Origin: an uncultured cyanobacterium
GTDB taxonomy: Bacteria > Cyanobacteriota > Cyanobacteriia > Cyanobacteriales > CAWUOF01
Assembly (NCBI GenBank): GCA_963744145.1
Contig: CAVUSO010000001.1
Location: forward strand, 4,608,001-4,672,000
Length of the DNA: 64,000 bases
Direction: 5' to 3'
Shown: positions 1 through 64,000 of the stretch, one piece after another
How the letters are laid out: the number at the start of each line of letters is the position of its first letter
How positions within the stretch are numbered: position 1 is the stretch's first letter
Notes under the pieces: generated by a model
What the model saw: the letters and a program-made list of their open reading frames with translations, nothing else
What the model was told of the DNA's origin: nothing
Database searches by the model: none
Position numbers and translations under genes: made by a program

Positions 1-3000
1 AGAGAATTAGTCATCTGATGTTCTTCTTCTAAGCTGTTTGATGAAGATAAACGATGCTGTAAAATTAGTAAAGTGCTATCTAGTCCAACATGAATATCAA
101 CTCGTTTTCTGTCGCTTTCGTCGTGACGAGAAAAATTTCGCAAAGATAACACAATATCCCGAATCCGTTTAGCACCAATATTCATCGAATCTAAAAGTTT
201 GGGGAAATCTTTTTTAATAAAACTGAAATCGATCGCTTGGATCTCTGAGGGAATTTTATCATCAGAGTCAGGATAAGCTCCTTGATAAGCATTAACTAAT
301 CTGATTAAATCCTCCATATATTCATACGCATGAAGCACATTCCCATAAATAAAACTAATTGGGTTATTGATTTCATGAGCAATCCCTGCTACTAATTGAC
401 CTAATCCTGTCATTTTTTCGGTCTGAATTAAATGAGTTTGGGTTTGCTGTAATTCTTTTAGAGTAAGTTCTAATTTAGCAGCTTTTTCTTTTATCTGTGC
501 TGCTGATTCTTGTAAAAGGATATTTTTTTCCATCACTTCTTTAGTTCTTTCCTCTACCTTCGCTTCTAGGTTTTGATTATATTCTTCTAATTGGTGATTA
601 GCTAAAGATAAATTTTTATAGAGAAAAGCATTTTCTAAAGAAATAGCAGCTTGACCAGTAATCAATTTTAAAACCTCTTGTCTTTGGATGGTAAAAGCTG
701 ATGTAATTAGGTTATTTTCTAGATAAATTAAAGCTACTAAGCTACCTCGATTAAGAATCGGTATACACAGAACTGATTTAGGCTGATAATTAATTATATA
801 GTGATCATTTCTAAACAAATCCTCATCACTGGCATTATTTAATACCAAATCTTTTTGAGTTCTGGTGACATAATTAATGAGCGATAGGGGTAAATTTTCT
901 TCCTCGATTGAGGATAAATTTTCTTTCACGATGATTTTTTCAGGTTCCACTGAACCTAAAGCAGCTATCATTAGTTGATGATCTTTTACTAAAATCAAAG
1001 CACCGACTGTAGCACCAGCGTGTTCGATCGCAATTTTCATTAATTTTTCTAACAAACTGGTTAAAACTATTTCACTTGCTAAAGTTTGAGAAGCTTTCAT
1101 GATTGTAGCTAAATCAAAAATTGAAGAATTACTACTACTAGAGATTGATCCACTAGACTTGCGTGAGATAGTTTCTTCAATTTTAAGATTTTCCCCAGAT
1201 GACAGATTGGACAGGATTTGGGGATATCTGCACTCTAAATCTTTTACCTTGGTTTTAGCATCCCAACGTACATAACTATAATAGGCTGATTTTAGATAGG
1301 TTGCCCCAATTTCCGATTTTCCTGAAGCTAAATAAAATTCTGCGGCTATTTCGTATGCTAACGCTTCTTCTTGCAAATATTTATTATTTCTGGCACCGTT
1401 GATCGCGCGATCGTAATATTCCATTGCTTCCCAATTTTGCCCTTTTACCCTCAATATTTCTGCGCTGACTAATTCATATTTATGTTGATAATTGTTCGGG
1501 GCGCTTTCTGCCCAGGTTTTCAGAATTTTTTGATGAGCATCTACTCTAGTTAAATATTCATGTTGTTCATTTAGGTGACTGATTTGACCAAATTCAGCTA
1601 ACAGAGCTAAAGAATAATAAAAATTGTGAATCACTTGGGTTATATGTCCAGGAGCTGCTACTTTATATTGATCAGCAAGAGCAGCATTTTTAATTGCACC
1701 AGCAAAATCTTTAAATAAATAACATAGAATTGTTTTTGCTAGATAAAAGACAAACAGGGAAATTTGATTATTTGCCTTTTCTAAAATGGGCAACATTTCT
1801 GTTTCCTGAAAACTTGCACCATTCAAATTGAATTTATCAGTTACTTCTAAGAGCAAATTGTCAACTAATTGGTGCCAGATTTTAATATAATAGGTGCCAA
1901 ATCCTTGCTTGATTTTTATTAATAAATTTAGATACTGAGTCTGTTTATAGGCAATATTTTCTAAATCTTCTCCGACTAAAAATATGTGAGCGCAATAGTT
2001 TAAAGCACAGTAAGCAGCATATTCGACATCGCCGGTTTCTAGTCCAGATTGAACTCCTATTTGTAAAGCTTCTACTGTTTGTCTTGCATCTTCTTTCCAA
2101 TGTCGCACAGTCACATTAAAAAGAGTATAGACTTTAGCTGTAAGTTCCTTAGCATGAAATTTTTCTAGCAGTTTTAACCCGAGTTGACCCGCATGGTATC
2201 CTGTATCTAAATCTCCTAGCACTCCACAGAGAAGTAACCCATAAATACTATAAGCATAAGCTGCTAAACTACAATTACCATGTTCTAAGCAAAACTTAAT
2301 TTGGGTGAGGATAATTGGTAAAAAGATTTCCGGTTTAGCGATCGAAGCTGGACCAGAAATATTAATCAGAATTCTCAGTGCTGCAATTTGATTAGGATCG
2401 GTCATTTCTGGAGCATTTTCTAATTCCTCGAAAGCAGGTAGTTTGAGAATCGGATGCTCGGTCGCGATCGCTTCTAAATGAATTCCCAGCATTCCTAATA
2501 CTTCTATCCCTGTATCTATTGCTTTAGTTAGCTGGTTTTGAGCGATATAAGATTGAATTTTGATTTCATAGATTTTGACTTGATCAATTAAGGTAATTGC
2601 TCTTTGTAAAACCGCGATCGCAAGCTGTTCAGAGCGGTCAAAATTAGTATTTAAAAACTCGGCTTCTGCTGCTTCTGTATGAAGTTGCAAAGTCATGTTA
2701 TAGTCAATTTCCCAGCTTTGATCTGGTAGGAGTTCTAATCCTACCTGAAAATACTTAACTGCTGCATCATAAGCAGTTGCTGTTTTGGCTTTTTGACCTG
2801 CAATCAGATTCAAATTAGCCAATTCGTTTTTTTCCGACTGTTCCCTAATTAAATCTTTACCAAAATTGAGTTGATTGACTAGAGCAAAAATATTGTCCTT
2901 TTGACTACTAGGATTAATCTTCTTTAATAAGAGCTTACCAATTTGAAAATGGGTAGATTTTTTCTCAGATTCGGGAATTAAGGAATAAGCTGCTTGTTGG

Positions 3001-5111
3001 ACACGGTCATGTAAAAACTTATAGTCTACTTTCGTATCCTTCAAGCTAACTTCTTCTAGTTCTTCTCCTCCCAAAGTGAGGGGAATTTTGTAATTTTCAT
3101 TTAAGGGCAAAATTAATCCTAATTGGAGAGCGGACCAGAGATGTTCGCTGGTAATTAAGTTCGATTCTTGATTAACTATTGCTAAAATATCTAAGTTAAA
3201 TGTATTGCCAATACAAGCAGCTAGCTGTAATACTTTTTGGGTAGCGATTGCCAGCTTTTGAATATTTCTGGCTAATAATTCTACCACACTATAATCGGTG
3301 ATTCCTACAGTTTGAATTTCTTTAATGTCCCATTTCCAAGTATAATCATTTAGGTCATAACTTAACAAATTTTCTGTATATAAAGTCCGGAGTAACTGAG
3401 TTAAAAAAAACGGATTTCCTTGGGTTTTATTAAACAGTAATTCCCCGAGGGATTGCAGGTTTTTGGTTGGGAGTGATGCGGTTAAAGTTTCGGCTATTAA
3501 GGTAGTAACATGGGTGAGTTGTAAAGGTTTAATAGTGATATAATTAACGGGAGTACCTGTAGTCTGAATTTTTTCTAAAGTTTGGATTAAAGGATGGGTA
3601 TGATCTACTTCATTATCCCGATAAGCTCCAATCATTAGAAAATATTTATGGTCAGATTCACTCATCAAAATTTGAATTAATTTCAGAGAAGCAGAATCAG
3701 CCCACTGTAGATCATCGAGGAACAATACTAACGGATGTTGTGGTTGACAAAACACTCGAAAAAATTGTTGAAATACCCGATTAAAACGGTTTAGTGATTC
3801 GGTTGGACCTAATTCAGCGACAGGGAGTTGAGTACCAATAATCAGTTCAACTTCGGGAATAACATTAGTAATTACTGCACCATTCTCATCAAGAGCTTTT
3901 AACAAATTCTCTTTCCAAATCTCAATTTGTGCGGCACTTTCTGTTAAGATTTGCTGGATTAATAGTTGAATTGCTTGAATTAAGGAAGCGTAGGGAATAT
4001 TCCGTTTAAACTGGTCAAATTTTCCGGCGATAAAGTATCCTCTTGCGGCTACAATTGGTTTATGTACTTCATTGACGATCGCGGTTTTCCCAATCCCAGA
4101 ATAACCACTTACTAACACCATTTCCGCTCTACCAATCTCTGGGGATTCTGACTCGAATGTAGCGATTCGCTCAAAAGCTGACATTAAGCTAGCTACTTCT
4201 TCTTCCCGACCATACAGCTTTTGGGGAATAATTAATTGGGGACATATATCTTTAGTACCTAAACTAAAGGGTAAAATTGTCCCAGTTGTTTCTAATTGAG
4301 TTAAACAAGTTTCTAAGTCAGCTTTTATGCCGATCGCACTTTGATATCTTTGTTCAGCAGTTTTCGCTAATAGTTTCATTGTGATTTCAGATATAACTTT
4401 GGGAATATCTGGATTTAAAACCACTGGTGCTAGGGGATATTTGGCAATATGACAATAGACTAATTCCATTGCATCACTGGTGGAAAAAGGTAATACCCCT
4501 GTGAGCATTTCATAAAAAGTTACCCCGAGGGAATAAAAATCACTGCGATAATCAATTGAGCGATTCATTCTCCCTGTTTGCTCTGGGGAAATATAGGGTA
4601 ATGTTCCTTCTAAACAATGGGGATCACTAACTCTCTGGAATTCCTTTGATAAACGTGATGAAATACTAAAATCTGTGATTTTTATTTGTCCTGTAGCCTG
4701 ATTGATAATAATATTTCTCGGTTTAATATCTTTATGAATAATGGGGATTTGGTGAATTTCTCCTAAGGTTGTTACTAACTCGATCGCAATTTTCAAAAAA
4801 CTGTCTATATCATTTTTCAAACTGGGAATGAAATGGTCTAAGGATTGACCCCCAGAATCTTCCATGATTAAAGCAAAGCTATGGTTATATCTTTCCAATC
4901 CCATACATTTAACTATGCCTGGGAAATTTAAGTCTTTAGTAATTTCATATTGATGTTTTAAATTGGCAATATCAATGGGACGGGGAAAATCAGCTTTCAG
5001 TACCTTGATAATCACGGATTGTTGATTGGCAATCTTTTGACCTCGGTAAATAATAGTTTTTTGTCCTTCATTAATTTTTGTTAATTCTGTATATCCTGGT
5101 AAATTAATCAT
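1..5111 (-). CDS. Ser/Thr kinase-AAA ATPase-GAF-histidine kinase hybrid sensor (3' end outside window)
   Basis: Not in the ORF track because it runs off the edge. ATG at 5111 reads MINLPGYTELTKINEGQKT. Motifs read by hand: HKDIKPRN, EGTLPYISPEQTGRMNR, Walker A GYSGIGKT, FLDDLQWAD, and the HisKA motif QTEKMTGLGQLVAGIAHEINNP near 300-430. Confidence 0.9.
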   Translation of the reverse strand, partial: MINLPGYTELTKINEGQKTIIYRGQKIANQQSVIIKVLKADFPRPIDIANLKHQYEITKDLNFPGIVKCMGLERYNHSFALIMEDSGGQSLDHFIPSLKNDIDSFLKIAIELVTTLGEIHQIPIIHKDIKPRNIIINQATGQIKITDFSISSRLSKEFQRVSDPHCLEGTLPYISPEQTGRMNRSIDYRSDFYSLGVTFYEMLTGVLPFSTSDAMELVYCHIAKYPLAPVVLNPDIPKVISEITMKLLAKTAEQRYQSAIGIKADLETCLTQLETTGTILPFSLGTKDICPQLIIPQKLYGREEEVASLMSAFERIATFESESPEIGRAEMVLVSGYSGIGKTAIVNEVHKPIVAARGYFIAGKFDQFKRNIPYASLIQAIQLLIQQILTESAAQIEIWKENLLKALDENGAVITNVIPEVELIIGTQLPVAELGPTESLNRFNRVFQQFFRVFCQPQHPLVLFLDDLQWADSASLKLIQILMSESDHKYFLMIGAYRDNEVDHTHPLIQTLEKIQTTGTPVNYITIKPLQLTHVTTLIAETLTASLPTKNLQSLGELLFNKTQGNPFFLTQLLRTLYTENLLSYDLNDYTWKWDIKEIQTVGITDYSVVELLARNIQKLAIATQKVLQLAACIGNTFNLDILAIVNQESNLITSEHLWSALQLGLILPLNENYKIPLTLGGEELEEVSLKDTKVDYKFLHDRVQQAAYSLIPESEKKSTHFQIGKLLLKKINPSSQKDNIFALVNQLNFGKDLIREQSEKNELANLNLIAGQKAKTATAYDAAVKYFQVGLELLPDQSWEIDYNMTLQLHTEAAEAEFLNTNFDRSEQLAIAVLQRAITLIDQVKIYEIKIQSYIAQNQLTKAIDTGIEVLGMLGIHLEAIATEHPILKLPAFEELENAPEMTDPNQIAALRILINISGPASIAKPEIFLPIILTQIKFCLEHGNCSLAAYAYSIYGLLLCGVLGDLDTGYHAGQLGLKLLEKFHAKELTAKVYTLFNVTVRHWKEDARQTVEALQIGVQSGLETGDVEYAAYCALNYCAHIFLVGEDLENIAYKQTQYLNLLIKIKQGFGTYYIKIWHQLVDNLLLEVTDKFNLNGASFQETEMLPILEKANNQISLFVFYLAKTILCYLFKDFAGAIKNAALADQYKVAAPGHITQVIHNFYYSLALLAEFGQISHLNEQHEYLTRVDAHQKILKTWAESAPNNYQHKYELVSAEILRVKGQNWEAMEYYDRAINGARNNKYLQEEALAYEIAAEFYLASGKSEIGATYLKSAYYSYVRWDAKTKVKDLECRYPQILSNLSSGENLKIEETISRKSSGSISSSSNSSIFDLATIMKASQTLASEIVLTSLLEKLMKIAIEHAGATVGALILVKDHQLMIAALGSVEPEKIIVKENLSSIEEENLPLSLINYVTRTQKDLVLNNASDEDLFRNDHYIINYQPKSVLCIPILNRGSLVALIYLENNLITSAFTIQRQEVLKLITGQAAISLENAFLYKNLSLANHQLEEYNQNLEAKVEERTKEVMEKNILLQESAAQIKEKAAKLELTLKELQQTQTHLIQTEKMTGLGQLVAGIAHEINNPISFIYGNVLHAYEYMEDLIRLVNAYQGAYPDSDDKIPSEIQAIDFSFIKKDFPKLLDSMNIGAKRIRDIVLSLRNFSRHDESDRKRVDIHVGLDSTLLILQHRLSSSNSLEEEHQMTNS

Positions 5112-5196
5112 TTTTTTCTTGATTGATTCTAAAATTTGACCAAAATTGCTAGTATTTTTAGGTAGGAGAATCATCAACTTTCCCCTACCTCAATCC

Positions 5197-7524
5197 TTAT
5201 AACCAAGCGTCCCATTCACCGATAATCTTTTTATTATACTGAAGGGCAAAAACACCTGTTAAAATCGCACGAGCTGCTTGCATAGCTGACATTACTGTAG
5301 CTTCCACACAGCCAGAGTTATAACCGTTATTAATCCAATCACCGACTAAATAAAGATGATTGAAACCAGATTCATCAGTTTTTAAACGGTATTTACTACT
5401 CCCTGGAACCGAAAGGACATAACGCTCTGATGGATCAATATTAACACGCCAATATTGAGAATTAAATCTTTTCTGTCCTATTTGATTGTCTAAATCAACT
5501 AACAAGTTCCAATTCAGTCCTTGGGGATTGTCTGGTCGAGTAGCTTCGGGCCACAAATTCCCAATTTGGTTTTCTAAGAAGTTGATTGCTTGTTGTTCAA
5601 TTTTTTGCTGCTCTCGGTGAGGAAAATCGCGATCGCTACTCGGTGGAATGCCTGGATCAGCAATTACACCAGTAAAATAGGCGATACTATAGGGAGAATG
5701 TTCGGAAGGCCAATTTTCCGCTTGAATGAGATCGCTCAGATCAGCGTAGGTATCTAATGGTTCCACATAGGAACCTACAACCGGACTAGACAAGTTCCAT
5801 CCTAGTTGCTGTAATTTCGGTTTTAGCCACAATTGTCCCCCTTGGGTGGTAACTGTGGCAATTTGGTCTACCATATTTGCCCATTTTTGATGAGCTGGAT
5901 TTTTTTCAGCCTGAATCAATTCCTCACATATAAATGGTAAAGCTGCTAAAGAAATCCCTAAGATGACTAAATCAAAGTCTTTTCCCTGGGTTAAATTAAT
6001 TGGTGTTTCTTGATCTTGCCAAGGAGTCCAAAAAGATTCTAAATTAATCTTCTCTTGTTGAAGTTGATCTGCTTCCACAATTTGGTCATAGAGAGGTTCA
6101 CTGGGCCAGCAAAGTAAATCTTTTACTCTGATCAGAGGTTGATATTCTAAATCAGGATTTTTCAGATGTACCTGACGTCCAATGGAAATACTGGTAATCG
6201 ATCGCTGGGATTCATCAAGATGTAGGTGTTTGACACGATGGAAAAATTCAAATTTAACCCCTCGACGTTTCAACACTTGATAAAGAGGTGTAAAAATAGT
6301 ATCTCCCATGCCAGCCTGCATTTTCCACATGATCGCACCATGATACTGGAAGATAATAGTAAAAAAAATGCGAAGAGCAGTACCTGCGGCTAATCTAGGC
6401 TGTTGAATATTCCCCTTGGGAAAGGCATAAACTAGATCGTATAAAACCCGAATAAAAGCAGAATTTACGCTACTTTTCTTAGCGCCATGATGAAGTAACC
6501 ACTCTTTATAATCGTATTCATCTAATTCCGCTAGGGAACGACCATAAATTATTTCATCGACGATCAACCCACGAATATTAGCAAGTCCTAAATCTAACAA
6601 GGTTAAAATCCTGACCACATCCTCATTTTGGGTTAACTCTGATCGGAGTGCCTCGTTTAACCGATCCATAAATAGTTGTAGCAAATGCAGGATCAGGTGA
6701 TGGTGTTCTCTTCGATGAAAACGGGGATGATTTGGTAGAGATTTAGCGATTTGATAAGCCAGAGTAAGTAAAGTTGATTCAGCCGATAAATTAATGGTTT
6801 CTAAAATGGTTATTATTTGTTTAGTCGAGTCTTCTAGCCATTTTAACCAGCGGATTGGTTCCTGAATTAATAATTGAATTAGCTGTTGGGGAAAATGAAG
6901 TAATGTTGCGGCTGAGATCAATCTAAAAATATCCCAACTCATGTTCATTTGTTTAACTAAAAGTTCTAGCCATTCTGGATAACTGGATCTAGATGATCGA
7001 TGACTAGATAACTTGGCTTTTAAATATTCAGAACTTTCAAAAACCTCAGCCATTAATTTGATAATTGTGCTTATATGTTCCCATAATGCAAACTTACCTC
7101 CCCCTTCCCAAGGTAATAATTTATTAGTCGGAAAATCAAATGGCCATGAAACCCATTTACCATTAAGGTATTCTTGTAAAACAACTAAGCTATGGGGTTT
7201 AAAAGCATCTTCGATCGTCGCAAATGGACCGTCTTCTCCTAACTCTTCATAACACTGTTTCATCATTTTAAAAGCATTCTCATAAAAGCCGAAGAAAATA
7301 TGCAATCCATGTTCCTCAATCCGATAAGTTGGTTCGTGGTAAGGTTGATGTTCCTTGATATCTCTACCAGAAGCTCCTTTACCACCTAAACGCCAACCTT
7401 GTTGATATACAGTAATATCATACATGGCATTCCATCCAGGTTGATTAGTCAGTTCAAAAACTGTAGTTAAGGATGCTAATCCCCCTCCTAAAACAGCAAT
7501 TTTTTTCAGTTCAGGTGTTTCCAT
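5197..7524 (-). CDS. FAD/NAD(P)-binding oxidoreductase (amine oxidase / desaturase-like fold), function unknown
   Basis: N-terminal dinucleotide-binding IAVLGGGLA, RLGGK, EHGLHIFFGFY; C-terminal LYLVGDW...GCVEATVMS. Confidence 0.8.
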   Translation of the reverse strand: METPELKKIAVLGGGLASLTTVFELTNQPGWNAMYDITVYQQGWRLGGKGASGRDIKEHQPYHEPTYRIEEHGLHIFFGFYENAFKMMKQCYEELGEDGPFATIEDAFKPHSLVVLQEYLNGKWVSWPFDFPTNKLLPWEGGGKFALWEHISTIIKLMAEVFESSEYLKAKLSSHRSSRSSYPEWLELLVKQMNMSWDIFRLISAATLLHFPQQLIQLLIQEPIRWLKWLEDSTKQIITILETINLSAESTLLTLAYQIAKSLPNHPRFHRREHHHLILHLLQLFMDRLNEALRSELTQNEDVVRILTLLDLGLANIRGLIVDEIIYGRSLAELDEYDYKEWLLHHGAKKSSVNSAFIRVLYDLVYAFPKGNIQQPRLAAGTALRIFFTIIFQYHGAIMWKMQAGMGDTIFTPLYQVLKRRGVKFEFFHRVKHLHLDESQRSITSISIGRQVHLKNPDLEYQPLIRVKDLLCWPSEPLYDQIVEADQLQQEKINLESFWTPWQDQETPINLTQGKDFDLVILGISLAALPFICEELIQAEKNPAHQKWANMVDQIATVTTQGGQLWLKPKLQQLGWNLSSPVVGSYVEPLDTYADLSDLIQAENWPSEHSPYSIAYFTGVIADPGIPPSSDRDFPHREQQKIEQQAINFLENQIGNLWPEATRPDNPQGLNWNLLVDLDNQIGQKRFNSQYWRVNIDPSERYVLSVPGSSKYRLKTDESGFNHLYLVGDWINNGYNSGCVEATVMSAMQAARAILTGVFALQYNKKIIGEWDAWL

Positions 7525-7577
7525 AATTTTTGAGGTGGTAAATTAATGAATTGTCTGTATATTAGGCAGAGGTTACT

Positions 7578-8822
7578 TTAAGAACCTGCTTTCCAGATTG
7601 TTTTAGCATTTTCGACAGTGAAATCAAAATTTAGCCAGAACGCTAATTTTACATCAATATTAGCTAATTCTTTTGACTGGGAACTATTTTTAAATAGCCC
7701 TAAATCCTGCACAATGGGATGACTAGCAAAATTATAGATAGTTACCTGAAATTGAGTGCCAACATCACCAAAACTCAATAATTTTCCTCCATAAAAATTG
7801 GCTACTTTCATCGGGATTTCTACGATCGATTGATAACAAGCTTTTTTGCCATTTTCTGCATCTCGAAATTGTTTCAGCATGACTACCGGAACTTCCCAAT
7901 TAAGGAGATATTCCAAGATATTCAATGGTAACCCTAACCCAGGTATTTCAATTACTCCATTGCAATCAAATAATAGTTTGGCAATTTCTTGCACTGATTC
8001 CGAATAGTTAGTCCAAATTTTCTCGGGCTGATTTTCTTTAGGTAATGAGGTTTGAGATACTCTAATTAATTCCGTCCATTGAGCAGCAGTATCAGGTGTT
8101 AAATTTTTCCATGTATAAGTCTGTAAAATAAAAGGATCTTGTAAGTTATGCAAATCGGGAATTTTAAAAGTTCCTATTTCTTTAGGGATACCATAAACTT
8201 CTCTTCCAGAAACTAACGCTGGGGAGTTGTTTACACATATATAAGGAACAAACCAAGCAAATCGATCTATTTTAAAAATTGGTCCACATTTTTTCCCTAC
8301 CATAGTCAAAACCCAGATTACGACTTCTTCTTCGTCAATGTAACCTTGATTATGTTCTGGATTACTTCTAGAACATAGGGATTCTATAGTACCAAAGGTG
8401 AGAATTACATAATTGGTCACCGGACGATATTCAATTTCCCCATCACTTAAATTTAGATATTTGTCACATAATTCCTGGAGTTTATGTAAAGAACTTTCCA
8501 GAATAAATCCATTCAGTTTTGTCCCTTTAATATCAAAGGGTTGCAGAAAACACTGTTCACCCCCATGCTCAATATATTTAGGAGTTTTTTCTGTACTAGA
8601 GTTACCACAGAAAAATGCTTTGGCTAAATTATTGGCTTCTTTTTCAATATTTTCACCTCTAGTAGTCAGTTTGTTTAGCAATTCATTTGATTCCAGTGGT
8701 GATTTTTCTATGATCTCTAACAGCTTGTGGGGATTGGATAGTATTTCTACCCAAGTGCTAGTTGCTCCGAGTGCTAACCGAAAACCTGTTTGCAGAAATT
8801 CAGCAGGATTATTCTTGTTCAT
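7578..8822 (-). CDS. Acetoacetate decarboxylase-like fold protein with short N-terminal helical extension
   Basis: PYICVNNSPALVSGREVYGIPKEIG resembles the ADC-family GRExxGxPK motif; 53 bp upstream of the oxidoreductase on the same strand. Confidence 0.65.
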   Translation of the reverse strand: MNKNNPAEFLQTGFRLALGATSTWVEILSNPHKLLEIIEKSPLESNELLNKLTTRGENIEKEANNLAKAFFCGNSSTEKTPKYIEHGGEQCFLQPFDIKGTKLNGFILESSLHKLQELCDKYLNLSDGEIEYRPVTNYVILTFGTIESLCSRSNPEHNQGYIDEEEVVIWVLTMVGKKCGPIFKIDRFAWFVPYICVNNSPALVSGREVYGIPKEIGTFKIPDLHNLQDPFILQTYTWKNLTPDTAAQWTELIRVSQTSLPKENQPEKIWTNYSESVQEIAKLLFDCNGVIEIPGLGLPLNILEYLLNWEVPVVMLKQFRDAENGKKACYQSIVEIPMKVANFYGGKLLSFGDVGTQFQVTIYNFASHPIVQDLGLFKNSSQSKELANIDVKLAFWLNFDFTVENAKTIWKAGS

Positions 8823-9046
8823 GAGATGTCCCTAATAATTAAATGGAATTTGGGGCAAATCCAGTATATATACTTAGATTTTGATCCAGCCAAAATCAGC
8901 TAAGTATTTAATTTCGATTCTAATGAAATGATCTGAAAAAAACAAGCTTTTATTAAAAATTAATTTTTGCTCAAATCTGATCTTGGAGCTTGTCCTGCTC
9001 CTGTTGCTTGGTCAAACTTGACAACATGATGCCCGATTAACTATGA

Positions 9047-10225
9047 TTAATATTGTTCCATAAATGTGCGAAATCTCTCAGTTTTCCGAATTGAAGCAAA
9101 GTTGGGATCGTTTTTGACAGTTTCTTGGTATTGCTGATCTAGGTAAATAGCTTGTTGGAGATTTTTAATGGTTAATTCTACCTGATTTTGAGCGGCATAG
9201 CAGAAAGCTTTGTTATAATAAGTATTGGCATAATCTGGTTGAATTTCTAACGCATGGTTCAGACTGGTGGTTGCTTGACTATAAAGACCTAATTTAACCA
9301 GAATATAACCACGATCATCCCAAGCTTGATGATAATCTGATTTAATCTCGATCGCCCGATCATAAGAGTCGATCGCTTGATTATATTGGTGTAAATTTTT
9401 TAACGCATTACCTCGATAATACCAAATTTCATAATGTTCCGGCTCAATTTCTAATCCTTTTTCATAAGCATCGATCGCTTCATGATAACGGTTCAAAGAA
9501 ACTAGGGAGTTTCCGGTTTTGATGTATCTAGTGATTTCTGATTCTGGTTGTTCTTGCTCTGGTTCTAAATCTTCTAAATCCGTCTTAGTGATATTGTTGC
9601 TAGAATTATTTGGGGTCGGAGTAGATAAAATTACATGACTAAATGTAGCTAAATGTTGAGCGGTGAGCTGTTCTAGCTCTTGTAAAGCAATCATCATCTT
9701 TTGGTGACTCATTTTGTCTAAAACATTCTGGGAATCTAAGACCAGATTCCGGAGATAAGATTCGGTTTCGGTTTTAATATTTTTGATCTCGTTGTGGATA
9801 GTTTCTATTTGATTTTTTAATTCCTGAGCAGTTTCTTGTTGAAGTTTTGGTCTGATTTCTTCAAGTAATATTTGTTGAGATTGGGTAGCGACTTGATTAA
9901 ATATACTGCGACGTGACAACCAAATCCCCAACGCGATCGCAAGGGGAAACAGAGTTAAAATCACTAACAAAACATTAAGGATCGTGGTTGTCCGAGCAAA
10001 AGCACGATCAACTTCCGTACTAATGCGATCGCGCATTTCATCAGTTAAACGACGATGTTCTAGTTCTTCCCGTTCCTGATTACTAATGATTGGACTAGAC
10101 TGGGGAGATGGTTCGGTTGTAGGTTGGGCACTAACAGCAGTCCCTAATAGTAGTAAACTTAAGCAGACTATGGTAAAATGTCTTTTTCTGTAAGCAGTCT
10201 GATCTGACATCTGGGTTCTCAGCAA
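9047..10225 (-). CDS. Membrane-anchored coiled-coil / TPR repeat protein
   Basis: Signal-like hydrophobic N-terminus, one TM, coiled coil, about 4 C-terminal TPRs (e.g. WYYRGNALKNLHQYNQAIDSYDRAIEIKSD). The true start may be the ATG at 10210. Confidence 0.8.
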   Translation of the reverse strand: MLRTQMSDQTAYRKRHFTIVCLSLLLLGTAVSAQPTTEPSPQSSPIISNQEREELEHRRLTDEMRDRISTEVDRAFARTTTILNVLLVILTLFPLAIALGIWLSRRSIFNQVATQSQQILLEEIRPKLQQETAQELKNQIETIHNEIKNIKTETESYLRNLVLDSQNVLDKMSHQKMMIALQELEQLTAQHLATFSHVILSTPTPNNSSNNITKTDLEDLEPEQEQPESEITRYIKTGNSLVSLNRYHEAIDAYEKGLEIEPEHYEIWYYRGNALKNLHQYNQAIDSYDRAIEIKSDYHQAWDDRGYILVKLGLYSQATTSLNHALEIQPDYANTYYNKAFCYAAQNQVELTIKNLQQAIYLDQQYQETVKNDPNFASIRKTERFRTFMEQY

Positions 10226-10299
10226 TTAGCTCGGTTTTGATCTGGTTGTATTTTACGCGATCGCTACTTTTTTGATTTTAATATAGTCAGGATAATAAC

Positions 10300-12840
10300 A
10301 TGAAACTCAAATGGTTAGCTCTAGGTGGAGTAGGTGTGGTTACACTGCTCATCATGGGGAAATTAGCATTCCAAGAGTATTCCTCTCGAGAACTAGCACC
10401 CGATCAACCGGGCGAAGAAGAAGAACTGAATCAAGAATTGTGGAAATTTGGGAAAAATAGTCCTTATCCCCAGATCAAACACCAGGATCAAGCAAATTTA
10501 GCTGAAGCAACACTACCTAACGGTTGGAAAATAAATCCCGTAGGTCAACAAATAGAAGTGGGTAGGTTACCTTATGAAGCAGTGAACTATGCTGGTAAAA
10601 CAGTGGTACTGAATACTGGTTGGTATGGTAAAGATCCTCAAGAAGTTACCATTATTGATCCTAATAGTGGCAAAATAGTCAAGACCATCCAGTTTCCATC
10701 GATTTTTCCCAGTGCTAGGGAAGGAAAAGACGGTGATCTTTATATTAGTGGTGGATTTGAGCAAAAAATCTATCGTGTTAATCGAGATTTTAAACCAGTT
10801 CGATCGTACCCAGTCAAAGGTTATACCAGTGGAATTGCACCCATAAATAATAATCATTTAGCTGTCGCTTATATGGTGACAGAATCAGACAAAAAAGATT
10901 ATGTAAAAGGAAAATTAGCTATCCTTAATACCGACAATGGAAAAATAGAAAAAACTGTAGATGCGGGATATTTTCCCTACGCAGTTCGCTATCTAAATAA
11001 TAAGTTTTATGTAACTTTATTAGGAGAAAATAAAGTCTTAGTCTATGATACTCAACTAAATCTAATCAAAACTATAAATGTCGATAAAAATCCTCAAGAA
11101 ACTTGTATCGATCAAGATAAGTTATATGTAGTGAATACTGGTTCAGATAATCTATCGATATTAGATTCTAAAAAAGATACAGTAATTGGTACTATCGATG
11201 TGCGTCATCAAGGGTTCCGGTTTGGAAGTTCTCCGACATCCTGTGCGATTGAAGGGGATCGTCTTTATGTTACCCAAGCAGAAATTAATGCTGTGACAAT
11301 ATTTGATAAAAATCAAAACAAATTAATTGGATTTATCCCGACAGGTTGGTATCCTACAAAAGTTTTACTCAACCAAAAGCAACTACTAGTATTGAGTGCT
11401 AAAGGAATTAAAAAACGTCGTCCCAATTTGCAAGGACCCCAAACCATCAAGGGTAAAGGTGGTAATCAATATGTGCTGAGTTTACTACAAGGTTCCCTCG
11501 GAATTATTCCCAAAAATGCGATCGCATCATCCCTAGCTAGTTGGAGTAAACAAGTCCAAGAAGGTTCACCGATTTATAGTCCTAAAGAGGGGATAAAACT
11601 ACCAATTCGTCATATTTTCTACATGATTAAAGAAAATCGCACTTATGATCAGATTTTAGGTGATTTGGGTAGAGGTAATGGAGACAAATCTCTGACCTTA
11701 TTTGGACGAGAAATTACGCCAAATCACCATAAATTAGCTGAAGATTTTGTTACTTTAGACAATTTTTATGCAAATGGGGAAATTAGTGTATTAGGACATA
11801 GTTTCACAACTAGCGGTTACGCAAGTCCTTTTTTAGAGTGGTTGGGAAATATGAGATATTCAGGTCGTTATAATGGGTATCCTTTTGGTACTGTACCCGC
11901 GACATTTTCTCCAGCTTACCTCTGGAATGTTCTCGAAGCTAAAAAAGTAGACTATCGCATTTATGGAGAACCCTACTATATTTTTACTCGCTCTTATCAA
12001 ATTATTGTCGAAACCTATGGAGCTGATAGTGATCTAGCAAAAAAATTCTATGCTCAAAGTATGGTTCTTTCTGCTCAGGTCGATCGAGGTAAAGCATTAA
12101 GTGAACTGTTTAAATCTTACTATGGTAAAGCTGATACTCCCTCAGATGCAATACATCTGTTAGAAAATCCTAATTTTGCTCTTTCCCTCTCTCAAATTTT
12201 CACAGGAGATAATAGTCTCGCTCAAGCGTTACAAGCAAATCCCGGATTTCGGAGTCAGTTTGCAGCTTTTCTCTATCATTATCCCCTTAATTATCATTAC
12301 TATGACTTACAATATTCAGATTTACAACGGGTTGATGACTGGAAAACCGATTTTCAAAAACAACTAAAGTCAGGACAGGTCGCACAATTAAATTATATTT
12401 GGTTACCAAATGATCACACAGCAGGGATGAATCCTGTCTTTCCTAATCCCTATCAATTAGTCGCACAAAATGATACAGCTCTAGGGAAAATTGTCCAAAT
12501 TATTTCTCAAAGTCCAATCTGGAAAGATAGTTTAATTTTAGTAGTCGAAGATGATGCTCAAGATGGTCCTGATCATGTCGATGCTACTCGAACTGTAGCT
12601 TTAGCTGCTGGTCCTTTTGTCAAACGTAATGTAGTCGTTAGCGATCGCTACGATCAACTCAGTTTATTACGCACGATCGAAGTTATTTTAGGTCTTGACC
12701 CAATCAATCTCAATGATGGTTTAGCTGTTCCCATGTTTGGAATCTTTAATGAAAAATCTGACCCTACCCCTTATTTACCTCCCACCCCCTCCAATTTTCT
12801 CCTAGAGTCTGATAAAGAACGAGCTGAAAAATTAAATTAA
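10300..12840 (+). CDS. Secreted YVTN/YncE beta-propeller plus phosphoesterase (alkaline phosphatase superfamily) protein
   Basis: LYVVNTGSDNLSILD and LYVTQAEINAVTIFD blades; IKENRTYDQILGD, PNDHT and EDDAQDGPDHVD motifs. Confidence 0.85.
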   Translation: MKLKWLALGGVGVVTLLIMGKLAFQEYSSRELAPDQPGEEEELNQELWKFGKNSPYPQIKHQDQANLAEATLPNGWKINPVGQQIEVGRLPYEAVNYAGKTVVLNTGWYGKDPQEVTIIDPNSGKIVKTIQFPSIFPSAREGKDGDLYISGGFEQKIYRVNRDFKPVRSYPVKGYTSGIAPINNNHLAVAYMVTESDKKDYVKGKLAILNTDNGKIEKTVDAGYFPYAVRYLNNKFYVTLLGENKVLVYDTQLNLIKTINVDKNPQETCIDQDKLYVVNTGSDNLSILDSKKDTVIGTIDVRHQGFRFGSSPTSCAIEGDRLYVTQAEINAVTIFDKNQNKLIGFIPTGWYPTKVLLNQKQLLVLSAKGIKKRRPNLQGPQTIKGKGGNQYVLSLLQGSLGIIPKNAIASSLASWSKQVQEGSPIYSPKEGIKLPIRHIFYMIKENRTYDQILGDLGRGNGDKSLTLFGREITPNHHKLAEDFVTLDNFYANGEISVLGHSFTTSGYASPFLEWLGNMRYSGRYNGYPFGTVPATFSPAYLWNVLEAKKVDYRIYGEPYYIFTRSYQIIVETYGADSDLAKKFYAQSMVLSAQVDRGKALSELFKSYYGKADTPSDAIHLLENPNFALSLSQIFTGDNSLAQALQANPGFRSQFAAFLYHYPLNYHYYDLQYSDLQRVDDWKTDFQKQLKSGQVAQLNYIWLPNDHTAGMNPVFPNPYQLVAQNDTALGKIVQIISQSPIWKDSLILVVEDDAQDGPDHVDATRTVALAAGPFVKRNVVVSDRYDQLSLLRTIEVILGLDPINLNDGLAVPMFGIFNEKSDPTPYLPPTPSNFLLESDKERAEKLN

Positions 12841-12986
12841 CCCCAAACCCATCTCCAGAAGGTTATGTTTACTTGCTGATCAACTTGATAAAACTTCATA
12901 TTTTGTTGCCAGGTGATTAATTTAAGCAGTATATTATAGTTTAATGGTCAAGATGGAACTGATTTTTTCAGATATTTTAACTAAAT

Positions 12987-15900
12987 ATGCTTAACATTCC
13001 CGGATTTTTGATCAAAACCCAAATCTATGAAAGCGATAGCTCCCTAGTTTATCGAGCGATCCGTACAGAAGATCAACAACAGATGATCCTAAAAATCCTC
13101 AAAGAAAATTATCCTACCCCGGAAGAACTTGCACGTTATCGAACTGAATATGAAATTACTAAATCACTCAAGTTAACAGGTGTCGTACAAGTCTATGACT
13201 TACAAAAATATCACAACACTCTGATCATGTTAATGGAAGATTTTGGGGGTGAATCATTGCGAATTTTCCTCGAAAATAATTCCCTGACAGTAGCAAAATT
13301 TTTGCCAATAGCGATTTCTATAACTAATACTTTAGCCCAAATTCATCAGGATAATATTATTCACAAAGACCTGAATCCAGGAAATATAGTTTTTAATTCA
13401 ACCACAGAAGAAGTAAAAATTATTGATTTTGGACTTGCTACTAAATTAACACCAAAAAATCCCATTATTAAAAATCTCAATCTGTTAGAAGGGACCTTAG
13501 CTTATATATCACCTGAACAAACTGGACGGATGAATCGGAGTTTGGATTATCGCACCGATTTTTACTCTTTGGGAGTCACTTTCTACCAACTACTAACTAA
13601 TCAATTACCTTTTGAAACAACCGATACCCTTGAGTTAGTACATTGTCATATTGCTAGACAACCATTACCACCGGCTCAACTCAATCCAGAAATTCCGACT
13701 GTTCTGTCAGATATCATTATGAAAATGATGTCTAAAACTGCGGAAGAAAGATATCAAAGTGCTTGGGGAATTAAAGCTGATTTAGAACAATGCTGGAACC
13801 AATTACAAAATATTGGCAATATTACCAATTTTCCGATCGCGACTCAAGATATTTCTGAGAAATTTAAACTCCCCCAAAAACTCTATGGTCGAGACCAAGA
13901 AATTGAAAAGTTAAGAACTGCTTTTGCTCGAGTCTGTGACCAGAGTGAAATGATGCTAATTGCTGGATATTCAGGAATTGGTAAAACTGTTTTAGTCCAA
14001 GAAATTTATCAACAAATTAGCCAAAAATATGGTTATTTTATTACTGGTAAATTTGACCAATATCAACGAAATATTCCCTATAGTGCTTTGGTCAACGCAT
14101 TTCAGGAATTAATCAAACAATTACTAACCGAAAGTGAAATCCAACATCATCAATGGAAAGAAAAAATTCTCACAGCTTTGGGTAGAAATGGAAAAGTAAT
14201 TATCGATGTGATTCCCGAAGTAGAATTAATCATCGGTCATCAACCGACTATTCCTGAACTTGCTTCTAATGAATCCCAAAATCGCTTTAATTTAGTCTTT
14301 GAAAATTTCATCAAAGTCTTTACTCAACCTGAACATCCTCTTGTCATATTTATTGATGATCTCCAATGGGCTGATGGAGCATCTTTAAAATTGATCAAAT
14401 TGCTGATGAGTTATTCAGCACCAGGACTATTTTTAATTGGTGCATATCGAGAGCATGAAGTATCCCCAGTACATCCCTTAATGTTAACAATTGAAGAAAT
14501 CGCTAAAAATGATGCGATTATTAATCGAATTTATTTATCACCATTGGAATTACCTCATGTTATCCAGATCATTAGTGATACCCTGAACTGTGAGCAAGAA
14601 ATAGTTAAAAATTTAGCCGAATTAGTCCTATTGAAAACCGGAGGGAATCCTTTCTTTATCAACGAGTTTTTGCAATCTTTATATACAGAAAATTTTTTAC
14701 AATTTGACCTCATTAAGAGAAAATGGCAGTGGGATTTAGACCTGATTCAAGCCAAACAATTCACTGATAATGTAGTAGAATTGATGGTAGGTAAAATTCA
14801 GAAATTGCCAGATGATACCCAAAATTTATTAAAAATAGCTGCTTGTATTGGGAATCAATTTGCTTTAGAAATTTTAGGGTTAATGGTGAAAAAATCGGTG
14901 GGAGAAATCGCGATCGCTCTTCAAGTAGCAATGGCTGAAAATTTAGTGATTACTGTTGGTCGGATGAGGGATGTAGAATTATTGATTGCTAGTACAGAAT
15001 TTTCTGATTGGTCAGGATCAACAATTCCATCTCCATCCCTAATTTATAAATTTGTCCATGACAGAATTCAACAAGCAGCTTATTCTTTAATTCCTGATCT
15101 CCAAAAAATTCCTACCCATTATCAAATCGGACAAATCCTGCTCCAACAGGTTTACTCAGAGAGTAGAGAAGAGCATATTTTTGAACTCATCAATCAATTA
15201 AATTATGGCGCAAATTTAATTACCTCACCCACAGAACGAGATGAATTAGCTCAACTTAATCTAATTGCTTGTCGCAAAGCTAAACACACCAATGCTTATC
15301 AAGCTGGTCGTGAATATGCTAATATAGGATTGTCTTTACTAGGTGAAAATGCTTGGACTAGACAATATGAAATGACCCTAGCATTTTCTGACTTAGCTGC
15401 TGAATTAGCTGAATTGTGTAATGATTTTACCGCAATGGAAGAATTCATTGAGACGGTAATTATCCAAGCACATTCTTTACTTGAACAAGTCAATGTTTAT
15501 CGAATTAAAATTCAATCAAAATCCTCTCAAAATAAAATATCTGAAGCCATAGCGATCGCTCAAGAATTATTACAAAAATTAGGGGCAAATTTGCCGGAAA
15601 TACCAACCAAATCGGATATTCAACAAGCGATCGCCGAAATTGGAGAATTGCTCAAAGAGCGAGAGATTGAAGACTTAGTTAATTTACCAATCATGACCGA
15701 TCCAGAAAAAATCGCCATTGTCGAGATTGGTAATCGCATCATTCCTGCTGCTAAAAACGCTGGTTCACCCTTATTTCCATTACTAATTACCTTATCAGTT
15801 AAACTATCCATTCAATATGGAAATACCGCAGCTTCAGCTTTTGCTTATGGTTGTTATGGAATTATTGCTTGTAATCTTTTACAAGATATCAATACCGGAG

Positions 15901-18716
15901 TAAAGTTTGGTGAATTAGCAATCCAATTAGTTTCCCAATTGGATGCTAAAACAATCAAAGGGGAAATTTTAGATGTGGTATCGTTATTTATTATCCACCG
16001 CAAATCTCACATAAAAAAAACCCTACCACTCTTGCAAGAAGGTTATCAAGCTGCTCTAGAAGTCGGAAATATTCTCTTTGTTGGACTTAATGCTAATACC
16101 TACTGTCTCAATGCTTTTTGGTGTGGTCAACCCCTCGTTACCTTAGAACAGGAAATCCGAGCATACTGCTATACTTTAGGACAGTTAAATCAATTAGCAC
16201 CAGCTAATTGGTGTCGGATCTATTGGCAATCTATTTTAAATTTGCTGGGGGAGAGAGAGAATCCAATTGTATTGTCTGGATCAGCTCTGGAAGAGGCAAA
16301 ATTTCTACCTTTATTGCAGGAAGCTCATGACTTACTTGGGTTGTATCTTTTCGCTTTATATCAGTTGATCCTTTGCTATCTATTTGGAGAAATTGAATTA
16401 GCTAAAAATCATGCAGCTGAAACCAGAAAATATTTAATGTTTTGCAATGGAAATGTAGCGGAACCTGGGTTTTATCTTTATGATTCTTTGACAGCTCTTT
16501 CCGGTTTAAGTTCATCATCCGAGGAGCGGGTAGAAGAATTAGCCCGAGTTGAAGAAAACCAAAAACAACTCCAACAATTATGGGCTAAATATGCACCGAT
16601 GAATCATCAGCATAAAGTTGATTTAGTAGCAGCAGAAAAATGTCGAGTTTTAGGAGAAAGATTAGCCGCGATCGACCTTTATGATCAAGCGATTAAAGGA
16701 GCTAAAGAAAATGAATATATTCAGGAAGTAGCTCTTGCTTGTGAATTAGCTGCTCAGTTTTATTTAGCCCAATCTAAAGATATTATTGCTAAAGCTTATA
16801 TCCAGGAAGCTTGTTACTATTATCAACTCTGGGGAGCCAGAGCTAAAGTCAAGGATTTAGAAAATAAATATGCTCAAATGCTGATTACAAATCAACCCAA
16901 AAACTACCATAATCAACATAATATAGTCACCATTTCAGACTCACAATTTAATTTAGATATAGCTACAGTAGTGAAAGCATCTTTAGCAATTTCCCGCGAA
17001 ATAATGCTGGATAAATTGCTGTCTAGTTTAATGACAATTGTTATTCAAAATGCTGGAGCCCAACGGGGATATTTGATTTCATTAACTCCCGGTAAATTAT
17101 TGATAGAAGCTGCTGGAAATATCGAAAATGGTGAGATTATTATATTATCATCGATCGCCTCAGAAAATTCTGATCTTTTTGCAGAAGCGATCGTTAACTA
17201 TGTAGCTAGAACTAAAGAAATTATCGTCTTAAATGATGCTACTAAACCTAGCAAATTTAGCCAGGATATTTATATTAAAAAGTATCGTCCTAAATCAATT
17301 CTCTGTCTACCCTTAATTAATCAAAACAAAATTATCAGTATTTTATACTTAGAAAATAATTTGACCACGGGGGTTTTCACTCCTCATCGGTTAGAAGTTT
17401 TAAAACTCCTATCAGGACAAGCTGCAATCTCCCTTGAGAATGCTAAACTTTATACTGAAGTTCGCGAAAATGAGAACAGACTCAATCAATTTCTAGAAGG
17501 AATACCTGTGGGGATATTTATTCATGATCACAAGGGGAAACCTTTATATACTAATAGCGTTGCTCAACAGCTATTAGGTCAAGGAATTACTACTGATCTT
17601 ACTAAGGATAATTTATCTCTAACTTATCAAGTTTATCGAGCTGATACAGACCAGCTATATCCCCACGATCAACTACCTGGAATAAGTGCATTAAAAGGTG
17701 AGTCTATTAGAGTAGATGATATCGAATTTCGTCACGGCGATCGGGTGATTCCGATTGAAGCTTGGGGAAAACCAATTTATGATGAAAAGGGTAATATTAT
17801 TTATGGAATGGGGGCATTTCAAGATATTACTGAACGCAAAAAAGCAGAAGCAGAACGACAAAGATTTACCAATGAACTGTTTAAACTCAACCAAGCTTAT
17901 GAGCGTTTTGTTCCCCGTCAATTTCTCCAATTTTTGAAAAAAACTAGCATTATTGACGTGCAATTAGGAGACCAAGTACAAGTAGAAATGTCTATTCTAT
18001 TTTCTGATATTCGTGACTTTACTACCCTATCAGAAAAGATGACACCAGATAACAATTTTAAATTTATCAATTCTTACCTGTCGCGGATGGAACCTGCAAT
18101 TATTGAAAATCAGGGTTTTATTGATAAATATATGGGTGATGCTATTATGGCATTGTTTAGTGGAGAAGCTGATAATGCGGTAAAAGCTGGAATTGCGATG
18201 TTAGATTGTCTGGTTGAATACAATCAACATCGGGCTAATTGTGGCTATGTACCGATTCAGATTGGAATTGGAATTAATACAGGAGCATTGATGTTAGGTA
18301 CAGTGGGAGGAGAAAATCATATGGATGGTACAGTGATTAGTGATGCTGTAAATTTAGCTTCTCGAGTTGAAGGGTTAACCAAACATTATGGAGCATCACT
18401 ATTAATTACAGAACAGACTTATATGCGGTTGAGTTATCCTGATAATTATGCCATGAGAATAATCGGTACAGTCAAGGTAAAAGGAAAATCTGAATCAGTA
18501 ACTATGTATGAAGTTTTTGATGCTGACCCAAGGGAAATTAAACTGGGAAAATTGGCAACTCTGCCAACTTTTACAGAGGCTTTATCATTGTATAATCAGG
18601 GAAAATTAACTCTAGCTATGCCCTTATTTGTAGCTTGTTTAGAACAGAATCCAGACGATCGGGTTGCCCAAATTTATTTTCAGCGTTGTCAACAACAGGA
18701 TATCTCACAATTATGA
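12987..18716 (+). CDS. Ser/Thr kinase-AAA ATPase-GAF-PAS-class III adenylate cyclase (paralog 1)
   Basis: HKDLNPGN, DFG, GYSGIGKT, FIDDLQWAD, GAF (SILCLPLINQNKIISILYLEN), PAS/PAC (FQDITERK), cyclase FSDIRDFT / DKYMGDA / TVISDAVNLASRVE. Confidence 0.92.
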   Translation: MLNIPGFLIKTQIYESDSSLVYRAIRTEDQQQMILKILKENYPTPEELARYRTEYEITKSLKLTGVVQVYDLQKYHNTLIMLMEDFGGESLRIFLENNSLTVAKFLPIAISITNTLAQIHQDNIIHKDLNPGNIVFNSTTEEVKIIDFGLATKLTPKNPIIKNLNLLEGTLAYISPEQTGRMNRSLDYRTDFYSLGVTFYQLLTNQLPFETTDTLELVHCHIARQPLPPAQLNPEIPTVLSDIIMKMMSKTAEERYQSAWGIKADLEQCWNQLQNIGNITNFPIATQDISEKFKLPQKLYGRDQEIEKLRTAFARVCDQSEMMLIAGYSGIGKTVLVQEIYQQISQKYGYFITGKFDQYQRNIPYSALVNAFQELIKQLLTESEIQHHQWKEKILTALGRNGKVIIDVIPEVELIIGHQPTIPELASNESQNRFNLVFENFIKVFTQPEHPLVIFIDDLQWADGASLKLIKLLMSYSAPGLFLIGAYREHEVSPVHPLMLTIEEIAKNDAIINRIYLSPLELPHVIQIISDTLNCEQEIVKNLAELVLLKTGGNPFFINEFLQSLYTENFLQFDLIKRKWQWDLDLIQAKQFTDNVVELMVGKIQKLPDDTQNLLKIAACIGNQFALEILGLMVKKSVGEIAIALQVAMAENLVITVGRMRDVELLIASTEFSDWSGSTIPSPSLIYKFVHDRIQQAAYSLIPDLQKIPTHYQIGQILLQQVYSESREEHIFELINQLNYGANLITSPTERDELAQLNLIACRKAKHTNAYQAGREYANIGLSLLGENAWTRQYEMTLAFSDLAAELAELCNDFTAMEEFIETVIIQAHSLLEQVNVYRIKIQSKSSQNKISEAIAIAQELLQKLGANLPEIPTKSDIQQAIAEIGELLKEREIEDLVNLPIMTDPEKIAIVEIGNRIIPAAKNAGSPLFPLLITLSVKLSIQYGNTAASAFAYGCYGIIACNLLQDINTGVKFGELAIQLVSQLDAKTIKGEILDVVSLFIIHRKSHIKKTLPLLQEGYQAALEVGNILFVGLNANTYCLNAFWCGQPLVTLEQEIRAYCYTLGQLNQLAPANWCRIYWQSILNLLGERENPIVLSGSALEEAKFLPLLQEAHDLLGLYLFALYQLILCYLFGEIELAKNHAAETRKYLMFCNGNVAEPGFYLYDSLTALSGLSSSSEERVEELARVEENQKQLQQLWAKYAPMNHQHKVDLVAAEKCRVLGERLAAIDLYDQAIKGAKENEYIQEVALACELAAQFYLAQSKDIIAKAYIQEACYYYQLWGARAKVKDLENKYAQMLITNQPKNYHNQHNIVTISDSQFNLDIATVVKASLAISREIMLDKLLSSLMTIVIQNAGAQRGYLISLTPGKLLIEAAGNIENGEIIILSSIASENSDLFAEAIVNYVARTKEIIVLNDATKPSKFSQDIYIKKYRPKSILCLPLINQNKIISILYLENNLTTGVFTPHRLEVLKLLSGQAAISLENAKLYTEVRENENRLNQFLEGIPVGIFIHDHKGKPLYTNSVAQQLLGQGITTDLTKDNLSLTYQVYRADTDQLYPHDQLPGISALKGESIRVDDIEFRHGDRVIPIEAWGKPIYDEKGNIIYGMGAFQDITERKKAEAERQRFTNELFKLNQAYERFVPRQFLQFLKKTSIIDVQLGDQVQVEMSILFSDIRDFTTLSEKMTPDNNFKFINSYLSRMEPAIIENQGFIDKYMGDAIMALFSGEADNAVKAGIAMLDCLVEYNQHRANCGYVPIQIGIGINTGALMLGTVGGENHMDGTVISDAVNLASRVEGLTKHYGASLLITEQTYMRLSYPDNYAMRIIGTVKVKGKSESVTMYEVFDADPREIKLGKLATLPTFTEALSLYNQGKLTLAMPLFVACLEQNPDDRVAQIYFQRCQQQDISQL

Positions 18717-18802
18717 GAAATTAGAAGTTAAAAATTTGGCGATCGCTGGATGATCATGTACCATCTGAATTTTCAACTAAATTTTTAATCACCAGCTTAA
18801 CT

Positions 18803-21800
18803 ATGCTTAACATCCCTGGATTTTCTAGACCGACTGAAATCTATGAAAGTGCTAACTCCCTGGTTTATCGAGCTATCCGGGAAGCAGATCACCAATCTAT
18901 CATCTTAAAAGTCTTGAAAGAAGACTATCCTACCCCCGAGGAACTTGCTCGTTACCGTCGAGAATACGACATTATTAAATCCCTCAATTCCCCTGGGGTT
19001 GTCCAAGTCTATGACTTGCAGAAATATCAAAACACGCTGGTCATGTCAATGGAAGATTTCGGGGGTAAATCATTAAAAATTTGGTTGGAACAGCGACCTT
19101 TTACATTAGCTGAATTTTTGCCAATTGCGATCGCTACTACGAAAATTTTAGGACAAATTCATACTGCTAACATCATTCATAAAGATATCAACCCATCAAA
19201 TATCGTTTTTAATCCCGAAAATGGGCAAATAAAAATCATTGACTTTGGAATTGCTACCCAATTGACTCAAGAAACCCCAGTCTTAAAAGATCCCAATATT
19301 CTGGAAGGAACTCTTGCTTATATGTCTCCAGAACAAACCGGAAGAATGAACCGACCGCTCGACTATCGAACTGATTTTTATTCCCTGGGGATGACTTTTT
19401 ATGAACTATTGACTAACCAATTACCTTTTTCTTCCAATGATCCTTTAGAATTAGTCCATTGTCAGATTGCCAAACTACCACTTCCACCAGCTAAACTTAA
19501 TTCTGAAATTCCTCAAATCATTTCAGAAATAGTGATGAATTTGATTGCTAAAAATGCCGAAGATCGATATCAAAGTGCTGTTGGTATCCAAGCTGATTTA
19601 GAAGAATGTTGGCATCAATTGCAAGCTGATCAAAGTATATCTAATTTTCCCCTCGGTCGTCAAGATATTTCATCTAAATTCCAGATTCCCCCAAAACTCT
19701 ATGGTAGAGACAGAGAAATTGAAACTTTATTAACCGCTTTTGAACGAGTCAGTTTACAGCAAAGCGAATTGATGTTAATTACCGGATCTTCAGGGATTGG
19801 TAAATCAAAATTAGTCCAGGAAATTTACAAACCAATTACCAAAAAACGCGGTTATTTTATTTCTGGTAAATTTGATCAGTATCAACGTAATATTCCCTAC
19901 AGCGCCCTAGTAACTGCTTTTCAAGAATTAATTAAGCAGCTCTTAACAGAACCAGAAATACAACTGGAGCAATGGCGCAAAAAGCTTTTAGCCGCAGTTG
20001 GAGTGAACGGACAAGTAATTGTCGAAGTTATTCCAGAAATCGAACTAATTATTGGTCAGCAACCAGCACTACTAGAACTTGATGCAAATCAATCACAAAA
20101 TCTGTTTCACTTAGTATTTCAGAACTTTATTAAAGTCTTTATTAAACCAGAACATCCCTTAGTCTTATTTCTAGATGATTGGCAATGGGCGGATGGGGCA
20201 TCATTAAAATTAATCGAATTATTATTAATGAGTGTGATGGCAACTCCTGGACTTTTTTTAATTGGTACTTATCGAGATAACGAAGTTTCTGCTGCCCATC
20301 CCTTAATGTTAACTATTGATAAAATTGCTAAACAAGGAGTACCTGTAAATCACATTTACCTATCTCTATTAGATTTATCAACAGTTGCACAACTCATTAG
20401 TGAAACGATCAAGAGTGATCCAACTAAAGTCAAAGATTTAGCTGAGTTAGTTCTCTTTAAAACAGGAGGTAATCCTTTTTTTATTAATCAATTTTTGCAG
20501 TCACTTTATTTAGAAAATTTGTTAAAATTTGATTTATCTCAGAGTGAATGGCAATGGAATTTAGAGCAAATTAAAACCTGTGGATTTACTGATAATGTAG
20601 TTGATCTGCTAGCCAATAAGATGCAAAAACTGCCGAAAAGTACCCAAGATTTGTTAAAATTAGCGGCTTGTATTGGAAATTTATTTGATTTAAAAATTCT
20701 GAGTTTAATTAGTGGAAAATCTCTGGCAGAAATGGTAAATCATTTACATATAGCAGTAAGTGATAATTTAATTATCCCTAGTCATAATGAAAGAAACAGA
20801 GAATTAGCCATAATTCTCAGTGAATCTAACATAAGCAATGAATTTAGTGGGTACTCTTTACCAAGTAACTTTTCCCAATCCATCGAATACAAATTTGCCC
20901 ATGATAAGATTCACCAAGCTACTTATTCATTAATTCCACCATCAGAACGCGCAATCGCCCACTATCAAATTGGCAAATTAATACTAGCCCAAATCTCTCC
21001 CACCGCTCAAGCAGAGCAAATTTTTACAGTAGTACATCAATTAAACTATGGAATCGGGCTAATTGAAAACCAAACCGAACGGGATTACTTAGCTCAATTA
21101 AATCTTTTTGCTGGTCGCAAAGCTAGAGCTACTAGTGCTTATCAAACAGCTTATGAATATGCAGAAATAGGAATCAACTTACTTGATCTTCAATCTTGGG
21201 AACGCGACTATGAAATGACCTTAAAATTGCACGAACTCGGCACCGAGGTGGCTTCCCTATCTGGTAAATTTGAGCAGATGGAAAAGTGGTTTAATTCCGT
21301 AATTAATCATGCTCAGACTTCCCGAGATAAAGTTGGGGTAACTCTTGTCAAAATTCAAGCATTAATTTCCCAAAATCAGCTTTTAGCAGCAATAGCGATC
21401 GGTGAATCAATGCTCAAAGAATTAGGAGTCGAATTTCCTGAACACCCAACCAGAGAGCATATTCAGCAGGTAATGCTCGAAATTTATGACTTGATTAAGC
21501 AGAATCAAGCGAGGGAGGATCACCATCAATCGATCGAAGATTTATTTCATCTCCAAGTAATGGTAGATCCCCAAAAAATAGCAATTATGCAAGTAGCAAC
21601 TAGAATTACCTCAGTTTATTTCATAATCGGTTCACCCTTATTTGTATTGGTAGTTGCTCTCCAGGTAAATTTATCACTTCAGTATGGTAATAGTCCAACT
21701 TCAGCGATTAGCTACGCAGCTTATAGTGGTTGTTTAATTAACTTTTTCCAGGATGTAAAAACCGCGATCCAGTTTAATCAATTAGCTTATCATCTAGCTA

Positions 21801-24562
21801 CAGCACCAGAGGGAAAAAATATTCGTGCAGAAACTTTTGGTCTCATCGGACTCTTTTTACATCATCAGTCTCATTTACGAGAAACCCTACCAATTTATCA
21901 AGCAGGTTATCAAGCAGGTTTAGAAACAGGTAATCTCGAATTCGTTGGACATAATGGACAAGCATTTTGTTTAAATTCCTATTTATGTGGTCGTAATTTA
22001 GCAGAATTAGAGCCAGAAATTCGCGCTTATCGTCAACAATTGTTTGAACTCAATCAGATTACATCAGCAAATTATTGTTCAGTTCATTGGGAAACCGTCC
22101 TATTCCTGTTGGATAATCCCGCTCAAATTGAACTTACTTTTACCAATCAGAGTGCTGAAGAAAAACTGGTTGCTCAATCCCTGTTATCTCAGGATGCTCG
22201 GGTATTTTTCTTTTATCTCAATAGTGCTATGTTAAAATTTATACTGGGTGATATTCCTCGAGCTAAAGCTGATATTATTCGCGCTCGACAATATCTAGCA
22301 GAACGGAGTGGTACTACTTGCGAAGTTATTTTATATTTTTACGATTCTCTCATTACTCTTGCTATTGTTCCTGAGTCTAAAGCTGAATTAGAATTACAGC
22401 AACAACAAATCGAAAAAAATCAAACCAAATTGCAATTCTGGGCTGAACAAGCACCAATGAACTATTTGCATAAGTGGCAATTAGTAGAAGCAGAAAAATG
22501 TCGCATTTTAGGAGATAGATTAGCGGCGATCGACTTTTATGATCAAGCAATTCAAGGAGCTAAAGAGCATGAATTTATCCAGGAAACTGCGATCGCTTAT
22601 GAATTAGCAGCTAAGTTTTATCTATCCCAAGGTAAAGAGCTAAATGCCAAATCTCATCTCCAAGAAGCTTATTACTGTTATCAACTCTGGGGAGCAGTAG
22701 TTAAAATCAAAGATTTAGAACATCGATATCCGCAATTACTAGTCAAAACTCAAGCAAAAATTAAAGATATTAACAATCCAACTACATTAATTACAACTAC
22801 TGGGGAGAACTCTCATCTAGATATCGTCACAGTCATGAAAGCATCTTTAGCTATTTCTAGCGAAATCCTGCTGGATAAATTGCTCTCTAGTTTAATAAAA
22901 ATTGTGCTGGAAAATGCTGGAGCAGAACGGGGATATCTGATTTCACTATTGCCAGGTAAATTTCATATAGAAGTTGTCGGCAGTATTGAAAATAATCAAA
23001 TTAATGTATTATTATCCATACCAACAGAAAATTCTGATCTTTTCTCCGAAGCGATCGTTAATTATGTAGCTAGAACTAAAGAAATTGTAGTTTTAAATGA
23101 TGCAACGGAAACTGATAAATTTAACCATGATATTTATATTAAAACACATCAGCCTAAATCAATCCTCTGTCTACCATTAATTCATCAAAACAAAATTATT
23201 AGTATTGTCTACTTAGAAAATAATTTAACCATAGGAGCTTTCACTTCCGATCGCTTAGAAGTTTTAAAACTTCTATCGGGACAAGCTGCAATCTCCATTG
23301 AAAATGCCAAACTTTACAGCGAAATCCGGGAAAATGAGAACAGACTCAATCAATTTCTAGAAGGAATACCTATAGGAATATTAATTCACGCTCCCGATGG
23401 TAAACCTTTATACACTAATCGGATCGCGCAACAGCTACTTGGTCAAGGAGTGAGAGCAGATACAACCATAGAAAATTTAGCTGAAACTTATGAAATTTAT
23501 CTGACAGGTACAGATCAACTATATCCGAGCAATCAAATACCTGGAATCAGTGCATTACAAGGTAAAAATACCAGAGTAGATGATATTGAACTGCGTCACA
23601 GCGATCGGATTATTCCCATTGAAGCTTGGGGAAAACCGATTTATGATGAACAAGGTAATATTAGTTATGGAATGGGGGTATTTCAAGATATTACCGATCG
23701 CAAAAAAGCGGAAGCGGAACGACAAAGATTTACCAATGAATTATCGCAACTTAACCAAGCATATCAACGCTTTGTCCCTCGTCAATTTCTCCAATTTTTA
23801 CAAAAATCTAGCATTACTGACGTGCAATTAGGAGACCAAGTTCAACTAGAAATGTCTATCTTATTTTCTGATATTCGTGACTTTACCACCCTATCAGAAA
23901 AAATGACACCAGCCGACAATTTTAAATTTATCAATGCTTATCTGTCACGGATGGAACCTGTAATTATTGAAAATCATGGTTTTATTGATAAATATATTGG
24001 TGATGCTATTATGGCACTATTTAGCGGAGCAGCAGATCATGCGGTGAAAGCTGGAATTGCCATGTTACATCGTCTGTTTGAATATAATCAGTCTCGCATT
24101 AATTCTGGCTATATCCCAATTCAAATTGGGATTGGAATTAATACGGGAGCTTTGATGTTAGGAACAGTCGGTGGACAAAATCGCATGGATGGTACAGTGA
24201 TTAGTGATGCTGTAAATTTAGGTTCTCGAGTTGAAGGTTTAACCAAAAATTATGGAGTATCACTATTAATTACTGAACAAACTTATACGCGGTTGAGCAA
24301 TCCCCATAATTATGCAATTAGAACAATTGATACAGTACAAGTTAAAGGAAAATCTCAATTGGTGACTGTATATGAAGTTTTTGATGCTGATTCAGTCGAA
24401 ATTAAAGTCGGTAAATTAGAAACGCAGTCAACCTTTATTGAGGCTTTATCGTTGTATAATCAGGGAGAATTAACTCTAGCTATGCAATTATTTGCAGCTT
24501 GTTTAGAACATAATCCCGGCGATCGTGTAGCCCAAATCTATTTTCAGCGCTGTCAGACATAG
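18803..24562 (+). CDS. Ser/Thr kinase-AAA ATPase-GAF-PAS-class III adenylate cyclase (paralog 2)
   Basis: Same architecture as paralog 1: HKDINPSN, GSSGIGKS, FLDDWQWAD, FSDIRDFT, DKYIGDA, DAVNLGSRVE. Confidence 0.92.
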   Translation: MLNIPGFSRPTEIYESANSLVYRAIREADHQSIILKVLKEDYPTPEELARYRREYDIIKSLNSPGVVQVYDLQKYQNTLVMSMEDFGGKSLKIWLEQRPFTLAEFLPIAIATTKILGQIHTANIIHKDINPSNIVFNPENGQIKIIDFGIATQLTQETPVLKDPNILEGTLAYMSPEQTGRMNRPLDYRTDFYSLGMTFYELLTNQLPFSSNDPLELVHCQIAKLPLPPAKLNSEIPQIISEIVMNLIAKNAEDRYQSAVGIQADLEECWHQLQADQSISNFPLGRQDISSKFQIPPKLYGRDREIETLLTAFERVSLQQSELMLITGSSGIGKSKLVQEIYKPITKKRGYFISGKFDQYQRNIPYSALVTAFQELIKQLLTEPEIQLEQWRKKLLAAVGVNGQVIVEVIPEIELIIGQQPALLELDANQSQNLFHLVFQNFIKVFIKPEHPLVLFLDDWQWADGASLKLIELLLMSVMATPGLFLIGTYRDNEVSAAHPLMLTIDKIAKQGVPVNHIYLSLLDLSTVAQLISETIKSDPTKVKDLAELVLFKTGGNPFFINQFLQSLYLENLLKFDLSQSEWQWNLEQIKTCGFTDNVVDLLANKMQKLPKSTQDLLKLAACIGNLFDLKILSLISGKSLAEMVNHLHIAVSDNLIIPSHNERNRELAIILSESNISNEFSGYSLPSNFSQSIEYKFAHDKIHQATYSLIPPSERAIAHYQIGKLILAQISPTAQAEQIFTVVHQLNYGIGLIENQTERDYLAQLNLFAGRKARATSAYQTAYEYAEIGINLLDLQSWERDYEMTLKLHELGTEVASLSGKFEQMEKWFNSVINHAQTSRDKVGVTLVKIQALISQNQLLAAIAIGESMLKELGVEFPEHPTREHIQQVMLEIYDLIKQNQAREDHHQSIEDLFHLQVMVDPQKIAIMQVATRITSVYFIIGSPLFVLVVALQVNLSLQYGNSPTSAISYAAYSGCLINFFQDVKTAIQFNQLAYHLATAPEGKNIRAETFGLIGLFLHHQSHLRETLPIYQAGYQAGLETGNLEFVGHNGQAFCLNSYLCGRNLAELEPEIRAYRQQLFELNQITSANYCSVHWETVLFLLDNPAQIELTFTNQSAEEKLVAQSLLSQDARVFFFYLNSAMLKFILGDIPRAKADIIRARQYLAERSGTTCEVILYFYDSLITLAIVPESKAELELQQQQIEKNQTKLQFWAEQAPMNYLHKWQLVEAEKCRILGDRLAAIDFYDQAIQGAKEHEFIQETAIAYELAAKFYLSQGKELNAKSHLQEAYYCYQLWGAVVKIKDLEHRYPQLLVKTQAKIKDINNPTTLITTTGENSHLDIVTVMKASLAISSEILLDKLLSSLIKIVLENAGAERGYLISLLPGKFHIEVVGSIENNQINVLLSIPTENSDLFSEAIVNYVARTKEIVVLNDATETDKFNHDIYIKTHQPKSILCLPLIHQNKIISIVYLENNLTIGAFTSDRLEVLKLLSGQAAISIENAKLYSEIRENENRLNQFLEGIPIGILIHAPDGKPLYTNRIAQQLLGQGVRADTTIENLAETYEIYLTGTDQLYPSNQIPGISALQGKNTRVDDIELRHSDRIIPIEAWGKPIYDEQGNISYGMGVFQDITDRKKAEAERQRFTNELSQLNQAYQRFVPRQFLQFLQKSSITDVQLGDQVQLEMSILFSDIRDFTTLSEKMTPADNFKFINAYLSRMEPVIIENHGFIDKYIGDAIMALFSGAADHAVKAGIAMLHRLFEYNQSRINSGYIPIQIGIGINTGALMLGTVGGQNRMDGTVISDAVNLGSRVEGLTKNYGVSLLITEQTYTRLSNPHNYAIRTIDTVQVKGKSQLVTVYEVFDADSVEIKVGKLETQSTFIEALSLYNQGELTLAMQLFAACLEHNPGDRVAQIYFQRCQT

Positions 24563-24668
24563 AAACTTGGGCGTTTTGGGGCTAAAGGATTTGCCGATCG
24601 GCCCCAAGTTGACCAGATTTGCTTCTGAGCAAATAAAAATCAGATAAAAGAAACTAGAAAATCGTGGA

Positions 24669-25688
24669 ATGACTAAACAACCTGATGCAGATTACGATAG
24701 TCCTTGGAAAGAAACCCTAAACTTGTATTTTGAGCCTTTTCTGACTTTTTGTTTTCCGGAAATCTCGAAGGACATTGACTGGAGCAAAGGATATGAAACG
24801 TTAGACGCAGAATTGCAAGAAGTAGTGCGAGATGCCCAAACCGGGGATCGACTTGCAGACAAGCTAGTCAAAGTTTGGCGACTTAATCGCACCAAAGAAA
24901 CTTTATTATTGATACATATAGAGATTCAAGGAGGAGTAGATGTAGAATTTGCCAAGCGGATGTTTATCTACAATCATCGCTTATTTGACCGTTATAATCG
25001 AGAAGTAATTAGTTTAGCAGTATTAGGAGATAACCGAAAATCTTGGCGTCCTAATAATTATGGCTATAGCTTTGGCGGATTTAGCAGTCGGTTAAACTTT
25101 CCCACTGTAAAATTGCTAGACTACCAAAAAGAATGGGAAAGACTCGAACAAAGCACCAATCCATTTGCTGTCATTATTATGGCACATTTAACCGCTAAGA
25201 AAACCACTAGAGATCCACAAAAAAGATTTCAAGGAAAATTAAGCATGGTGCGGGGACTCTTTGAGCGAGGCTATGAGCGAGAGCAAATCTTGGAGTTATT
25301 CCGGTTAATTGACTGGATGATGGTATTACCAACCCAACTAGAACAGGAGTTTCGGGTCGAGTTCAGACGTTATCAGGAGGAAAAGAAAGTGCCATATATT
25401 ACCAGTATTGAACGTTTAGCCAAAGAAGAAGGTAGACAGGAAGGTAGACAGGAAGGTAGACAAGAAGGTAGACAGGAAGGTAGACAGGAAGGTAGACAGG
25501 AAGGTAGTTTACAAACAGCTCACGAAAATATTATTATTGTTTTGGAAGCCAGATTTGGAGAAATTCCAGATCCATTAAGAGCAGACCTTAATCAAATCCA
25601 AGATTTAACCCGATTAGGGCAGCTGTTAAGGAGCAGTATTGCGATCGCATCTTTAGCAGACTTTGCCCAAGAAATTTCTCCAAGTTAG
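24669..25688 (+). CDS. Rpn-like PD-(D/E)XK nuclease / putative transposase family protein with variable C-terminal tail
   Basis: DYDSPWKE...ADKLVKVW...LIHIEIQ...FAKRMFIYNHRL core; (GRQE)n linker; LEARFGEIP C-terminal domain. Confidence 0.8.
   Translation: MTKQPDADYDSPWKETLNLYFEPFLTFCFPEISKDIDWSKGYETLDAELQEVVRDAQTGDRLADKLVKVWRLNRTKETLLLIHIEIQGGVDVEFAKRMFIYNHRLFDRYNREVISLAVLGDNRKSWRPNNYGYSFGGFSSRLNFPTVKLLDYQKEWERLEQSTNPFAVIIMAHLTAKKTTRDPQKRFQGKLSMVRGLFERGYEREQILELFRLIDWMMVLPTQLEQEFRVEFRRYQEEKKVPYITSIERLAKEEGRQEGRQEGRQEGRQEGRQEGRQEGSLQTAHENIIIVLEARFGEIPDPLRADLNQIQDLTRLGQLLRSSIAIASLADFAQEISPS
25428..25507 (+). repeat. 12-bp coding tandem repeat GAAGGTAGACAG, 6 copies plus a partial copy (EGRQ repeats)
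   Basis: Directly visible; one unit ends CAA instead of CAG. Confidence 0.95.
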
Positions 25689-25788
25689 TCGCAAGGAGGG
25701 GGTGTTATTAATCCCCTCTACTTCGATTTCATTTTTCTGGGCGATCGCGATCGGCAAATTAAACCCATCAGCTACTTGAATATTTTCT

Positions 25789-26730
25789 TTAATAATTTTT
25801 TTCTATTTCTAACTCAGCTTCACGTAGCCGATCGCCAACATAACCAAGAGAATCTGTCAAATGTTTATGCCAATAATTCCAAGCTTTATCTGCTTCGGGA
25901 ACATCTTTGCCCCTATGTCCACCGGGAAATACATTAAATTCATTCATTACTCCCAAATTATCTAACTTTTGGTGAAACTCGCGGGATTCTCGCTGAAACC
26001 CATTTTCTTTTTCACCAGCATCTAAATAAATTTTCAAATTTTTGCGCTGATCTTCACTCAGACGATCAATATAAAACATTGGACTATCTTCACGACTATT
26101 TTTATCAATAAAATAACCACTATGACTAAATAGAATTGCAAAACGATGGGGTTTATGTAAACCAATATTCACTGCTCCCCAACCTCCAGAAGATAGTCCA
26201 CCGATCGCCCAGAAATGGGGTTGAGTTTTGGTCCGATAACGATGTTGTACTTCTTCTGCTAATTCATCACCGATCGCTGTGATCATCCGCTCATCAGTAT
26301 TATCTGTATAAACTGGATCTAGCGCAATACTAGAACCCCCTTTCCCATAACCATCAGGGGTAATAATAATTGCATCAGGTAACCGTTTACATTGATTAAG
26401 TTGTTGCCTCACCGCGATCGCTTGTCCTGCGGTAAACCAATTGGTAGGATTACCATGACCTCCATGTAGTAAGAAAATAACTGGGTATCTACGCTCTGGG
26501 TAATGCTGATAATCTACTGGTAACGCTACACCATAAGTGCGCGGGATACCCAGCACCTGGCTTTGATAAGTGACGAGCTGAAAATTGACATTCGTTTGGA
26601 AATCAATAATTTTTGGACAATTCCAATGTTGATGATAGATTTCCCTAAATCCTTTAGATGACCCGCTAATTACCAAAACCATGAAAAGTATTATTCCTAG
26701 TCCTACAGGATGCTTGTATTTTTCCAGCAT
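25789..26730 (-). CDS. Alpha/beta hydrolase, Fes/putative esterase family
   Basis: YPVIFLLHGG, nucleophile elbow GLSSGG, YLDAGEKE, PGGH. Confidence 0.85.
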   Translation of the reverse strand: MLEKYKHPVGLGIILFMVLVISGSSKGFREIYHQHWNCPKIIDFQTNVNFQLVTYQSQVLGIPRTYGVALPVDYQHYPERRYPVIFLLHGGHGNPTNWFTAGQAIAVRQQLNQCKRLPDAIIITPDGYGKGGSSIALDPVYTDNTDERMITAIGDELAEEVQHRYRTKTQPHFWAIGGLSSGGWGAVNIGLHKPHRFAILFSHSGYFIDKNSREDSPMFYIDRLSEDQRKNLKIYLDAGEKENGFQRESREFHQKLDNLGVMNEFNVFPGGHRGKDVPEADKAWNYWHKHLTDSLGYVGDRLREAELEIEKNY

Positions 26731-27003
26731 AAGTCAGTTGATAGCGCGTGGCTAAGGGTCAAGTTACTAGTGGTTAAGCAAACTTTATTAGATCTAAAGT
26801 TATGTTTAAGGTAAAGATTTATGGTAAATAAGCTGAAATTAGGCAAACCACACCACCAGGAACGAGAAATTCGCTCATTAAACCACATCCTGCTGTATTG
26901 TAGATGAAGTCGGTGGCGAATTTTTTCTTCGCCTCAACAGAATAGTAATCATTATTACTATCACCATCCTGTCACTATTAATTTTTCTACCTGAGTCCAA
27001 ACC

Positions 27004-28059
27004 ATGGCTACATCTGCTCCCGAATCATCATCCCTTGCACCCAGCCAATGGTGGCGGGGTTTAACTTTGGTACTTTTAGCAACTTTATTTTTATCAATCC
27101 AAAATGTTTTAGTGAGAATTGCTCAATATGATGGCAAATATCCCTTAAAAATTATCGGTGGACTAATCCCAGCCAATATATATGTTATTCCCGATCCAAC
27201 AATTCCGCTCCAAGTGCCTCTTTTAGTCCTGTTGGTGAGAATTACTTTTGTTGTTCCCCTACTCTGGAGTATGTTACCGTTGCTCAAACCAGGAGCCTGG
27301 GAAGAAGCAAGTGCTGTGGTTAAAGGTAGCGATCGCCATCTCCAATTAAGAATTATTGCCGCTGGGATATTACTATTTTTATCGCAAACAGGTACATACA
27401 TAGCCGTTTCTATTGTTGGTCCGGCTACCGCGCTGACAGTTTTCTTTATTTATCCCGTCATCACCACCTTATTAGCATGGCGATTATTTGGCGATCGCCC
27501 TTCTTGGAAACAATGGGTCGCGATCGGTTTAATTATTAGTGGCTGTACTTGGGTATTATTTAGCACTATTCCTGGTGCCAAGTTTGGTACTGATATCGTT
27601 GGGTTAATCGCTGCTGCTATAGCTGGGATTGTTTTTGCGATGGAAGGTATTATTGCTCAATCCTGCTTTAGCAAAGTCAATCCTGCTACATTTACGGGGT
27701 TAATTTTTACGGTTGAATTTGTGGTATTATTATTAGTAGATTTAACTTTTATCCATATCACTTTAAACCCCGGATTGATCATCATGGGTGGTTTACTGTG
27801 TTTAGCAACTTTATCTGGTTATTTATTTAACAATTTTGGCATTAAATCAATTGGTGCAGCGCCAACTGCTATTATTGGTTCTAGCGGTCCAGCAGTAACT
27901 GCAATTTTAGCTGTGTTAATTGTCAATGATAAAACACCTGATTGGGCAGCAATTTTTCTGGTAACTATTGGTGTGGTATTAATGAATTTAGCCAAACTCC
28001 AAAACCAACCTACAGTAATCTTATTAGATGATGATGATGATGATGATGATGATATCTAG
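27004..28059 (+). CDS. EamA/DMT family transporter
   Basis: About 10 hydrophobic helices, two EamA-like halves, poly-Asp C-terminal tail. Confidence 0.85.
   Translation: MATSAPESSSLAPSQWWRGLTLVLLATLFLSIQNVLVRIAQYDGKYPLKIIGGLIPANIYVIPDPTIPLQVPLLVLLVRITFVVPLLWSMLPLLKPGAWEEASAVVKGSDRHLQLRIIAAGILLFLSQTGTYIAVSIVGPATALTVFFIYPVITTLLAWRLFGDRPSWKQWVAIGLIISGCTWVLFSTIPGAKFGTDIVGLIAAAIAGIVFAMEGIIAQSCFSKVNPATFTGLIFTVEFVVLLLVDLTFIHITLNPGLIIMGGLLCLATLSGYLFNNFGIKSIGAAPTAIIGSSGPAVTAILAVLIVNDKTPDWAAIFLVTIGVVLMNLAKLQNQPTVILLDDDDDDDDDI
28027..28053 (+). repeat. (GAT)9 microsatellite encoding poly-Asp
   Basis: Directly visible. Confidence 0.95.
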
Positions 28060-28100
28060 TTTAAGTGAGGGATTAATTCCGAAAATTTCTCCAAAATCAA

Positions 28101-30327
28101 TTATTTAATTTGGTAAATAAAGGTCAAAGTTGCCCAAGTATTTACATCAAGAACATAATCCTCAGTGGCGATTGGATTAGTAGTTTTATTGACACTTACT
28201 TCATGTAAATCTTGTAAAATTGCTTGGACTACTTCAAAAGGTTTAAATAATACACCCATTTGTTGGGTTCCTGGGATTGGTAACATTCCTCCTGCTAATA
28301 CATTGAGAGTGTGCTGAAAAGGAGCCAAACTAAAGATAATTTGAGTTTCAACTAACCCTGATGGACCACGAATATCCCAATCTAAATCACCATAACTGGT
28401 CGGTAGGGTTAATGTTGTTCCAGGTAAAATTGGTGCTGGTTGTTGAACGGTCGCAATTTGGCTAGGGTCTTCTGGGCTATTACTACTGGATAAACGATAA
28501 AATGCGATCGCACGACCACTACTATCTAAACCTAACAACATGAAATATATTGGAATATCACTATAATTATGTAACTGATACTGAATTCGACTACCAATCG
28601 GTACAGTTGCGATCTCTGCTACTGGGGAATTAGGATGATCGGCTAAGGTACTGCGTTCAATTAAAATTTGTGGTTGCGGCAAGATTTTTGCTAAGGTTGC
28701 TCCTACTGCTAACCCCGATGAACCTTGATTAGCGGTAACACGTAATAATTTGACTGCGCGTAGTTTTTGTAAATTGGGAATCACTCGCTGGACAGCTGAT
28801 TTAACTGCTTCTCCACCTACTCCCAGAGTATTGGGAATTAATTCTTGGCCGAGAGAAAATAATCCGTAGCTACCTTGGGGAATAGCAGGTAAGGGAGTTG
28901 TAGGAGTTTGGGCGATCGGGGTTGATGGAACTCTTCCAAATACATAATCTGCTAGTTGAGGGGTTTCACTGGGGACGATCGAGGTAACATGGGCAATAGT
29001 GGCAAAAGCACTGGTTGCGTCTACTCGCTCAATTCTAGTTAAACTAGGATCAATTGCCACAACCAAATCAATTTGTCGGGGAATAATGCGAATTGATTCT
29101 CGGACTAATTGTCCAATTTTGATTTGACCATTACCAACTAAGTTTACTTGAGCGGTCAAACCATCGTGGGAGCGAACTTGCATCCCAACTGGTTCAGCGA
29201 GATCATCATTATTAATCGGTATTGAGGTGAATAGAGAATTAATACCGTAGACATCTAACAGGATTGGTGGTAATCCACCTAACCATAAGCGTGCAGTTTT
29301 CCCATCATCTCCAACGGTTTTTACTACACCCACAGCAGGTATGGGTAAGAGAGAATCAGTCAGTAGTCTGAGGTCTGTAGGAGTGAGTGTTGGGTCTACT
29401 AACGAGGGTGTCTCTGACCATACTTGTGGTACTTGGATATTACCAGTAATTTGGGCGATCGCTTCTACAGCTCGACTCAGAGAAAATTGCAATGTGGTGG
29501 GAGAAGTCGCTAACCAGAGATTTTGAGTAAAAGTATAAGTAAAAATCCCTGCACTAAAACCATTCCACTGTGCTTCCACCGCAATTTGGTTTGGTCCAGA
29601 TGCAGTTAGAATAATTCCTGAATTACCAGTTTGAGCGATCGCTTGTTGGTTCAGATCCGCTTGTAAGGTTATTTCTGCGGGATTGGGATTACCGACAGGA
29701 AGATAGGGACGAGACCGAATGCGTAAATTTCCGATCGTTCCAGATGTACTCGGAGTATAGCTAGTATCCAGGATCGCGATCGCTGTTTCAGTTTTGAGCG
29801 ATCGCCATAACGACCATAAGGTATCAAAGAGGAGATCATTAACTATCGGAGTTTCCGGAGCGATCGAACTATCTACAGGAACCAAAGAATTTTGGTATTT
29901 TTCTGGGGTTCCCTGGGGCAAATTTAGTCCATCATTAATTTTTTTGACCCGACTACCATAACCACTAAAATGGAATACCACCAAATCTCCACTCTGGGCT
30001 TGTGCAATTAAGTGAGATTGGAAAGCATCTTCAATATTTTGCCTAGTTGCTTCTTTATTGGTCAGAGTCAGAATTGCTCCCGACTCAAATCCAAACCGAT
30101 TAATTAGCAGTTCGCGCTGTAATTCCACATCGGTGGTACAACCAGCCAAAGCTGCTTCTGGATACTGATTTATACCTACCAGTAACGCTAGTTTGCGGGG
30201 AGCAGTCACAGCCAAAGCTGCTAAATGAGCCTGATCGCCCAATTGCCACCATCCAGCCTTACTAATCCCTAGGGTTACCAGTGCCCACCTGGCTTGTTGT
30301 AAAAATTCCCGTCCTGTTCAGTCCCAT
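28101..30327 (-). CDS. Pseudo-orthocaspase (peptidase C14 fold, His/Cys dyad replaced) with Tat-like leader; +1 frameshift near 30312
   Basis: RKLALLVGINQY...LAGCTTDVELQRELL; HFSGYG and LDTSY in place of HxSGHG / DxC. ATG at 30327 (AAGGA upstream) reads MGLNR and joins REFLQQ only if one base is removed. The ORF track gives only 28101..30242. Confidence 0.8.
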
Positions 30328-30537
30328 TCTCTTTTCCTTACATTCCACCCGATGCAGTAAATTTTCGGGTAGCTATGCTCGTTGATAATGCTAACTTGAC
30401 TTGACTGCTGTGGCAGTTGGGTACTGCTATAGTGGTGTTTGTTTGGATCATTCTCCGGGTTCTCATCATACCACTTATACATTGGCTAATCATCTTCAGT
30501 ATGGGGAAATTTTAATTTTTATTTTAAATTTCACATT

Positions 30538-30984
30538 TTATTCTGTTTGACCACAGCTCCCTGGAGCTTTCAGCGCAGCTTCATCCAGACATTGAGTAAT
30601 TTCTGCACCCCATCCTGACTGATAACTGATGTTAGCTAAGGCATTTAAAAGAGCAGCTTGGCTAAATCCTGCTGCTTCCAGCTTAATGAAAAAATCTTTA
30701 ATTTGCTGATTTAATAATTCCTCATCAGCTTCCCAAGCAATCAATTGGCGAGTCGCAACCAAGCAATCTTCAGCTAATTCATAAACGATCCCATGATCAG
30801 CAGATATCCTTTCACTTATTTTGCGATAGAAACCTTGCCAGAGAACTGATTTTCCATAAAATTCCTCATCTTCAGGAGCGCGACGAATCTCAATGATTCT
30901 ATCCCGAAAAATCTCGACATAGCCAATTTGGCCAACTTTTACCGCAGGGGGATCGCACTTTTGTCCAGATACTTCATTCATCAC
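30538..30984 (-). CDS. Hypothetical protein
   Basis: 148-aa ORF filling the gap on the same strand as its neighbours; no recognised motif. Confidence 0.6.
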   Translation of the reverse strand: MMNEVSGQKCDPPAVKVGQIGYVEIFRDRIIEIRRAPEDEEFYGKSVLWQGFYRKISERISADHGIVYELAEDCLVATRQLIAWEADEELLNQQIKDFFIKLEAAGFSQAALLNALANISYQSGWGAEITQCLDEAALKAPGSCGQTE

Positions 30985-31102
30985 TACATCCTTCGGCGAT
31001 TTTTACCAGCGCTGAATGCTTTGGATCAACAAAATTGCTAATTTTTGGTAGCCTAATAATATAAATTCTCAAATTACCAATTACCAGCTCTAAAAAATAC
31101 TT

Positions 31103-31132
31103 GGTGGTGAATCTAGCTAATTTTCACCACCA
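31103..31132 (-). terminator. Hairpin just downstream of sat
   Basis: GGTGGTGAA...TTCACCACC inverted repeat. Confidence 0.45.
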
Positions 31133-31145
31133 TGACCCAAAAATC

Positions 31146-32327
31146 TTAATAAGCTTCCACAGGAATTCTCATTGCCCGAGCTAATTCGGCTGCAACTTCT
31201 GGACGAGAAAACTCTGGTGGAGGTAGTTCTCCTTGTCGTAACAATTCCCGAACTTTAGTCCCAGACAAGTGAATCCGCTGTTCCGGAGTGCTAGGGCTAG
31301 TCTTACTTGTTGCCATACTTTGGGTTACAGTACAGTAAAAAGCGTGTTCAAACTTCATCGGGATAATGCCCAATTCCCTAGGTTCAAACTGATCAAAAAT
31401 ATGTTGAGCATCGTAAGTCCCATAATAATTGCCTACTCCAGCATGATCTCGACCGACAATAAAATGGGTACAGCCGTAATTTTTCCGGACTAAAGCATGA
31501 AAAATTGCTTCTCTCGGGCCAGCATAACGCATCGCGGCTGGATTAATTGCTAAAACCACCCGTTCTTTAGGAAAATACCGTTCTAACAAAATTTCATAAC
31601 ATCGCATCCGCACATCTGCGGGAATATCATCTTCTTTAGTTGCTCCCACTAAAGGATGAAGGAATAAAGCATCTACTGTTTCTAAAGCACACTTTTGGAT
31701 ATATTCATGGGCACGATGAATGGGGTTGCGAGTTTGGAAACCAACCACCGTTTTCCAACCATGGGATTGAAAAATCTGCCGTGATTGGGCAGGATCAATT
31801 TGATATTTGGGAAAAAGAGGATGCAAATCTCTTTGCATTAACCAAACTGGACCTGCTAGGTTAATTGCCCCTTGCTGATACAGTACATTTACTCCTGGAT
31901 GCTCAAGGTCTTCTGTCTGGTAGACTTTAGTTGCCTCAAGTGCTTTGTTATAGCGATATTTTTGGGTTAACTCTAAAACCCCAATAAAACGACCACTTGG
32001 ATCATCTAAACGGAGCCAACTTCCTTCCTTCAGTGGTTCTGCTAATTCTTCACTAATTGAAAGTGTGATCGGAATTGACCAAGCTACTCCGTTGATTAAG
32101 TGCATCTCGGTGATCACTTCCTCATAGTCGGCTTTTTCCATAAAACCAGTCAGAGGACTAAATCCACCGATCGCGATCATTTCTAGATCTGAACAAGCTC
32201 GCTGATCTAATTGAATCCGGGTCAGATGATTTGCTTGTTCGAGAAATTCTTGTCTTTGAGCAGGGGTAGCGATCCGATTAATGAGATGACCCCCGTGTGG
32301 GGCGATCCAGTCTGGATGTTGACTCAT
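31146..32327 (-). CDS. sat: Sulfate adenylyltransferase
   Basis: [28 protein letters not shown]. Confidence 0.97.
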
Positions 32328-32416
32328 GTGGACTTTTACTTACTGATTTAAGCTGTATCCAAATTATATTATTTTCTGTGAAAACTACCTGGATCAGGGT
32401 TTAATCTATTGTTTAG

Positions 32417-34282
32417 TTAAGTTCCCAGCATTTGTAAATTGTATAAACTTGCATACAATCCTCCTTGATGCAGGAGTTCATCGTGACTACCTGACTCGAT
32501 TACCTGTCCTCGCTTGAGGACTAAAATCCGATCGACATTACGGATTGTGGAAAGTCGATGGGCAATAATTATGGCTGTCCGGTTTTCTAAAAGATGCTCT
32601 AAAGCATCTTGAATTAAACTTTCTGTACCCACATCTAAGCTCGCTGTTGCTTCATCTAATACTAAAATCTCTGGATTCCGCACCGCAGCTCGTGCAAAAG
32701 CTAAAAGTTGTTTTTGACCTGCTGATAAGTTTGTACCTCTCTCTCGTAATTGGGTATCATATCCTTGGGGTAATTGTTCAATAAAACTAGCCACATTGGT
32801 TTTGGTAGCTGCTACTTGAATTTCTGTGAAAGAATATTCATCTCCTAAGGTAATATTTCTTTTGACATCCCCAGCAAATAAAAAACCTTCTTGGAGAATT
32901 ACACCTAAATGTCTTCTTAATTCTGCTTGAGCCATTTCCCGAATATCTATCCCATCGATCAGAATACGTCCCCTAGTCGGTTCGTATAAACGACACAATA
33001 AACGAATGATCGAACTTTTTCCAGCTCCCGTCGGACCAACTAAGGCGATCTTTTCTCCTGGATGAATGGTAAAATCTAAGTCTTTCAAGACAAATTCATC
33101 TTCTTTATAAGCAAACCAAACTCTCTCAAATCGAATTTCACCTGTTCTAATCGTTGCTGAGAAAGAATTTTGATTAATTGGATCACGAATTTCAATTGGT
33201 TCGTTTAAAATTTCACTAATTCGTTCGATCGCAGTAAACCCAGCTTGAATTGCTGTGAATTTTTCCGCAAATTGTCGTAAAGGATCAAATAAACGCTGGG
33301 CAAATAAAATAAATGATGCTAAAACCCCGAAATTCAGAGAGTTGTGCATAATTTGCCAACCACCTAGACACAATACACCACTAATTGCGACTAAAGCAAT
33401 CCATTCTAAAGTTGCAGAAACTGCGGAATCGTAAAAAATAGTTTTGTCGATCGCTTCGATATAGTTTTGATTATTTACTCTAAATAGTTCCGCGTTTAAT
33501 TTTTCTCTCCGAAATAATTGCACGATCCCAATCCCGGTGATATTTTCTTGGATTTGAGCATTCAGCGATGATAACTCATCTCGGGCTAGATAATTTGCTT
33601 GGCGGTATTGTTGCTGAAAATAAACTATTAGTCCAGTAACGGGAATTAGCATTAAGATTAACATTAAAGCTAATTGCCATTGTAAAAAAAACATGGTGAT
33701 CATGATAGCGAGCATCGAAAATAAATCACTAATAATTCCGATCGCACCAGTGGAAAAAACTTCTCCTAATGCGTCCACATCGCTAGTCAGACGAGTAATT
33801 AATTTTCCAACCGGAGTGCTATCGAAAAATCTAACTGCTAAAGAACTAACATGGTGAAATAAATCATTACGAATATCTGTAGTAATTTTTTGACCGATTT
33901 TTTGGACTAAAAAGCTTTGCGTTGATTCCAGTCCTAAGCGGGTAATTATAGTTAATAATAATAACCAATCCAGAATCGCTAATCCTTGGACAAGCGTTTG
34001 ATTTTGTAAAAAAAACCAAGTCGATTCATTCCGAAGTAAGGAAATTGCTTGTCCAAAGATAATGGGCTGAATAGCACCAGCTATGGATAATGGCACTAAC
34101 AAGATTAGCACTCTTAAGAGCAATTGTCCACTGCGACGCGCATAGGGAACCAAACGCAAAAACAAGCGCCAATCATTTTCTCGGTTTAAGCGCGATCGCT
34201 GTTTTCGTTCAGGTAATAATTGGTTGAGCCGATAATTTTCCTCGGTTTTTTTCTTATGATCATTCATTCGTTTCAGCCTCAC
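32417..34282 (-). CDS. ABC exporter, fused permease / ATP-binding protein
   Basis: TM domain; GPTGAGKS; LSAGQKQ; ILVLDEATASLD; AHRLSTI. Confidence 0.92.
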   Translation of the reverse strand: MRLKRMNDHKKKTEENYRLNQLLPERKQRSRLNRENDWRLFLRLVPYARRSGQLLLRVLILLVPLSIAGAIQPIIFGQAISLLRNESTWFFLQNQTLVQGLAILDWLLLLTIITRLGLESTQSFLVQKIGQKITTDIRNDLFHHVSSLAVRFFDSTPVGKLITRLTSDVDALGEVFSTGAIGIISDLFSMLAIMITMFFLQWQLALMLILMLIPVTGLIVYFQQQYRQANYLARDELSSLNAQIQENITGIGIVQLFRREKLNAELFRVNNQNYIEAIDKTIFYDSAVSATLEWIALVAISGVLCLGGWQIMHNSLNFGVLASFILFAQRLFDPLRQFAEKFTAIQAGFTAIERISEILNEPIEIRDPINQNSFSATIRTGEIRFERVWFAYKEDEFVLKDLDFTIHPGEKIALVGPTGAGKSSIIRLLCRLYEPTRGRILIDGIDIREMAQAELRRHLGVILQEGFLFAGDVKRNITLGDEYSFTEIQVAATKTNVASFIEQLPQGYDTQLRERGTNLSAGQKQLLAFARAAVRNPEILVLDEATASLDVGTESLIQDALEHLLENRTAIIIAHRLSTIRNVDRILVLKRGQVIESGSHDELLHQGGLYASLYNLQMLGT

Positions 34283-34330
34283 CAGTTATCCCCAATCAAT
34301 ATTAACAATATTTGAGATATTTTGACATCG

Positions 34331-34372
34331 CCATATGGTAGGGGCGTATAGCAATACGCCCCTACCATATGG
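34331..34372. repeat. REP-like palindrome (GTAG family)
   Basis: CCATATGGTAGGGGCGTAT-AGCA-ATACGCCCCTACCATATGG, 19-bp perfect arms; the core recurs at 55591-55618. Confidence 0.85.
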
Positions 34373-34381
34373 TAGGATCAT

Positions 34382-35026
34382 CTAAACAGGACTCAAGGTT
34401 AGCGATCGCAATTTCCCAATCCAATCATCCAAATTATCCATATTGAGACGATAACTCAAAGGATGAGCAATGAGTCTTGCGGTGCTTTCAAACAAAACTT
34501 CGATCTCAATCAACCCATTTTCTTGGAGAGTACGACCAGTAGAAACTAAATCCACGATCGCTTCTGACATCCCCGTAATTGGTCCAAGTTCAACGGAACC
34601 ATAGAGAGGGATAATTTCGACTGGTAGTTCTAAATTTTGGAAATGTTCGCGGGCACAATGAACAAATTTAGAAGCAACTCTACCATGAGGTGGTAATTCC
34701 AGCGATCGGCGATAGGGACTAGAAGCTTTGACCGCAACAGACATCCGACATTTCCCAAACTTGAGATCTAGTAGATGAGCGACTTGAGATTTTTTTTCTC
34801 GCAACACATCATAACCAACAATTCCCAATTGTGCTTGACCATATTCTACATAAACTGGTACATCTTGCGCTCTGACTAGCAATGCTTTCGCTCGATGGTT
34901 AGGGTCATTTATTTGTAATTGACGGTTAGTTGAGTCCAGAAAGCTACTAAAATCTAACCCAACTGCTTGTAGCAGTTTGATACTATCATTCAGTAGGGCA
35001 CCTTTGGGTAATGCAACAGTAAGCAT
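34382..35026 (-). CDS. hisG: ATP phosphoribosyltransferase, short form
   Basis: [36 protein letters not shown]; 214 aa. Confidence 0.96.
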
Positions 35027-35111
35027 AAGACTATTGGCAAATTTAAACTTGAGATGTTTAATTCTCCCATGTTTTTTGCCGATAAATTTTTTCTTGGTCT
35101 GATTTCACTTT

Positions 35112-36638
35112 TCAGGGTGAAGGAGATGTAGAATTACTTTGGCTATTGGGAGGAGAAACAATATTTGGGTTTTGAGGTTCTGCCCCATCTACTAAACTTA
35201 CATCTAAATTGTATTTAACTTCTGATAATCCTTCTTTAATGTTAATTTCTACATAATAATCTCCTTCCGCGGGGAGAATTCCTGTCCATTCGGCAACATC
35301 CTGTCCATTTTCGACAATTTCCTGATTGAGCCATATAGTCATTAAAACTTCCCCATTGGTAATTGTAGCACTTAACTTTTGTCCAGCTTTTCCTTTAATA
35401 ATAAAATAAGTGATTTCCCGATTCTTAATACTTCGTTCTAACAAGGCTTTTTGACCTGGAAGTAGATTGAGGGTTTCAGTATAAGTAATTATTTCATTGT
35501 GAGAATTAGATGGGGTTTTATTTGGCGTAGTAATAGAATTATTATCAACATCTGTATCAGCAGTTTTTTTAGCAGGTATAGTTGGGAAAAAAGAGCCGAC
35601 TAACATCATGGGAGCAACAGCAATGAAAATCAATATACCACCAATAATCACCTTACTAATTCCAGTTTGATTGCCTAAAAAGCTATTTTTAGATGTCCTA
35701 GGGCGAGAATTTTTTCGATATTTACTAGCAGAATTACGATTAACACTTTTCTGGTCAGCAGATAAGGGAGATGCAATGATTTCGGCTGACACCAGACCAC
35801 TAATCGCTCGTAAAGCTAAGAGAACTTCATTAGCTGATTGGTAGCGATTATTCGGTCGAGGACTAAGCATTTTATTCAAAATTTGGGCAAACCGGGTACT
35901 CAAAGTCGGCACCCATTGATGCCAACGCCAACTCATGCTACTTTCATCGAATAACTCCTGGGGTTTTTTCCCAGTCATTAAGACAACTACTGTCACCGCT
36001 AAAGCATAGAGATCACTATTAGGGTAAACAGTTCCAGTTTGGAGTTGTTCCGGTGGTGCATAACCAATTTTACCTACAGCAGTACCAGAACTATGATTTT
36101 GAGAAGTTTCAAAATGGTATGCTCCAGCTTTAACTACACCAAAATCGATCAGAACCGGTCGCTGATCGTCTGCACGACAAATAATATTATCTGGAGCAAT
36201 ATCTCGATGAATAATGCCTTGACTATGAATATATTCTAAAATTGGTAAGATCTGCTGTAAAAATTCGGACATTTCCCATTCTGAGAAAAACCGTTTTTCT
36301 GGTAGACGTTCTGCGAGTAATCTCCGATAGGTTTTTCCTTCGACATAATCTTGGACTAAAAAAAACCGTCCTCCCTGTTCAAAAGATGCTAAAAACCGTG
36401 GAATTTGCGGATGTTGAATTTGATAAAGTACCTTAGCTTCCCTCGCAAATAAGTCCTGAGATTTATTGAGTACATAATCATCAGTTATTTGGGGGTTATA
36501 TTCTTTTAAAACACAAGCTTCATTAAAACGAGATTGGTCTTCTGCTAAATAAGTACGACCAAATCCACCCTGACCCAAAACTTTTGTCAAGCGGTAACGA
36601 GTTTGCAGAATAGTTCCTGGTTGAAAAGCTGGTTGCAT
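35112..36638 (-). CDS. Membrane-anchored Ser/Thr protein kinase (Pkn2 type)
   Basis: LGQGGFGRTY, HRDIAPDN, DFG, GYAPPEQ; one TM and a C-terminal extracytoplasmic domain. Confidence 0.92.
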   Translation of the reverse strand: MQPAFQPGTILQTRYRLTKVLGQGGFGRTYLAEDQSRFNEACVLKEYNPQITDDYVLNKSQDLFAREAKVLYQIQHPQIPRFLASFEQGGRFFLVQDYVEGKTYRRLLAERLPEKRFFSEWEMSEFLQQILPILEYIHSQGIIHRDIAPDNIICRADDQRPVLIDFGVVKAGAYHFETSQNHSSGTAVGKIGYAPPEQLQTGTVYPNSDLYALAVTVVVLMTGKKPQELFDESSMSWRWHQWVPTLSTRFAQILNKMLSPRPNNRYQSANEVLLALRAISGLVSAEIIASPLSADQKSVNRNSASKYRKNSRPRTSKNSFLGNQTGISKVIIGGILIFIAVAPMMLVGSFFPTIPAKKTADTDVDNNSITTPNKTPSNSHNEIITYTETLNLLPGQKALLERSIKNREITYFIIKGKAGQKLSATITNGEVLMTIWLNQEIVENGQDVAEWTGILPAEGDYYVEINIKEGLSEVKYNLDVSLVDGAEPQNPNIVSPPNSQSNSTSPSP

Positions 36639-36697
36639 GACAAGTTAAAATTTTCATACTAAACTAATTGTTCCCTAGCAAAGGCTAGCAACGGTCA

Positions 36698-37393
36698 ATG
36701 CGAATTCTCCTAGTTGATGATGAAGTTGAATTGACTATACCTTTAAAAAGTGTGCTAACTCGTGAGGGTTATCAGGTTGATCTGGCTGATAATGGGATCG
36801 CTGGTGGTCAGTTAGCTAGTCTTGGTGGTTATCACTTGTTAATTTTGGATTGGATGTTACCCCAACAATCTGGATTAGCGATTTGTCAAGAATTGCGATC
36901 GCGCGGTGATGTTACCCCGGTTCTATTTCTCACTGCTAAAGATACTATAGATGATCGAGTTCAAGGATTGGATGCAGGGGGAGATGACTATTTGGTCAAA
37001 CCCTTTGAACTGAGGGAGTTATTAGCACGAGTTCGGGCTCTGCTCCGTCGTTCGCTGGTAGTAGAGCAGACCCGAGCGATCGCTGATCAATCAGAATCTG
37101 CTTTAATTCGGGTGGAAGATTTAGAACTAGATCGGGAAAATCAGTTAGCCTATCGTCAAGGAAGGATGATCGAACTTTCGGAAAAAGAAAGCCAGTTGTT
37201 GACATATTTGATGGATCACCCTGGTCAATTATTGACTCATACCCAAATCTATCAACAGTTATGGGATGAGGGAGAGCAACCCAACAGCAATGTCCTAGCA
37301 GCACTGATCCGTCTACTCCGACGCAAAATAGAAGCCCCAGGTGAAATGCCTCTCATTCATACAGTGTATGGTAAAGGTTATCGTTTTGGTTGA
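36698..37393 (+). CDS. OmpR/PhoB family response regulator
   Basis: ILLVDDE, LDWMLP, DDYLVKPF, winged-helix IHTVYGKGYRF. Confidence 0.93.
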   Translation: MRILLVDDEVELTIPLKSVLTREGYQVDLADNGIAGGQLASLGGYHLLILDWMLPQQSGLAICQELRSRGDVTPVLFLTAKDTIDDRVQGLDAGGDDYLVKPFELRELLARVRALLRRSLVVEQTRAIADQSESALIRVEDLELDRENQLAYRQGRMIELSEKESQLLTYLMDHPGQLLTHTQIYQQLWDEGEQPNSNVLAALIRLLRRKIEAPGEMPLIHTVYGKGYRFG

Positions 37394-37427
37394 TCTAGCT
37401 AGTGATTGGTGGCATTTTCCGGAACAA

Positions 37428-38144
37428 TTAAATCAGCAATTCTGCCAATCCTAAATAATTAATATCTGTAGGAGTAATTTGAAAACGACAAGGTAGAATT
37501 TCTAAACCTTGGTGAAATGCTGCGCGTAAAAGCTTACCATAGACTGGATCAGCACTATCACCTGGTGCAAAACTGGTACAGTCTTCTCGATTAATAAAAT
37601 AAAGCATCACTGCTCTGGTTTGTGGTAGAAGTGCAGTTAATTCCCGCAAATGCTTTTGTCCTCTAGTGGTGACAGTATCGGGAAATAAAGCGAGGTGTTC
37701 TTTAGCCCAAGTGGTATTTTTTACTTCTAGGTAAATTCGATTCTCAGCTTGATCTATTAACAGGAAATCGATCCGACTTTTTTTTTCCTGTCCATAGGGA
37801 ACTTCGGGCAGAATTTGGCTGTAGTTACTCAATTGAGGAAATAAAAATTTTTCTAAAGCTAATTTAACGATTTTGTTTGGTAAAGCTGTATTAACTCCGA
37901 TCCAAGTCTGGTCAATCTGAATCATTTCCCAGGTATAAGCTAGTTTCCGTTTGGGATTATCACTCATCGATACCATCACGGGACTACCGATCAGACAAAC
38001 TCCGGTCATTGGCCCGGTATTGGGACAATGGGCGGTCACGACTGCTCCTGTGCTGAGTTCAATATCAGCAAAAAAACGTTTGTAGCGTTTGAGGAGAATC
38101 CCAGAATACAGCGGTGGAAATTGATAGATGGAGGTAGGTGTCAT
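37428..38144 (-). CDS. sfsA: DNA/RNA nuclease SfsA (sugar fermentation stimulation protein)
   Basis: KRYKRFFAD, AHCPNTGPM, SRIDFLL, FPDTVTTRGQKHL. Confidence 0.95.
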   Translation of the reverse strand: MTPTSIYQFPPLYSGILLKRYKRFFADIELSTGAVVTAHCPNTGPMTGVCLIGSPVMVSMSDNPKRKLAYTWEMIQIDQTWIGVNTALPNKIVKLALEKFLFPQLSNYSQILPEVPYGQEKKSRIDFLLIDQAENRIYLEVKNTTWAKEHLALFPDTVTTRGQKHLRELTALLPQTRAVMLYFINREDCTSFAPGDSADPVYGKLLRAAFHQGLEILPCRFQITPTDINYLGLAELLI

Positions 38145-38190
38145 TGACTGATTATATGATAAAAAAGCGTTTAGCTTGATTTAAACTATT

Positions 38191-39795
38191 GTGTCTAATC
38201 CGCCAAAAAAATCTCGTTCTCTGCTGAGTATTGCCAGGATCGTGGCAATTGCCACCTTAATTAGTAAAATTTTTGGGCTAGTACGTCAACAAGCGATCGC
38301 TGCTGCATTTGGAGTTGGTGCTGCGGTAGATGCTTATAACTATGCCTATGTGATTCCTGGATTTTTGTTAGTGTTATTGGGGGGCATTAATGGTCCATTT
38401 CATAGCGCCATTGTGAGTGTTCTCTCTAAACGACCTAAAGAAGAAGCAGCTCCCTTAGTAGAAACAATCACCACCTTAGTCAGTGGATTTTTATTATTGG
38501 TGACGATCGCTTCGATTATTTTTGCTGATCCGCTCGTCGATCTAGTCGCACCAGGATTAACCAGAACCGAGACAGGGTTAGAAATTCGGGCGATCGCGAT
38601 CCAACAATTTCGGATTATGGCCCCAATGGCGTTACTAGCAGGTTTAATTGGAATTGGTTTTGGGACTCTCAATGCTGGAGATCAATACTGGTTACCATCC
38701 ATCAGTCCTTTATTTTCTAGTGTGGCTGTTATTGGTGGGATTGGGATAATTACGCTCCAACTCGGTCAGAAAATTACTGCACCTGAATATGCTCTCACGG
38801 GAGGATTAGTATTAGCGTGGGGAACTTTAATTGGTGCAATTTTACAATGGTTAGTTCAGTTATTTGCTCAAGCGCGTGCTGGGATGGGAAAATTACGCTT
38901 CAGACTTGAGCTGGAGCAACCAGGAGTAAAAGAAATCCTGCGAGTCATGGGTCCAGCAACTCTTTCTTCGGGGATGTTGCAGATTAATGTTTATACAGAT
39001 TTGTGGTTTGCTTCTTTTATTCCCCAAGCCGCATCAGCTTTAGGATATGCAGGTTTATTAGTACAAACACCACTGGGAATTCTTTCTAATGTCATTTTAG
39101 TACCTTTGTTGCCAGTATTTTCCCGATTAGCTGACCCCAAAGATTGGCCAGAATTAAAAATGCGAATTCGTCAGGGATTAATTTTGACAGCTATGACTAT
39201 GTTACCCTTAAGCGCCCTGATGATCACCTTAGCCGTGCCGATCGTGCGAGTAGTATATGAGCGTTATGCTTTCAATCATGCCGCATCCGTATTTGTGGCA
39301 CCAGTGCTGATGGCTTATGCGATCGGGATGTTTGTCTATTTGGGACGGGATGTTTTAGTCCGGGTATTTTATGCTTTAGGCGATGGAGAAACCCCATTTC
39401 GGGTCAGTATCGTTAATATATTACTGAATGCAGGATTAGATTATTTGCTTGTGCAAGTTTTTGGCGCTCCTGGTTTAGTCCTGGCTACTGTAGGAGTAAA
39501 TCTGATTTCCATGGTTGCCTTATTTTGGTTGCTCGATCGCAAGTTACATGGATTACCATGGCAAGAATGGAGTTGGCCATTTTTCGGCATTACCATCGGT
39601 AGTATCTTAGCTGGTGCTACTTGTTGGAGTACACTTTGGGGTTGTGAACAAGTTTTCGGCACTGAAAAATTATTAATTCAACTCATCGAATTGGGTTTTT
39701 CTAGCTTAGTCGGGTTAGCTGTTTTTGGGTTAGTGGCCATAAGTTTAAAATTACCAGAAGTTGATTTTTTCGTCAGCAAATTGAGACAAAAATAG
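38191..39795 (+). CDS. murJ: Lipid II flippase MurJ (MviN)
   Basis: ATLISKIFGLVRQQAIAAAFG, GGINGPFHSA, RVFYALGD; multi-TM. Confidence 0.93.
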   Translation: MSNPPKKSRSLLSIARIVAIATLISKIFGLVRQQAIAAAFGVGAAVDAYNYAYVIPGFLLVLLGGINGPFHSAIVSVLSKRPKEEAAPLVETITTLVSGFLLLVTIASIIFADPLVDLVAPGLTRTETGLEIRAIAIQQFRIMAPMALLAGLIGIGFGTLNAGDQYWLPSISPLFSSVAVIGGIGIITLQLGQKITAPEYALTGGLVLAWGTLIGAILQWLVQLFAQARAGMGKLRFRLELEQPGVKEILRVMGPATLSSGMLQINVYTDLWFASFIPQAASALGYAGLLVQTPLGILSNVILVPLLPVFSRLADPKDWPELKMRIRQGLILTAMTMLPLSALMITLAVPIVRVVYERYAFNHAASVFVAPVLMAYAIGMFVYLGRDVLVRVFYALGDGETPFRVSIVNILLNAGLDYLLVQVFGAPGLVLATVGVNLISMVALFWLLDRKLHGLPWQEWSWPFFGITIGSILAGATCWSTLWGCEQVFGTEKLLIQLIELGFSSLVGLAVFGLVAISLKLPEVDFFVSKLRQK

Positions 39796-40575
39796 GGTGG
39801 AAATATAAATTTATAAAACCCCAGGCTGTCACTTCCCTGATAATTGATTAGAATGTCTCAATAGGAAGCAAAAATTTGGTTTTGCACAAATTGTTCACAA
39901 TTTTAAAGATTTAGCGGAGATATGCTCAGATTAGAATTAAATGGCTAAAATATGGCTAACTTGTATTCAGTGTCAATGCTGCTAGGCAAAACCTTCAATG
40001 CTGATCATGCTGCATGACTCATCTGCAAGCAAAATACGCCCATGCTCGGATTGAGTATGAGTTAACGTTAAAAAAAAGCAGGGGAAACATAGGTGCATCA
40101 ATGAGATCGACCATAGCAGGAACTAACCTGGCCAAAGAGCAACTGATTACAGTTAAACAGATAGCTTGGGATGGGAGAGAAACTGTTCCCACAGATTCAT
40201 CAAGCCCACCCAAATCAAGCAAATTTGCATGGTGGTACATAATTTTTCATGGATTTGCTGACAATGACAAACAAAATTTTTTCGGCTAGTCAGCAATAAG
40301 CTCTCTTGGTTAACAGGAGCGAATCAGCCAAGCGGCGTGCAAATTTTGTCAGAAAGGCTACAATCGAAAAGGTCTTAACAATGGCCAGAATGAATAACTT
40401 GATGGTCACTTCTATCCAAAAATCTGGAGAGAAGCCTTTAATTTTGACCTGAGTTAGTCATTGATCAAGCAAGAAAGTTTTGAACGGTTTGCTACTGGCT
40501 AGCATAGAGAAAGACCATATAGATCACGTTTTCTAGTAATTAATTGTTTGAATAAAGGAGCATGAGGAACGCGGC

Positions 40576-41769
40576 ATGACCCAGGCTAACAACGTACTCG
40601 TAACCATTGATCAGCCTGAGCTTGCAACCATCGAGTTGCTTCGCAACGCTTCCGGCTTAGAGGCTGAACTAGATTTAGAACTCTTAATTGAGGAAGAAGA
40701 TGATTTGCAAGTTAATCCCTCTGGCGAACGAGGTGATTTTTTAGAAGCTCAGCCTGAGGAGGACGACGGGAAGTCTGGTAAAGTTCGCTCAGCCCGCCGA
40801 CGGGCTCAAGCCAAGAAAAAGCATTACACCGAGGACTCGATCCGTCTATATCTGCAAGAAATTGGTCGGATTCGGCTCTTAAGAGCTGACGAAGAAATTG
40901 AATTGGCAAGGAAAATTGCTGATTTACTTGAATTAGAACGTATTCGCGAACAGCTCATGGAAGATCTCGAACGGATTCCCCATGATGCGGAGTGGGCTAA
41001 TGCGGTGAATATGCCCTTATCGGCATTTCGTCAGCGTCTCTATAAAGGGCGGCGTGCCAAAGATAAAATGGTGCAGTCTAATCTGCGCTTAGTAGTTTCG
41101 ATCGCGAAAAAATATATGAATCGGGGCTTGTCGTTTCAAGACTTGATTCAAGAAGGAAGTCTAGGTCTGATCCGCGCTGCGGAAAAGTTCGATCACGAAA
41201 AGGGCTATAAGTTCTCGACTTACGCAACTTGGTGGATTCGTCAAGCTATTACTCGCGCGATCGCCGATCAGTCCCGTACTATCCGCTTACCTGTTCATCT
41301 TTACGAAACCATTTCTCGCATCAAAAAAACTACTAAATTACTTTCTCAAGAAATGGGTCGTAAACCAACGGAAGAGGAAATTGCCACTCGGATGGAAATG
41401 ACGATCGAAAAGTTGCGATTTATTGCTAAATCCGCTCAGTTACCAATTTCCCTAGAAACTCCTATTGGGAAAGAGGAAGATTCCCGTTTGGGAGATTTTA
41501 TTGAATCTGATAGCGAAACTCCTGAAGATCAAGTTTCTAAAAATCTGCTGCGTGAAGACTTAGAAAGTGTTCTCGAAACCCTTAGTGGTCGCGAACGCGA
41601 TGTTTTACGTCTACGCTATGGATTAGATGATGGTAGGATGAAAACGCTGGAGGAAATTGGGCAGATTTTTAATGTAACTCGTGAACGGATTCGGCAAATT
41701 GAAGCTAAAGCTTTACGTAAGCTTCGTCATCCGAACCGCAATAGTATTCTCAAAGAATATATCCGCTAG
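40576..41769 (+). CDS. rpoD: Principal RNA polymerase sigma factor SigA
   Basis: [72 protein letters not shown]. Confidence 0.97.
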
Positions 41770-41802
41770 ATTCCTTCTACAATTAATGTCGGTTTTATGC
41801 GA

Positions 41803-41838
41803 AAAACTCCGAAACTTTTATAGGTTCGGGGGTTTTTT
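41803..41838 (+). terminator. Rho-independent terminator after sigA
   Basis: AAAACTCCGAA...TTCGGGGGTTTTTT stem followed by a T run. Confidence 0.7.
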
Positions 41839-42031
41839 CATTACTGGTCTGGAGCTTGAGCAATTGTGGTGTTTTTTTTGAGTTGCGATCGCTAGATTTA
41901 GTGCTAATTATGCTTTAATCCTGATCGCGATCGCTATCAGTAGTTAACCATCACCTTGATCGCAGATTTTTTCTTCTGGATACGAATTGTAAATTTTTTA
42001 GTCAATTTATTAATGCTTATGCTAAGGTATT

Positions 42032-42439
42032 ATGTATACTTTTATTACAAGTAACCAAATGATTGATTTTCAACCTTTATTTGAATTTTCTTGTCATAAT
42101 TGCGTTGCCTTATGTACTTTTTTAGTACCAATGAATTTGATTTGTACTTTAGCAACAATTGTGCTAACTGGGCTACGTCGTCCTCAATTACAGATTACAC
42201 AATCGGTGCTACTGAGTAGTTTTTTTGCGCTAATTATGATCGGTCATGTGTTAATTTGGTTAAGCATAGGCGTGATCATGCTACCCACCTACATTTTATT
42301 ATGCCTGGGCAGCACTTGTTTAATTATTAATATTTGGGCGATCGCTCACCCAAAAAGTTCGATTCGGTGGTGGTGGGATTTACTTTTTCATTCCAGTAGT
42401 CCAAAAGGTAGTGAACATCATCAAGAAAGCGCCTATTAA
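42032..42439 (+). CDS. Small hypothetical membrane protein
   Basis: 3-4 hydrophobic segments; Cys-rich N-terminus. Confidence 0.7.
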   Translation: MYTFITSNQMIDFQPLFEFSCHNCVALCTFLVPMNLICTLATIVLTGLRRPQLQITQSVLLSSFFALIMIGHVLIWLSIGVIMLPTYILLCLGSTCLIINIWAIAHPKSSIRWWWDLLFHSSSPKGSEHHQESAY

Positions 42440-42590
42440 AACTGCGATCGCGATACCACCGATAATGAAATTCGAGTAATCTGGAGTTTCCATAGTTTGG
42501 GGATGGCTCAGTGAAAATTACTGATAGTTGGTTTTACTTTAGCTGAGATTGGGCAAATAAACCGGATTGCTCGATAAAATTGTTGGTTTG

Positions 42591-43490
42591 TCACTTTTGA
42601 CCAATAATTTTATCAAAGAAATTAAATACAGCAGGTAATTGTCCACTCCAGAAGGTATAATTATGTCCAGCATCTGGAACTGGATGATATTCTACTTGAA
42701 GTCCACTATGACTTTTGATTAAAGCTTGATAGAACAAACGACTTTGGGATTCAGGTACAATATCATCAGCAATACCGTGGGCAAGATATAAGGGTATAGT
42801 CCATTCTGATACCCGTGACATAGGATTATCACGTCCTAACCATCTTTCGCGAAAACTCTCATAAGAACCATAAACACCAGTCATTAAGCGATCGTCAGGA
42901 GTATTTTCTTGACTAAAATCTCCCGAAAGACTAGCACCAGCAACAAATAATCCAGGATTTTCTAAAGCTACTAAAGCTACTCCTCGACCACCAGTAGAAA
43001 GTCCTAGTAAGGTATTATTAGATCCAGGAGTTAGGAGATGATGTCTAGTTTGAATCGTGGGAATAAAACGCTCTTTCATAAATTTACCACCCGGAACTTG
43101 ATTCCATTTCAGATTAGTTTCCGGATAGTAAGAGCTTTCATATAGAGTTTGCAACATTTCTGGTAAAATTAGAGCATATCCATATTGATCTGCTTTGGTC
43201 ACCAGGTCAGAATTTTCGATCCAACTAGTACGAGGAAAATTCCAACCGGGTAGAACTAAAATTGAGCGATCGCGGTAATTTTTGGGAATATAGAGATCAT
43301 AAGGAACATCGTCTACCATTAAATTTTTCTGCCAACCTGGATTAACTGTGATAATTTTTGGTGCTGGAGCAGGAGTAAGGATATTTTCGGAATTGGTCAA
43401 CTGAGGTGGTTGAGGATTTTGAGCAGAACAGCTTGGCATAAATAGAAAAAACAAGCAAAATAGAAATATGATCTGCATATTTTTCAACAA
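42591..43490 (-). CDS. Lipoprotein-like alpha/beta hydrolase (esterase / S9-like)
   Basis: Signal-like N-terminus with Cys; GLSTGG; HGIADDIVP; AGHN. Confidence 0.82.
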   Translation of the reverse strand: MLKNMQIIFLFCLFFLFMPSCSAQNPQPPQLTNSENILTPAPAPKIITVNPGWQKNLMVDDVPYDLYIPKNYRDRSILVLPGWNFPRTSWIENSDLVTKADQYGYALILPEMLQTLYESSYYPETNLKWNQVPGGKFMKERFIPTIQTRHHLLTPGSNNTLLGLSTGGRGVALVALENPGLFVAGASLSGDFSQENTPDDRLMTGVYGSYESFRERWLGRDNPMSRVSEWTIPLYLAHGIADDIVPESQSRLFYQALIKSHSGLQVEYHPVPDAGHNYTFWSGQLPAVFNFFDKIIGQK

Positions 43491-43540
43491 TTGGGTCCGA
43501 TCACTCTTTACTTAATTAATAGAATTGCTGAATTATAACT

Positions 43541-43653
43541 CAATACAGTTCAGTTAAGATATTTTGAGATATCGGCGAAGAAGGGCGAAGCATTCGGATA
43601 TAATATTAACGGGTTTAAGCTATAAATTGTCGCCCGAATGCTTCGCCCCTACA
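43541..43653. repeat. REPIN/MITE-like hairpin element
   Basis: CAATACAGTTCAGTTAAG end plus GGGCGAAGCATTCGG...CCGAATGCTTCGCCCCTAC stem; homologous to 45947-46020 in inverted orientation. Confidence 0.8.
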
Positions 43654-43664
43654 AGAGGTAATTT

Positions 43665-44054
43665 ATGTCAAACCAACCTGAGCATCATCGAGGTGTACTA
43701 TGTGCTTTTTTGGGAATAACTTTGATTAATTTTATTATGGGGGTGATTTTTTTATTAATTTGGCAAAATAATTTAATCGTTATTTTTCCTTCTCTCGATA
43801 ACTTAGTGACTAGATGTGCTGATCAGTCGATGTATCAGGTAGGATTTACCAATAGTATAAATACAATTTCTTTAGGGTTTGGTAGTATTTCTTTTGGACA
43901 ATTAATTTATGTAGTCCCCTTAATTTGGTGGACAAAAAACGCAGCAAGATATGGTTGGATGAAAGGAATTATCATGGGTGCGTCATTAACAGCTTCAATC
44001 ACTGGTAATTGTTTTATTATGGCAATTACTTGTCATCAATATCCTGGAAAATAA
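43665..44054 (+). CDS. Hypothetical membrane protein
   Basis: GAGG upstream of ATG; 3 hydrophobic segments. Confidence 0.65.
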   Translation: MSNQPEHHRGVLCAFLGITLINFIMGVIFLLIWQNNLIVIFPSLDNLVTRCADQSMYQVGFTNSINTISLGFGSISFGQLIYVVPLIWWTKNAARYGWMKGIIMGASLTASITGNCFIMAITCHQYPGK

Positions 44055-44069
44055 TCAAGCGATCGCTAA

Positions 44070-45320
44070 CTAATAATCAAGTTCTTCCCATACTAATTGG
44101 GCTAGTTTTTGTGCTGCACCTGGTTTACCACGTACTGCAAGTAAGCGATCGCGCATCTGCTGTAATTTTTCTGGATGACTTAAATAATCAATTACCATTG
44201 TCGCGATTTCTGCTGGTTGCAATTTGCCCATTAATTCCGGTACAATTTCTGACCCTGCCCAAATATTTGGTCAAGCAAATAATTTGCCTTGTTTTAAGAC
44301 GAACCAGTTAATAATTTTCGCAAATATAGAGCCGAATCCGGGTAAATTTGCTAATAAACCAGGTAATCCATCCCAAGCACGCATCGCATCTAATTGGTGA
44401 GTAGATAATAGCACAATCATTGGTATTCCCAGAGAACCTAATTCAGCCGTATTAGCTCCGACAGTGGTAATACAAAGATGACATTGAGATAATAAATGAT
44501 AAGCAGGGGTTTGAGTCCATAATTCTATTTGTAAACCACTTGAGGTTTGGAAATAAGGTGTTTGGGTGTTAGTAATTAGTTCTGCTGTTACTCCACCAAA
44601 TAGCGCAATGAGGGGATTATAATTAGCATCAGCAAATCTGGCTAAAGTTGGCAAATCTAAAGTAGCAGCAACAGGAATAGCAAAAGTAGTTTGAGGACGC
44701 TGATGATGAATATGTGCAGCGATCGCTAGACATAAAGGTACTCCCTGCCATAATTTAGCAGGTTTTGATCCGACTAATAAGCCAATTAGTTCTGGTGTGG
44801 GTTGTTCTAAATTGTTGGAATGAGCGATCGCACCGACTTCTGCCATTAAATCACCGACAACTGTGAATTTATTAGCATATTTTGGGTGAGTGTGAGCAAT
44901 AATTTCTGGTTTCATCACTCCAAACCGATCAATCCATCGCTCCCAACGAGCATCCCATTCAGCATAAACGACAGTACGATAACCTAAACGTTTACCAATT
45001 ACTACTGTAAAAAATTGATCTCCACCGAGAAAAATTACCACTCCACGACTGGACCAATCCCAGTTTTCCTGAGTTTTTCCAGAAAGTAAAAATTGCCAAA
45101 AATGCTCGGGTGCTTGGACTCGATCGATTGCTGGATTAGATTTAGCGATCGCAACTTCCTGACCAGTCGCGTGGGGACAGGGAGAGAGGATGAGGGAAAT
45201 TCGGACTTGTGATCGGTCATCACCAAATTTTTCCCGTAATGCAATTGTGACGGGACGAACCCAAGTATTCAATTCTCCCGGACCATTAGAAAGAATTAAA
45301 AGATCAACTGTTTGGATCAT
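44070..45320 (-). pseudogene. Lipid-A-disaccharide synthase (LpxB)-like GT-B protein with an in-frame TGA at 44271-44273
   Basis: LILSNGPGE, GGDQF, GANTAEL. The frame continues past the stop: ...GKLFA*PNIWAGSEIVPELMG...VRGKPGAAQKLA...LDY, TAG at 44070-44072. The stop may be a sequencing artefact. Confidence 0.75.
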
Positions 45321-45396
45321 CAGAAAATTTTGTATTTTAGATTTTAGTGTCGCTGATCGCGATCCCCAGAACTAGAATATCGGAGAATTCCAAATT

Positions 45397-45877
45397 ATGA
45401 CAAATTTAATCAATGCTGCTCAAACTGGTGATATTTCCCAGGTCAAAGATTTACTAGATACTGGTAGCGATGTCAATGAAAAAAATGAAGAGGGTGTCTG
45501 TGCTTTGACTACATCAGCGGAAGCGGGATATACAGATCTAGTAAAAATCCTGTTAGCTCATGGTGCTGATGTGAATAGTCAAGATCAGGATGGATGGACA
45601 GCATTAATGAGTGCTGCGGCTGCGGGTCATCTGGAAATAGTGGAATTATTACTAAATCAAGGTGCAGATGTCAATGCTAAAACTAATTTTGGCATTACAC
45701 CCTTAATGAGCGCCGCAGGTACTGGTCAGGTGAAAATTGTGGAAGTTTTACTCAATCAAGGAGCTGATCTGAAGGTCTAAAGATAATAATAATTGGACGG
45801 CTTTTATTTGGGCATCCGAAGAAGGTCATACTCCTGTGATGGAATTGATCAAAAAAGTACGTGATCAGTCAGCTTAG
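45397..45877 (+). pseudogene. Ankyrin repeat protein with a +1 frameshift at about 45776-45778
   Basis: GWTALMSAAAAGH and GITPLMSAAGTG repeats; the last repeat (KDNNNWTAFIWASEEGHTPVMELI) continues in the +1 frame to TAG at 45877. Confidence 0.8.
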
Positions 45878-45934
45878 TTGAGCAAAAAATTTTCTGTCTT
45901 CTGACTGTAACTCATCCCAAAAAACACCGCTATA

Positions 45935-46163
45935 AGTTCAGTTAAGTGTAGGGGTGAAGCATTCGGGCGACAATTAAACAATCAAAGGAGTAATATTAGA
46001 TCCGAATGCTTCACCCTTCTTTTTCTGCACCGAGATGTCTATATAGTTGATCTGTTGGCTTCATCAGTGGTGAGGGTAAAGCATTTCGGTAATATTATTC
46101 TTCGTTTAAGCAATTATTTACTTGCCGAAATGCTTTACCCCTACAGTTAACTGAACTGTATTG
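45935..46163. repeat. Composite REPIN/MITE-like element with two long hairpins inside terminal inverted repeats
   Basis: AGTTCAGTTAA...TTAACTGAACT ends; stems GGGTGAAGCATTCGG/CCGAATGCTTCACCC and GGGTAAAGCATTTCGG/CCGAAATGCTTTACCC. Confidence 0.82.
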
Positions 46164-46249
46164 CTTCATAGATTGGTTTGGCGATCGCGTGCTAAATAGG
46201 GAATAGTGGCAATCCTTGGGGAAATAGTGCAAAAGTGTGAGGATATGAA

Positions 46250-48367
46250 TTATAATCGTGGTGATTGACCCTTGTTGTTTAAGTATTTGGAAATATCCTT
46301 AAGTAAAGTAGTTGGATAGTATTTGATTAACGCTTTAATGCCATACAACCAAAAACAAAAATTAATCAGATTATAAGCGGCATTAACCCATTCTTTAGAA
46401 TAAACAGATCTCAAAAATGCGATCGCTGAATATAAACAAAATCCATAGTCAACTAAGATAAAAAATAGAGGAGCCTGAGTGATATATTTTACTTTTGGTG
46501 TTCTTCTAAATTCAGTATGTTTACCAGTCAATATCTGTCGGACTGACTGAAGCAAACCACTTATATTTACCGGCAATAGAATTAAATTTAAAGCAAATAT
46601 TCCCATTAGATCGGTTTTTTTGTAATTCATATATTGGAGGTCTCGCATATATAAATAATAATAGGGAATGAATAAAATGAATGAAGCAGAAAGAATCACA
46701 ATTTTCTCCTGTCCCAGAGGATATAATAATAAAATAAGTATTGCCAAATAAAATATAGAAGAAGTCAAGTAATAAATTCTCAGAAATCCTTGATAAAATA
46801 CTTGAGCTTTTTTTGGTCTTGAAATCAGGAATTTAAGCAACTTGGGCAAGATAATTAGACCTCCGTTTGCCCATCTTTGTCTTTGAATCCCAAGCGAACC
46901 AAAATCAGGTGGTGTGGCACTATAAGATAAGGTGTCAAGATAACTGTATAGCTGCCATCCTTTAGTAATAAGGTCTATCGTTGATTCCGTATCTTCAATT
47001 ACCGTTTCATCTTGGATATATACATTTGTGTTAAAACCTCTTTCTTTGCGGGTTGTCATAATACTATGCAAAGCTTTTTTTCTTACCATTGCATTTGCTC
47101 CAATCCAATAAGTTGCATGGTATAGTGTCGAACCTTGGTGCATAAAACGTTGTACATCGGTAGTTGCAGAAGCTATTCTTTCCAAAAAGCTGGAAGGATT
47201 TGGATAAGCACTGTAAGGAGTTTGAGCAACAGCAAATTTTTCACCTTCTGCTTGCTCCATAAGATAAGCCAATGTTTTGGTATATTCAGGTAAAATAATA
47301 CTGTCAGCATCTAGAATGATAATGTAGTCAGCGTCAGAAATTACTAAGTTACCATTTTGATCATTAACAAGATGTAATCCTTCCTCTGTTTCTATCTGGT
47401 TGAATGTTTCTCCCATTAAGGAAATATAAGTATTTAGATTCATCGCTTTGTTACTTTTGTGAGATAAATTATGATACCTTTTTCTCTCAAAGCTTGATAA
47501 TTCAACTTGAAAAATGCTAACTAGTTTTTGGTAAATTATCTTAATTTTTGCGGAGTTAATTAAATTCAATTCTTCTTCATTTTTTAATGAATAATAAATA
47601 TTTAGCATGTATTTATACTGAGCAATAAAAACCTTTTCTAACATTAGGTCTTCAGTATGATCCTGTGGTTGGTAATGATCCGCTTGTTCTTTAAACCAGA
47701 TGGCAATGCTTTGAAGTAAATCTGTAATTATCTCTATTTCTTTAATTATATCAAAATTATCTTCCTCTTTTTTTTTCAGAAAATTATTATATTTTTTATT
47801 AATTTTTTTAAATATGGGAGTTAGTAAATCTTGAATTTCTTTGGGAGCTTGGCGCGTCGCTATTAAGAGATTAATGTCATCAATATCTTGAGGATTGGGA
47901 GGGTTATCGATGAGGAGAACTATCTTCTTATTAGGATATTCTTGTAATGCTGCTGAGAATAAAGTCTGCTTGATAATTCTGGTATCTTCTTTATAGGATG
48001 GGATCAGGTAGCTTACTCTGGGAAGGTTGCTATTAGAGGAAAAATTATCAAGTTCTTCTTGCCCGATTTTACAAAAGTTTATTTTTCTTTTCCAATATCC
48101 TAAACGACAGATAAAATAGGCTAAGGTTCCATAAAAAAAGAAAAGTAAGATTAAGATAAATATAGCTTGAGTAAAGGTTTCATAATATTTTATTTTAATT
48201 ATTTTGTTAGCAATTCCATTGAACAAATAAAGCAACAAACCTAGGGAAGTTATTATTGTTACTACGATCGCCATGTAGGTTTGAAATATTTCTTTATTTA
48301 TCTGAGATATTTTTCGATTATTTTTCATGTCAATGAGCCAAATATTTTCACCTAAAATATAATTCAT
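46250..48367 (-). CDS. Processive GT2 glycosyltransferase (cellulose-synthase-like), membrane-bound
   Basis: LIPSYKE, KAMNLN, ILDADS, QTPY, IEDT, QRQRWANG; N- and C-terminal TMs; start codon uncertain. Confidence 0.88.
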   Translation of the reverse strand: MNYILGENIWLIDMKNNRKISQINKEIFQTYMAIVVTIITSLGLLLYLFNGIANKIIKIKYYETFTQAIFILILLFFFYGTLAYFICRLGYWKRKINFCKIGQEELDNFSSNSNLPRVSYLIPSYKEDTRIIKQTLFSAALQEYPNKKIVLLIDNPPNPQDIDDINLLIATRQAPKEIQDLLTPIFKKINKKYNNFLKKKEEDNFDIIKEIEIITDLLQSIAIWFKEQADHYQPQDHTEDLMLEKVFIAQYKYMLNIYYSLKNEEELNLINSAKIKIIYQKLVSIFQVELSSFERKRYHNLSHKSNKAMNLNTYISLMGETFNQIETEEGLHLVNDQNGNLVISDADYIIILDADSIILPEYTKTLAYLMEQAEGEKFAVAQTPYSAYPNPSSFLERIASATTDVQRFMHQGSTLYHATYWIGANAMVRKKALHSIMTTRKERGFNTNVYIQDETVIEDTESTIDLITKGWQLYSYLDTLSYSATPPDFGSLGIQRQRWANGGLIILPKLLKFLISRPKKAQVFYQGFLRIYYLTSSIFYLAILILLLYPLGQEKIVILSASFILFIPYYYLYMRDLQYMNYKKTDLMGIFALNLILLPVNISGLLQSVRQILTGKHTEFRRTPKVKYITQAPLFFILVDYGFCLYSAIAFLRSVYSKEWVNAAYNLINFCFWLYGIKALIKYYPTTLLKDISKYLNNKGQSPRL

Positions 48368-48403
48368 CTTAGGAGAAGTTTTTTCGTAAATTATATAGAT
48401 ATA

Positions 48404-49189
48404 CTATTCGTTGATGGCTGAGTTACTTACTAAGTAATAAGTACCAAAAGCAGCTCCTATTCCCAATACTGCGGGAGCAGCTACTGCTGTACCGATAATA
48501 GCAGCTATCCCACCACTAACTACAGTCGCAGCTATAGTACCACCAACACCTCCTACTAAAGAAGCAATTTGTGCTGCTGTCCTGGCATTTTTTCTTGCTT
48601 CACGTTCATCTGTAGATAAATGGTGTTGATCCTCGAATATTACACCTACGATGATATCAGTTACTAATCCACTCGCCAAACCTGCTATTCCCGCAATACT
48701 ACCAGCGGTACGACAAGCTACTACTGCACCGACAACAGGAGTTTCTTTTACACCAATATTTACTATTGTTCTCACCACAGGAGTCAGAGATTTAATTGCA
48801 GTTTCAGTGACAACTGAAGTTGCTACTTCCGCGACTACCTTGGTCGCGATCGCGACAGGTACATGATCAATTGGACTTTTGACTGGTTCATTTTTAGTTT
48901 GACCAGTTTTACACCAATAGGCAAAATTTTCGGAATTGTGATTGAACAGGTCATCACCTGGTTGATTTAACTTACTTTCGGCTCGCATTACTACTGTATC
49001 TGCGGCATCATAATATTCATATTTTTTGCGGTAGACTGTATTTTTATTGGCAAAATCAGCGATCGCTACCCGCGTAATTTTTCGGTTTTGTTGGTTAGTT
49101 TCATAATGGATAACACTACCATCACCGCTATCTATGCCATGATGAGTAAATCCAGGATAACAAACGTAAATATGATCTCCTTTTGCCAT
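48404..49189 (-). CDS. LRAT/NC-domain protein with degenerate catalytic motif and Gly/Ala-rich hydrophobic C-terminus
   Basis: MAKGDHIYV...HHGIDSGDGSVIHY...VVMRAESKL...NSENFAYWCKTG (family motif NCEHF). Confidence 0.82.
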   Translation of the reverse strand: MAKGDHIYVCYPGFTHHGIDSGDGSVIHYETNQQNRKITRVAIADFANKNTVYRKKYEYYDAADTVVMRAESKLNQPGDDLFNHNSENFAYWCKTGQTKNEPVKSPIDHVPVAIATKVVAEVATSVVTETAIKSLTPVVRTIVNIGVKETPVVGAVVACRTAGSIAGIAGLASGLVTDIIVGVIFEDQHHLSTDEREARKNARTAAQIASLVGGVGGTIAATVVSGGIAAIIGTAVAAPAVLGIGAAFGTYYLVSNSAINE

Positions 49190-49659
49190 AATTTTCCTAG
49201 TCTTTGTTTAGTTTTTCACTATTAACCAGAGCAAAATCGAACTAAGTAGGTCAATTTACTAAAAATTGTTACAAATAATATCACCTACAAAAAAAATTCG
49301 TAAGTTTGGTTAGATGTCCAACTAAACTCCTAAATTTAAGTTTTATGAGGAATTTGGAACTTATCTTTACTTTTAATGGTATAATAAGCGACTTTTGTAA
49401 TTAAGTCAAGAAAATCATATCTGAGTATTCCTACTTAATCTAAATCATAAAAAATTTTTATAAAAATATATTAATAAATTGGATTTTATGAGTATTTAAT
49501 CAGGAAAATATGAAGAAATATGGAGGAATATGTCCATTTTCTGATCAAATTGTGTCAGATCACGGCCAAAACACCCATTTAAGGGGCGTTTTCTGGTAAA
49601 AAATACTTATATTCCCTTAAAAAAAGCTAAGAACGCGCATCTAAAGGAGTTTAAGAAGC

Positions 49660-52600
49660 ATGTTCACTCACGTCAAGCCCACCATTCGTCACATTGCCCC
49701 AGATGACCTCCGGGGGCGATCGCTTCTCCAGGTGGTCTATGTCGTGCTAGAAGCCCAGTATCAGAGTGCCCTATCCGGGGCAGTTCGCTCGATTAATCAA
49801 AATAATCCCAATATAGCCATTGATCTCAAAGGATATTTAATCGAGGAACTGCGGCATCCTGAAAACTATGAGGACTTCAAGCGAGATATTGCAAGTGCCA
49901 ATATATTTATCGCGTCCCTAATTTTCATTGAAGATTTAGCAGATAAACTGGTAGAAGCAGTAGAACCACACCGGGAACACCTTGATGTTGCTGTAGTATT
50001 TCCATCGATGCCCCAAGTGATGCGTCTCAATAAAATGGGTAGTTTTTCGATGGCTCAATTAGGTCAATCGAAAAGCGCGATCGCCCAGTTTATGCGGAAG
50101 CGGAAGGAAAAATCAGGTTCTGGTTTCCAAGATGGAATGCTCAAGCTCCTCCAAACCTTGCCCAAAGTCCTGAAATATCTTCCTATGGATAAAGCTCAGG
50201 ATGCTCGGAATTTTATGCTGAGTTTCCAATATTGGTTAGGTGGTTCCCAAGAAAATCTGGAAAACTTCCTGCTGATGTTAGCAGATAAATATGTTTTCAA
50301 AGGTAATAAACTCAGTTTTCAAGAACCAGTCGTTTACCCAGATATGGGAATTTGGCATCCTTTAGCATCCCAAATGTTTGAAGATGTTAAAGAATATCTG
50401 AATTGGTATAACAGTCGTCAAGATATTTCTGATGATCTCAAAGACCCCCTAGCACCTTGTATTGGGTTAGTATTACAACGGACTCACCTAGTTACCCGTG
50501 ATGATGCTCACTATGTAGCAATGGTGCAGGAAATCGAAGCAATGGGAGCGCGGGTAATTCCAGTTTTTGCTGGTGGGTTAGATTTTTCCAAACCAGTAGA
50601 TGCTTTCTTTTATGATGCGGTTAGCAAAGTACCAAATAGCATCGTTGATACGGTAGTTTCTTTGACTGGATTTGCGCTAGTTGGTGGACCTGCACGTCAA
50701 GATCATCCCAAAGCGATCGAGTCTTTGAAAAGATTAAATCGCCCCTACATGGTAGCCTTACCTTTGGTATTTCAAACTACGGAAGAATGGCAAGATAGTG
50801 ATTTAGGGTTACACCCGATTCAAGTAGCTCTGCAAATAGCAATTCCAGAATTAGATGGATCGATCGAGCCAATTATTTTATCAGGAAGAGATGGTGCTAC
50901 AGGAAAAGCGATCGCGCTCCAAGATCGAATTGAAGCAGTAGCTCAACGCGCTCTCAAATGGGCAAATCTCCGTCGTAAACCGAAACTAGATAAAAAAATC
51001 GCCATTACGATCTTTAGTTTCCCACCCGATAAAGGTAATGTTGGTACTGCTGCATATTTAGATGTTTTTGGTTCCATCTATAAAGTGATGGAAGCTCTCA
51101 AAAACAATGGTTATGATGTGCAAGATTTACCCGAATCTAGTGCAGCATTGATGCAAGAAGTAATCCATGATGCTACTGCTCAATATGCTACTCCAGAATT
51201 AAATATTGCCTATCGAATGTCAGTCGCAGAATATGAACAACTGACACCCTATTCTACCCGATTAGAGGAAAACTGGGGGGCACCTCCGGGACATTTGAAT
51301 AGTGATGGACAAAATTTGCTAATTTATGGTAAACAATTCGGGAATGTGTTTATCGGAGTTCAACCAACTTTTGGTTATGAAGGTGATCCGATGAGGTTGC
51401 TCTTCTCCCGTTCTGCTAGTCCCCATCACGGTTTTGCTGCATACTATACCTATCTAGAGCGAATCTGGGATGCTGATGCGGTGCTACACTTTGGTACTCA
51501 TGGTTCCTTAGAATTTATGCCCGGTAAACAAATTGGAATGTCTGGAGATTGTTATCCAGATAGTTTAATTGGCAAAATTCCCAATCTCTATTATTATGCA
51601 GCCAATAATCCCTCAGAAGCAACTATTGCGAAACGTCGGAGTTATGCAGCGACTATTTCTTATCTAACTCCCCCAGCAGAAAATGCTGGTTTATATAAGG
51701 GTTTGCAGGAATTAAGCGAATTGATTAGTTCCTACCAAACTCTGAAAAATACCGGACGGGGAGTGCCGATCGTCAATACGATCATGGATAAATGTCGTTT
51801 GGTGAATTTAGATCAAGATATCAATTTGCCCGACCAAGATGCGATCGCGATGACTCCAGAAGAACGCGATCAAATCGTGGGACAAGTTTATCGACGATTG
51901 ATGGAAATTGAATCTCGTTTATTACCCTGTGGATTGCACGTTATTGGTAAACCACCAACTGCTGAAGAAGCGATCGCGACATTGGTAAATATTGCAGCAT
52001 TAGATCGTGAGGAAGAAGCAATTACTAGCTTACCTCGGATTATTGCTCAGAGCATTGGACGTAACATTGATGAGATTTATCAAAATAACGACAAAGGTGT
52101 TTTAGCTGATGTTGAGTTACTCCAAGATATCACAATGGCAACTCGCAGTGCTGTAGCTGCTTTAGTCAAAGAACAAACTGATGCTGATGGACGAGTTTCC
52201 CTAGTTTCTAAGCTCAATTTCTTCCACATGGGCAAAAAAGAGCCTTGGATTGAAGCTTTGCATACAGCAGGTTATAAAAAAGTCGATCCGGAACTAATTA
52301 AACCTCTGTTTGAATACTTGGAATTCTGTCTACAACAAGTCTGTGCTGATAATGAATTAGGGGCACTTTTGCGATCGCTCGAAGGTGAATATATTATCCC
52401 TGGACCGGGAGGAGATCCAATTCGGAATCCCGATGTGCTTCCCACTGGGAAAAATATGCACGCTCTCGATCCGCAATCAATTCCTACTGCGGCAGCAGTC
52501 AAATCAGCTAAGATTGTAGTAGATCGACTATTAGCGCGACAAAAAGCAGACAACGGTGGTAATTACCCAGAGACGATCGCTTGTGTACTGTGGGGAACAG

Positions 52601-53634
52601 ACAATATTAAAACCTACGGAGAATCCCTCGCGCAAATCATGTGGATGGTAGGAGTTAAACCAGTTCCCGATGCTTTAGGACGAGTGAATAAGTTAGAACT
52701 AATTTCCTTAGAAGAATTAGGAAGACCTCGGGTAGATGTGGTAATTAACTGTTCCGGTGTATTCCGTGACTTATTTATCAACCAGATGAATCTGTTAGAT
52801 AAAGCCGTAAAAATGGCAGCAGAAGCAGAAGAACCCCTGGAAATGAACTTTGTCCGCAAACACGCATTAAAACAAGCCGAAGAAATGGGCATTAATTTGC
52901 GCCAAGCAGCGACTCGGGTATTTTCTAATGCGTCTGGTTCCTATGCTTCTAACGTCAATTTAGCCGTAGAAAATAGCACTTGGGAAAAAGAATCAGAATT
53001 GCAGGAAATGTACCTAACTCGTAAATCTTTTGCTTTTTCCTCTGACAATCCGGGCACAATGGAACAGGATCGACAGATATTTGAATCAGCATTAAAAACC
53101 GCTGAAGTCACCTTCCAAAACTTAGATTCATCAGAAATTAGTTTAACGGATGTTTCCCACTATTTCGACTCTGATCCAACTAAAGTTGTCGCCACTTTGC
53201 GCGGAGATGGAAAAGCACCAGCAGCATTTATTGCAGATACAACCACAGCTAATGCTCAGGTAAGAACATTAACAGAAACCGTGCGTTTAGATGCACGGAC
53301 TAAGATGTTAAATCCCAAATGGTATGAGGGGATGTTGTCCCATGGTTATGAAGGAGTGCGGGAACTTTCCAAACGTCTCGTTAACACAATGGGATGGAGT
53401 GCAACTGCTGGTGCTGTTGATAATTGGGTGTATGAAGATGTGAATACTACCTTTATCAAAGATGAGGAAATGCAAAAGCGGTTAATGAACTTGAATCCTC
53501 ATTCGTTCCGAAAGATGGTCAGCACACTATTAGAAGTGAATGGTCGGGGTTATTGGGAGACTTCGGAGAATAATTTGGATCGCTTACGTCAATTATATCA
53601 GGAGGTAGAAGATCGGATTGAAGGAGTAGAATAG
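49660..53634 (+). CDS. chlH: Magnesium chelatase subunit H
   Basis: [12 protein letters not shown]-terminus, [27 protein letters not shown]; 1324 aa; AAGGAG SD. Confidence 0.98.
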
Positions 53635-53646
53635 AGTTAAGTTGGA

Positions 53647-53673
53647 GTAGGGCAGGCAATATGCCTGCCTTTT
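53647..53673 (+). terminator. GTAG-type hairpin probably acting as chlH terminator
   Basis: GTAG-GGCAGGCA-ATA-TGCCTGCC-TTTT. Confidence 0.65.
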
Positions 53674-53700
53674 AAATATTAAGGAATTAAATCAAAAATT

Positions 53701-53880
53701 ATGCAAATTTTCACCTTTTATTCTCAGGTAAGCTCAGATGGAATATTACGTCTTGAATTACCTATTAACACCCCAAATTCAGACCTAAAAGTTACCGGGA
53801 GTGTCCAGCAGATTAATAACTCTAAAAGAAGTCATACAGATTCTAAAAAACGCTTTGAGCAGATGCTAAAAAAAATATGA
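53701..53880 (+). CDS. Small 59-aa protein resembling cyanobacterial antitoxin-like proteins, possibly truncated
   Basis: Hand-translated: MQIFTFYSQVSSDGILRLELPINTPNSDLKVTGSVQQINNSKRSHTDSKKRFEQMLKKI*; below the ORF-track cutoff. Confidence 0.5.
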   Translation: MQIFTFYSQVSSDGILRLELPINTPNSDLKVTGSVQQINNSKRSHTDSKKRFEQMLKKI

Positions 53881-53886
53881 AGAAAG

Positions 53887-54273
53887 TTAAGTAGGAGGAT
53901 TATCCTCTTGATTACGCTGATTAATCAGAATATCAAGCATCCGTCTTGTCTCAATTCTCAAACCCACAATTTCTTCTTGCTGTCGATCCATTCTTTGAAA
54001 TAACTGTTCTCGTTCTTCCCTAGCTTCTGCTGCCACATTTGCTAATGCTTGAATAACGCGAGCATTACTCTCAATTAAGCGATTGTTATTCTCCGTTGCG
54101 ATCGCAATATTATCCACCCGATTGGTCAAAGTTTCGAGGGAACTAGCGATATTATCTACCCGATTGGTCAAACCTTCTACCGAACTAGCTATACTATCTA
54201 CCCGATTGGTCAAACCTTCTACCGAATTAGCTAGACGATCTAGTCTCGCATCATCCCATTGCTGTCTACTCAT
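53887..54273 (-). CDS. Small coiled-coil protein, paralog A
   Basis: MSRQQWDDARLDRLA..., heptad repeats (VEGLTNRVD); the track start at 54288 is an alternative. Confidence 0.75.
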   Translation of the reverse strand: MSRQQWDDARLDRLANSVEGLTNRVDSIASSVEGLTNRVDNIASSLETLTNRVDNIAIATENNNRLIESNARVIQALANVAAEAREEREQLFQRMDRQQEEIVGLRIETRRMLDILINQRNQEDNPPT

Positions 54274-54389
54274 AGTTTTTTTTTCCAAAATTGCTGATTT
54301 TTATCATAATTTAGATTTTAGTTATTTTACTAATCATGCCGCGATCGCCTGTTTTTCTACGGTGCGATCGCGCCGACTTTATAATTGAG

Positions 54390-54713
54390 TTAAGCAGTAG
54401 GATTATCCCCTTGGTTACGCTGATTGATTAGAATATCAAGCATCCGTCTTGTCTCAATTCTCAAACCCACAATTTCTTCTTGCTGACGATCCATCCTTTG
54501 AAATAACTGATCCATCCTTTGAAATAACTGTTCCCGTTCTTCCCTGGCTTCTGCTGCCACATTTGCTAAAGCTTGAATAATGCGAGCATTACTCTCGATC
54601 AGGCGATTGTTGTTCTCAATAGCGCGATTATTATTCTCAATAGCGCGAGTATTACTCTCAACCATATTGGCCAATCGGTCTAGCCGCTCATCATCCCAGC
54701 GTTCTGTACTCAT
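54390..54713 (-). CDS. Small coiled-coil protein, paralog B
   Basis: MSTERWDDERLDRLA...; C-terminal half nearly identical in DNA to paralog A. Confidence 0.78.
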   Translation of the reverse strand: MSTERWDDERLDRLANMVESNTRAIENNNRAIENNNRLIESNARIIQALANVAAEAREEREQLFQRMDQLFQRMDRQQEEIVGLRIETRRMLDILINQRNQGDNPTA

Positions 54714-55439
54714 ATATTTTCTCTTTTCCTCTACTTTTTAGGATAACTTCAATTTTAATTCCTTTGCGTAGATGCCGCGATCGCCCCGACTTTCCTTATT
54801 ATACTAGCTTCCACCTCTGTCTATCCAAAAATATCTCCCTCAACTACAGCCCAATTTCTCTTTTATCCGTTGACAGTGTTCTACAATTTTTGGCTCTTTC
54901 GGCATTTGGTGGTAAAATGTAACTGCTAATACATTTTACGAGGTAGTCAAAAATGGACTTGCACCTAGATATTTTACTAAATTTGCCTAATGTAACGGTT
55001 TTTACTTGTGATCAGAAAGAAGAATTCACGGATTCTAAAACTGGATTTATTGAACGATAAAATTAGTTGTGTTTACTACGGAAAATCGACGGATGAAATC
55101 TATCAAATTCGTCCGATTTTAGTCAGGGATTTATCAATTTGTGGTCAAGGAGTATATCTCCAAGTACCAAGACGACAAATTTATTGTCCATCTTGTAAAA
55201 AATACTCAACCGCAGCTTTAGATTTTGTAGAAAAAGGTCGTAATTATACTAAGAGATCCGAGGAATATATTTATGAGCGAGTCAAAGAATTAACAGTAGA
55301 GCAAGTGAGTCGTCATGAACAACTAAGTGCAGAACAAGTGCAAAATATCTTTTCAAGAATTGCCAAAACTAAAAAAAAGACTGGTTGCTACCAGAAAGAC
55401 TGAGTTGAGATAAATTCAGTAAAGAAAAAGGAAAAGGAA

Positions 55440-55463
55440 TGTTTCGACTCCGCTCAACACAAG
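55440..55463 (-). repeat. 24-bp small dispersed repeat inserted in the ISL3 transposase
   Basis: TGTTTCGACTCCGCTCAACACAAG; removing it restores KGKGKFVTVVSD. Confidence 0.85.
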
Positions 55464-55590
55464 AGTTTGTTACGGTAGTTAGTGACCTTGATCAAGGGTC
55501 ATTATTAGAAGTTATAGATTCCCATAAAAGTGATGAGATTATAGAAGTCTTCAAGACTCAACCCCTTGCTATAAGGGAGAATGTTAAGGA

Positions 55591-55618
55591 GTAGGGGCGT
55601 ATTGCAATACGCCCGTAC
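55591..55618. repeat. 28-bp GTAG REP-like palindrome inserted in the ISL3 transposase
   Basis: GTAGGGGCGTATTGCAATACGCCCGTAC, between NVKE and IDMWGG; two mismatches from the 34338 copy. Confidence 0.85.
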
Positions 55619-55939
55619 ATAGATATGTGGGGCGGTTTTCCGAAAGTTATAAAAGAAGTTTTTCCTCATACCTTAATTGTAATTGACAGGTTTCATGTCA
55701 TGCAGCTAGTAAATAAGGCTGTCAATAAAATCCGACTTATGTTAAATTTAAAAGGTTTAAAAAATCGCTACTTACTTATTAAAAATGCTAGCAATTTAAC
55801 TGAATCAGAAAAAATCGAGCTGGAACAATTATTGAATTGTTCTCCTTGTTGAAGAATTGCTGATGATTTGAAAGAAGAATTAAGAGATATTTATGAAACC
55901 AGTAATACAGTAAAAATGGGATTGAAAAGATTGAAAAAA

Positions 55940-55963
55940 CTTGTGTTGAGCGTAGTCGAAACA
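55940..55963 (+). repeat. 24-bp small dispersed repeat, second copy in opposite orientation
   Basis: CTTGTGTTGAGCGTAGTCGAAACA; adds LVLSVVET in frame within LKRLKK/WLG. Confidence 0.85.
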
Positions 55964-56205
55964 TGGTTAGGTTTTGCTCGGATAATCTTAGGGCAAGTTG
56001 CTGACACTCTATCAAAGCATATTCAAGAAATTTGTAACTATTTTGTCAGTAAAACAACTAGTGGGAAAAGGTCAGAAATTAGTAACAAGATTAAATTGAT
56101 TATTAGACAAAGCTATGGGTTCAAAAGGTTTGATTATTTACGAGAAAAACTATTAGCTTGCTTATTTTAATAAGTCGTACTTATCACCACAGATCCGGGA
56201 GAGCC

Positions 56206-56537
56206 AAATTACCTTCTTCGTAGGATTTTCAATAAACTGTCTTTTCCAGTTCTGACACTGATATTTCTGTTTTTTATTATGAATTCTACCATTTTTGACC
56301 ACATGACTAGAACCACAATTAGGACAACTAAGGTTTTCGTTTGACATCCTGTAATAAACCGAGAAATTTGCTTAGATTATTTTCAGATTAGCAGATTTTT
56401 CTCCAAATTAGGATGAGGAAATTCTATCTACTTAATCTAAATTAATAATTATTATTAATAGTCAGACTTATAATTAAGTAATAACAAGTAAATTTGAACA
56501 GGAAAAATTTGCTCATCACTACATTTTTGGCACTACC
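56206..56537 (-). mobile_element. IS1-family remnant (terminal repeat and zinc-finger N-terminus) abutting the ISL3 end
   Basis: MSNENLSCPNCGSSHVVKNG..KQKYQCQNWKRQF from 56347; end sequence GGTAGTGCCAAAAATGTAGTGATG on the minus strand from 56537. Confidence 0.72.
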
Positions 56538-56545
56538 GAATTGTC

Positions 56546-56588
56546 TTTCTCCCCATTCCCTGGTAGGGAAGGGGGTTGGGGGGTTAGG
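56546..56588. repeat. G/C-run intergenic repeat (CTCCCC..TTCCC..GGGAAGGGGGTTGGGGGGTTAGG type)
   Basis: Imperfect hairpin plus G-tracts at the helicase 3' end; single copy in this window. Confidence 0.5.
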
Positions 56589-56594
56589 TCTGAT

Positions 56595-58076
56595 TTAGAA
56601 GGGAGGTTCTTTCAACTCTGAATCTTCTTCCCATTTAGCTGGAGATTCCGCAGCACGTTTATTATTATGCTTGGGAACATCATAGAGAGAAGGAGATTTT
56701 TGTGCTTTGGTTTCACCATGACGACGCATAGATGTACCTTCCTCAGCAGTATCTTCTGCGATTACTTCATATAATATCGCTTGTTTATTTTGCTCCGTTC
56801 CTTTCCGAAGCACTCTCCCTAAACGTTGAATATATTCCCGTTGAGAACCAGTTCCAGATAACAGAATTGCTACTCTTGCATCGGGTACGTCAACACCCTC
56901 ATTTAAAACATGGGATGCGACTAAGGTTTTATATTCACCGCTCCGAAAACGAGTTAAAACTTGGTGACGTTCTTTGATTGGTGTTTGATGGGTAATTGCA
57001 GGGATTAGAAATTCTTGAGAAATCCGATAAACAGTAGCATTGTCTGCGGTAAAAATGAGAATACGTTCGGGGTGATGTTGGGATAGTAAATCAGCTAATA
57101 TGCGAATTTTGCTGCTAGTTCCCTGGGAGATTTCTTTAGCTTGTCGATGTGCTAACATCGCTCTTCTTCCCGCAGACGATCGCGCACTTGCTTGTACAAA
57201 TAATTGCCAACCTTCCATTTTCCCCAAGGAAATATGAGCGGTTCGCAAAAATTCATTACGAGTTTTAATTAGTTGATTATAGAGTTCTCGTTCTTGCTGG
57301 GATAGTTTAACCTTAATTTGGACAATTTTATGATCAGCTAAAGCTGCTCCAGCTAATTCTTCCGCAGTTTTCCGATAAACTTCTGGACCAATTAAAACCT
57401 GCAAATCTAAATGTTTCTGATCGGAACGTTCTGGTGTTGCTGTTAATCCTAATCGATAGGGTGCGATCGCATATTCGGCAATGACTCGGTTAAAATCTGT
57501 AGGTAAGTGGTGACATTCATCAAAAATCACTAAAGCATAACGATTTCCCAGGGATTCAGCATGGATTGCTGCACTATCATAGGTCGCGACCAAAATTGCA
57601 GTGCGATCGCGAGAACCTCCTCCTAATAATCCTATTTCTGCATCAGGAAAAGCCGCAACTAAATGAGCATACCATTGGTGCATTAAATCTAATGTTGGTA
57701 CTACGACTAGGGTACTACGAGGAGTAGCTTCCATAGCTAATTGTGCTAAATAAGTCTTACCCGCAGCTGTCGGAAGAACTACTACACCTTGTCGTCCCGC
57801 TTGTTTCCAAGCAGTTAAAGCTTCTTGTTGATGAGGATAGGGAGTCATTACTAAACTCGGTACGAGTTCTAAAGGGACAAATCCCTTTGCTTCATCAATA
57901 AAATTACTTCCCTCTGCTTGGAGGGTTTCTACCAATCTGCGATAGTTGATTGCTTCAATCCGAAATTTTTCGACCCGATCGTCCCATGTCGCAAATTCCA
58001 CCCAAGATTTGCCCCTCGGTGGTGGATGTAATAGTAGTGTACCCCCATGAAATGTTAATGTTGGTGTGCGAGCCAT
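56595..58076 (-). CDS. SF2 DEAD/DEAH-box helicase (ResIII / XPB-like)
   Basis: LPTAAGKT, DECHH, LGLTATP, LNEGVDVP, YIQRLGRVLR. Confidence 0.92.
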   Translation of the reverse strand: MARTPTLTFHGGTLLLHPPPRGKSWVEFATWDDRVEKFRIEAINYRRLVETLQAEGSNFIDEAKGFVPLELVPSLVMTPYPHQQEALTAWKQAGRQGVVVLPTAAGKTYLAQLAMEATPRSTLVVVPTLDLMHQWYAHLVAAFPDAEIGLLGGGSRDRTAILVATYDSAAIHAESLGNRYALVIFDECHHLPTDFNRVIAEYAIAPYRLGLTATPERSDQKHLDLQVLIGPEVYRKTAEELAGAALADHKIVQIKVKLSQQERELYNQLIKTRNEFLRTAHISLGKMEGWQLFVQASARSSAGRRAMLAHRQAKEISQGTSSKIRILADLLSQHHPERILIFTADNATVYRISQEFLIPAITHQTPIKERHQVLTRFRSGEYKTLVASHVLNEGVDVPDARVAILLSGTGSQREYIQRLGRVLRKGTEQNKQAILYEVIAEDTAEEGTSMRRHGETKAQKSPSLYDVPKHNNKRAAESPAKWEEDSELKEPPF

Positions 58077-58106
58077 CTGTTTAGTATAGCTGGAAACCAG
58101 ATCATA

Positions 58107-59342
58107 TTAATAGCGCGATCGCCACCTCCACCACAATCGACCACCAAAATAGCCGCAGATAATTCCCATTATTATACTTATTATTAATGATAATCCAAAA
58201 TTAAAAACTGCATTACTAGGGATCATAATTTCCTTACCTTCCTCAAGTTTTTTAGCAGGAAATGGTGTGATTACTTCAATTAAAGGACTAATCACCGAAG
58301 CGGTTGCTGAAGTAACACCGATCGCAATGCCAAAGGTGGCAATTTCTAATTGTAAATCGCGATCGCTCTGGATTTGCTTACTAGCTACCATTGCGCGTAA
58401 ATTATCAATCCAGGTATTCCACACTTTTACTCTCGATGTCAGAACATCAATGTCTTTTTCTACCTGGATTTGATATTTTTCTTGAGCAATTTGACTAAAA
58501 TCGTTTAGACAAATTAGTTCAGTATTTAGCTGTTCTTCGTTTCGAGCTTTAATTTCGATGCTATTTAAACGTTCTTTATAGTTGAATAAATTTATTTTAA
58601 TCGTCTGCTGTTGGATTTCTAAGTAAGTTTGATCAGCAATAAATTTAGATAAAGTTTGGAGATTTTGACTTAGTTCTATTTTGAGATTCTCTAAATTTTT
58701 ATCAATATGATGATTTACTGATAGGGTTTGACTACTAGATGGGAAAAAATTAGCTGGTAAATTGAGTTGTAAAGTGTTACTATAAGCCCAGAGGATTTTA
58801 TTGCGGTAATAAAATAAGTTAACCCAATCTTCATAGAATTTATTAATTTTTTCTAAGGTAGTTTGATTAGGGAAAATTATAATTACAATTCGACTATTTT
58901 TTTCGGTAGTTAAGTCTTGCCAATTTTGGGTAGGTTGCCAAATTTCAAAAATCTTTCCCCCCATAAATTCCCCTGGTGTGGGGTTTTGGGGACATTTTTC
59001 TCCAGAAAATGATTCGTAGATGTTTTTAGCTAGGATGGTAGTATCTTTTGGCTCAATATTTTCTGGTAAATATCCTATTAACATCCAAGTTTTTGTCAGC
59101 TCTGTGGTTGGATGAAATTTTGAGTTTATGTTTTTTTGAAAGTCTCGAAAACAGCTAATTGGTTGAGGAGTTGCTGATTCTGAAGATGCGATCGAATAGC
59201 AATATAAATCAGCTTTGACATCAGATAATGGCAATTGTATCCAAAAATAGGTTTCTCCTTTTTGTGGATGGTTATCTAGGTTTGGTTGGTGGTTAAAGTG
59301 ATAGGTAAATAAAAATAGATGGGGATATTTTAATTCATTCAT
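58107..59342 (-). CDS. Hypothetical protein with coiled coil and two C-terminal TM helices (candidate membrane effector)
   Basis: Soluble N-terminal domain, long helical region, IATFGIAIGVTSATASVI and FGLSLIISIIMGIICGYFG hydrophobic segments, basic tail WWRWRSRY. Confidence 0.75.
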   Translation of the reverse strand: MNELKYPHLFLFTYHFNHQPNLDNHPQKGETYFWIQLPLSDVKADLYCYSIASSESATPQPISCFRDFQKNINSKFHPTTELTKTWMLIGYLPENIEPKDTTILAKNIYESFSGEKCPQNPTPGEFMGGKIFEIWQPTQNWQDLTTEKNSRIVIIIFPNQTTLEKINKFYEDWVNLFYYRNKILWAYSNTLQLNLPANFFPSSSQTLSVNHHIDKNLENLKIELSQNLQTLSKFIADQTYLEIQQQTIKINLFNYKERLNSIEIKARNEEQLNTELICLNDFSQIAQEKYQIQVEKDIDVLTSRVKVWNTWIDNLRAMVASKQIQSDRDLQLEIATFGIAIGVTSATASVISPLIEVITPFPAKKLEEGKEIMIPSNAVFNFGLSLIISIIMGIICGYFGGRLWWRWRSRY

Positions 59343-59499
59343 TAGTTATACCGATTGATCTGATGTGTTTGTTATTTTTCATTGCTGTGGAGTGAATGAT
59401 GAGAGTGTTTTGTGTTCTGGTTTAATTGATAGTTAACGGATTGATCCCCCAGAGCCAACCTTAATAAGGGCTAGGGAGGATCTAAATCTTCAGACTCTA

Positions 59500-59985
59500 C
59501 TATACTATATGTATAGGGACAATCTCATATAGCACTTCAGATATTTTTTTCACCATCTTTTCGGCACTTATTTTCAATGTATCAGTTGACTTAAGCATTT
59601 TGAGCAATTCATCTACCTCTTTCGTAAATAATTCATCTACCTCTTTCTTAAATTCCTCTAACGAATCCCTTGACAAATCAGAATTTCTGATCTCCTTATT
59701 CTCACGTTCAGGTAATCGTTCACCTTCATCTAGAGGCACCACACACTTATTACGCGGCTGTTGGTGCTTCATTAACTTATCATAATAAGCCTGAAATACA
59801 TCATTTAAAGATTTATCCTGATAGATAATCTGACTAAGTTCCTCCATCGCTGAAGAAAAATCCTCTTCAATTCGGGAACTGAGTTGTTTAATTTCACTTT
59901 CTACCTTACTATCAAGAGCATCTACATGATATAGCGTCGCCAAAAAAGCCCGAAAAATCAATTCATCTTCTAAAGTGTAATTCAT
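59500..59985 (-). CDS. Small acidic alpha-helical hypothetical protein
   Basis: 161 aa; 29 bp downstream of the TPR-CHAT gene; internal 24-bp duplication at 59606-59653. Confidence 0.75.
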   Translation of the reverse strand: MNYTLEDELIFRAFLATLYHVDALDSKVESEIKQLSSRIEEDFSSAMEELSQIIYQDKSLNDVFQAYYDKLMKHQQPRNKCVVPLDEGERLPERENKEIRNSDLSRDSLEEFKKEVDELFTKEVDELLKMLKSTDTLKISAEKMVKKISEVLYEIVPIHIV

Positions 59986-60014
59986 AAAACAATTGGGTAA
60001 TAAATTTCATCCTC

Positions 60015-63000
60015 CTATTCCTCATTACTAGCTTCATAACCAGTAATGGTAAAACCTGCCCAATAATAGGGATCTGCATAGGTCTTGATTTCCATTATAT
60101 CAGGTCTTTGGCGGATTTGGTTGCAGCTACTTTGCAGTGCTCGCCAACATTTTGACCCTTCCGGGATAGTTGTCATCAATTGTTCATACCATTCGATGAG
60201 ATTGCTTTTGGTGACTGTCCTGAGCCAATTTTGCGCTTGTTTTAGAGCAACGGGTGGTGCATGATCTGGGAGATTTTCGTAAAATTTTATCATCAGATTA
60301 GCTGTGGCAATGTCCTCTACTTCCCATAGGGTACTCACCACATATTTCGCCCCTTTAGCTAAAAACCCACTCCCTAAACCGACGTATTCGTTGATTAAAT
60401 CTTGGGAACTGGTTAAACCAGTTTCGCACGCGGACAGACAAATGAGATTATATCTGTGAAAATCTAGTTCAAAGATGTCGGTGAGGGTGAGTAATTCTTT
60501 CTGAGTTAATTGTAATCCTGAGTCTTCGGGATTGTCGAAATTATGAATCCCATGTCCGGTAAAATGGAAGATATCCCTACCTTGTTGGAGCGCCACTATT
60601 ACTCTATTTTTATCAGCACTTTGTTGGTTGAGCAACTGATGGGTTTGGGGGTATTTGTTGATAATTAGATCGGATTCAGTAGCAGAATAAACCATAGTCC
60701 CACTGGGATCTTTCACCATCAATAGGTTAGTAGGTGTGCTGTTTTCCCTGGGGAATCTTCGGCTCATTTTGATGGTAGGTAGGTAAGTGATGGTAAAGTT
60801 TTGCTCCCAAAACAGATAATGGAGGGGTAGGAGATGGAAGTCACGATGGGGACTCAGGATCAGGTGGGTGATTCCAGTCAGATATTGCTGGCAAATTGTT
60901 TCTATATTGAGGATTTCCTTGAGGTTATTTAAACTGGTTTCTAGGTGTTTTTGCCAATCTTTGAGACTAGGGTTTTGAGCATCTTTGTGCTTATTTTTTC
61001 GGGAATTTTGATATTCGCTTTTCCATGTTTTCAACCATTCTTCTAGGGAGGACAGATGTTCCTTTCGATCCAATGTGAAGGGATAGATGTCTGTGGTAAT
61101 AACTTGGGGATCTCCTGAGTGTCTAATGATAAAGGTGGTGAGGGAAAATGGGCTTAGGTGCCAATAAATTATCGCTGTTTGGGGCTGATTTGTCAGTAAT
61201 CCTTGGATCTGGGCAAAAGTAGGGCTATCGATTTGGTCGGGATTTTGCCAACCTGTTTCCATCCATTTGAGAGATTGGTTTTTCCGTCTTTCCGCTGTTT
61301 CTAGAGCAAGGATTTGCTGTCCAGACTGAACTAATTGCTCAATCTTAAATTGGGAAAATGCGCTAAATTTGCGGTTGAATCGTAGTTTTATTTCTGCTGG
61401 AGTGTCATGATCTAACCTTAAATTCTCTAGTAGGTTAGTACCTTGATCAAGATATTCATCAGCTTGACTATCTCCTAAAGCGCGACAGACAATGATTAAT
61501 GCTTGTAAGACTTCTAGATAAGTCTCAGTAATTATATAATTCTTAGCAATAAGGGCAGATTTTAGGAATTCGCAGGCTTGTTCATAGCTAGCTTTGGCTT
61601 TACAGAAATATACTGACTGAAAATTTGTTCTTTTACCATATTTGTAATGTGCCTCGCCTTTTTGCTGATGCAATGTACCACAAGCTAGACGATAGTCAGG
61701 GTTACTTTCCTGATATTTCTTTAAGCCTTCATCCCAGTTTTTAATAGCTTCTTCGTAGCGATCGGAATCAAAAAACGCCAAACCTCGATTATTCCAAGAT
61801 TGCCAATCTTGATCTTTGGCAATATATAAGGCGCGGTCATAAGCGGCGATCGCCTCCTTGTATCTCCCTAAATGATAGAGGACAATGCCCCGTCCGCCAT
61901 GGGGAGCAGCGTAGTTGGGGTCTAGGGCGATGGCGCGGTCATAAGCCTCGATCGCCTCGTTATATCTCCCTAACTCACTGAGGACATTGCCCCGTCCGTG
62001 ATGGGAAGCGGTGATGTTGGGGTCTAGGGCGATGGCGCGGTCATAAGCCTCGATCGCCTCGTTATATCTCCCTAAATTAGCGAGGACATTGCCCCGTCCG
62101 TGATGGGAAGCGGCGTCGTTGGGGTCTAGGGCGATGGCGCGGTCATAAGCCTCGATCGCCTCGTTATATCTCCCTAACTCACTGAGGACATTGCCCCGTC
62201 CGTGATGGGAAGCGGCGTCGTTGGGGTCTAGGGCGATGGCGCGGTCAAAAGCCTCGATCGCCTCGTTATATCTCCCTAAATTAGCGAGGACATTGCCCCG
62301 TGCCGTATGGGGACGGGCGATGTTTGGGTCTAGGGCGATGGCGCGGTCATAAGCCTCGATCGCCTCGTTATATCTCCCTAACTCACTGAGGACATTGCCC
62401 CGTGCCCTATGGGGAGGGGCGATGTTGGGGTCTAGGGCGATAGCGCGGTCAAAAGCCTCGATCGCCTCGTTATATCTCCCTAAATTAGCGAGGACATTGC
62501 CCCGTGCCGTATGGGGACGGGCGATGTTTGGGTCTAGGGCGATGGCGCGGTCATAAGCCTCGATCGCCTCGTTATATCTCCCTAACTCACTGAGGACAGT
62601 GCCCCGTCCGTGATGGAAAGGGGCGATGTTGGGGTCTAGGGCGATGGCGCGGTCATAAGCCTCGATCGCCTCGTTATATCTCCCTAACTTACTGAGGACA
62701 GTGCCCCGTCCGTGATGGGGAGGGGCGATGTTGGGGTCTAGGGCGATGGCGCGGTCAAAAGCCTCGATCGCCTCGTTATATCTCCCTAACTCACTGAGGA
62801 CATTGCCCCGTCCGTGATGGGAAGCGGTGAAGTTGGGGTCTAGGGCGATGGCGCGGTCAAAAGCCTCGATCGCTCCTTTTAAATCCCCTGCATAGTAACG
62901 AGCTACCCCTTGATTATATAAATCTTTTGGATCTTCTCCTTCGTTCTTAGGTTTCCTTGCCAACAATTCTCGCCCAATCTTTCCCGCTATCTTCGATATT

Positions 63001-63344
63001 TTCTCGTAATTTGCCTCACTCAACAGTAACAGTCGCTCACCTAATTCTAAATTCAATTCAGGGGATGCAAGAACGCGATCGCCAAATTCTTGCAGCCATT
63101 TGTCCCAATCTATATTCTGATTTTTGATCAAAAACACTTTGAGCTGGACACGAATACCATCCAATTTCACACTTTGGAGGAATGGCAAAAATATCTGTTC
63201 GCACTCACTAAAAGAAGGTTCTGGATCTGGAGGTGGAGGTGTCTGGGGTGGTGGGGATTTGAGGAAAAGTTGCTTGACTCGCTGCCACAGTTGGCACAGT
63301 TTTTGCCAGATGCGTTGGAACATAGGAGAATCTGGTGAACTCAT
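60015..63344 (-). CDS. TPR-repeat CHAT-domain (caspase-like) protease
   Basis: 10 near-identical 34-aa TPRs; CHAT motifs LSPHRDFHLLPLH, FHFTGHG (His), CLSACETG (Cys), VVSTLWEV, PYYWAGF. Confidence 0.93.
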   Translation of the reverse strand: MSSPDSPMFQRIWQKLCQLWQRVKQLFLKSPPPQTPPPPDPEPSFSECEQIFLPFLQSVKLDGIRVQLKVFLIKNQNIDWDKWLQEFGDRVLASPELNLELGERLLLLSEANYEKISKIAGKIGRELLARKPKNEGEDPKDLYNQGVARYYAGDLKGAIEAFDRAIALDPNFTASHHGRGNVLSELGRYNEAIEAFDRAIALDPNIAPPHHGRGTVLSKLGRYNEAIEAYDRAIALDPNIAPFHHGRGTVLSELGRYNEAIEAYDRAIALDPNIARPHTARGNVLANLGRYNEAIEAFDRAIALDPNIAPPHRARGNVLSELGRYNEAIEAYDRAIALDPNIARPHTARGNVLANLGRYNEAIEAFDRAIALDPNDAASHHGRGNVLSELGRYNEAIEAYDRAIALDPNDAASHHGRGNVLANLGRYNEAIEAYDRAIALDPNITASHHGRGNVLSELGRYNEAIEAYDRAIALDPNYAAPHGGRGIVLYHLGRYKEAIAAYDRALYIAKDQDWQSWNNRGLAFFDSDRYEEAIKNWDEGLKKYQESNPDYRLACGTLHQQKGEAHYKYGKRTNFQSVYFCKAKASYEQACEFLKSALIAKNYIITETYLEVLQALIIVCRALGDSQADEYLDQGTNLLENLRLDHDTPAEIKLRFNRKFSAFSQFKIEQLVQSGQQILALETAERRKNQSLKWMETGWQNPDQIDSPTFAQIQGLLTNQPQTAIIYWHLSPFSLTTFIIRHSGDPQVITTDIYPFTLDRKEHLSSLEEWLKTWKSEYQNSRKNKHKDAQNPSLKDWQKHLETSLNNLKEILNIETICQQYLTGITHLILSPHRDFHLLPLHYLFWEQNFTITYLPTIKMSRRFPRENSTPTNLLMVKDPSGTMVYSATESDLIINKYPQTHQLLNQQSADKNRVIVALQQGRDIFHFTGHGIHNFDNPEDSGLQLTQKELLTLTDIFELDFHRYNLICLSACETGLTSSQDLINEYVGLGSGFLAKGAKYVVSTLWEVEDIATANLMIKFYENLPDHAPPVALKQAQNWLRTVTKSNLIEWYEQLMTTIPEGSKCWRALQSSCNQIRQRPDIMEIKTYADPYYWAGFTITGYEASNEE
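61812..62873 (-). repeat. 102-bp tandem repeat array (10 units plus a partial unit) encoding TPRs
   Basis: Recurring GGGTCTAGGGCGATGGCGCGGTC...GCCTCGATCGCCTCGTTATATCTCCCTAA with 102-bp period; visibly more GC-rich than flanking DNA. Confidence 0.97.
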
Positions 63345-63384
63345 AAGAAAATATTAACAGAATTTTGTCCGGATTGGTAGGATT

Positions 63385-63514
63385 TGTAGGGGCGAGTTCA
63401 CCGATCAATTTTGTGACCAATCGATCACTATCATAACCCCGCCCAACCAACACAGATCACTCACAATTAACATTAAATTACAAATTTATCGGACAGGCAA
63501 GATGCCTGTCCCAC
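63385..63514. repeat. Two REP-like palindromes upstream of TPR-CHAT
   Basis: TGTAGGGGCGAGTT...AACCCCGCCC (63385-63444) and GGACAGGCAAGATGCCTGTCCCAC (63491-63514). Confidence 0.65.
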
Positions 63515-63756
63515 ACAATCTTACTGTACTTTATCAACAAGGAATGTGTTGTATTGACGGGATGATGGAGCGAGTTTCTAATATTGATTAGAGTAATTAA
63601 GGATTATTTGCGATCGCTTGATTCCAACTAGATATGGCTGAGAAATCGTCATAATTTAGTAGTCTTGACTGGCGATAAAATTCATGTTCTGATAAACTAA
63701 TATATGAGCGGAAAACCTGAATCTAACTATCAAATTGCTATCCCAGGAGAACCCAG

Positions 63757-64000
63757 ATGAGATTTATTAGTCCCAAAATTGATTATGCCTTTAAAAAAAT
63801 CTTCGGTTCGAGCCAAAGTGAACAAATTTTAATTAGTTTTCTGAATGCAATTATGTATAATGGGGAGAAAATCATTGAATCCCTCAATATTGTCAATCCC
63901 TATAATCCGGGTCAAGTGGTCAGTTTAAAGGAGTCTTATTTAGATGTAAAAGCGGTCTTAACCGATGGTTCAATAATTCTGATCGAAATGCAAATAGCTC
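63757..64000 (+). CDS. Rpn family recombination-promoting nuclease / putative transposase (5' part only)
   Basis: AGGAG SD, then MRFISPKIDYAFKKIFGS...LISFLNAI...SYLDVKAVLTDGSIILIEMQ (PD-(D/E)XK motif). Confidence 0.88.
   Translation, partial: MRFISPKIDYAFKKIFGSSQSEQILISFLNAIMYNGEKIIESLNIVNPYNPGQVVSLKESYLDVKAVLTDGSIILIEMQIA

Follow-up and report, generated by a model that had tools for sequence, protein, structure and literature searches.

A three-gene module of a TPR-CHAT protease, a small acidic helical protein and a CorA-like membrane protein in a cyanobacterium looks like a member of the predicted CATRA/CATASP kind

Type III-E CRISPR Craspase consists of the TPR-CHAT protease Csx29 together with Csx30, and Borvo (BovA) is a single-gene CHAT defence. 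In cyanobacteria the CHAT protease HetF has a developmental role. The TPR and WD40 arrays found on STAND and TPR-CHAT proteases are the usual sensor parts. Bacterial gasdermins are non-enzymatic, membrane-damaging proteins located beside a sensor-fused protease, and death effectors licensed by proteases increasingly look like a central principle of bacterial immunity, in parallel to caspase-gasdermin signalling in animals. A further system, CATRA/CATASP, is said to have been defined, by computational prediction, by Burroughs and Aravind in J Bacteriol in 2020.

The operon strings "TPR+Caspase", "CATASP" and "CATRA-N+CATRA-C+GT4" are printed in the fig6-data1 supplement of PMC8195603, and the CATRA and CATASP names also appear in a figure legend of PMC12657218. 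CATASP is placed among the "protease-associated effector domains" in the Fig. 1 legend of Evans et al. (10.1101/2025.11.14.688446), where the CATRA/CATASP class is counted among widespread, uncharacterised modules, and it is called a ligand-binding domain in a later paper by the naming group (10.64898/2026.10.19.760177). No text on CATRA/CATASP was found in the supplements of the Evans preprint, and a literature search returned no experimental work on the system. The same preprint describes EACC1 and Pepco, which resemble the gasdermins in that a sensor-fused protease lies beside a non-enzymatic protein presumed or shown to damage the membrane after cleavage; their partner proteases are of caspase or trypsin type and fused to variable sensors (TPR, STAND/Avs), and two-TM proteins beside proteases are effectors in the characterised cases it presents (10.1101/2025.11.14.688446).

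The window analysed here is a stretch of 64,000 nucleotides from an uncultured cyanobacterium. An earlier note on this DNA had described three co-oriented genes in an accessory region between IS remnants and an Rpn gene. The ORF listing returned three co-oriented minus-strand genes of 1109, 161 and 411 aa with intergenic gaps of 29 and 157 bp, so that the coordinates were exact to the base, and the described setting was recovered as well:

55008-56170: ISL3 transposase in three pieces (Pfam)
56162-56347: IS1 InsA-like zinc ribbon
56595-58076, minus strand: neighbouring XPB-like SF2 helicase (XPB_DRD + ResIII + Helicase_C; Pfam)
58107..59342, minus strand: gene 3, 411 aa, CorA-like architecture with two C-terminal TM helices (ORF; AF2, Foldseek, VIA)
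59500..59985, minus strand: gene 2, small acidic helical protein of 161 aa (ORF; AF2 model)
60015..63344, minus strand: gene 1, TPR-CHAT caspase-fold protease of 1109 aa (ORF; Pfam TPR families and CHAT)
63757, start: PD-(D/E)XK Rpn-type gene (Pfam)

We consider it likely, if far from secure, that the small protein relays the action of the protease to a CorA-like membrane effector, which is thereby licensed, and that the three genes serve as a conflict module.

The earlier note had likened the trio to CATRA/CATASP. The three-part architecture is indeed in print (PMC8195603 supplement): CATRA comprises a TPR+caspase-fold protease, a small protein and a larger third protein, and a trio of that build is present here, gene 1 carrying 12 TPRs and a CHAT domain. 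The two are also alike in their restricted phyletic range and in having STAND NTPase genes nearby or fused. The likeness did not extend to the printed gene order. In the printed operons CATASP is found mostly beside TPR+Caspase and divergent from the CATRA gene, whereas here protease, small protein and gene 3 follow each other on one strand. A HTH+AP-ATPase+TPR gene is printed nearby, whereas no STAND gene was found in the flanks examined here, and the printed CATRA examples are actinobacterial with a C-terminal GT4 glycosyltransferase, whereas the third protein here ends in two TMs (PMC8195603). Gene order may not be a defining feature of CATRA; in the caspase-STAND-linked relatives of our trio the protease is divergent from the small-protein/gene-3 pair. 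Models of CATASP and CATRA-N/C are absent from Pfam, NCBIfam and PADLOC, and genes 2 and 3 match nothing there. Among proteins of 226-2710 aa no sequence link from gene 3 to GT4-fused CATRA proteins was found: the 64 relatives matched at 226-949 aa were all 295-521 aa long, without a Pfam domain and none of them GT4-fused, and the 7999 candidates scored at 950-2710 aa included no longer form, a result that the search tool rates as weak evidence. At about 330 aa, the cytosolic portion of gene 3 would be of a suitable size for what remains of the printed 694-904-aa CATRA proteins (PMC8195603) once GT4 is set aside. By position gene 2 is CATASP-like and gene 3 CATRA-like. The trio looks like a real member of an already predicted kind, its likeness to CATRA/CATASP being one of architecture; the system type has been predicted computationally before.

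Gene 1 was found to contain the following parts:

62940..63344, minus strand: N-terminal domain of about 135 aa (tblastn matches elsewhere in the genome)
61710..62936, minus strand: TPR array, about residues 137-545 (Pfam, 12 TPR_1 stretches)
61830-62873: 102-bp tandem DNA repeat inside the TPR array, 10.2 copies with 91% matches (Tandem Repeats Finder)
60039..60929, minus strand: CHAT domain, residues 806-1102 (Pfam)
60552-60554, minus strand: codon of the CHAT catalytic His931 (FTGHG from residue 928)
60426-60428, minus strand: codon of the CHAT catalytic Cys973 (SACETG from residue 971)

The CHAT domain was matched by Pfam with an E-value of 9.1e-40 (137 bits, cut-off 24). The His and Cys had been reported as kept, and when 20 related CHAT C-termini were aligned, 19 had H at the His position and 19 had C at the Cys position, which leaves gene 1 an active-looking clan-CD (CHAT) protease as judged by its residues. 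Csx29 of the type III-E Craspase shares the TPR-CHAT architecture of gene 1. However, the NCBIfam Csx29 model, aligned to residues 762-1025, scored 68.5 bits and thus far under its cut-off of 300, the partner proteins are unrelated, and no ORF of Cas7-11 size was found near the module within positions 52000-64000. Borvo shares the CHAT protease, whereas it is without a small-protein or two-TM partner. A match to a catalogued defence system, for which a PADLOC search had been suggested, did not emerge: PADLOC-DB 2.0 gave no family for genes 2 and 3, and gene 1 gave nothing beyond TPR matches and weak partial matches of the BovA models to residues 885-1060 (27.9 and 15 bits; E 2.9e-7).

The GC content climbs to 0.51-0.57 over the TPR array, and this fast-evolving array is presumed to be the sensor. 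The N-terminal domain of about 135 aa matched no Pfam family. By tblastn it was found at three other places in the genome with 61%, 37% and 31% identity, namely at the paralogous loci D and C and in a 368-aa protein at C1:4835058-4836164.

The small protein had been described as acidic and helical, which its pI of 4.78 and an all-helical AF2 model (mean pLDDT 83.3) bore out. In the model a coil (residues 76-105) links a four-helix N-domain (5-75) to two C-terminal helices. Neither Pfam nor NCBIfam nor PADLOC provided a family for gene 2, PADLOC giving one chance-level match (E 0.0031); the Foldseek comparison that had been proposed for its fold yielded no PDB match at E<=0.001, and in the Atlas only cyanobacterial hypothetical clusters were met, all below 0.9. 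In the family alignment A3, which holds 34 relatives, one residue is nearly invariant:

59683..59685, minus strand: codon of Asn101 of gene 2, in the motif E-(I/L/V)-x-N (alignment A3)

The Asn was found in 33 of the 34 sequences, with E at -3 in 23 and I, L or V at -2 in 25, and the motif as a regular expression occurred in 79 of 91 distinct small proteins vs 29.0 ± 4.2 in shuffles. Asn101 was considered as a cleavage site and this claim was dropped, as the conserved C-terminal segment of gene 2 begins with this residue, which may just as well cap or anchor a docking helix. The linker carries an R-x-K-G-like motif in 31 of 58 TPR-CHAT-linked small proteins vs 0 of 29 C14-STAND-linked ones, and a (T/K)-R-G-(F/Y)-like motif in 23 of 29 C14-STAND-linked vs 6 of 58 TPR-CHAT-linked small proteins, a difference by protease class that amounts in effect to one contrast between two clades. 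Motif counts against shuffles were used because a global alignment of 59 small proteins misaligned the variable linker. For gene 3 (residues 1-333) and gene 2, each supplied as an alignment, complex prediction yielded no verdict, at a score of 0.10 against a mark of 0.32.

Gene 3 had been described as a soluble domain followed by a long coiled coil and two terminal TMs, and AF2 model (pLDDT 89.4) and hydropathy peaks are in line with this layout. In the model an alpha/beta domain (1-157) precedes long helices (160-358), and a short hairpin leads to the last helix (375-410):

58872..59342, minus strand: N-terminal alpha/beta domain of gene 3, residues 1-157 (AF2 secondary structure)
58269..58343, minus strand: TM1, about residues 334-358, Gly/Ala/Ser-rich (hydropathy, sequence, family consensus)
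58131..58217, minus strand: TM2, about residues 376-404, followed by the basic tail WWRWRSRY (hydropathy, sequence)

Residues Y6, F12, W86, N149 and I154 of the alpha/beta domain are conserved in alignment A1. A comparison with CorA-like TM domains had been recommended, and the CorA architecture was matched in both Foldseek and VIA. Foldseek listed nothing but CorA among its top 35+ matches, the best E-value being 2.3e-5 and the highest probability 0.99. A second look with VIA aligned CorA, ZntB, Mrs2 and CmaX chains with Z from 9.3 to 6.6, values within the range that VIA cautions is common for helical models, and the whole-length alignments were co-linear (model residues 5-406 to CorA 27-351). 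Against CorA chains, TM-scores were about 0.2, rmsd 6-18 Å and identity 5-13% at Z<=9.3. A wide VIA search was dominated by generic coiled coils, with CorA 4ev6_A (Z 8.7) not standing out. The CorA match is one of architecture only, and it is the only consistent structural match.

In CorA, Mrs2 and ZntB an N-terminal alpha/beta domain is followed by long stalk helices that lead into TM1; a short outer loop connects TM1 to TM2, and the C-terminal tail is basic. Gene 3 has this architecture, but unlike CorA, Mrs2 and ZntB it has an extra beta-hairpin in the outer loop and no GMN motif. The motif is absent throughout the 411 aa of gene 3 and likewise from the family TM1 consensus, and the Pfam CorA profile gave no match even at E<=1 across 14 gene-3 family members. 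No Pfam, NCBIfam or PADLOC family was found for gene 3, and 13 relatives were likewise without a Pfam family. Gene 3, built like a CorA-family channel with its alpha/beta domain in the cytosol, is presumed to be the effector. EACC1, Pepco and the gasdermins are made as small, soluble pro-proteins, and a single cut turns them into beta-barrel or ring pores, whereas the candidate effector here would be a pre-inserted two-TM alpha-helical protein with an additional small partner. The Atlas leads for gene 3 were MJ1566_N (0.92) and DUF3422 (0.88).

At E<=1e-3, 920 representative gene-3 relatives were obtained. In a sample of 401 cyanobacterial genomes, gene-3 relatives turned up in 68, every one of them from a single order, with up to five matches per genome. 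In a first sample of 37 gene-3 places the small protein lay directly upstream in 31 and a caspase-fold protease lay within about 6 kb in 32. These proteases were 24 TPR-CHAT proteins (called by a custom HMM, three of them checked by Pfam) and eight Peptidase_C14 domains fused to a STAND NTPase (all confirmed by Pfam). Of the 32 protease-linked places, 31 had the small protein, vs none of the five others. In a second sample of 80 cyanobacterial loci, which may share species with the first and whose members as relatives are not independent, a caspase-fold protease was found directly upstream of the gene-3 relative in 56, being of TPR-CHAT type and on the same strand in 32 and of C14-STAND type and divergently transcribed in 24. 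The small protein was found upstream in 58 of the 80 loci overall, in 54 of the 56 protease-linked loci vs 0 of the 17 protease-less loci with intact flanks. The protease-linked modules without it are locus C of this genome, L060 and L112.

This genome was found to hold three further paralogous modules, and thus four in all. The three gene-3 paralogs adjoin the three CHAT paralogs closest to gene 1, and a small gene of the gene-2 family is present at two of the three loci, locus C being without it. Genes 2 and 3 do recur with TPR-CHAT elsewhere, on which the earlier note had staked its proposal. Because of this co-occurrence, genes 1-3 are, as far as sequence comparison can tell, one conserved functional module of multicellular cyanobacteria and not a chance neighbourhood. 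We give practically no credence to a fortuitous adjacency of three unrelated genes in an accessory region. The region has been rearranged by IS elements, and scans for promoter-like sites (21 vs 19.2 ± 4.1 in shuffles) and terminator-like sites (12 vs 7.1 ± 2.6) were uninformative; they placed no minus-strand site within the two intergenic gaps, which says nothing about an operon. However, this genome shows the same arrangement four times, and it returns in most of the related loci from other genera.

Since gene 2 accompanies the protease, it is presumed to be the link between protease and gene 3. The same tracking, together with the conserved short linker motifs that differ by protease class, would also fit a small protein that is itself a protease-activated toxic effector like EACC1 or Pepco, with gene 3 as a membrane receptor, chaperone or immunity partner, and the listing of CATASP among effector domains by Evans et al. 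(10.1101/2025.11.14.688446) points the same way. We hold this to be quite improbable: gene 2 is acidic and soluble-looking, without hydrophobic or amphipathic beta segments, modules without a small protein are known, and CATASP is a ligand-binding domain according to 10.64898/2026.10.19.760177.

In the gene-3 tree the partner type needs six changes vs a shuffled mean of 31.3, and a single clade (98% support) takes in all 23 C14-STAND-linked rows. Gene 3 and the small protein are the constant pair while the protease is swapped between two architectures, a pattern equally compatible with a common input and a common output. Gene 3 could accordingly be a sensor of membrane or envelope disturbance that signals via the small protein, with the protease as the effector that cleaves cellular targets and stops growth. 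The protease partners already bear large repeat arrays and in one case (L042) RelA/SpoT output domains, and stand-alone CHAT proteases are catalogued as defence genes, with the BovA match of gene 1 as a weak echo in PADLOC. We nevertheless regard a sensor role of gene 3 as fairly unlikely. TPR and WD40 arrays fused to proteases are normally the sensor parts, and the turnover of the TPR repeat in gene 1 is typical of a diversifying sensor. Furthermore, two-TM proteins beside proteases are effectors in the characterised cases of 10.1101/2025.11.14.688446.

The 17 of 80 gene-3 relatives without protease and without small protein are in some cases found among housekeeping genes, with Dxr and, as the sole partner, a short TPR protein upstream and a DUF697 GTPase downstream. 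Therefore proteases are no fixed companions of the family, which may have a physiological role as a channel. The module might then be no conflict system, but a proteolytically regulated ion channel of filamentous cyanobacteria that serves stress responses or development, or the programmed death of cells within the filament. The conserved neighbourhoods of housekeeping genes in which protease-less gene-3 relatives lie beside a short protein with TPRs alone, the confinement of the family to one cyanobacterial order in the samples searched, the lack of PADLOC families for genes 2 and 3 and the developmental role of cyanobacterial CHAT proteases such as HetF are in line with this. It is rather unlikely, however, given several divergent paralogous modules per genome, one of which is decayed, modules linked to STAND NTPases with WD40 arrays, the fast divergence from the closest relative, G212 (gene 2 44% and gene 3 59% identical), and the accessory setting rich in IS and Rpn elements. 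The Laspinema-type protease-less group moreover nests in protease-linked clades, which, in the tree, suggests loss. A second, long-branch group of solo gene-3 proteins could be ancestral instead, the root of the tree not being established. The four modules of this genome fall in different clades of the gene-3 tree; this, the up to five matches in a genome, the near-identical TPR repeat and the IS/Rpn-type setting are marks of a diversifying system.

In the favoured reading, that of a protease licensing a membrane effector through the small protein, a signal bound by the TPR array would activate the CHAT domain, and the protease would cut or capture gene 2, at its flexible linker or at its C-terminal segment; a direct cut of gene 3 would be the less likely alternative. 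The CorA-like protein would thereby be released to open or assemble in the membrane, and an ion leak or depolarisation might stop the growth of the affected cell or kill it, as in conflict or abortive infection. The proposal of the earlier note, of ligand binding by the TPRs, cleavage of gene 2 or 3, membrane disruption and an anti-phage role, is kept here as inferred.

A more specific version is possible, if doubtful: gene 2 would hold a pre-inserted channel of CorA fold shut, and cleavage of its linker at class-specific sites would open the channel, so that the cell is killed or arrested. Candidate cut sites would be E-phi-x-N or those basic motifs that go with the type of partner, CHAT or C14. 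If true, this would be an alpha-helical, membrane-resident death effector derived from a cation-channel fold, with a mechanism unlike the pores of gasdermins, EACC1 and Pepco. The protease-effector repertoire would gain a new effector type, a cation-channel fold would be tied to the cell-suicide systems of multicellular cyanobacteria, and the protease-less relatives with TPR-only partners would represent the housekeeping channel of origin. As a three-gene example the locus is compact and intact, with the catalytic Cys and His, a small partner that tracks the protease and has linker motifs that follow the protease class, and a confidently folded CorA-like protein.

Two DNA metagenome runs contained part of the stretch, and no RNA runs were listed. 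The XPB-like helicase (NCBIfam XPB 194.6 bits, under the cut-off of 610) was considered as a fourth component and rejected; it is placed outside the module because it is missing beside the trio in G212 and beside the three paralogous loci B, C and D. It was not mentioned in the earlier note and lies 30 bp downstream of gene 3, between gene 3 and the IS remnants.

The minus-strand ORF listing matched exactly the coordinates proposed for the three genes in the earlier note, and Pfam agreed with the setting described there, with IS remnants on one side and an Rpn-type gene on the other. An XPB-like helicase gene that had been overlooked lies next to gene 3. The intergenic gaps in the trio are 29 bp and then 157 bp. 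The features, in window positions, are:

63344-60015, minus strand: gene 1, ORF of 1109 aa (TPR-CHAT protease)
59985-59500, minus strand: gene 2, ORF of 161 aa (small acidic helical protein)
59342-58107, minus strand: gene 3, ORF of 411 aa (2-TM CorA-like protein)
56595-58076, minus strand: XPB-like SF2 helicase, 30 bp downstream of gene 3
55008-56347: ISL3 transposase in three pieces and an IS1 InsA-like fragment (Pfam)
starting at 63757: Rpn-type PD-(D/E)XK gene (Pfam)

In gene 1, Pfam detected 12 TPR stretches together with a CHAT domain spanning residues 806-1102 (E 9.1e-40). The catalytic residues are His931 within FTGHG and Cys973 within SACETG, and in an alignment of 20 related CHAT C-termini the His column and the Cys column were each kept in 19. 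The DNA encoding the TPR array is a 102-bp tandem repeat (10.2 copies, 91% identity, 61830-62873), which accounts for the local rise in GC. Neither the first ~135 residues nor the stretch between the TPRs and CHAT matched a Pfam family. The N-terminal domain of ~130 aa was also found, at 37% identity, in a 368-aa protein encoded elsewhere in the genome (G000:C1:4835058-4836164, minus strand) with no gene-3 relative adjoining, and it may be a mobile adaptor module.

Gene 3 had no match of meaningful E in Pfam, NCBIfam, or PADLOC. Its fold was predicted confidently from a 114-row alignment (pLDDT 89.4, pTM 0.79) as an alpha/beta domain (1-157), long helices at 160-191, 217-270, and 277-358, a hairpin (364-373) and a last helix (375-410), with hydrophobic segments at about 334-358 and 376-404. 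CorA magnesium channels took at least the first 35 places in a Foldseek search of the PDB, at E 2.3e-5 and above and with probabilities reaching 0.99; these alignments span the full length, but the TM-scores are only ~0.2. VIA, used for a second look, ranked CorA chains highest (Z 9.3, with 165 residues of model 192-400 aligned at rmsd 6.5), followed by ZntB, Mrs2, and CmaX, and gave co-linear whole-length alignments of model residues 5-406 to CorA 27-351. In a structure search independent of Foldseek, CorA (Z 8.7) scored no better than generic coiled coils. The sequence has no GMN motif, and 14 members of the gene-3 family gave no match to Pfam CorA even at E<=1. Judged from the predicted fold together with these absences, gene 3 is CorA-like in build and stands outside the CorA family of transporters.

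Gene 2 is acidic (pI 4.78) and was likewise without a match of meaningful E in Pfam, NCBIfam, or PADLOC. The predicted model (pLDDT 83.3), in which a 30-residue coil joins a four-helix bundle (5-75) to two C-terminal helices, had no match in a structure search of the PDB. An alignment of 34 relatives shows a conserved N-domain (AFLxAL...PLP) and a variable linker. An Asn, N101 in gene 2, marks the start of a conserved C-terminal segment and is kept in 33 of the 34, with E at position -3 in 23 and I, L or V at -2 in 25. One of two forms of this Asn motif was present in 79 of 91 distinct small proteins vs 29.0 ± 4.2 in shuffled tails. N101 may serve in recognition or cleavage, or may just belong to a docking helix.

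The window genome (7.7 Mb, 4 contigs) carries three paralogs of gene 3, and each adjoins one of the three CHAT paralogs closest to that of gene 1:

locus B: TPR-CHAT, 859 aa; small protein, 137 aa; gene-3-like protein, 471 aa
locus C: TPR-CHAT, 968 aa; gene-3-like protein, 490 aa; no small gene
locus D: CHAT gene broken into two ORFs without the His half; small protein, 153 aa; gene-3-like protein, 445 aa

Locus D (G000:C1:3072652-3075679) is decayed. Its TPR-CHAT gene is split into ORFs of 251 and 181 aa, and most TPRs and the catalytic His region are gone; the small-protein and gene-3-like genes are apparently intact. The closest related trio in another genome has amino-acid identities of 48%, 44%, and 59% to genes 1, 2, and 3, respectively. 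A profile search with gene 3 returned 920 representative proteins at E<=1e-3 among 1.84 billion (466 at E<=1e-30), and the best 150 matches were 345-547 aa long. A match at E<=1e-5 was found in 68 of 401 cyanobacterial genomes, the window's own included, and the matches listed were all in the window's own order, often several per genome.

The XPB-like helicase carries the damage-recognition domain of XPB at its N-terminus (Pfam XPB_DRD, E 1.3e-23) and has a core matching PADLOC PbeA (E 8.3e-53), and it scored 194.6 bits against NCBIfam XPB, below the cut-off of 610. It is absent beside the closest related trio and is not conserved beside the trio elsewhere; we therefore regard it as a neighbor and rejected it as a component.

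Linkage was assessed in 37 places, comprising the 29 best and 8 from the top of the ranked list, with flanks enlarged for 12 of the 29. A small protein directly upstream of gene 3 was identified in 31 places by iterated HMM, and a caspase-fold protease within ~6 kb in 32. Of these proteases 24 match the HMM of the TPR-CHAT C-terminus (three were checked against Pfam, all TPR plus CHAT), and in the other eight, each confirmed by Pfam, Peptidase_C14 is joined to a STAND NTPase; seven of the eight have nSTAND1, five of those with long WD40 arrays, one protein bears WD40 and GUN4, and one bears TPR and RelA/SpoT-TGS-ACT. The remaining five places comprised two with a TPR protein interrupted by the contig end and three without a protease. 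The second sample was 80 named loci found with the peptide pattern LF[YC][YCD]R[NH]KIL, which biases it toward proteins with this motif. Every locus in it comes from a cyanobacterium (Nostoc, Scytonema, Tolypothrix, Laspinema, Oscillatoria, Coleofasciculus, Prochloron, Xenococcaceae, and others). Species may overlap between the two samples, and the relatives in them are non-independent. Upstream of gene 3 the 80 loci have:

TPR-CHAT-type protease, same strand: 32 loci, small protein in 31
C14-STAND-type protease, divergent: 24 loci, small protein in 23
no protease, flanks intact: 17 loci, small protein in 0
interrupted by contig end: 7 loci, small protein in 4

Genes 1-3 are thus tightly and repeatedly linked and form a real, conserved module, in which the presence of the small protein is coupled near-strictly to that of the protease. 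The small protein as the activated toxin is kept as a rival reading.

Some of the proteins adjoining small-protein/gene-3 pairs carry further domains. At L047 (10007-14854, plus strand) a caspase-nSTAND1-WD40 protein ends in the tetrapyrrole-binding domain GUN4 (Pfam E 4.1e-30), and at L042 (9946-15687, plus strand) a 1913-aa protein joins Peptidase_C14 and a STAND-type ATPase to TPRs and to a full RelA/SpoT-TGS-ACT (alarmone synthetase) region. At two other loci an RNase H-domain protein (L036:7105-7998, minus strand; L037:2834-3814, plus strand; Pfam E about 2e-43) adjoins the 3' end of the gene-3 relative or overlaps it, and the upstream TPR protein is interrupted by the contig end.

Some protease-less relatives have a short TPR-only protein upstream, of 227 aa (L063:5305-5988, plus strand) or 157 aa (L125:6093-6566, plus strand); related Laspinema/Oscillatoria loci have one at the position seen in L063. 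Those of the Laspinema group sit between dxr and a DUF697 GTPase gene; a CHAT HMM match lies ~6.5 kb downstream on the other strand in 5/9 loci of this group. As neither protease nor small protein accompanies 17 of the 80 relatives, of which some sit among housekeeping genes, the gene-3 family can work without a protease. This speaks against a conflict role, and a physiological regulated channel is retained as a rival. However, the modules are multi-copy, divergent and partly decayed, their sensor repeats turn over, STAND NTPases are associated and the setting is accessory, and for these reasons the module suits a conflict system better than housekeeping.

A FastTree phylogeny was made of 78 gene-3 proteins, namely the four copies from the window genome and those of 74 named loci (L070, L075, L081, L084, L087, and L112, with a best ORF <380 aa, were omitted). 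On this quick, unrooted tree with long branches, partner type required 6 changes vs 31.3 on average after shuffling (none of 200 shuffles was as low), and a single clade (98% support) held all 23 C14-STAND-linked rows. The window's copy clusters with locus D and a Desertifilum locus, and loci B and C fall into other clades; the modules of this genome thus mostly represent old, divergent lineages rather than recent duplications. The linkers of the small proteins likewise differ with the class of protease. An R-x-K-G-like motif was present in 31/58 TPR-CHAT-linked proteins (shuffles 6.3 ± 2.4) and 0/29 C14-STAND-linked ones (2.7 ± 1.6), and a (T/K)-R-G-(F/Y)-like motif in 6/58 (7.5 ± 2.5) and 23/29 (4.2 ± 1.7), respectively, which is in effect one contrast because the two protease classes form separate clades.

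The CATRA system, a computationally predicted three-component caspase conflict system, was reportedly defined in a J Bacteriol paper of 2020. Its component list matches that of the window locus, but the gene order differs, and the C-terminal part of the third protein is GT4 in CATRA and two TM helices in gene 3. Searches for longer or fused relatives gave no fused forms bridging gene 3 to CATRA proteins. By component architecture the module is most likely a cyanobacterial member of this already predicted kind. CATRA is 'Caspase and TPR repeat-associated' (PMC12657218) and is termed a caspase-dependent ternary conflict system (PMC8195603), and CATASP is the 'CATRA-associated small protein', among modules with functions that 'remain poorly understood' (10.1101/2025.11.14.688446). 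A full-text literature search for CATRA/CATASP gave, in the text accessible, passing mentions and no experiment, and supplements might hold cyanobacterial 2-TM examples; nothing pertinent came from a search that combined TPR-CHAT, CorA, and effector.

The earlier note's reading holds for a real, conserved module with intact catalytic residues; a protease-triggered membrane effector is the likeliest mechanism, though one we only infer. A signal would be sensed by the TPR array, or by the STAND-WD40 part in the other subtype, and the protease would act on the linker or tail of the small protein, or, less likely, on gene 3. The CorA-like protein would thereby be licensed to conduct ions or perturb the membrane, leading to arrest or death. 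The reverse assignment, with the protease as effector and gene 3 as sensor, is kept as a rival of the membrane-effector reading. The module is unsurprising as a category, yet offers a clean, testable entry into an uncharacterized protease-effector class. New here are the CorA-like build of the third protein, the coupling of small protein and protease, the protease-less relatives, the exclusion of the XPB helicase, the protease-class-specific linker motifs and the nearly invariant Asn.

The Rpn-type gene opens a tandem, co-oriented series of five Rpn-type PD-(D/E)XK (PDDEXK_2) genes that are nearly identical at their N-termini (G000:C1:4671757-4677387); this copy is interrupted by the window end (63757-63999), and the others lie beyond, followed by an ABC transporter. 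On the other side, two paralogous small coiled-coil ORFs of 133 and 107 aa (53887-54288 and 54390-54713, minus strand) matched no family. They have internal repeats (LTNRVD-IASS) and identical C-terminal halves, and DNA resembling them (76-82% identity) was found ~5.5 kb from the closest related trio (L136 5611-5815).
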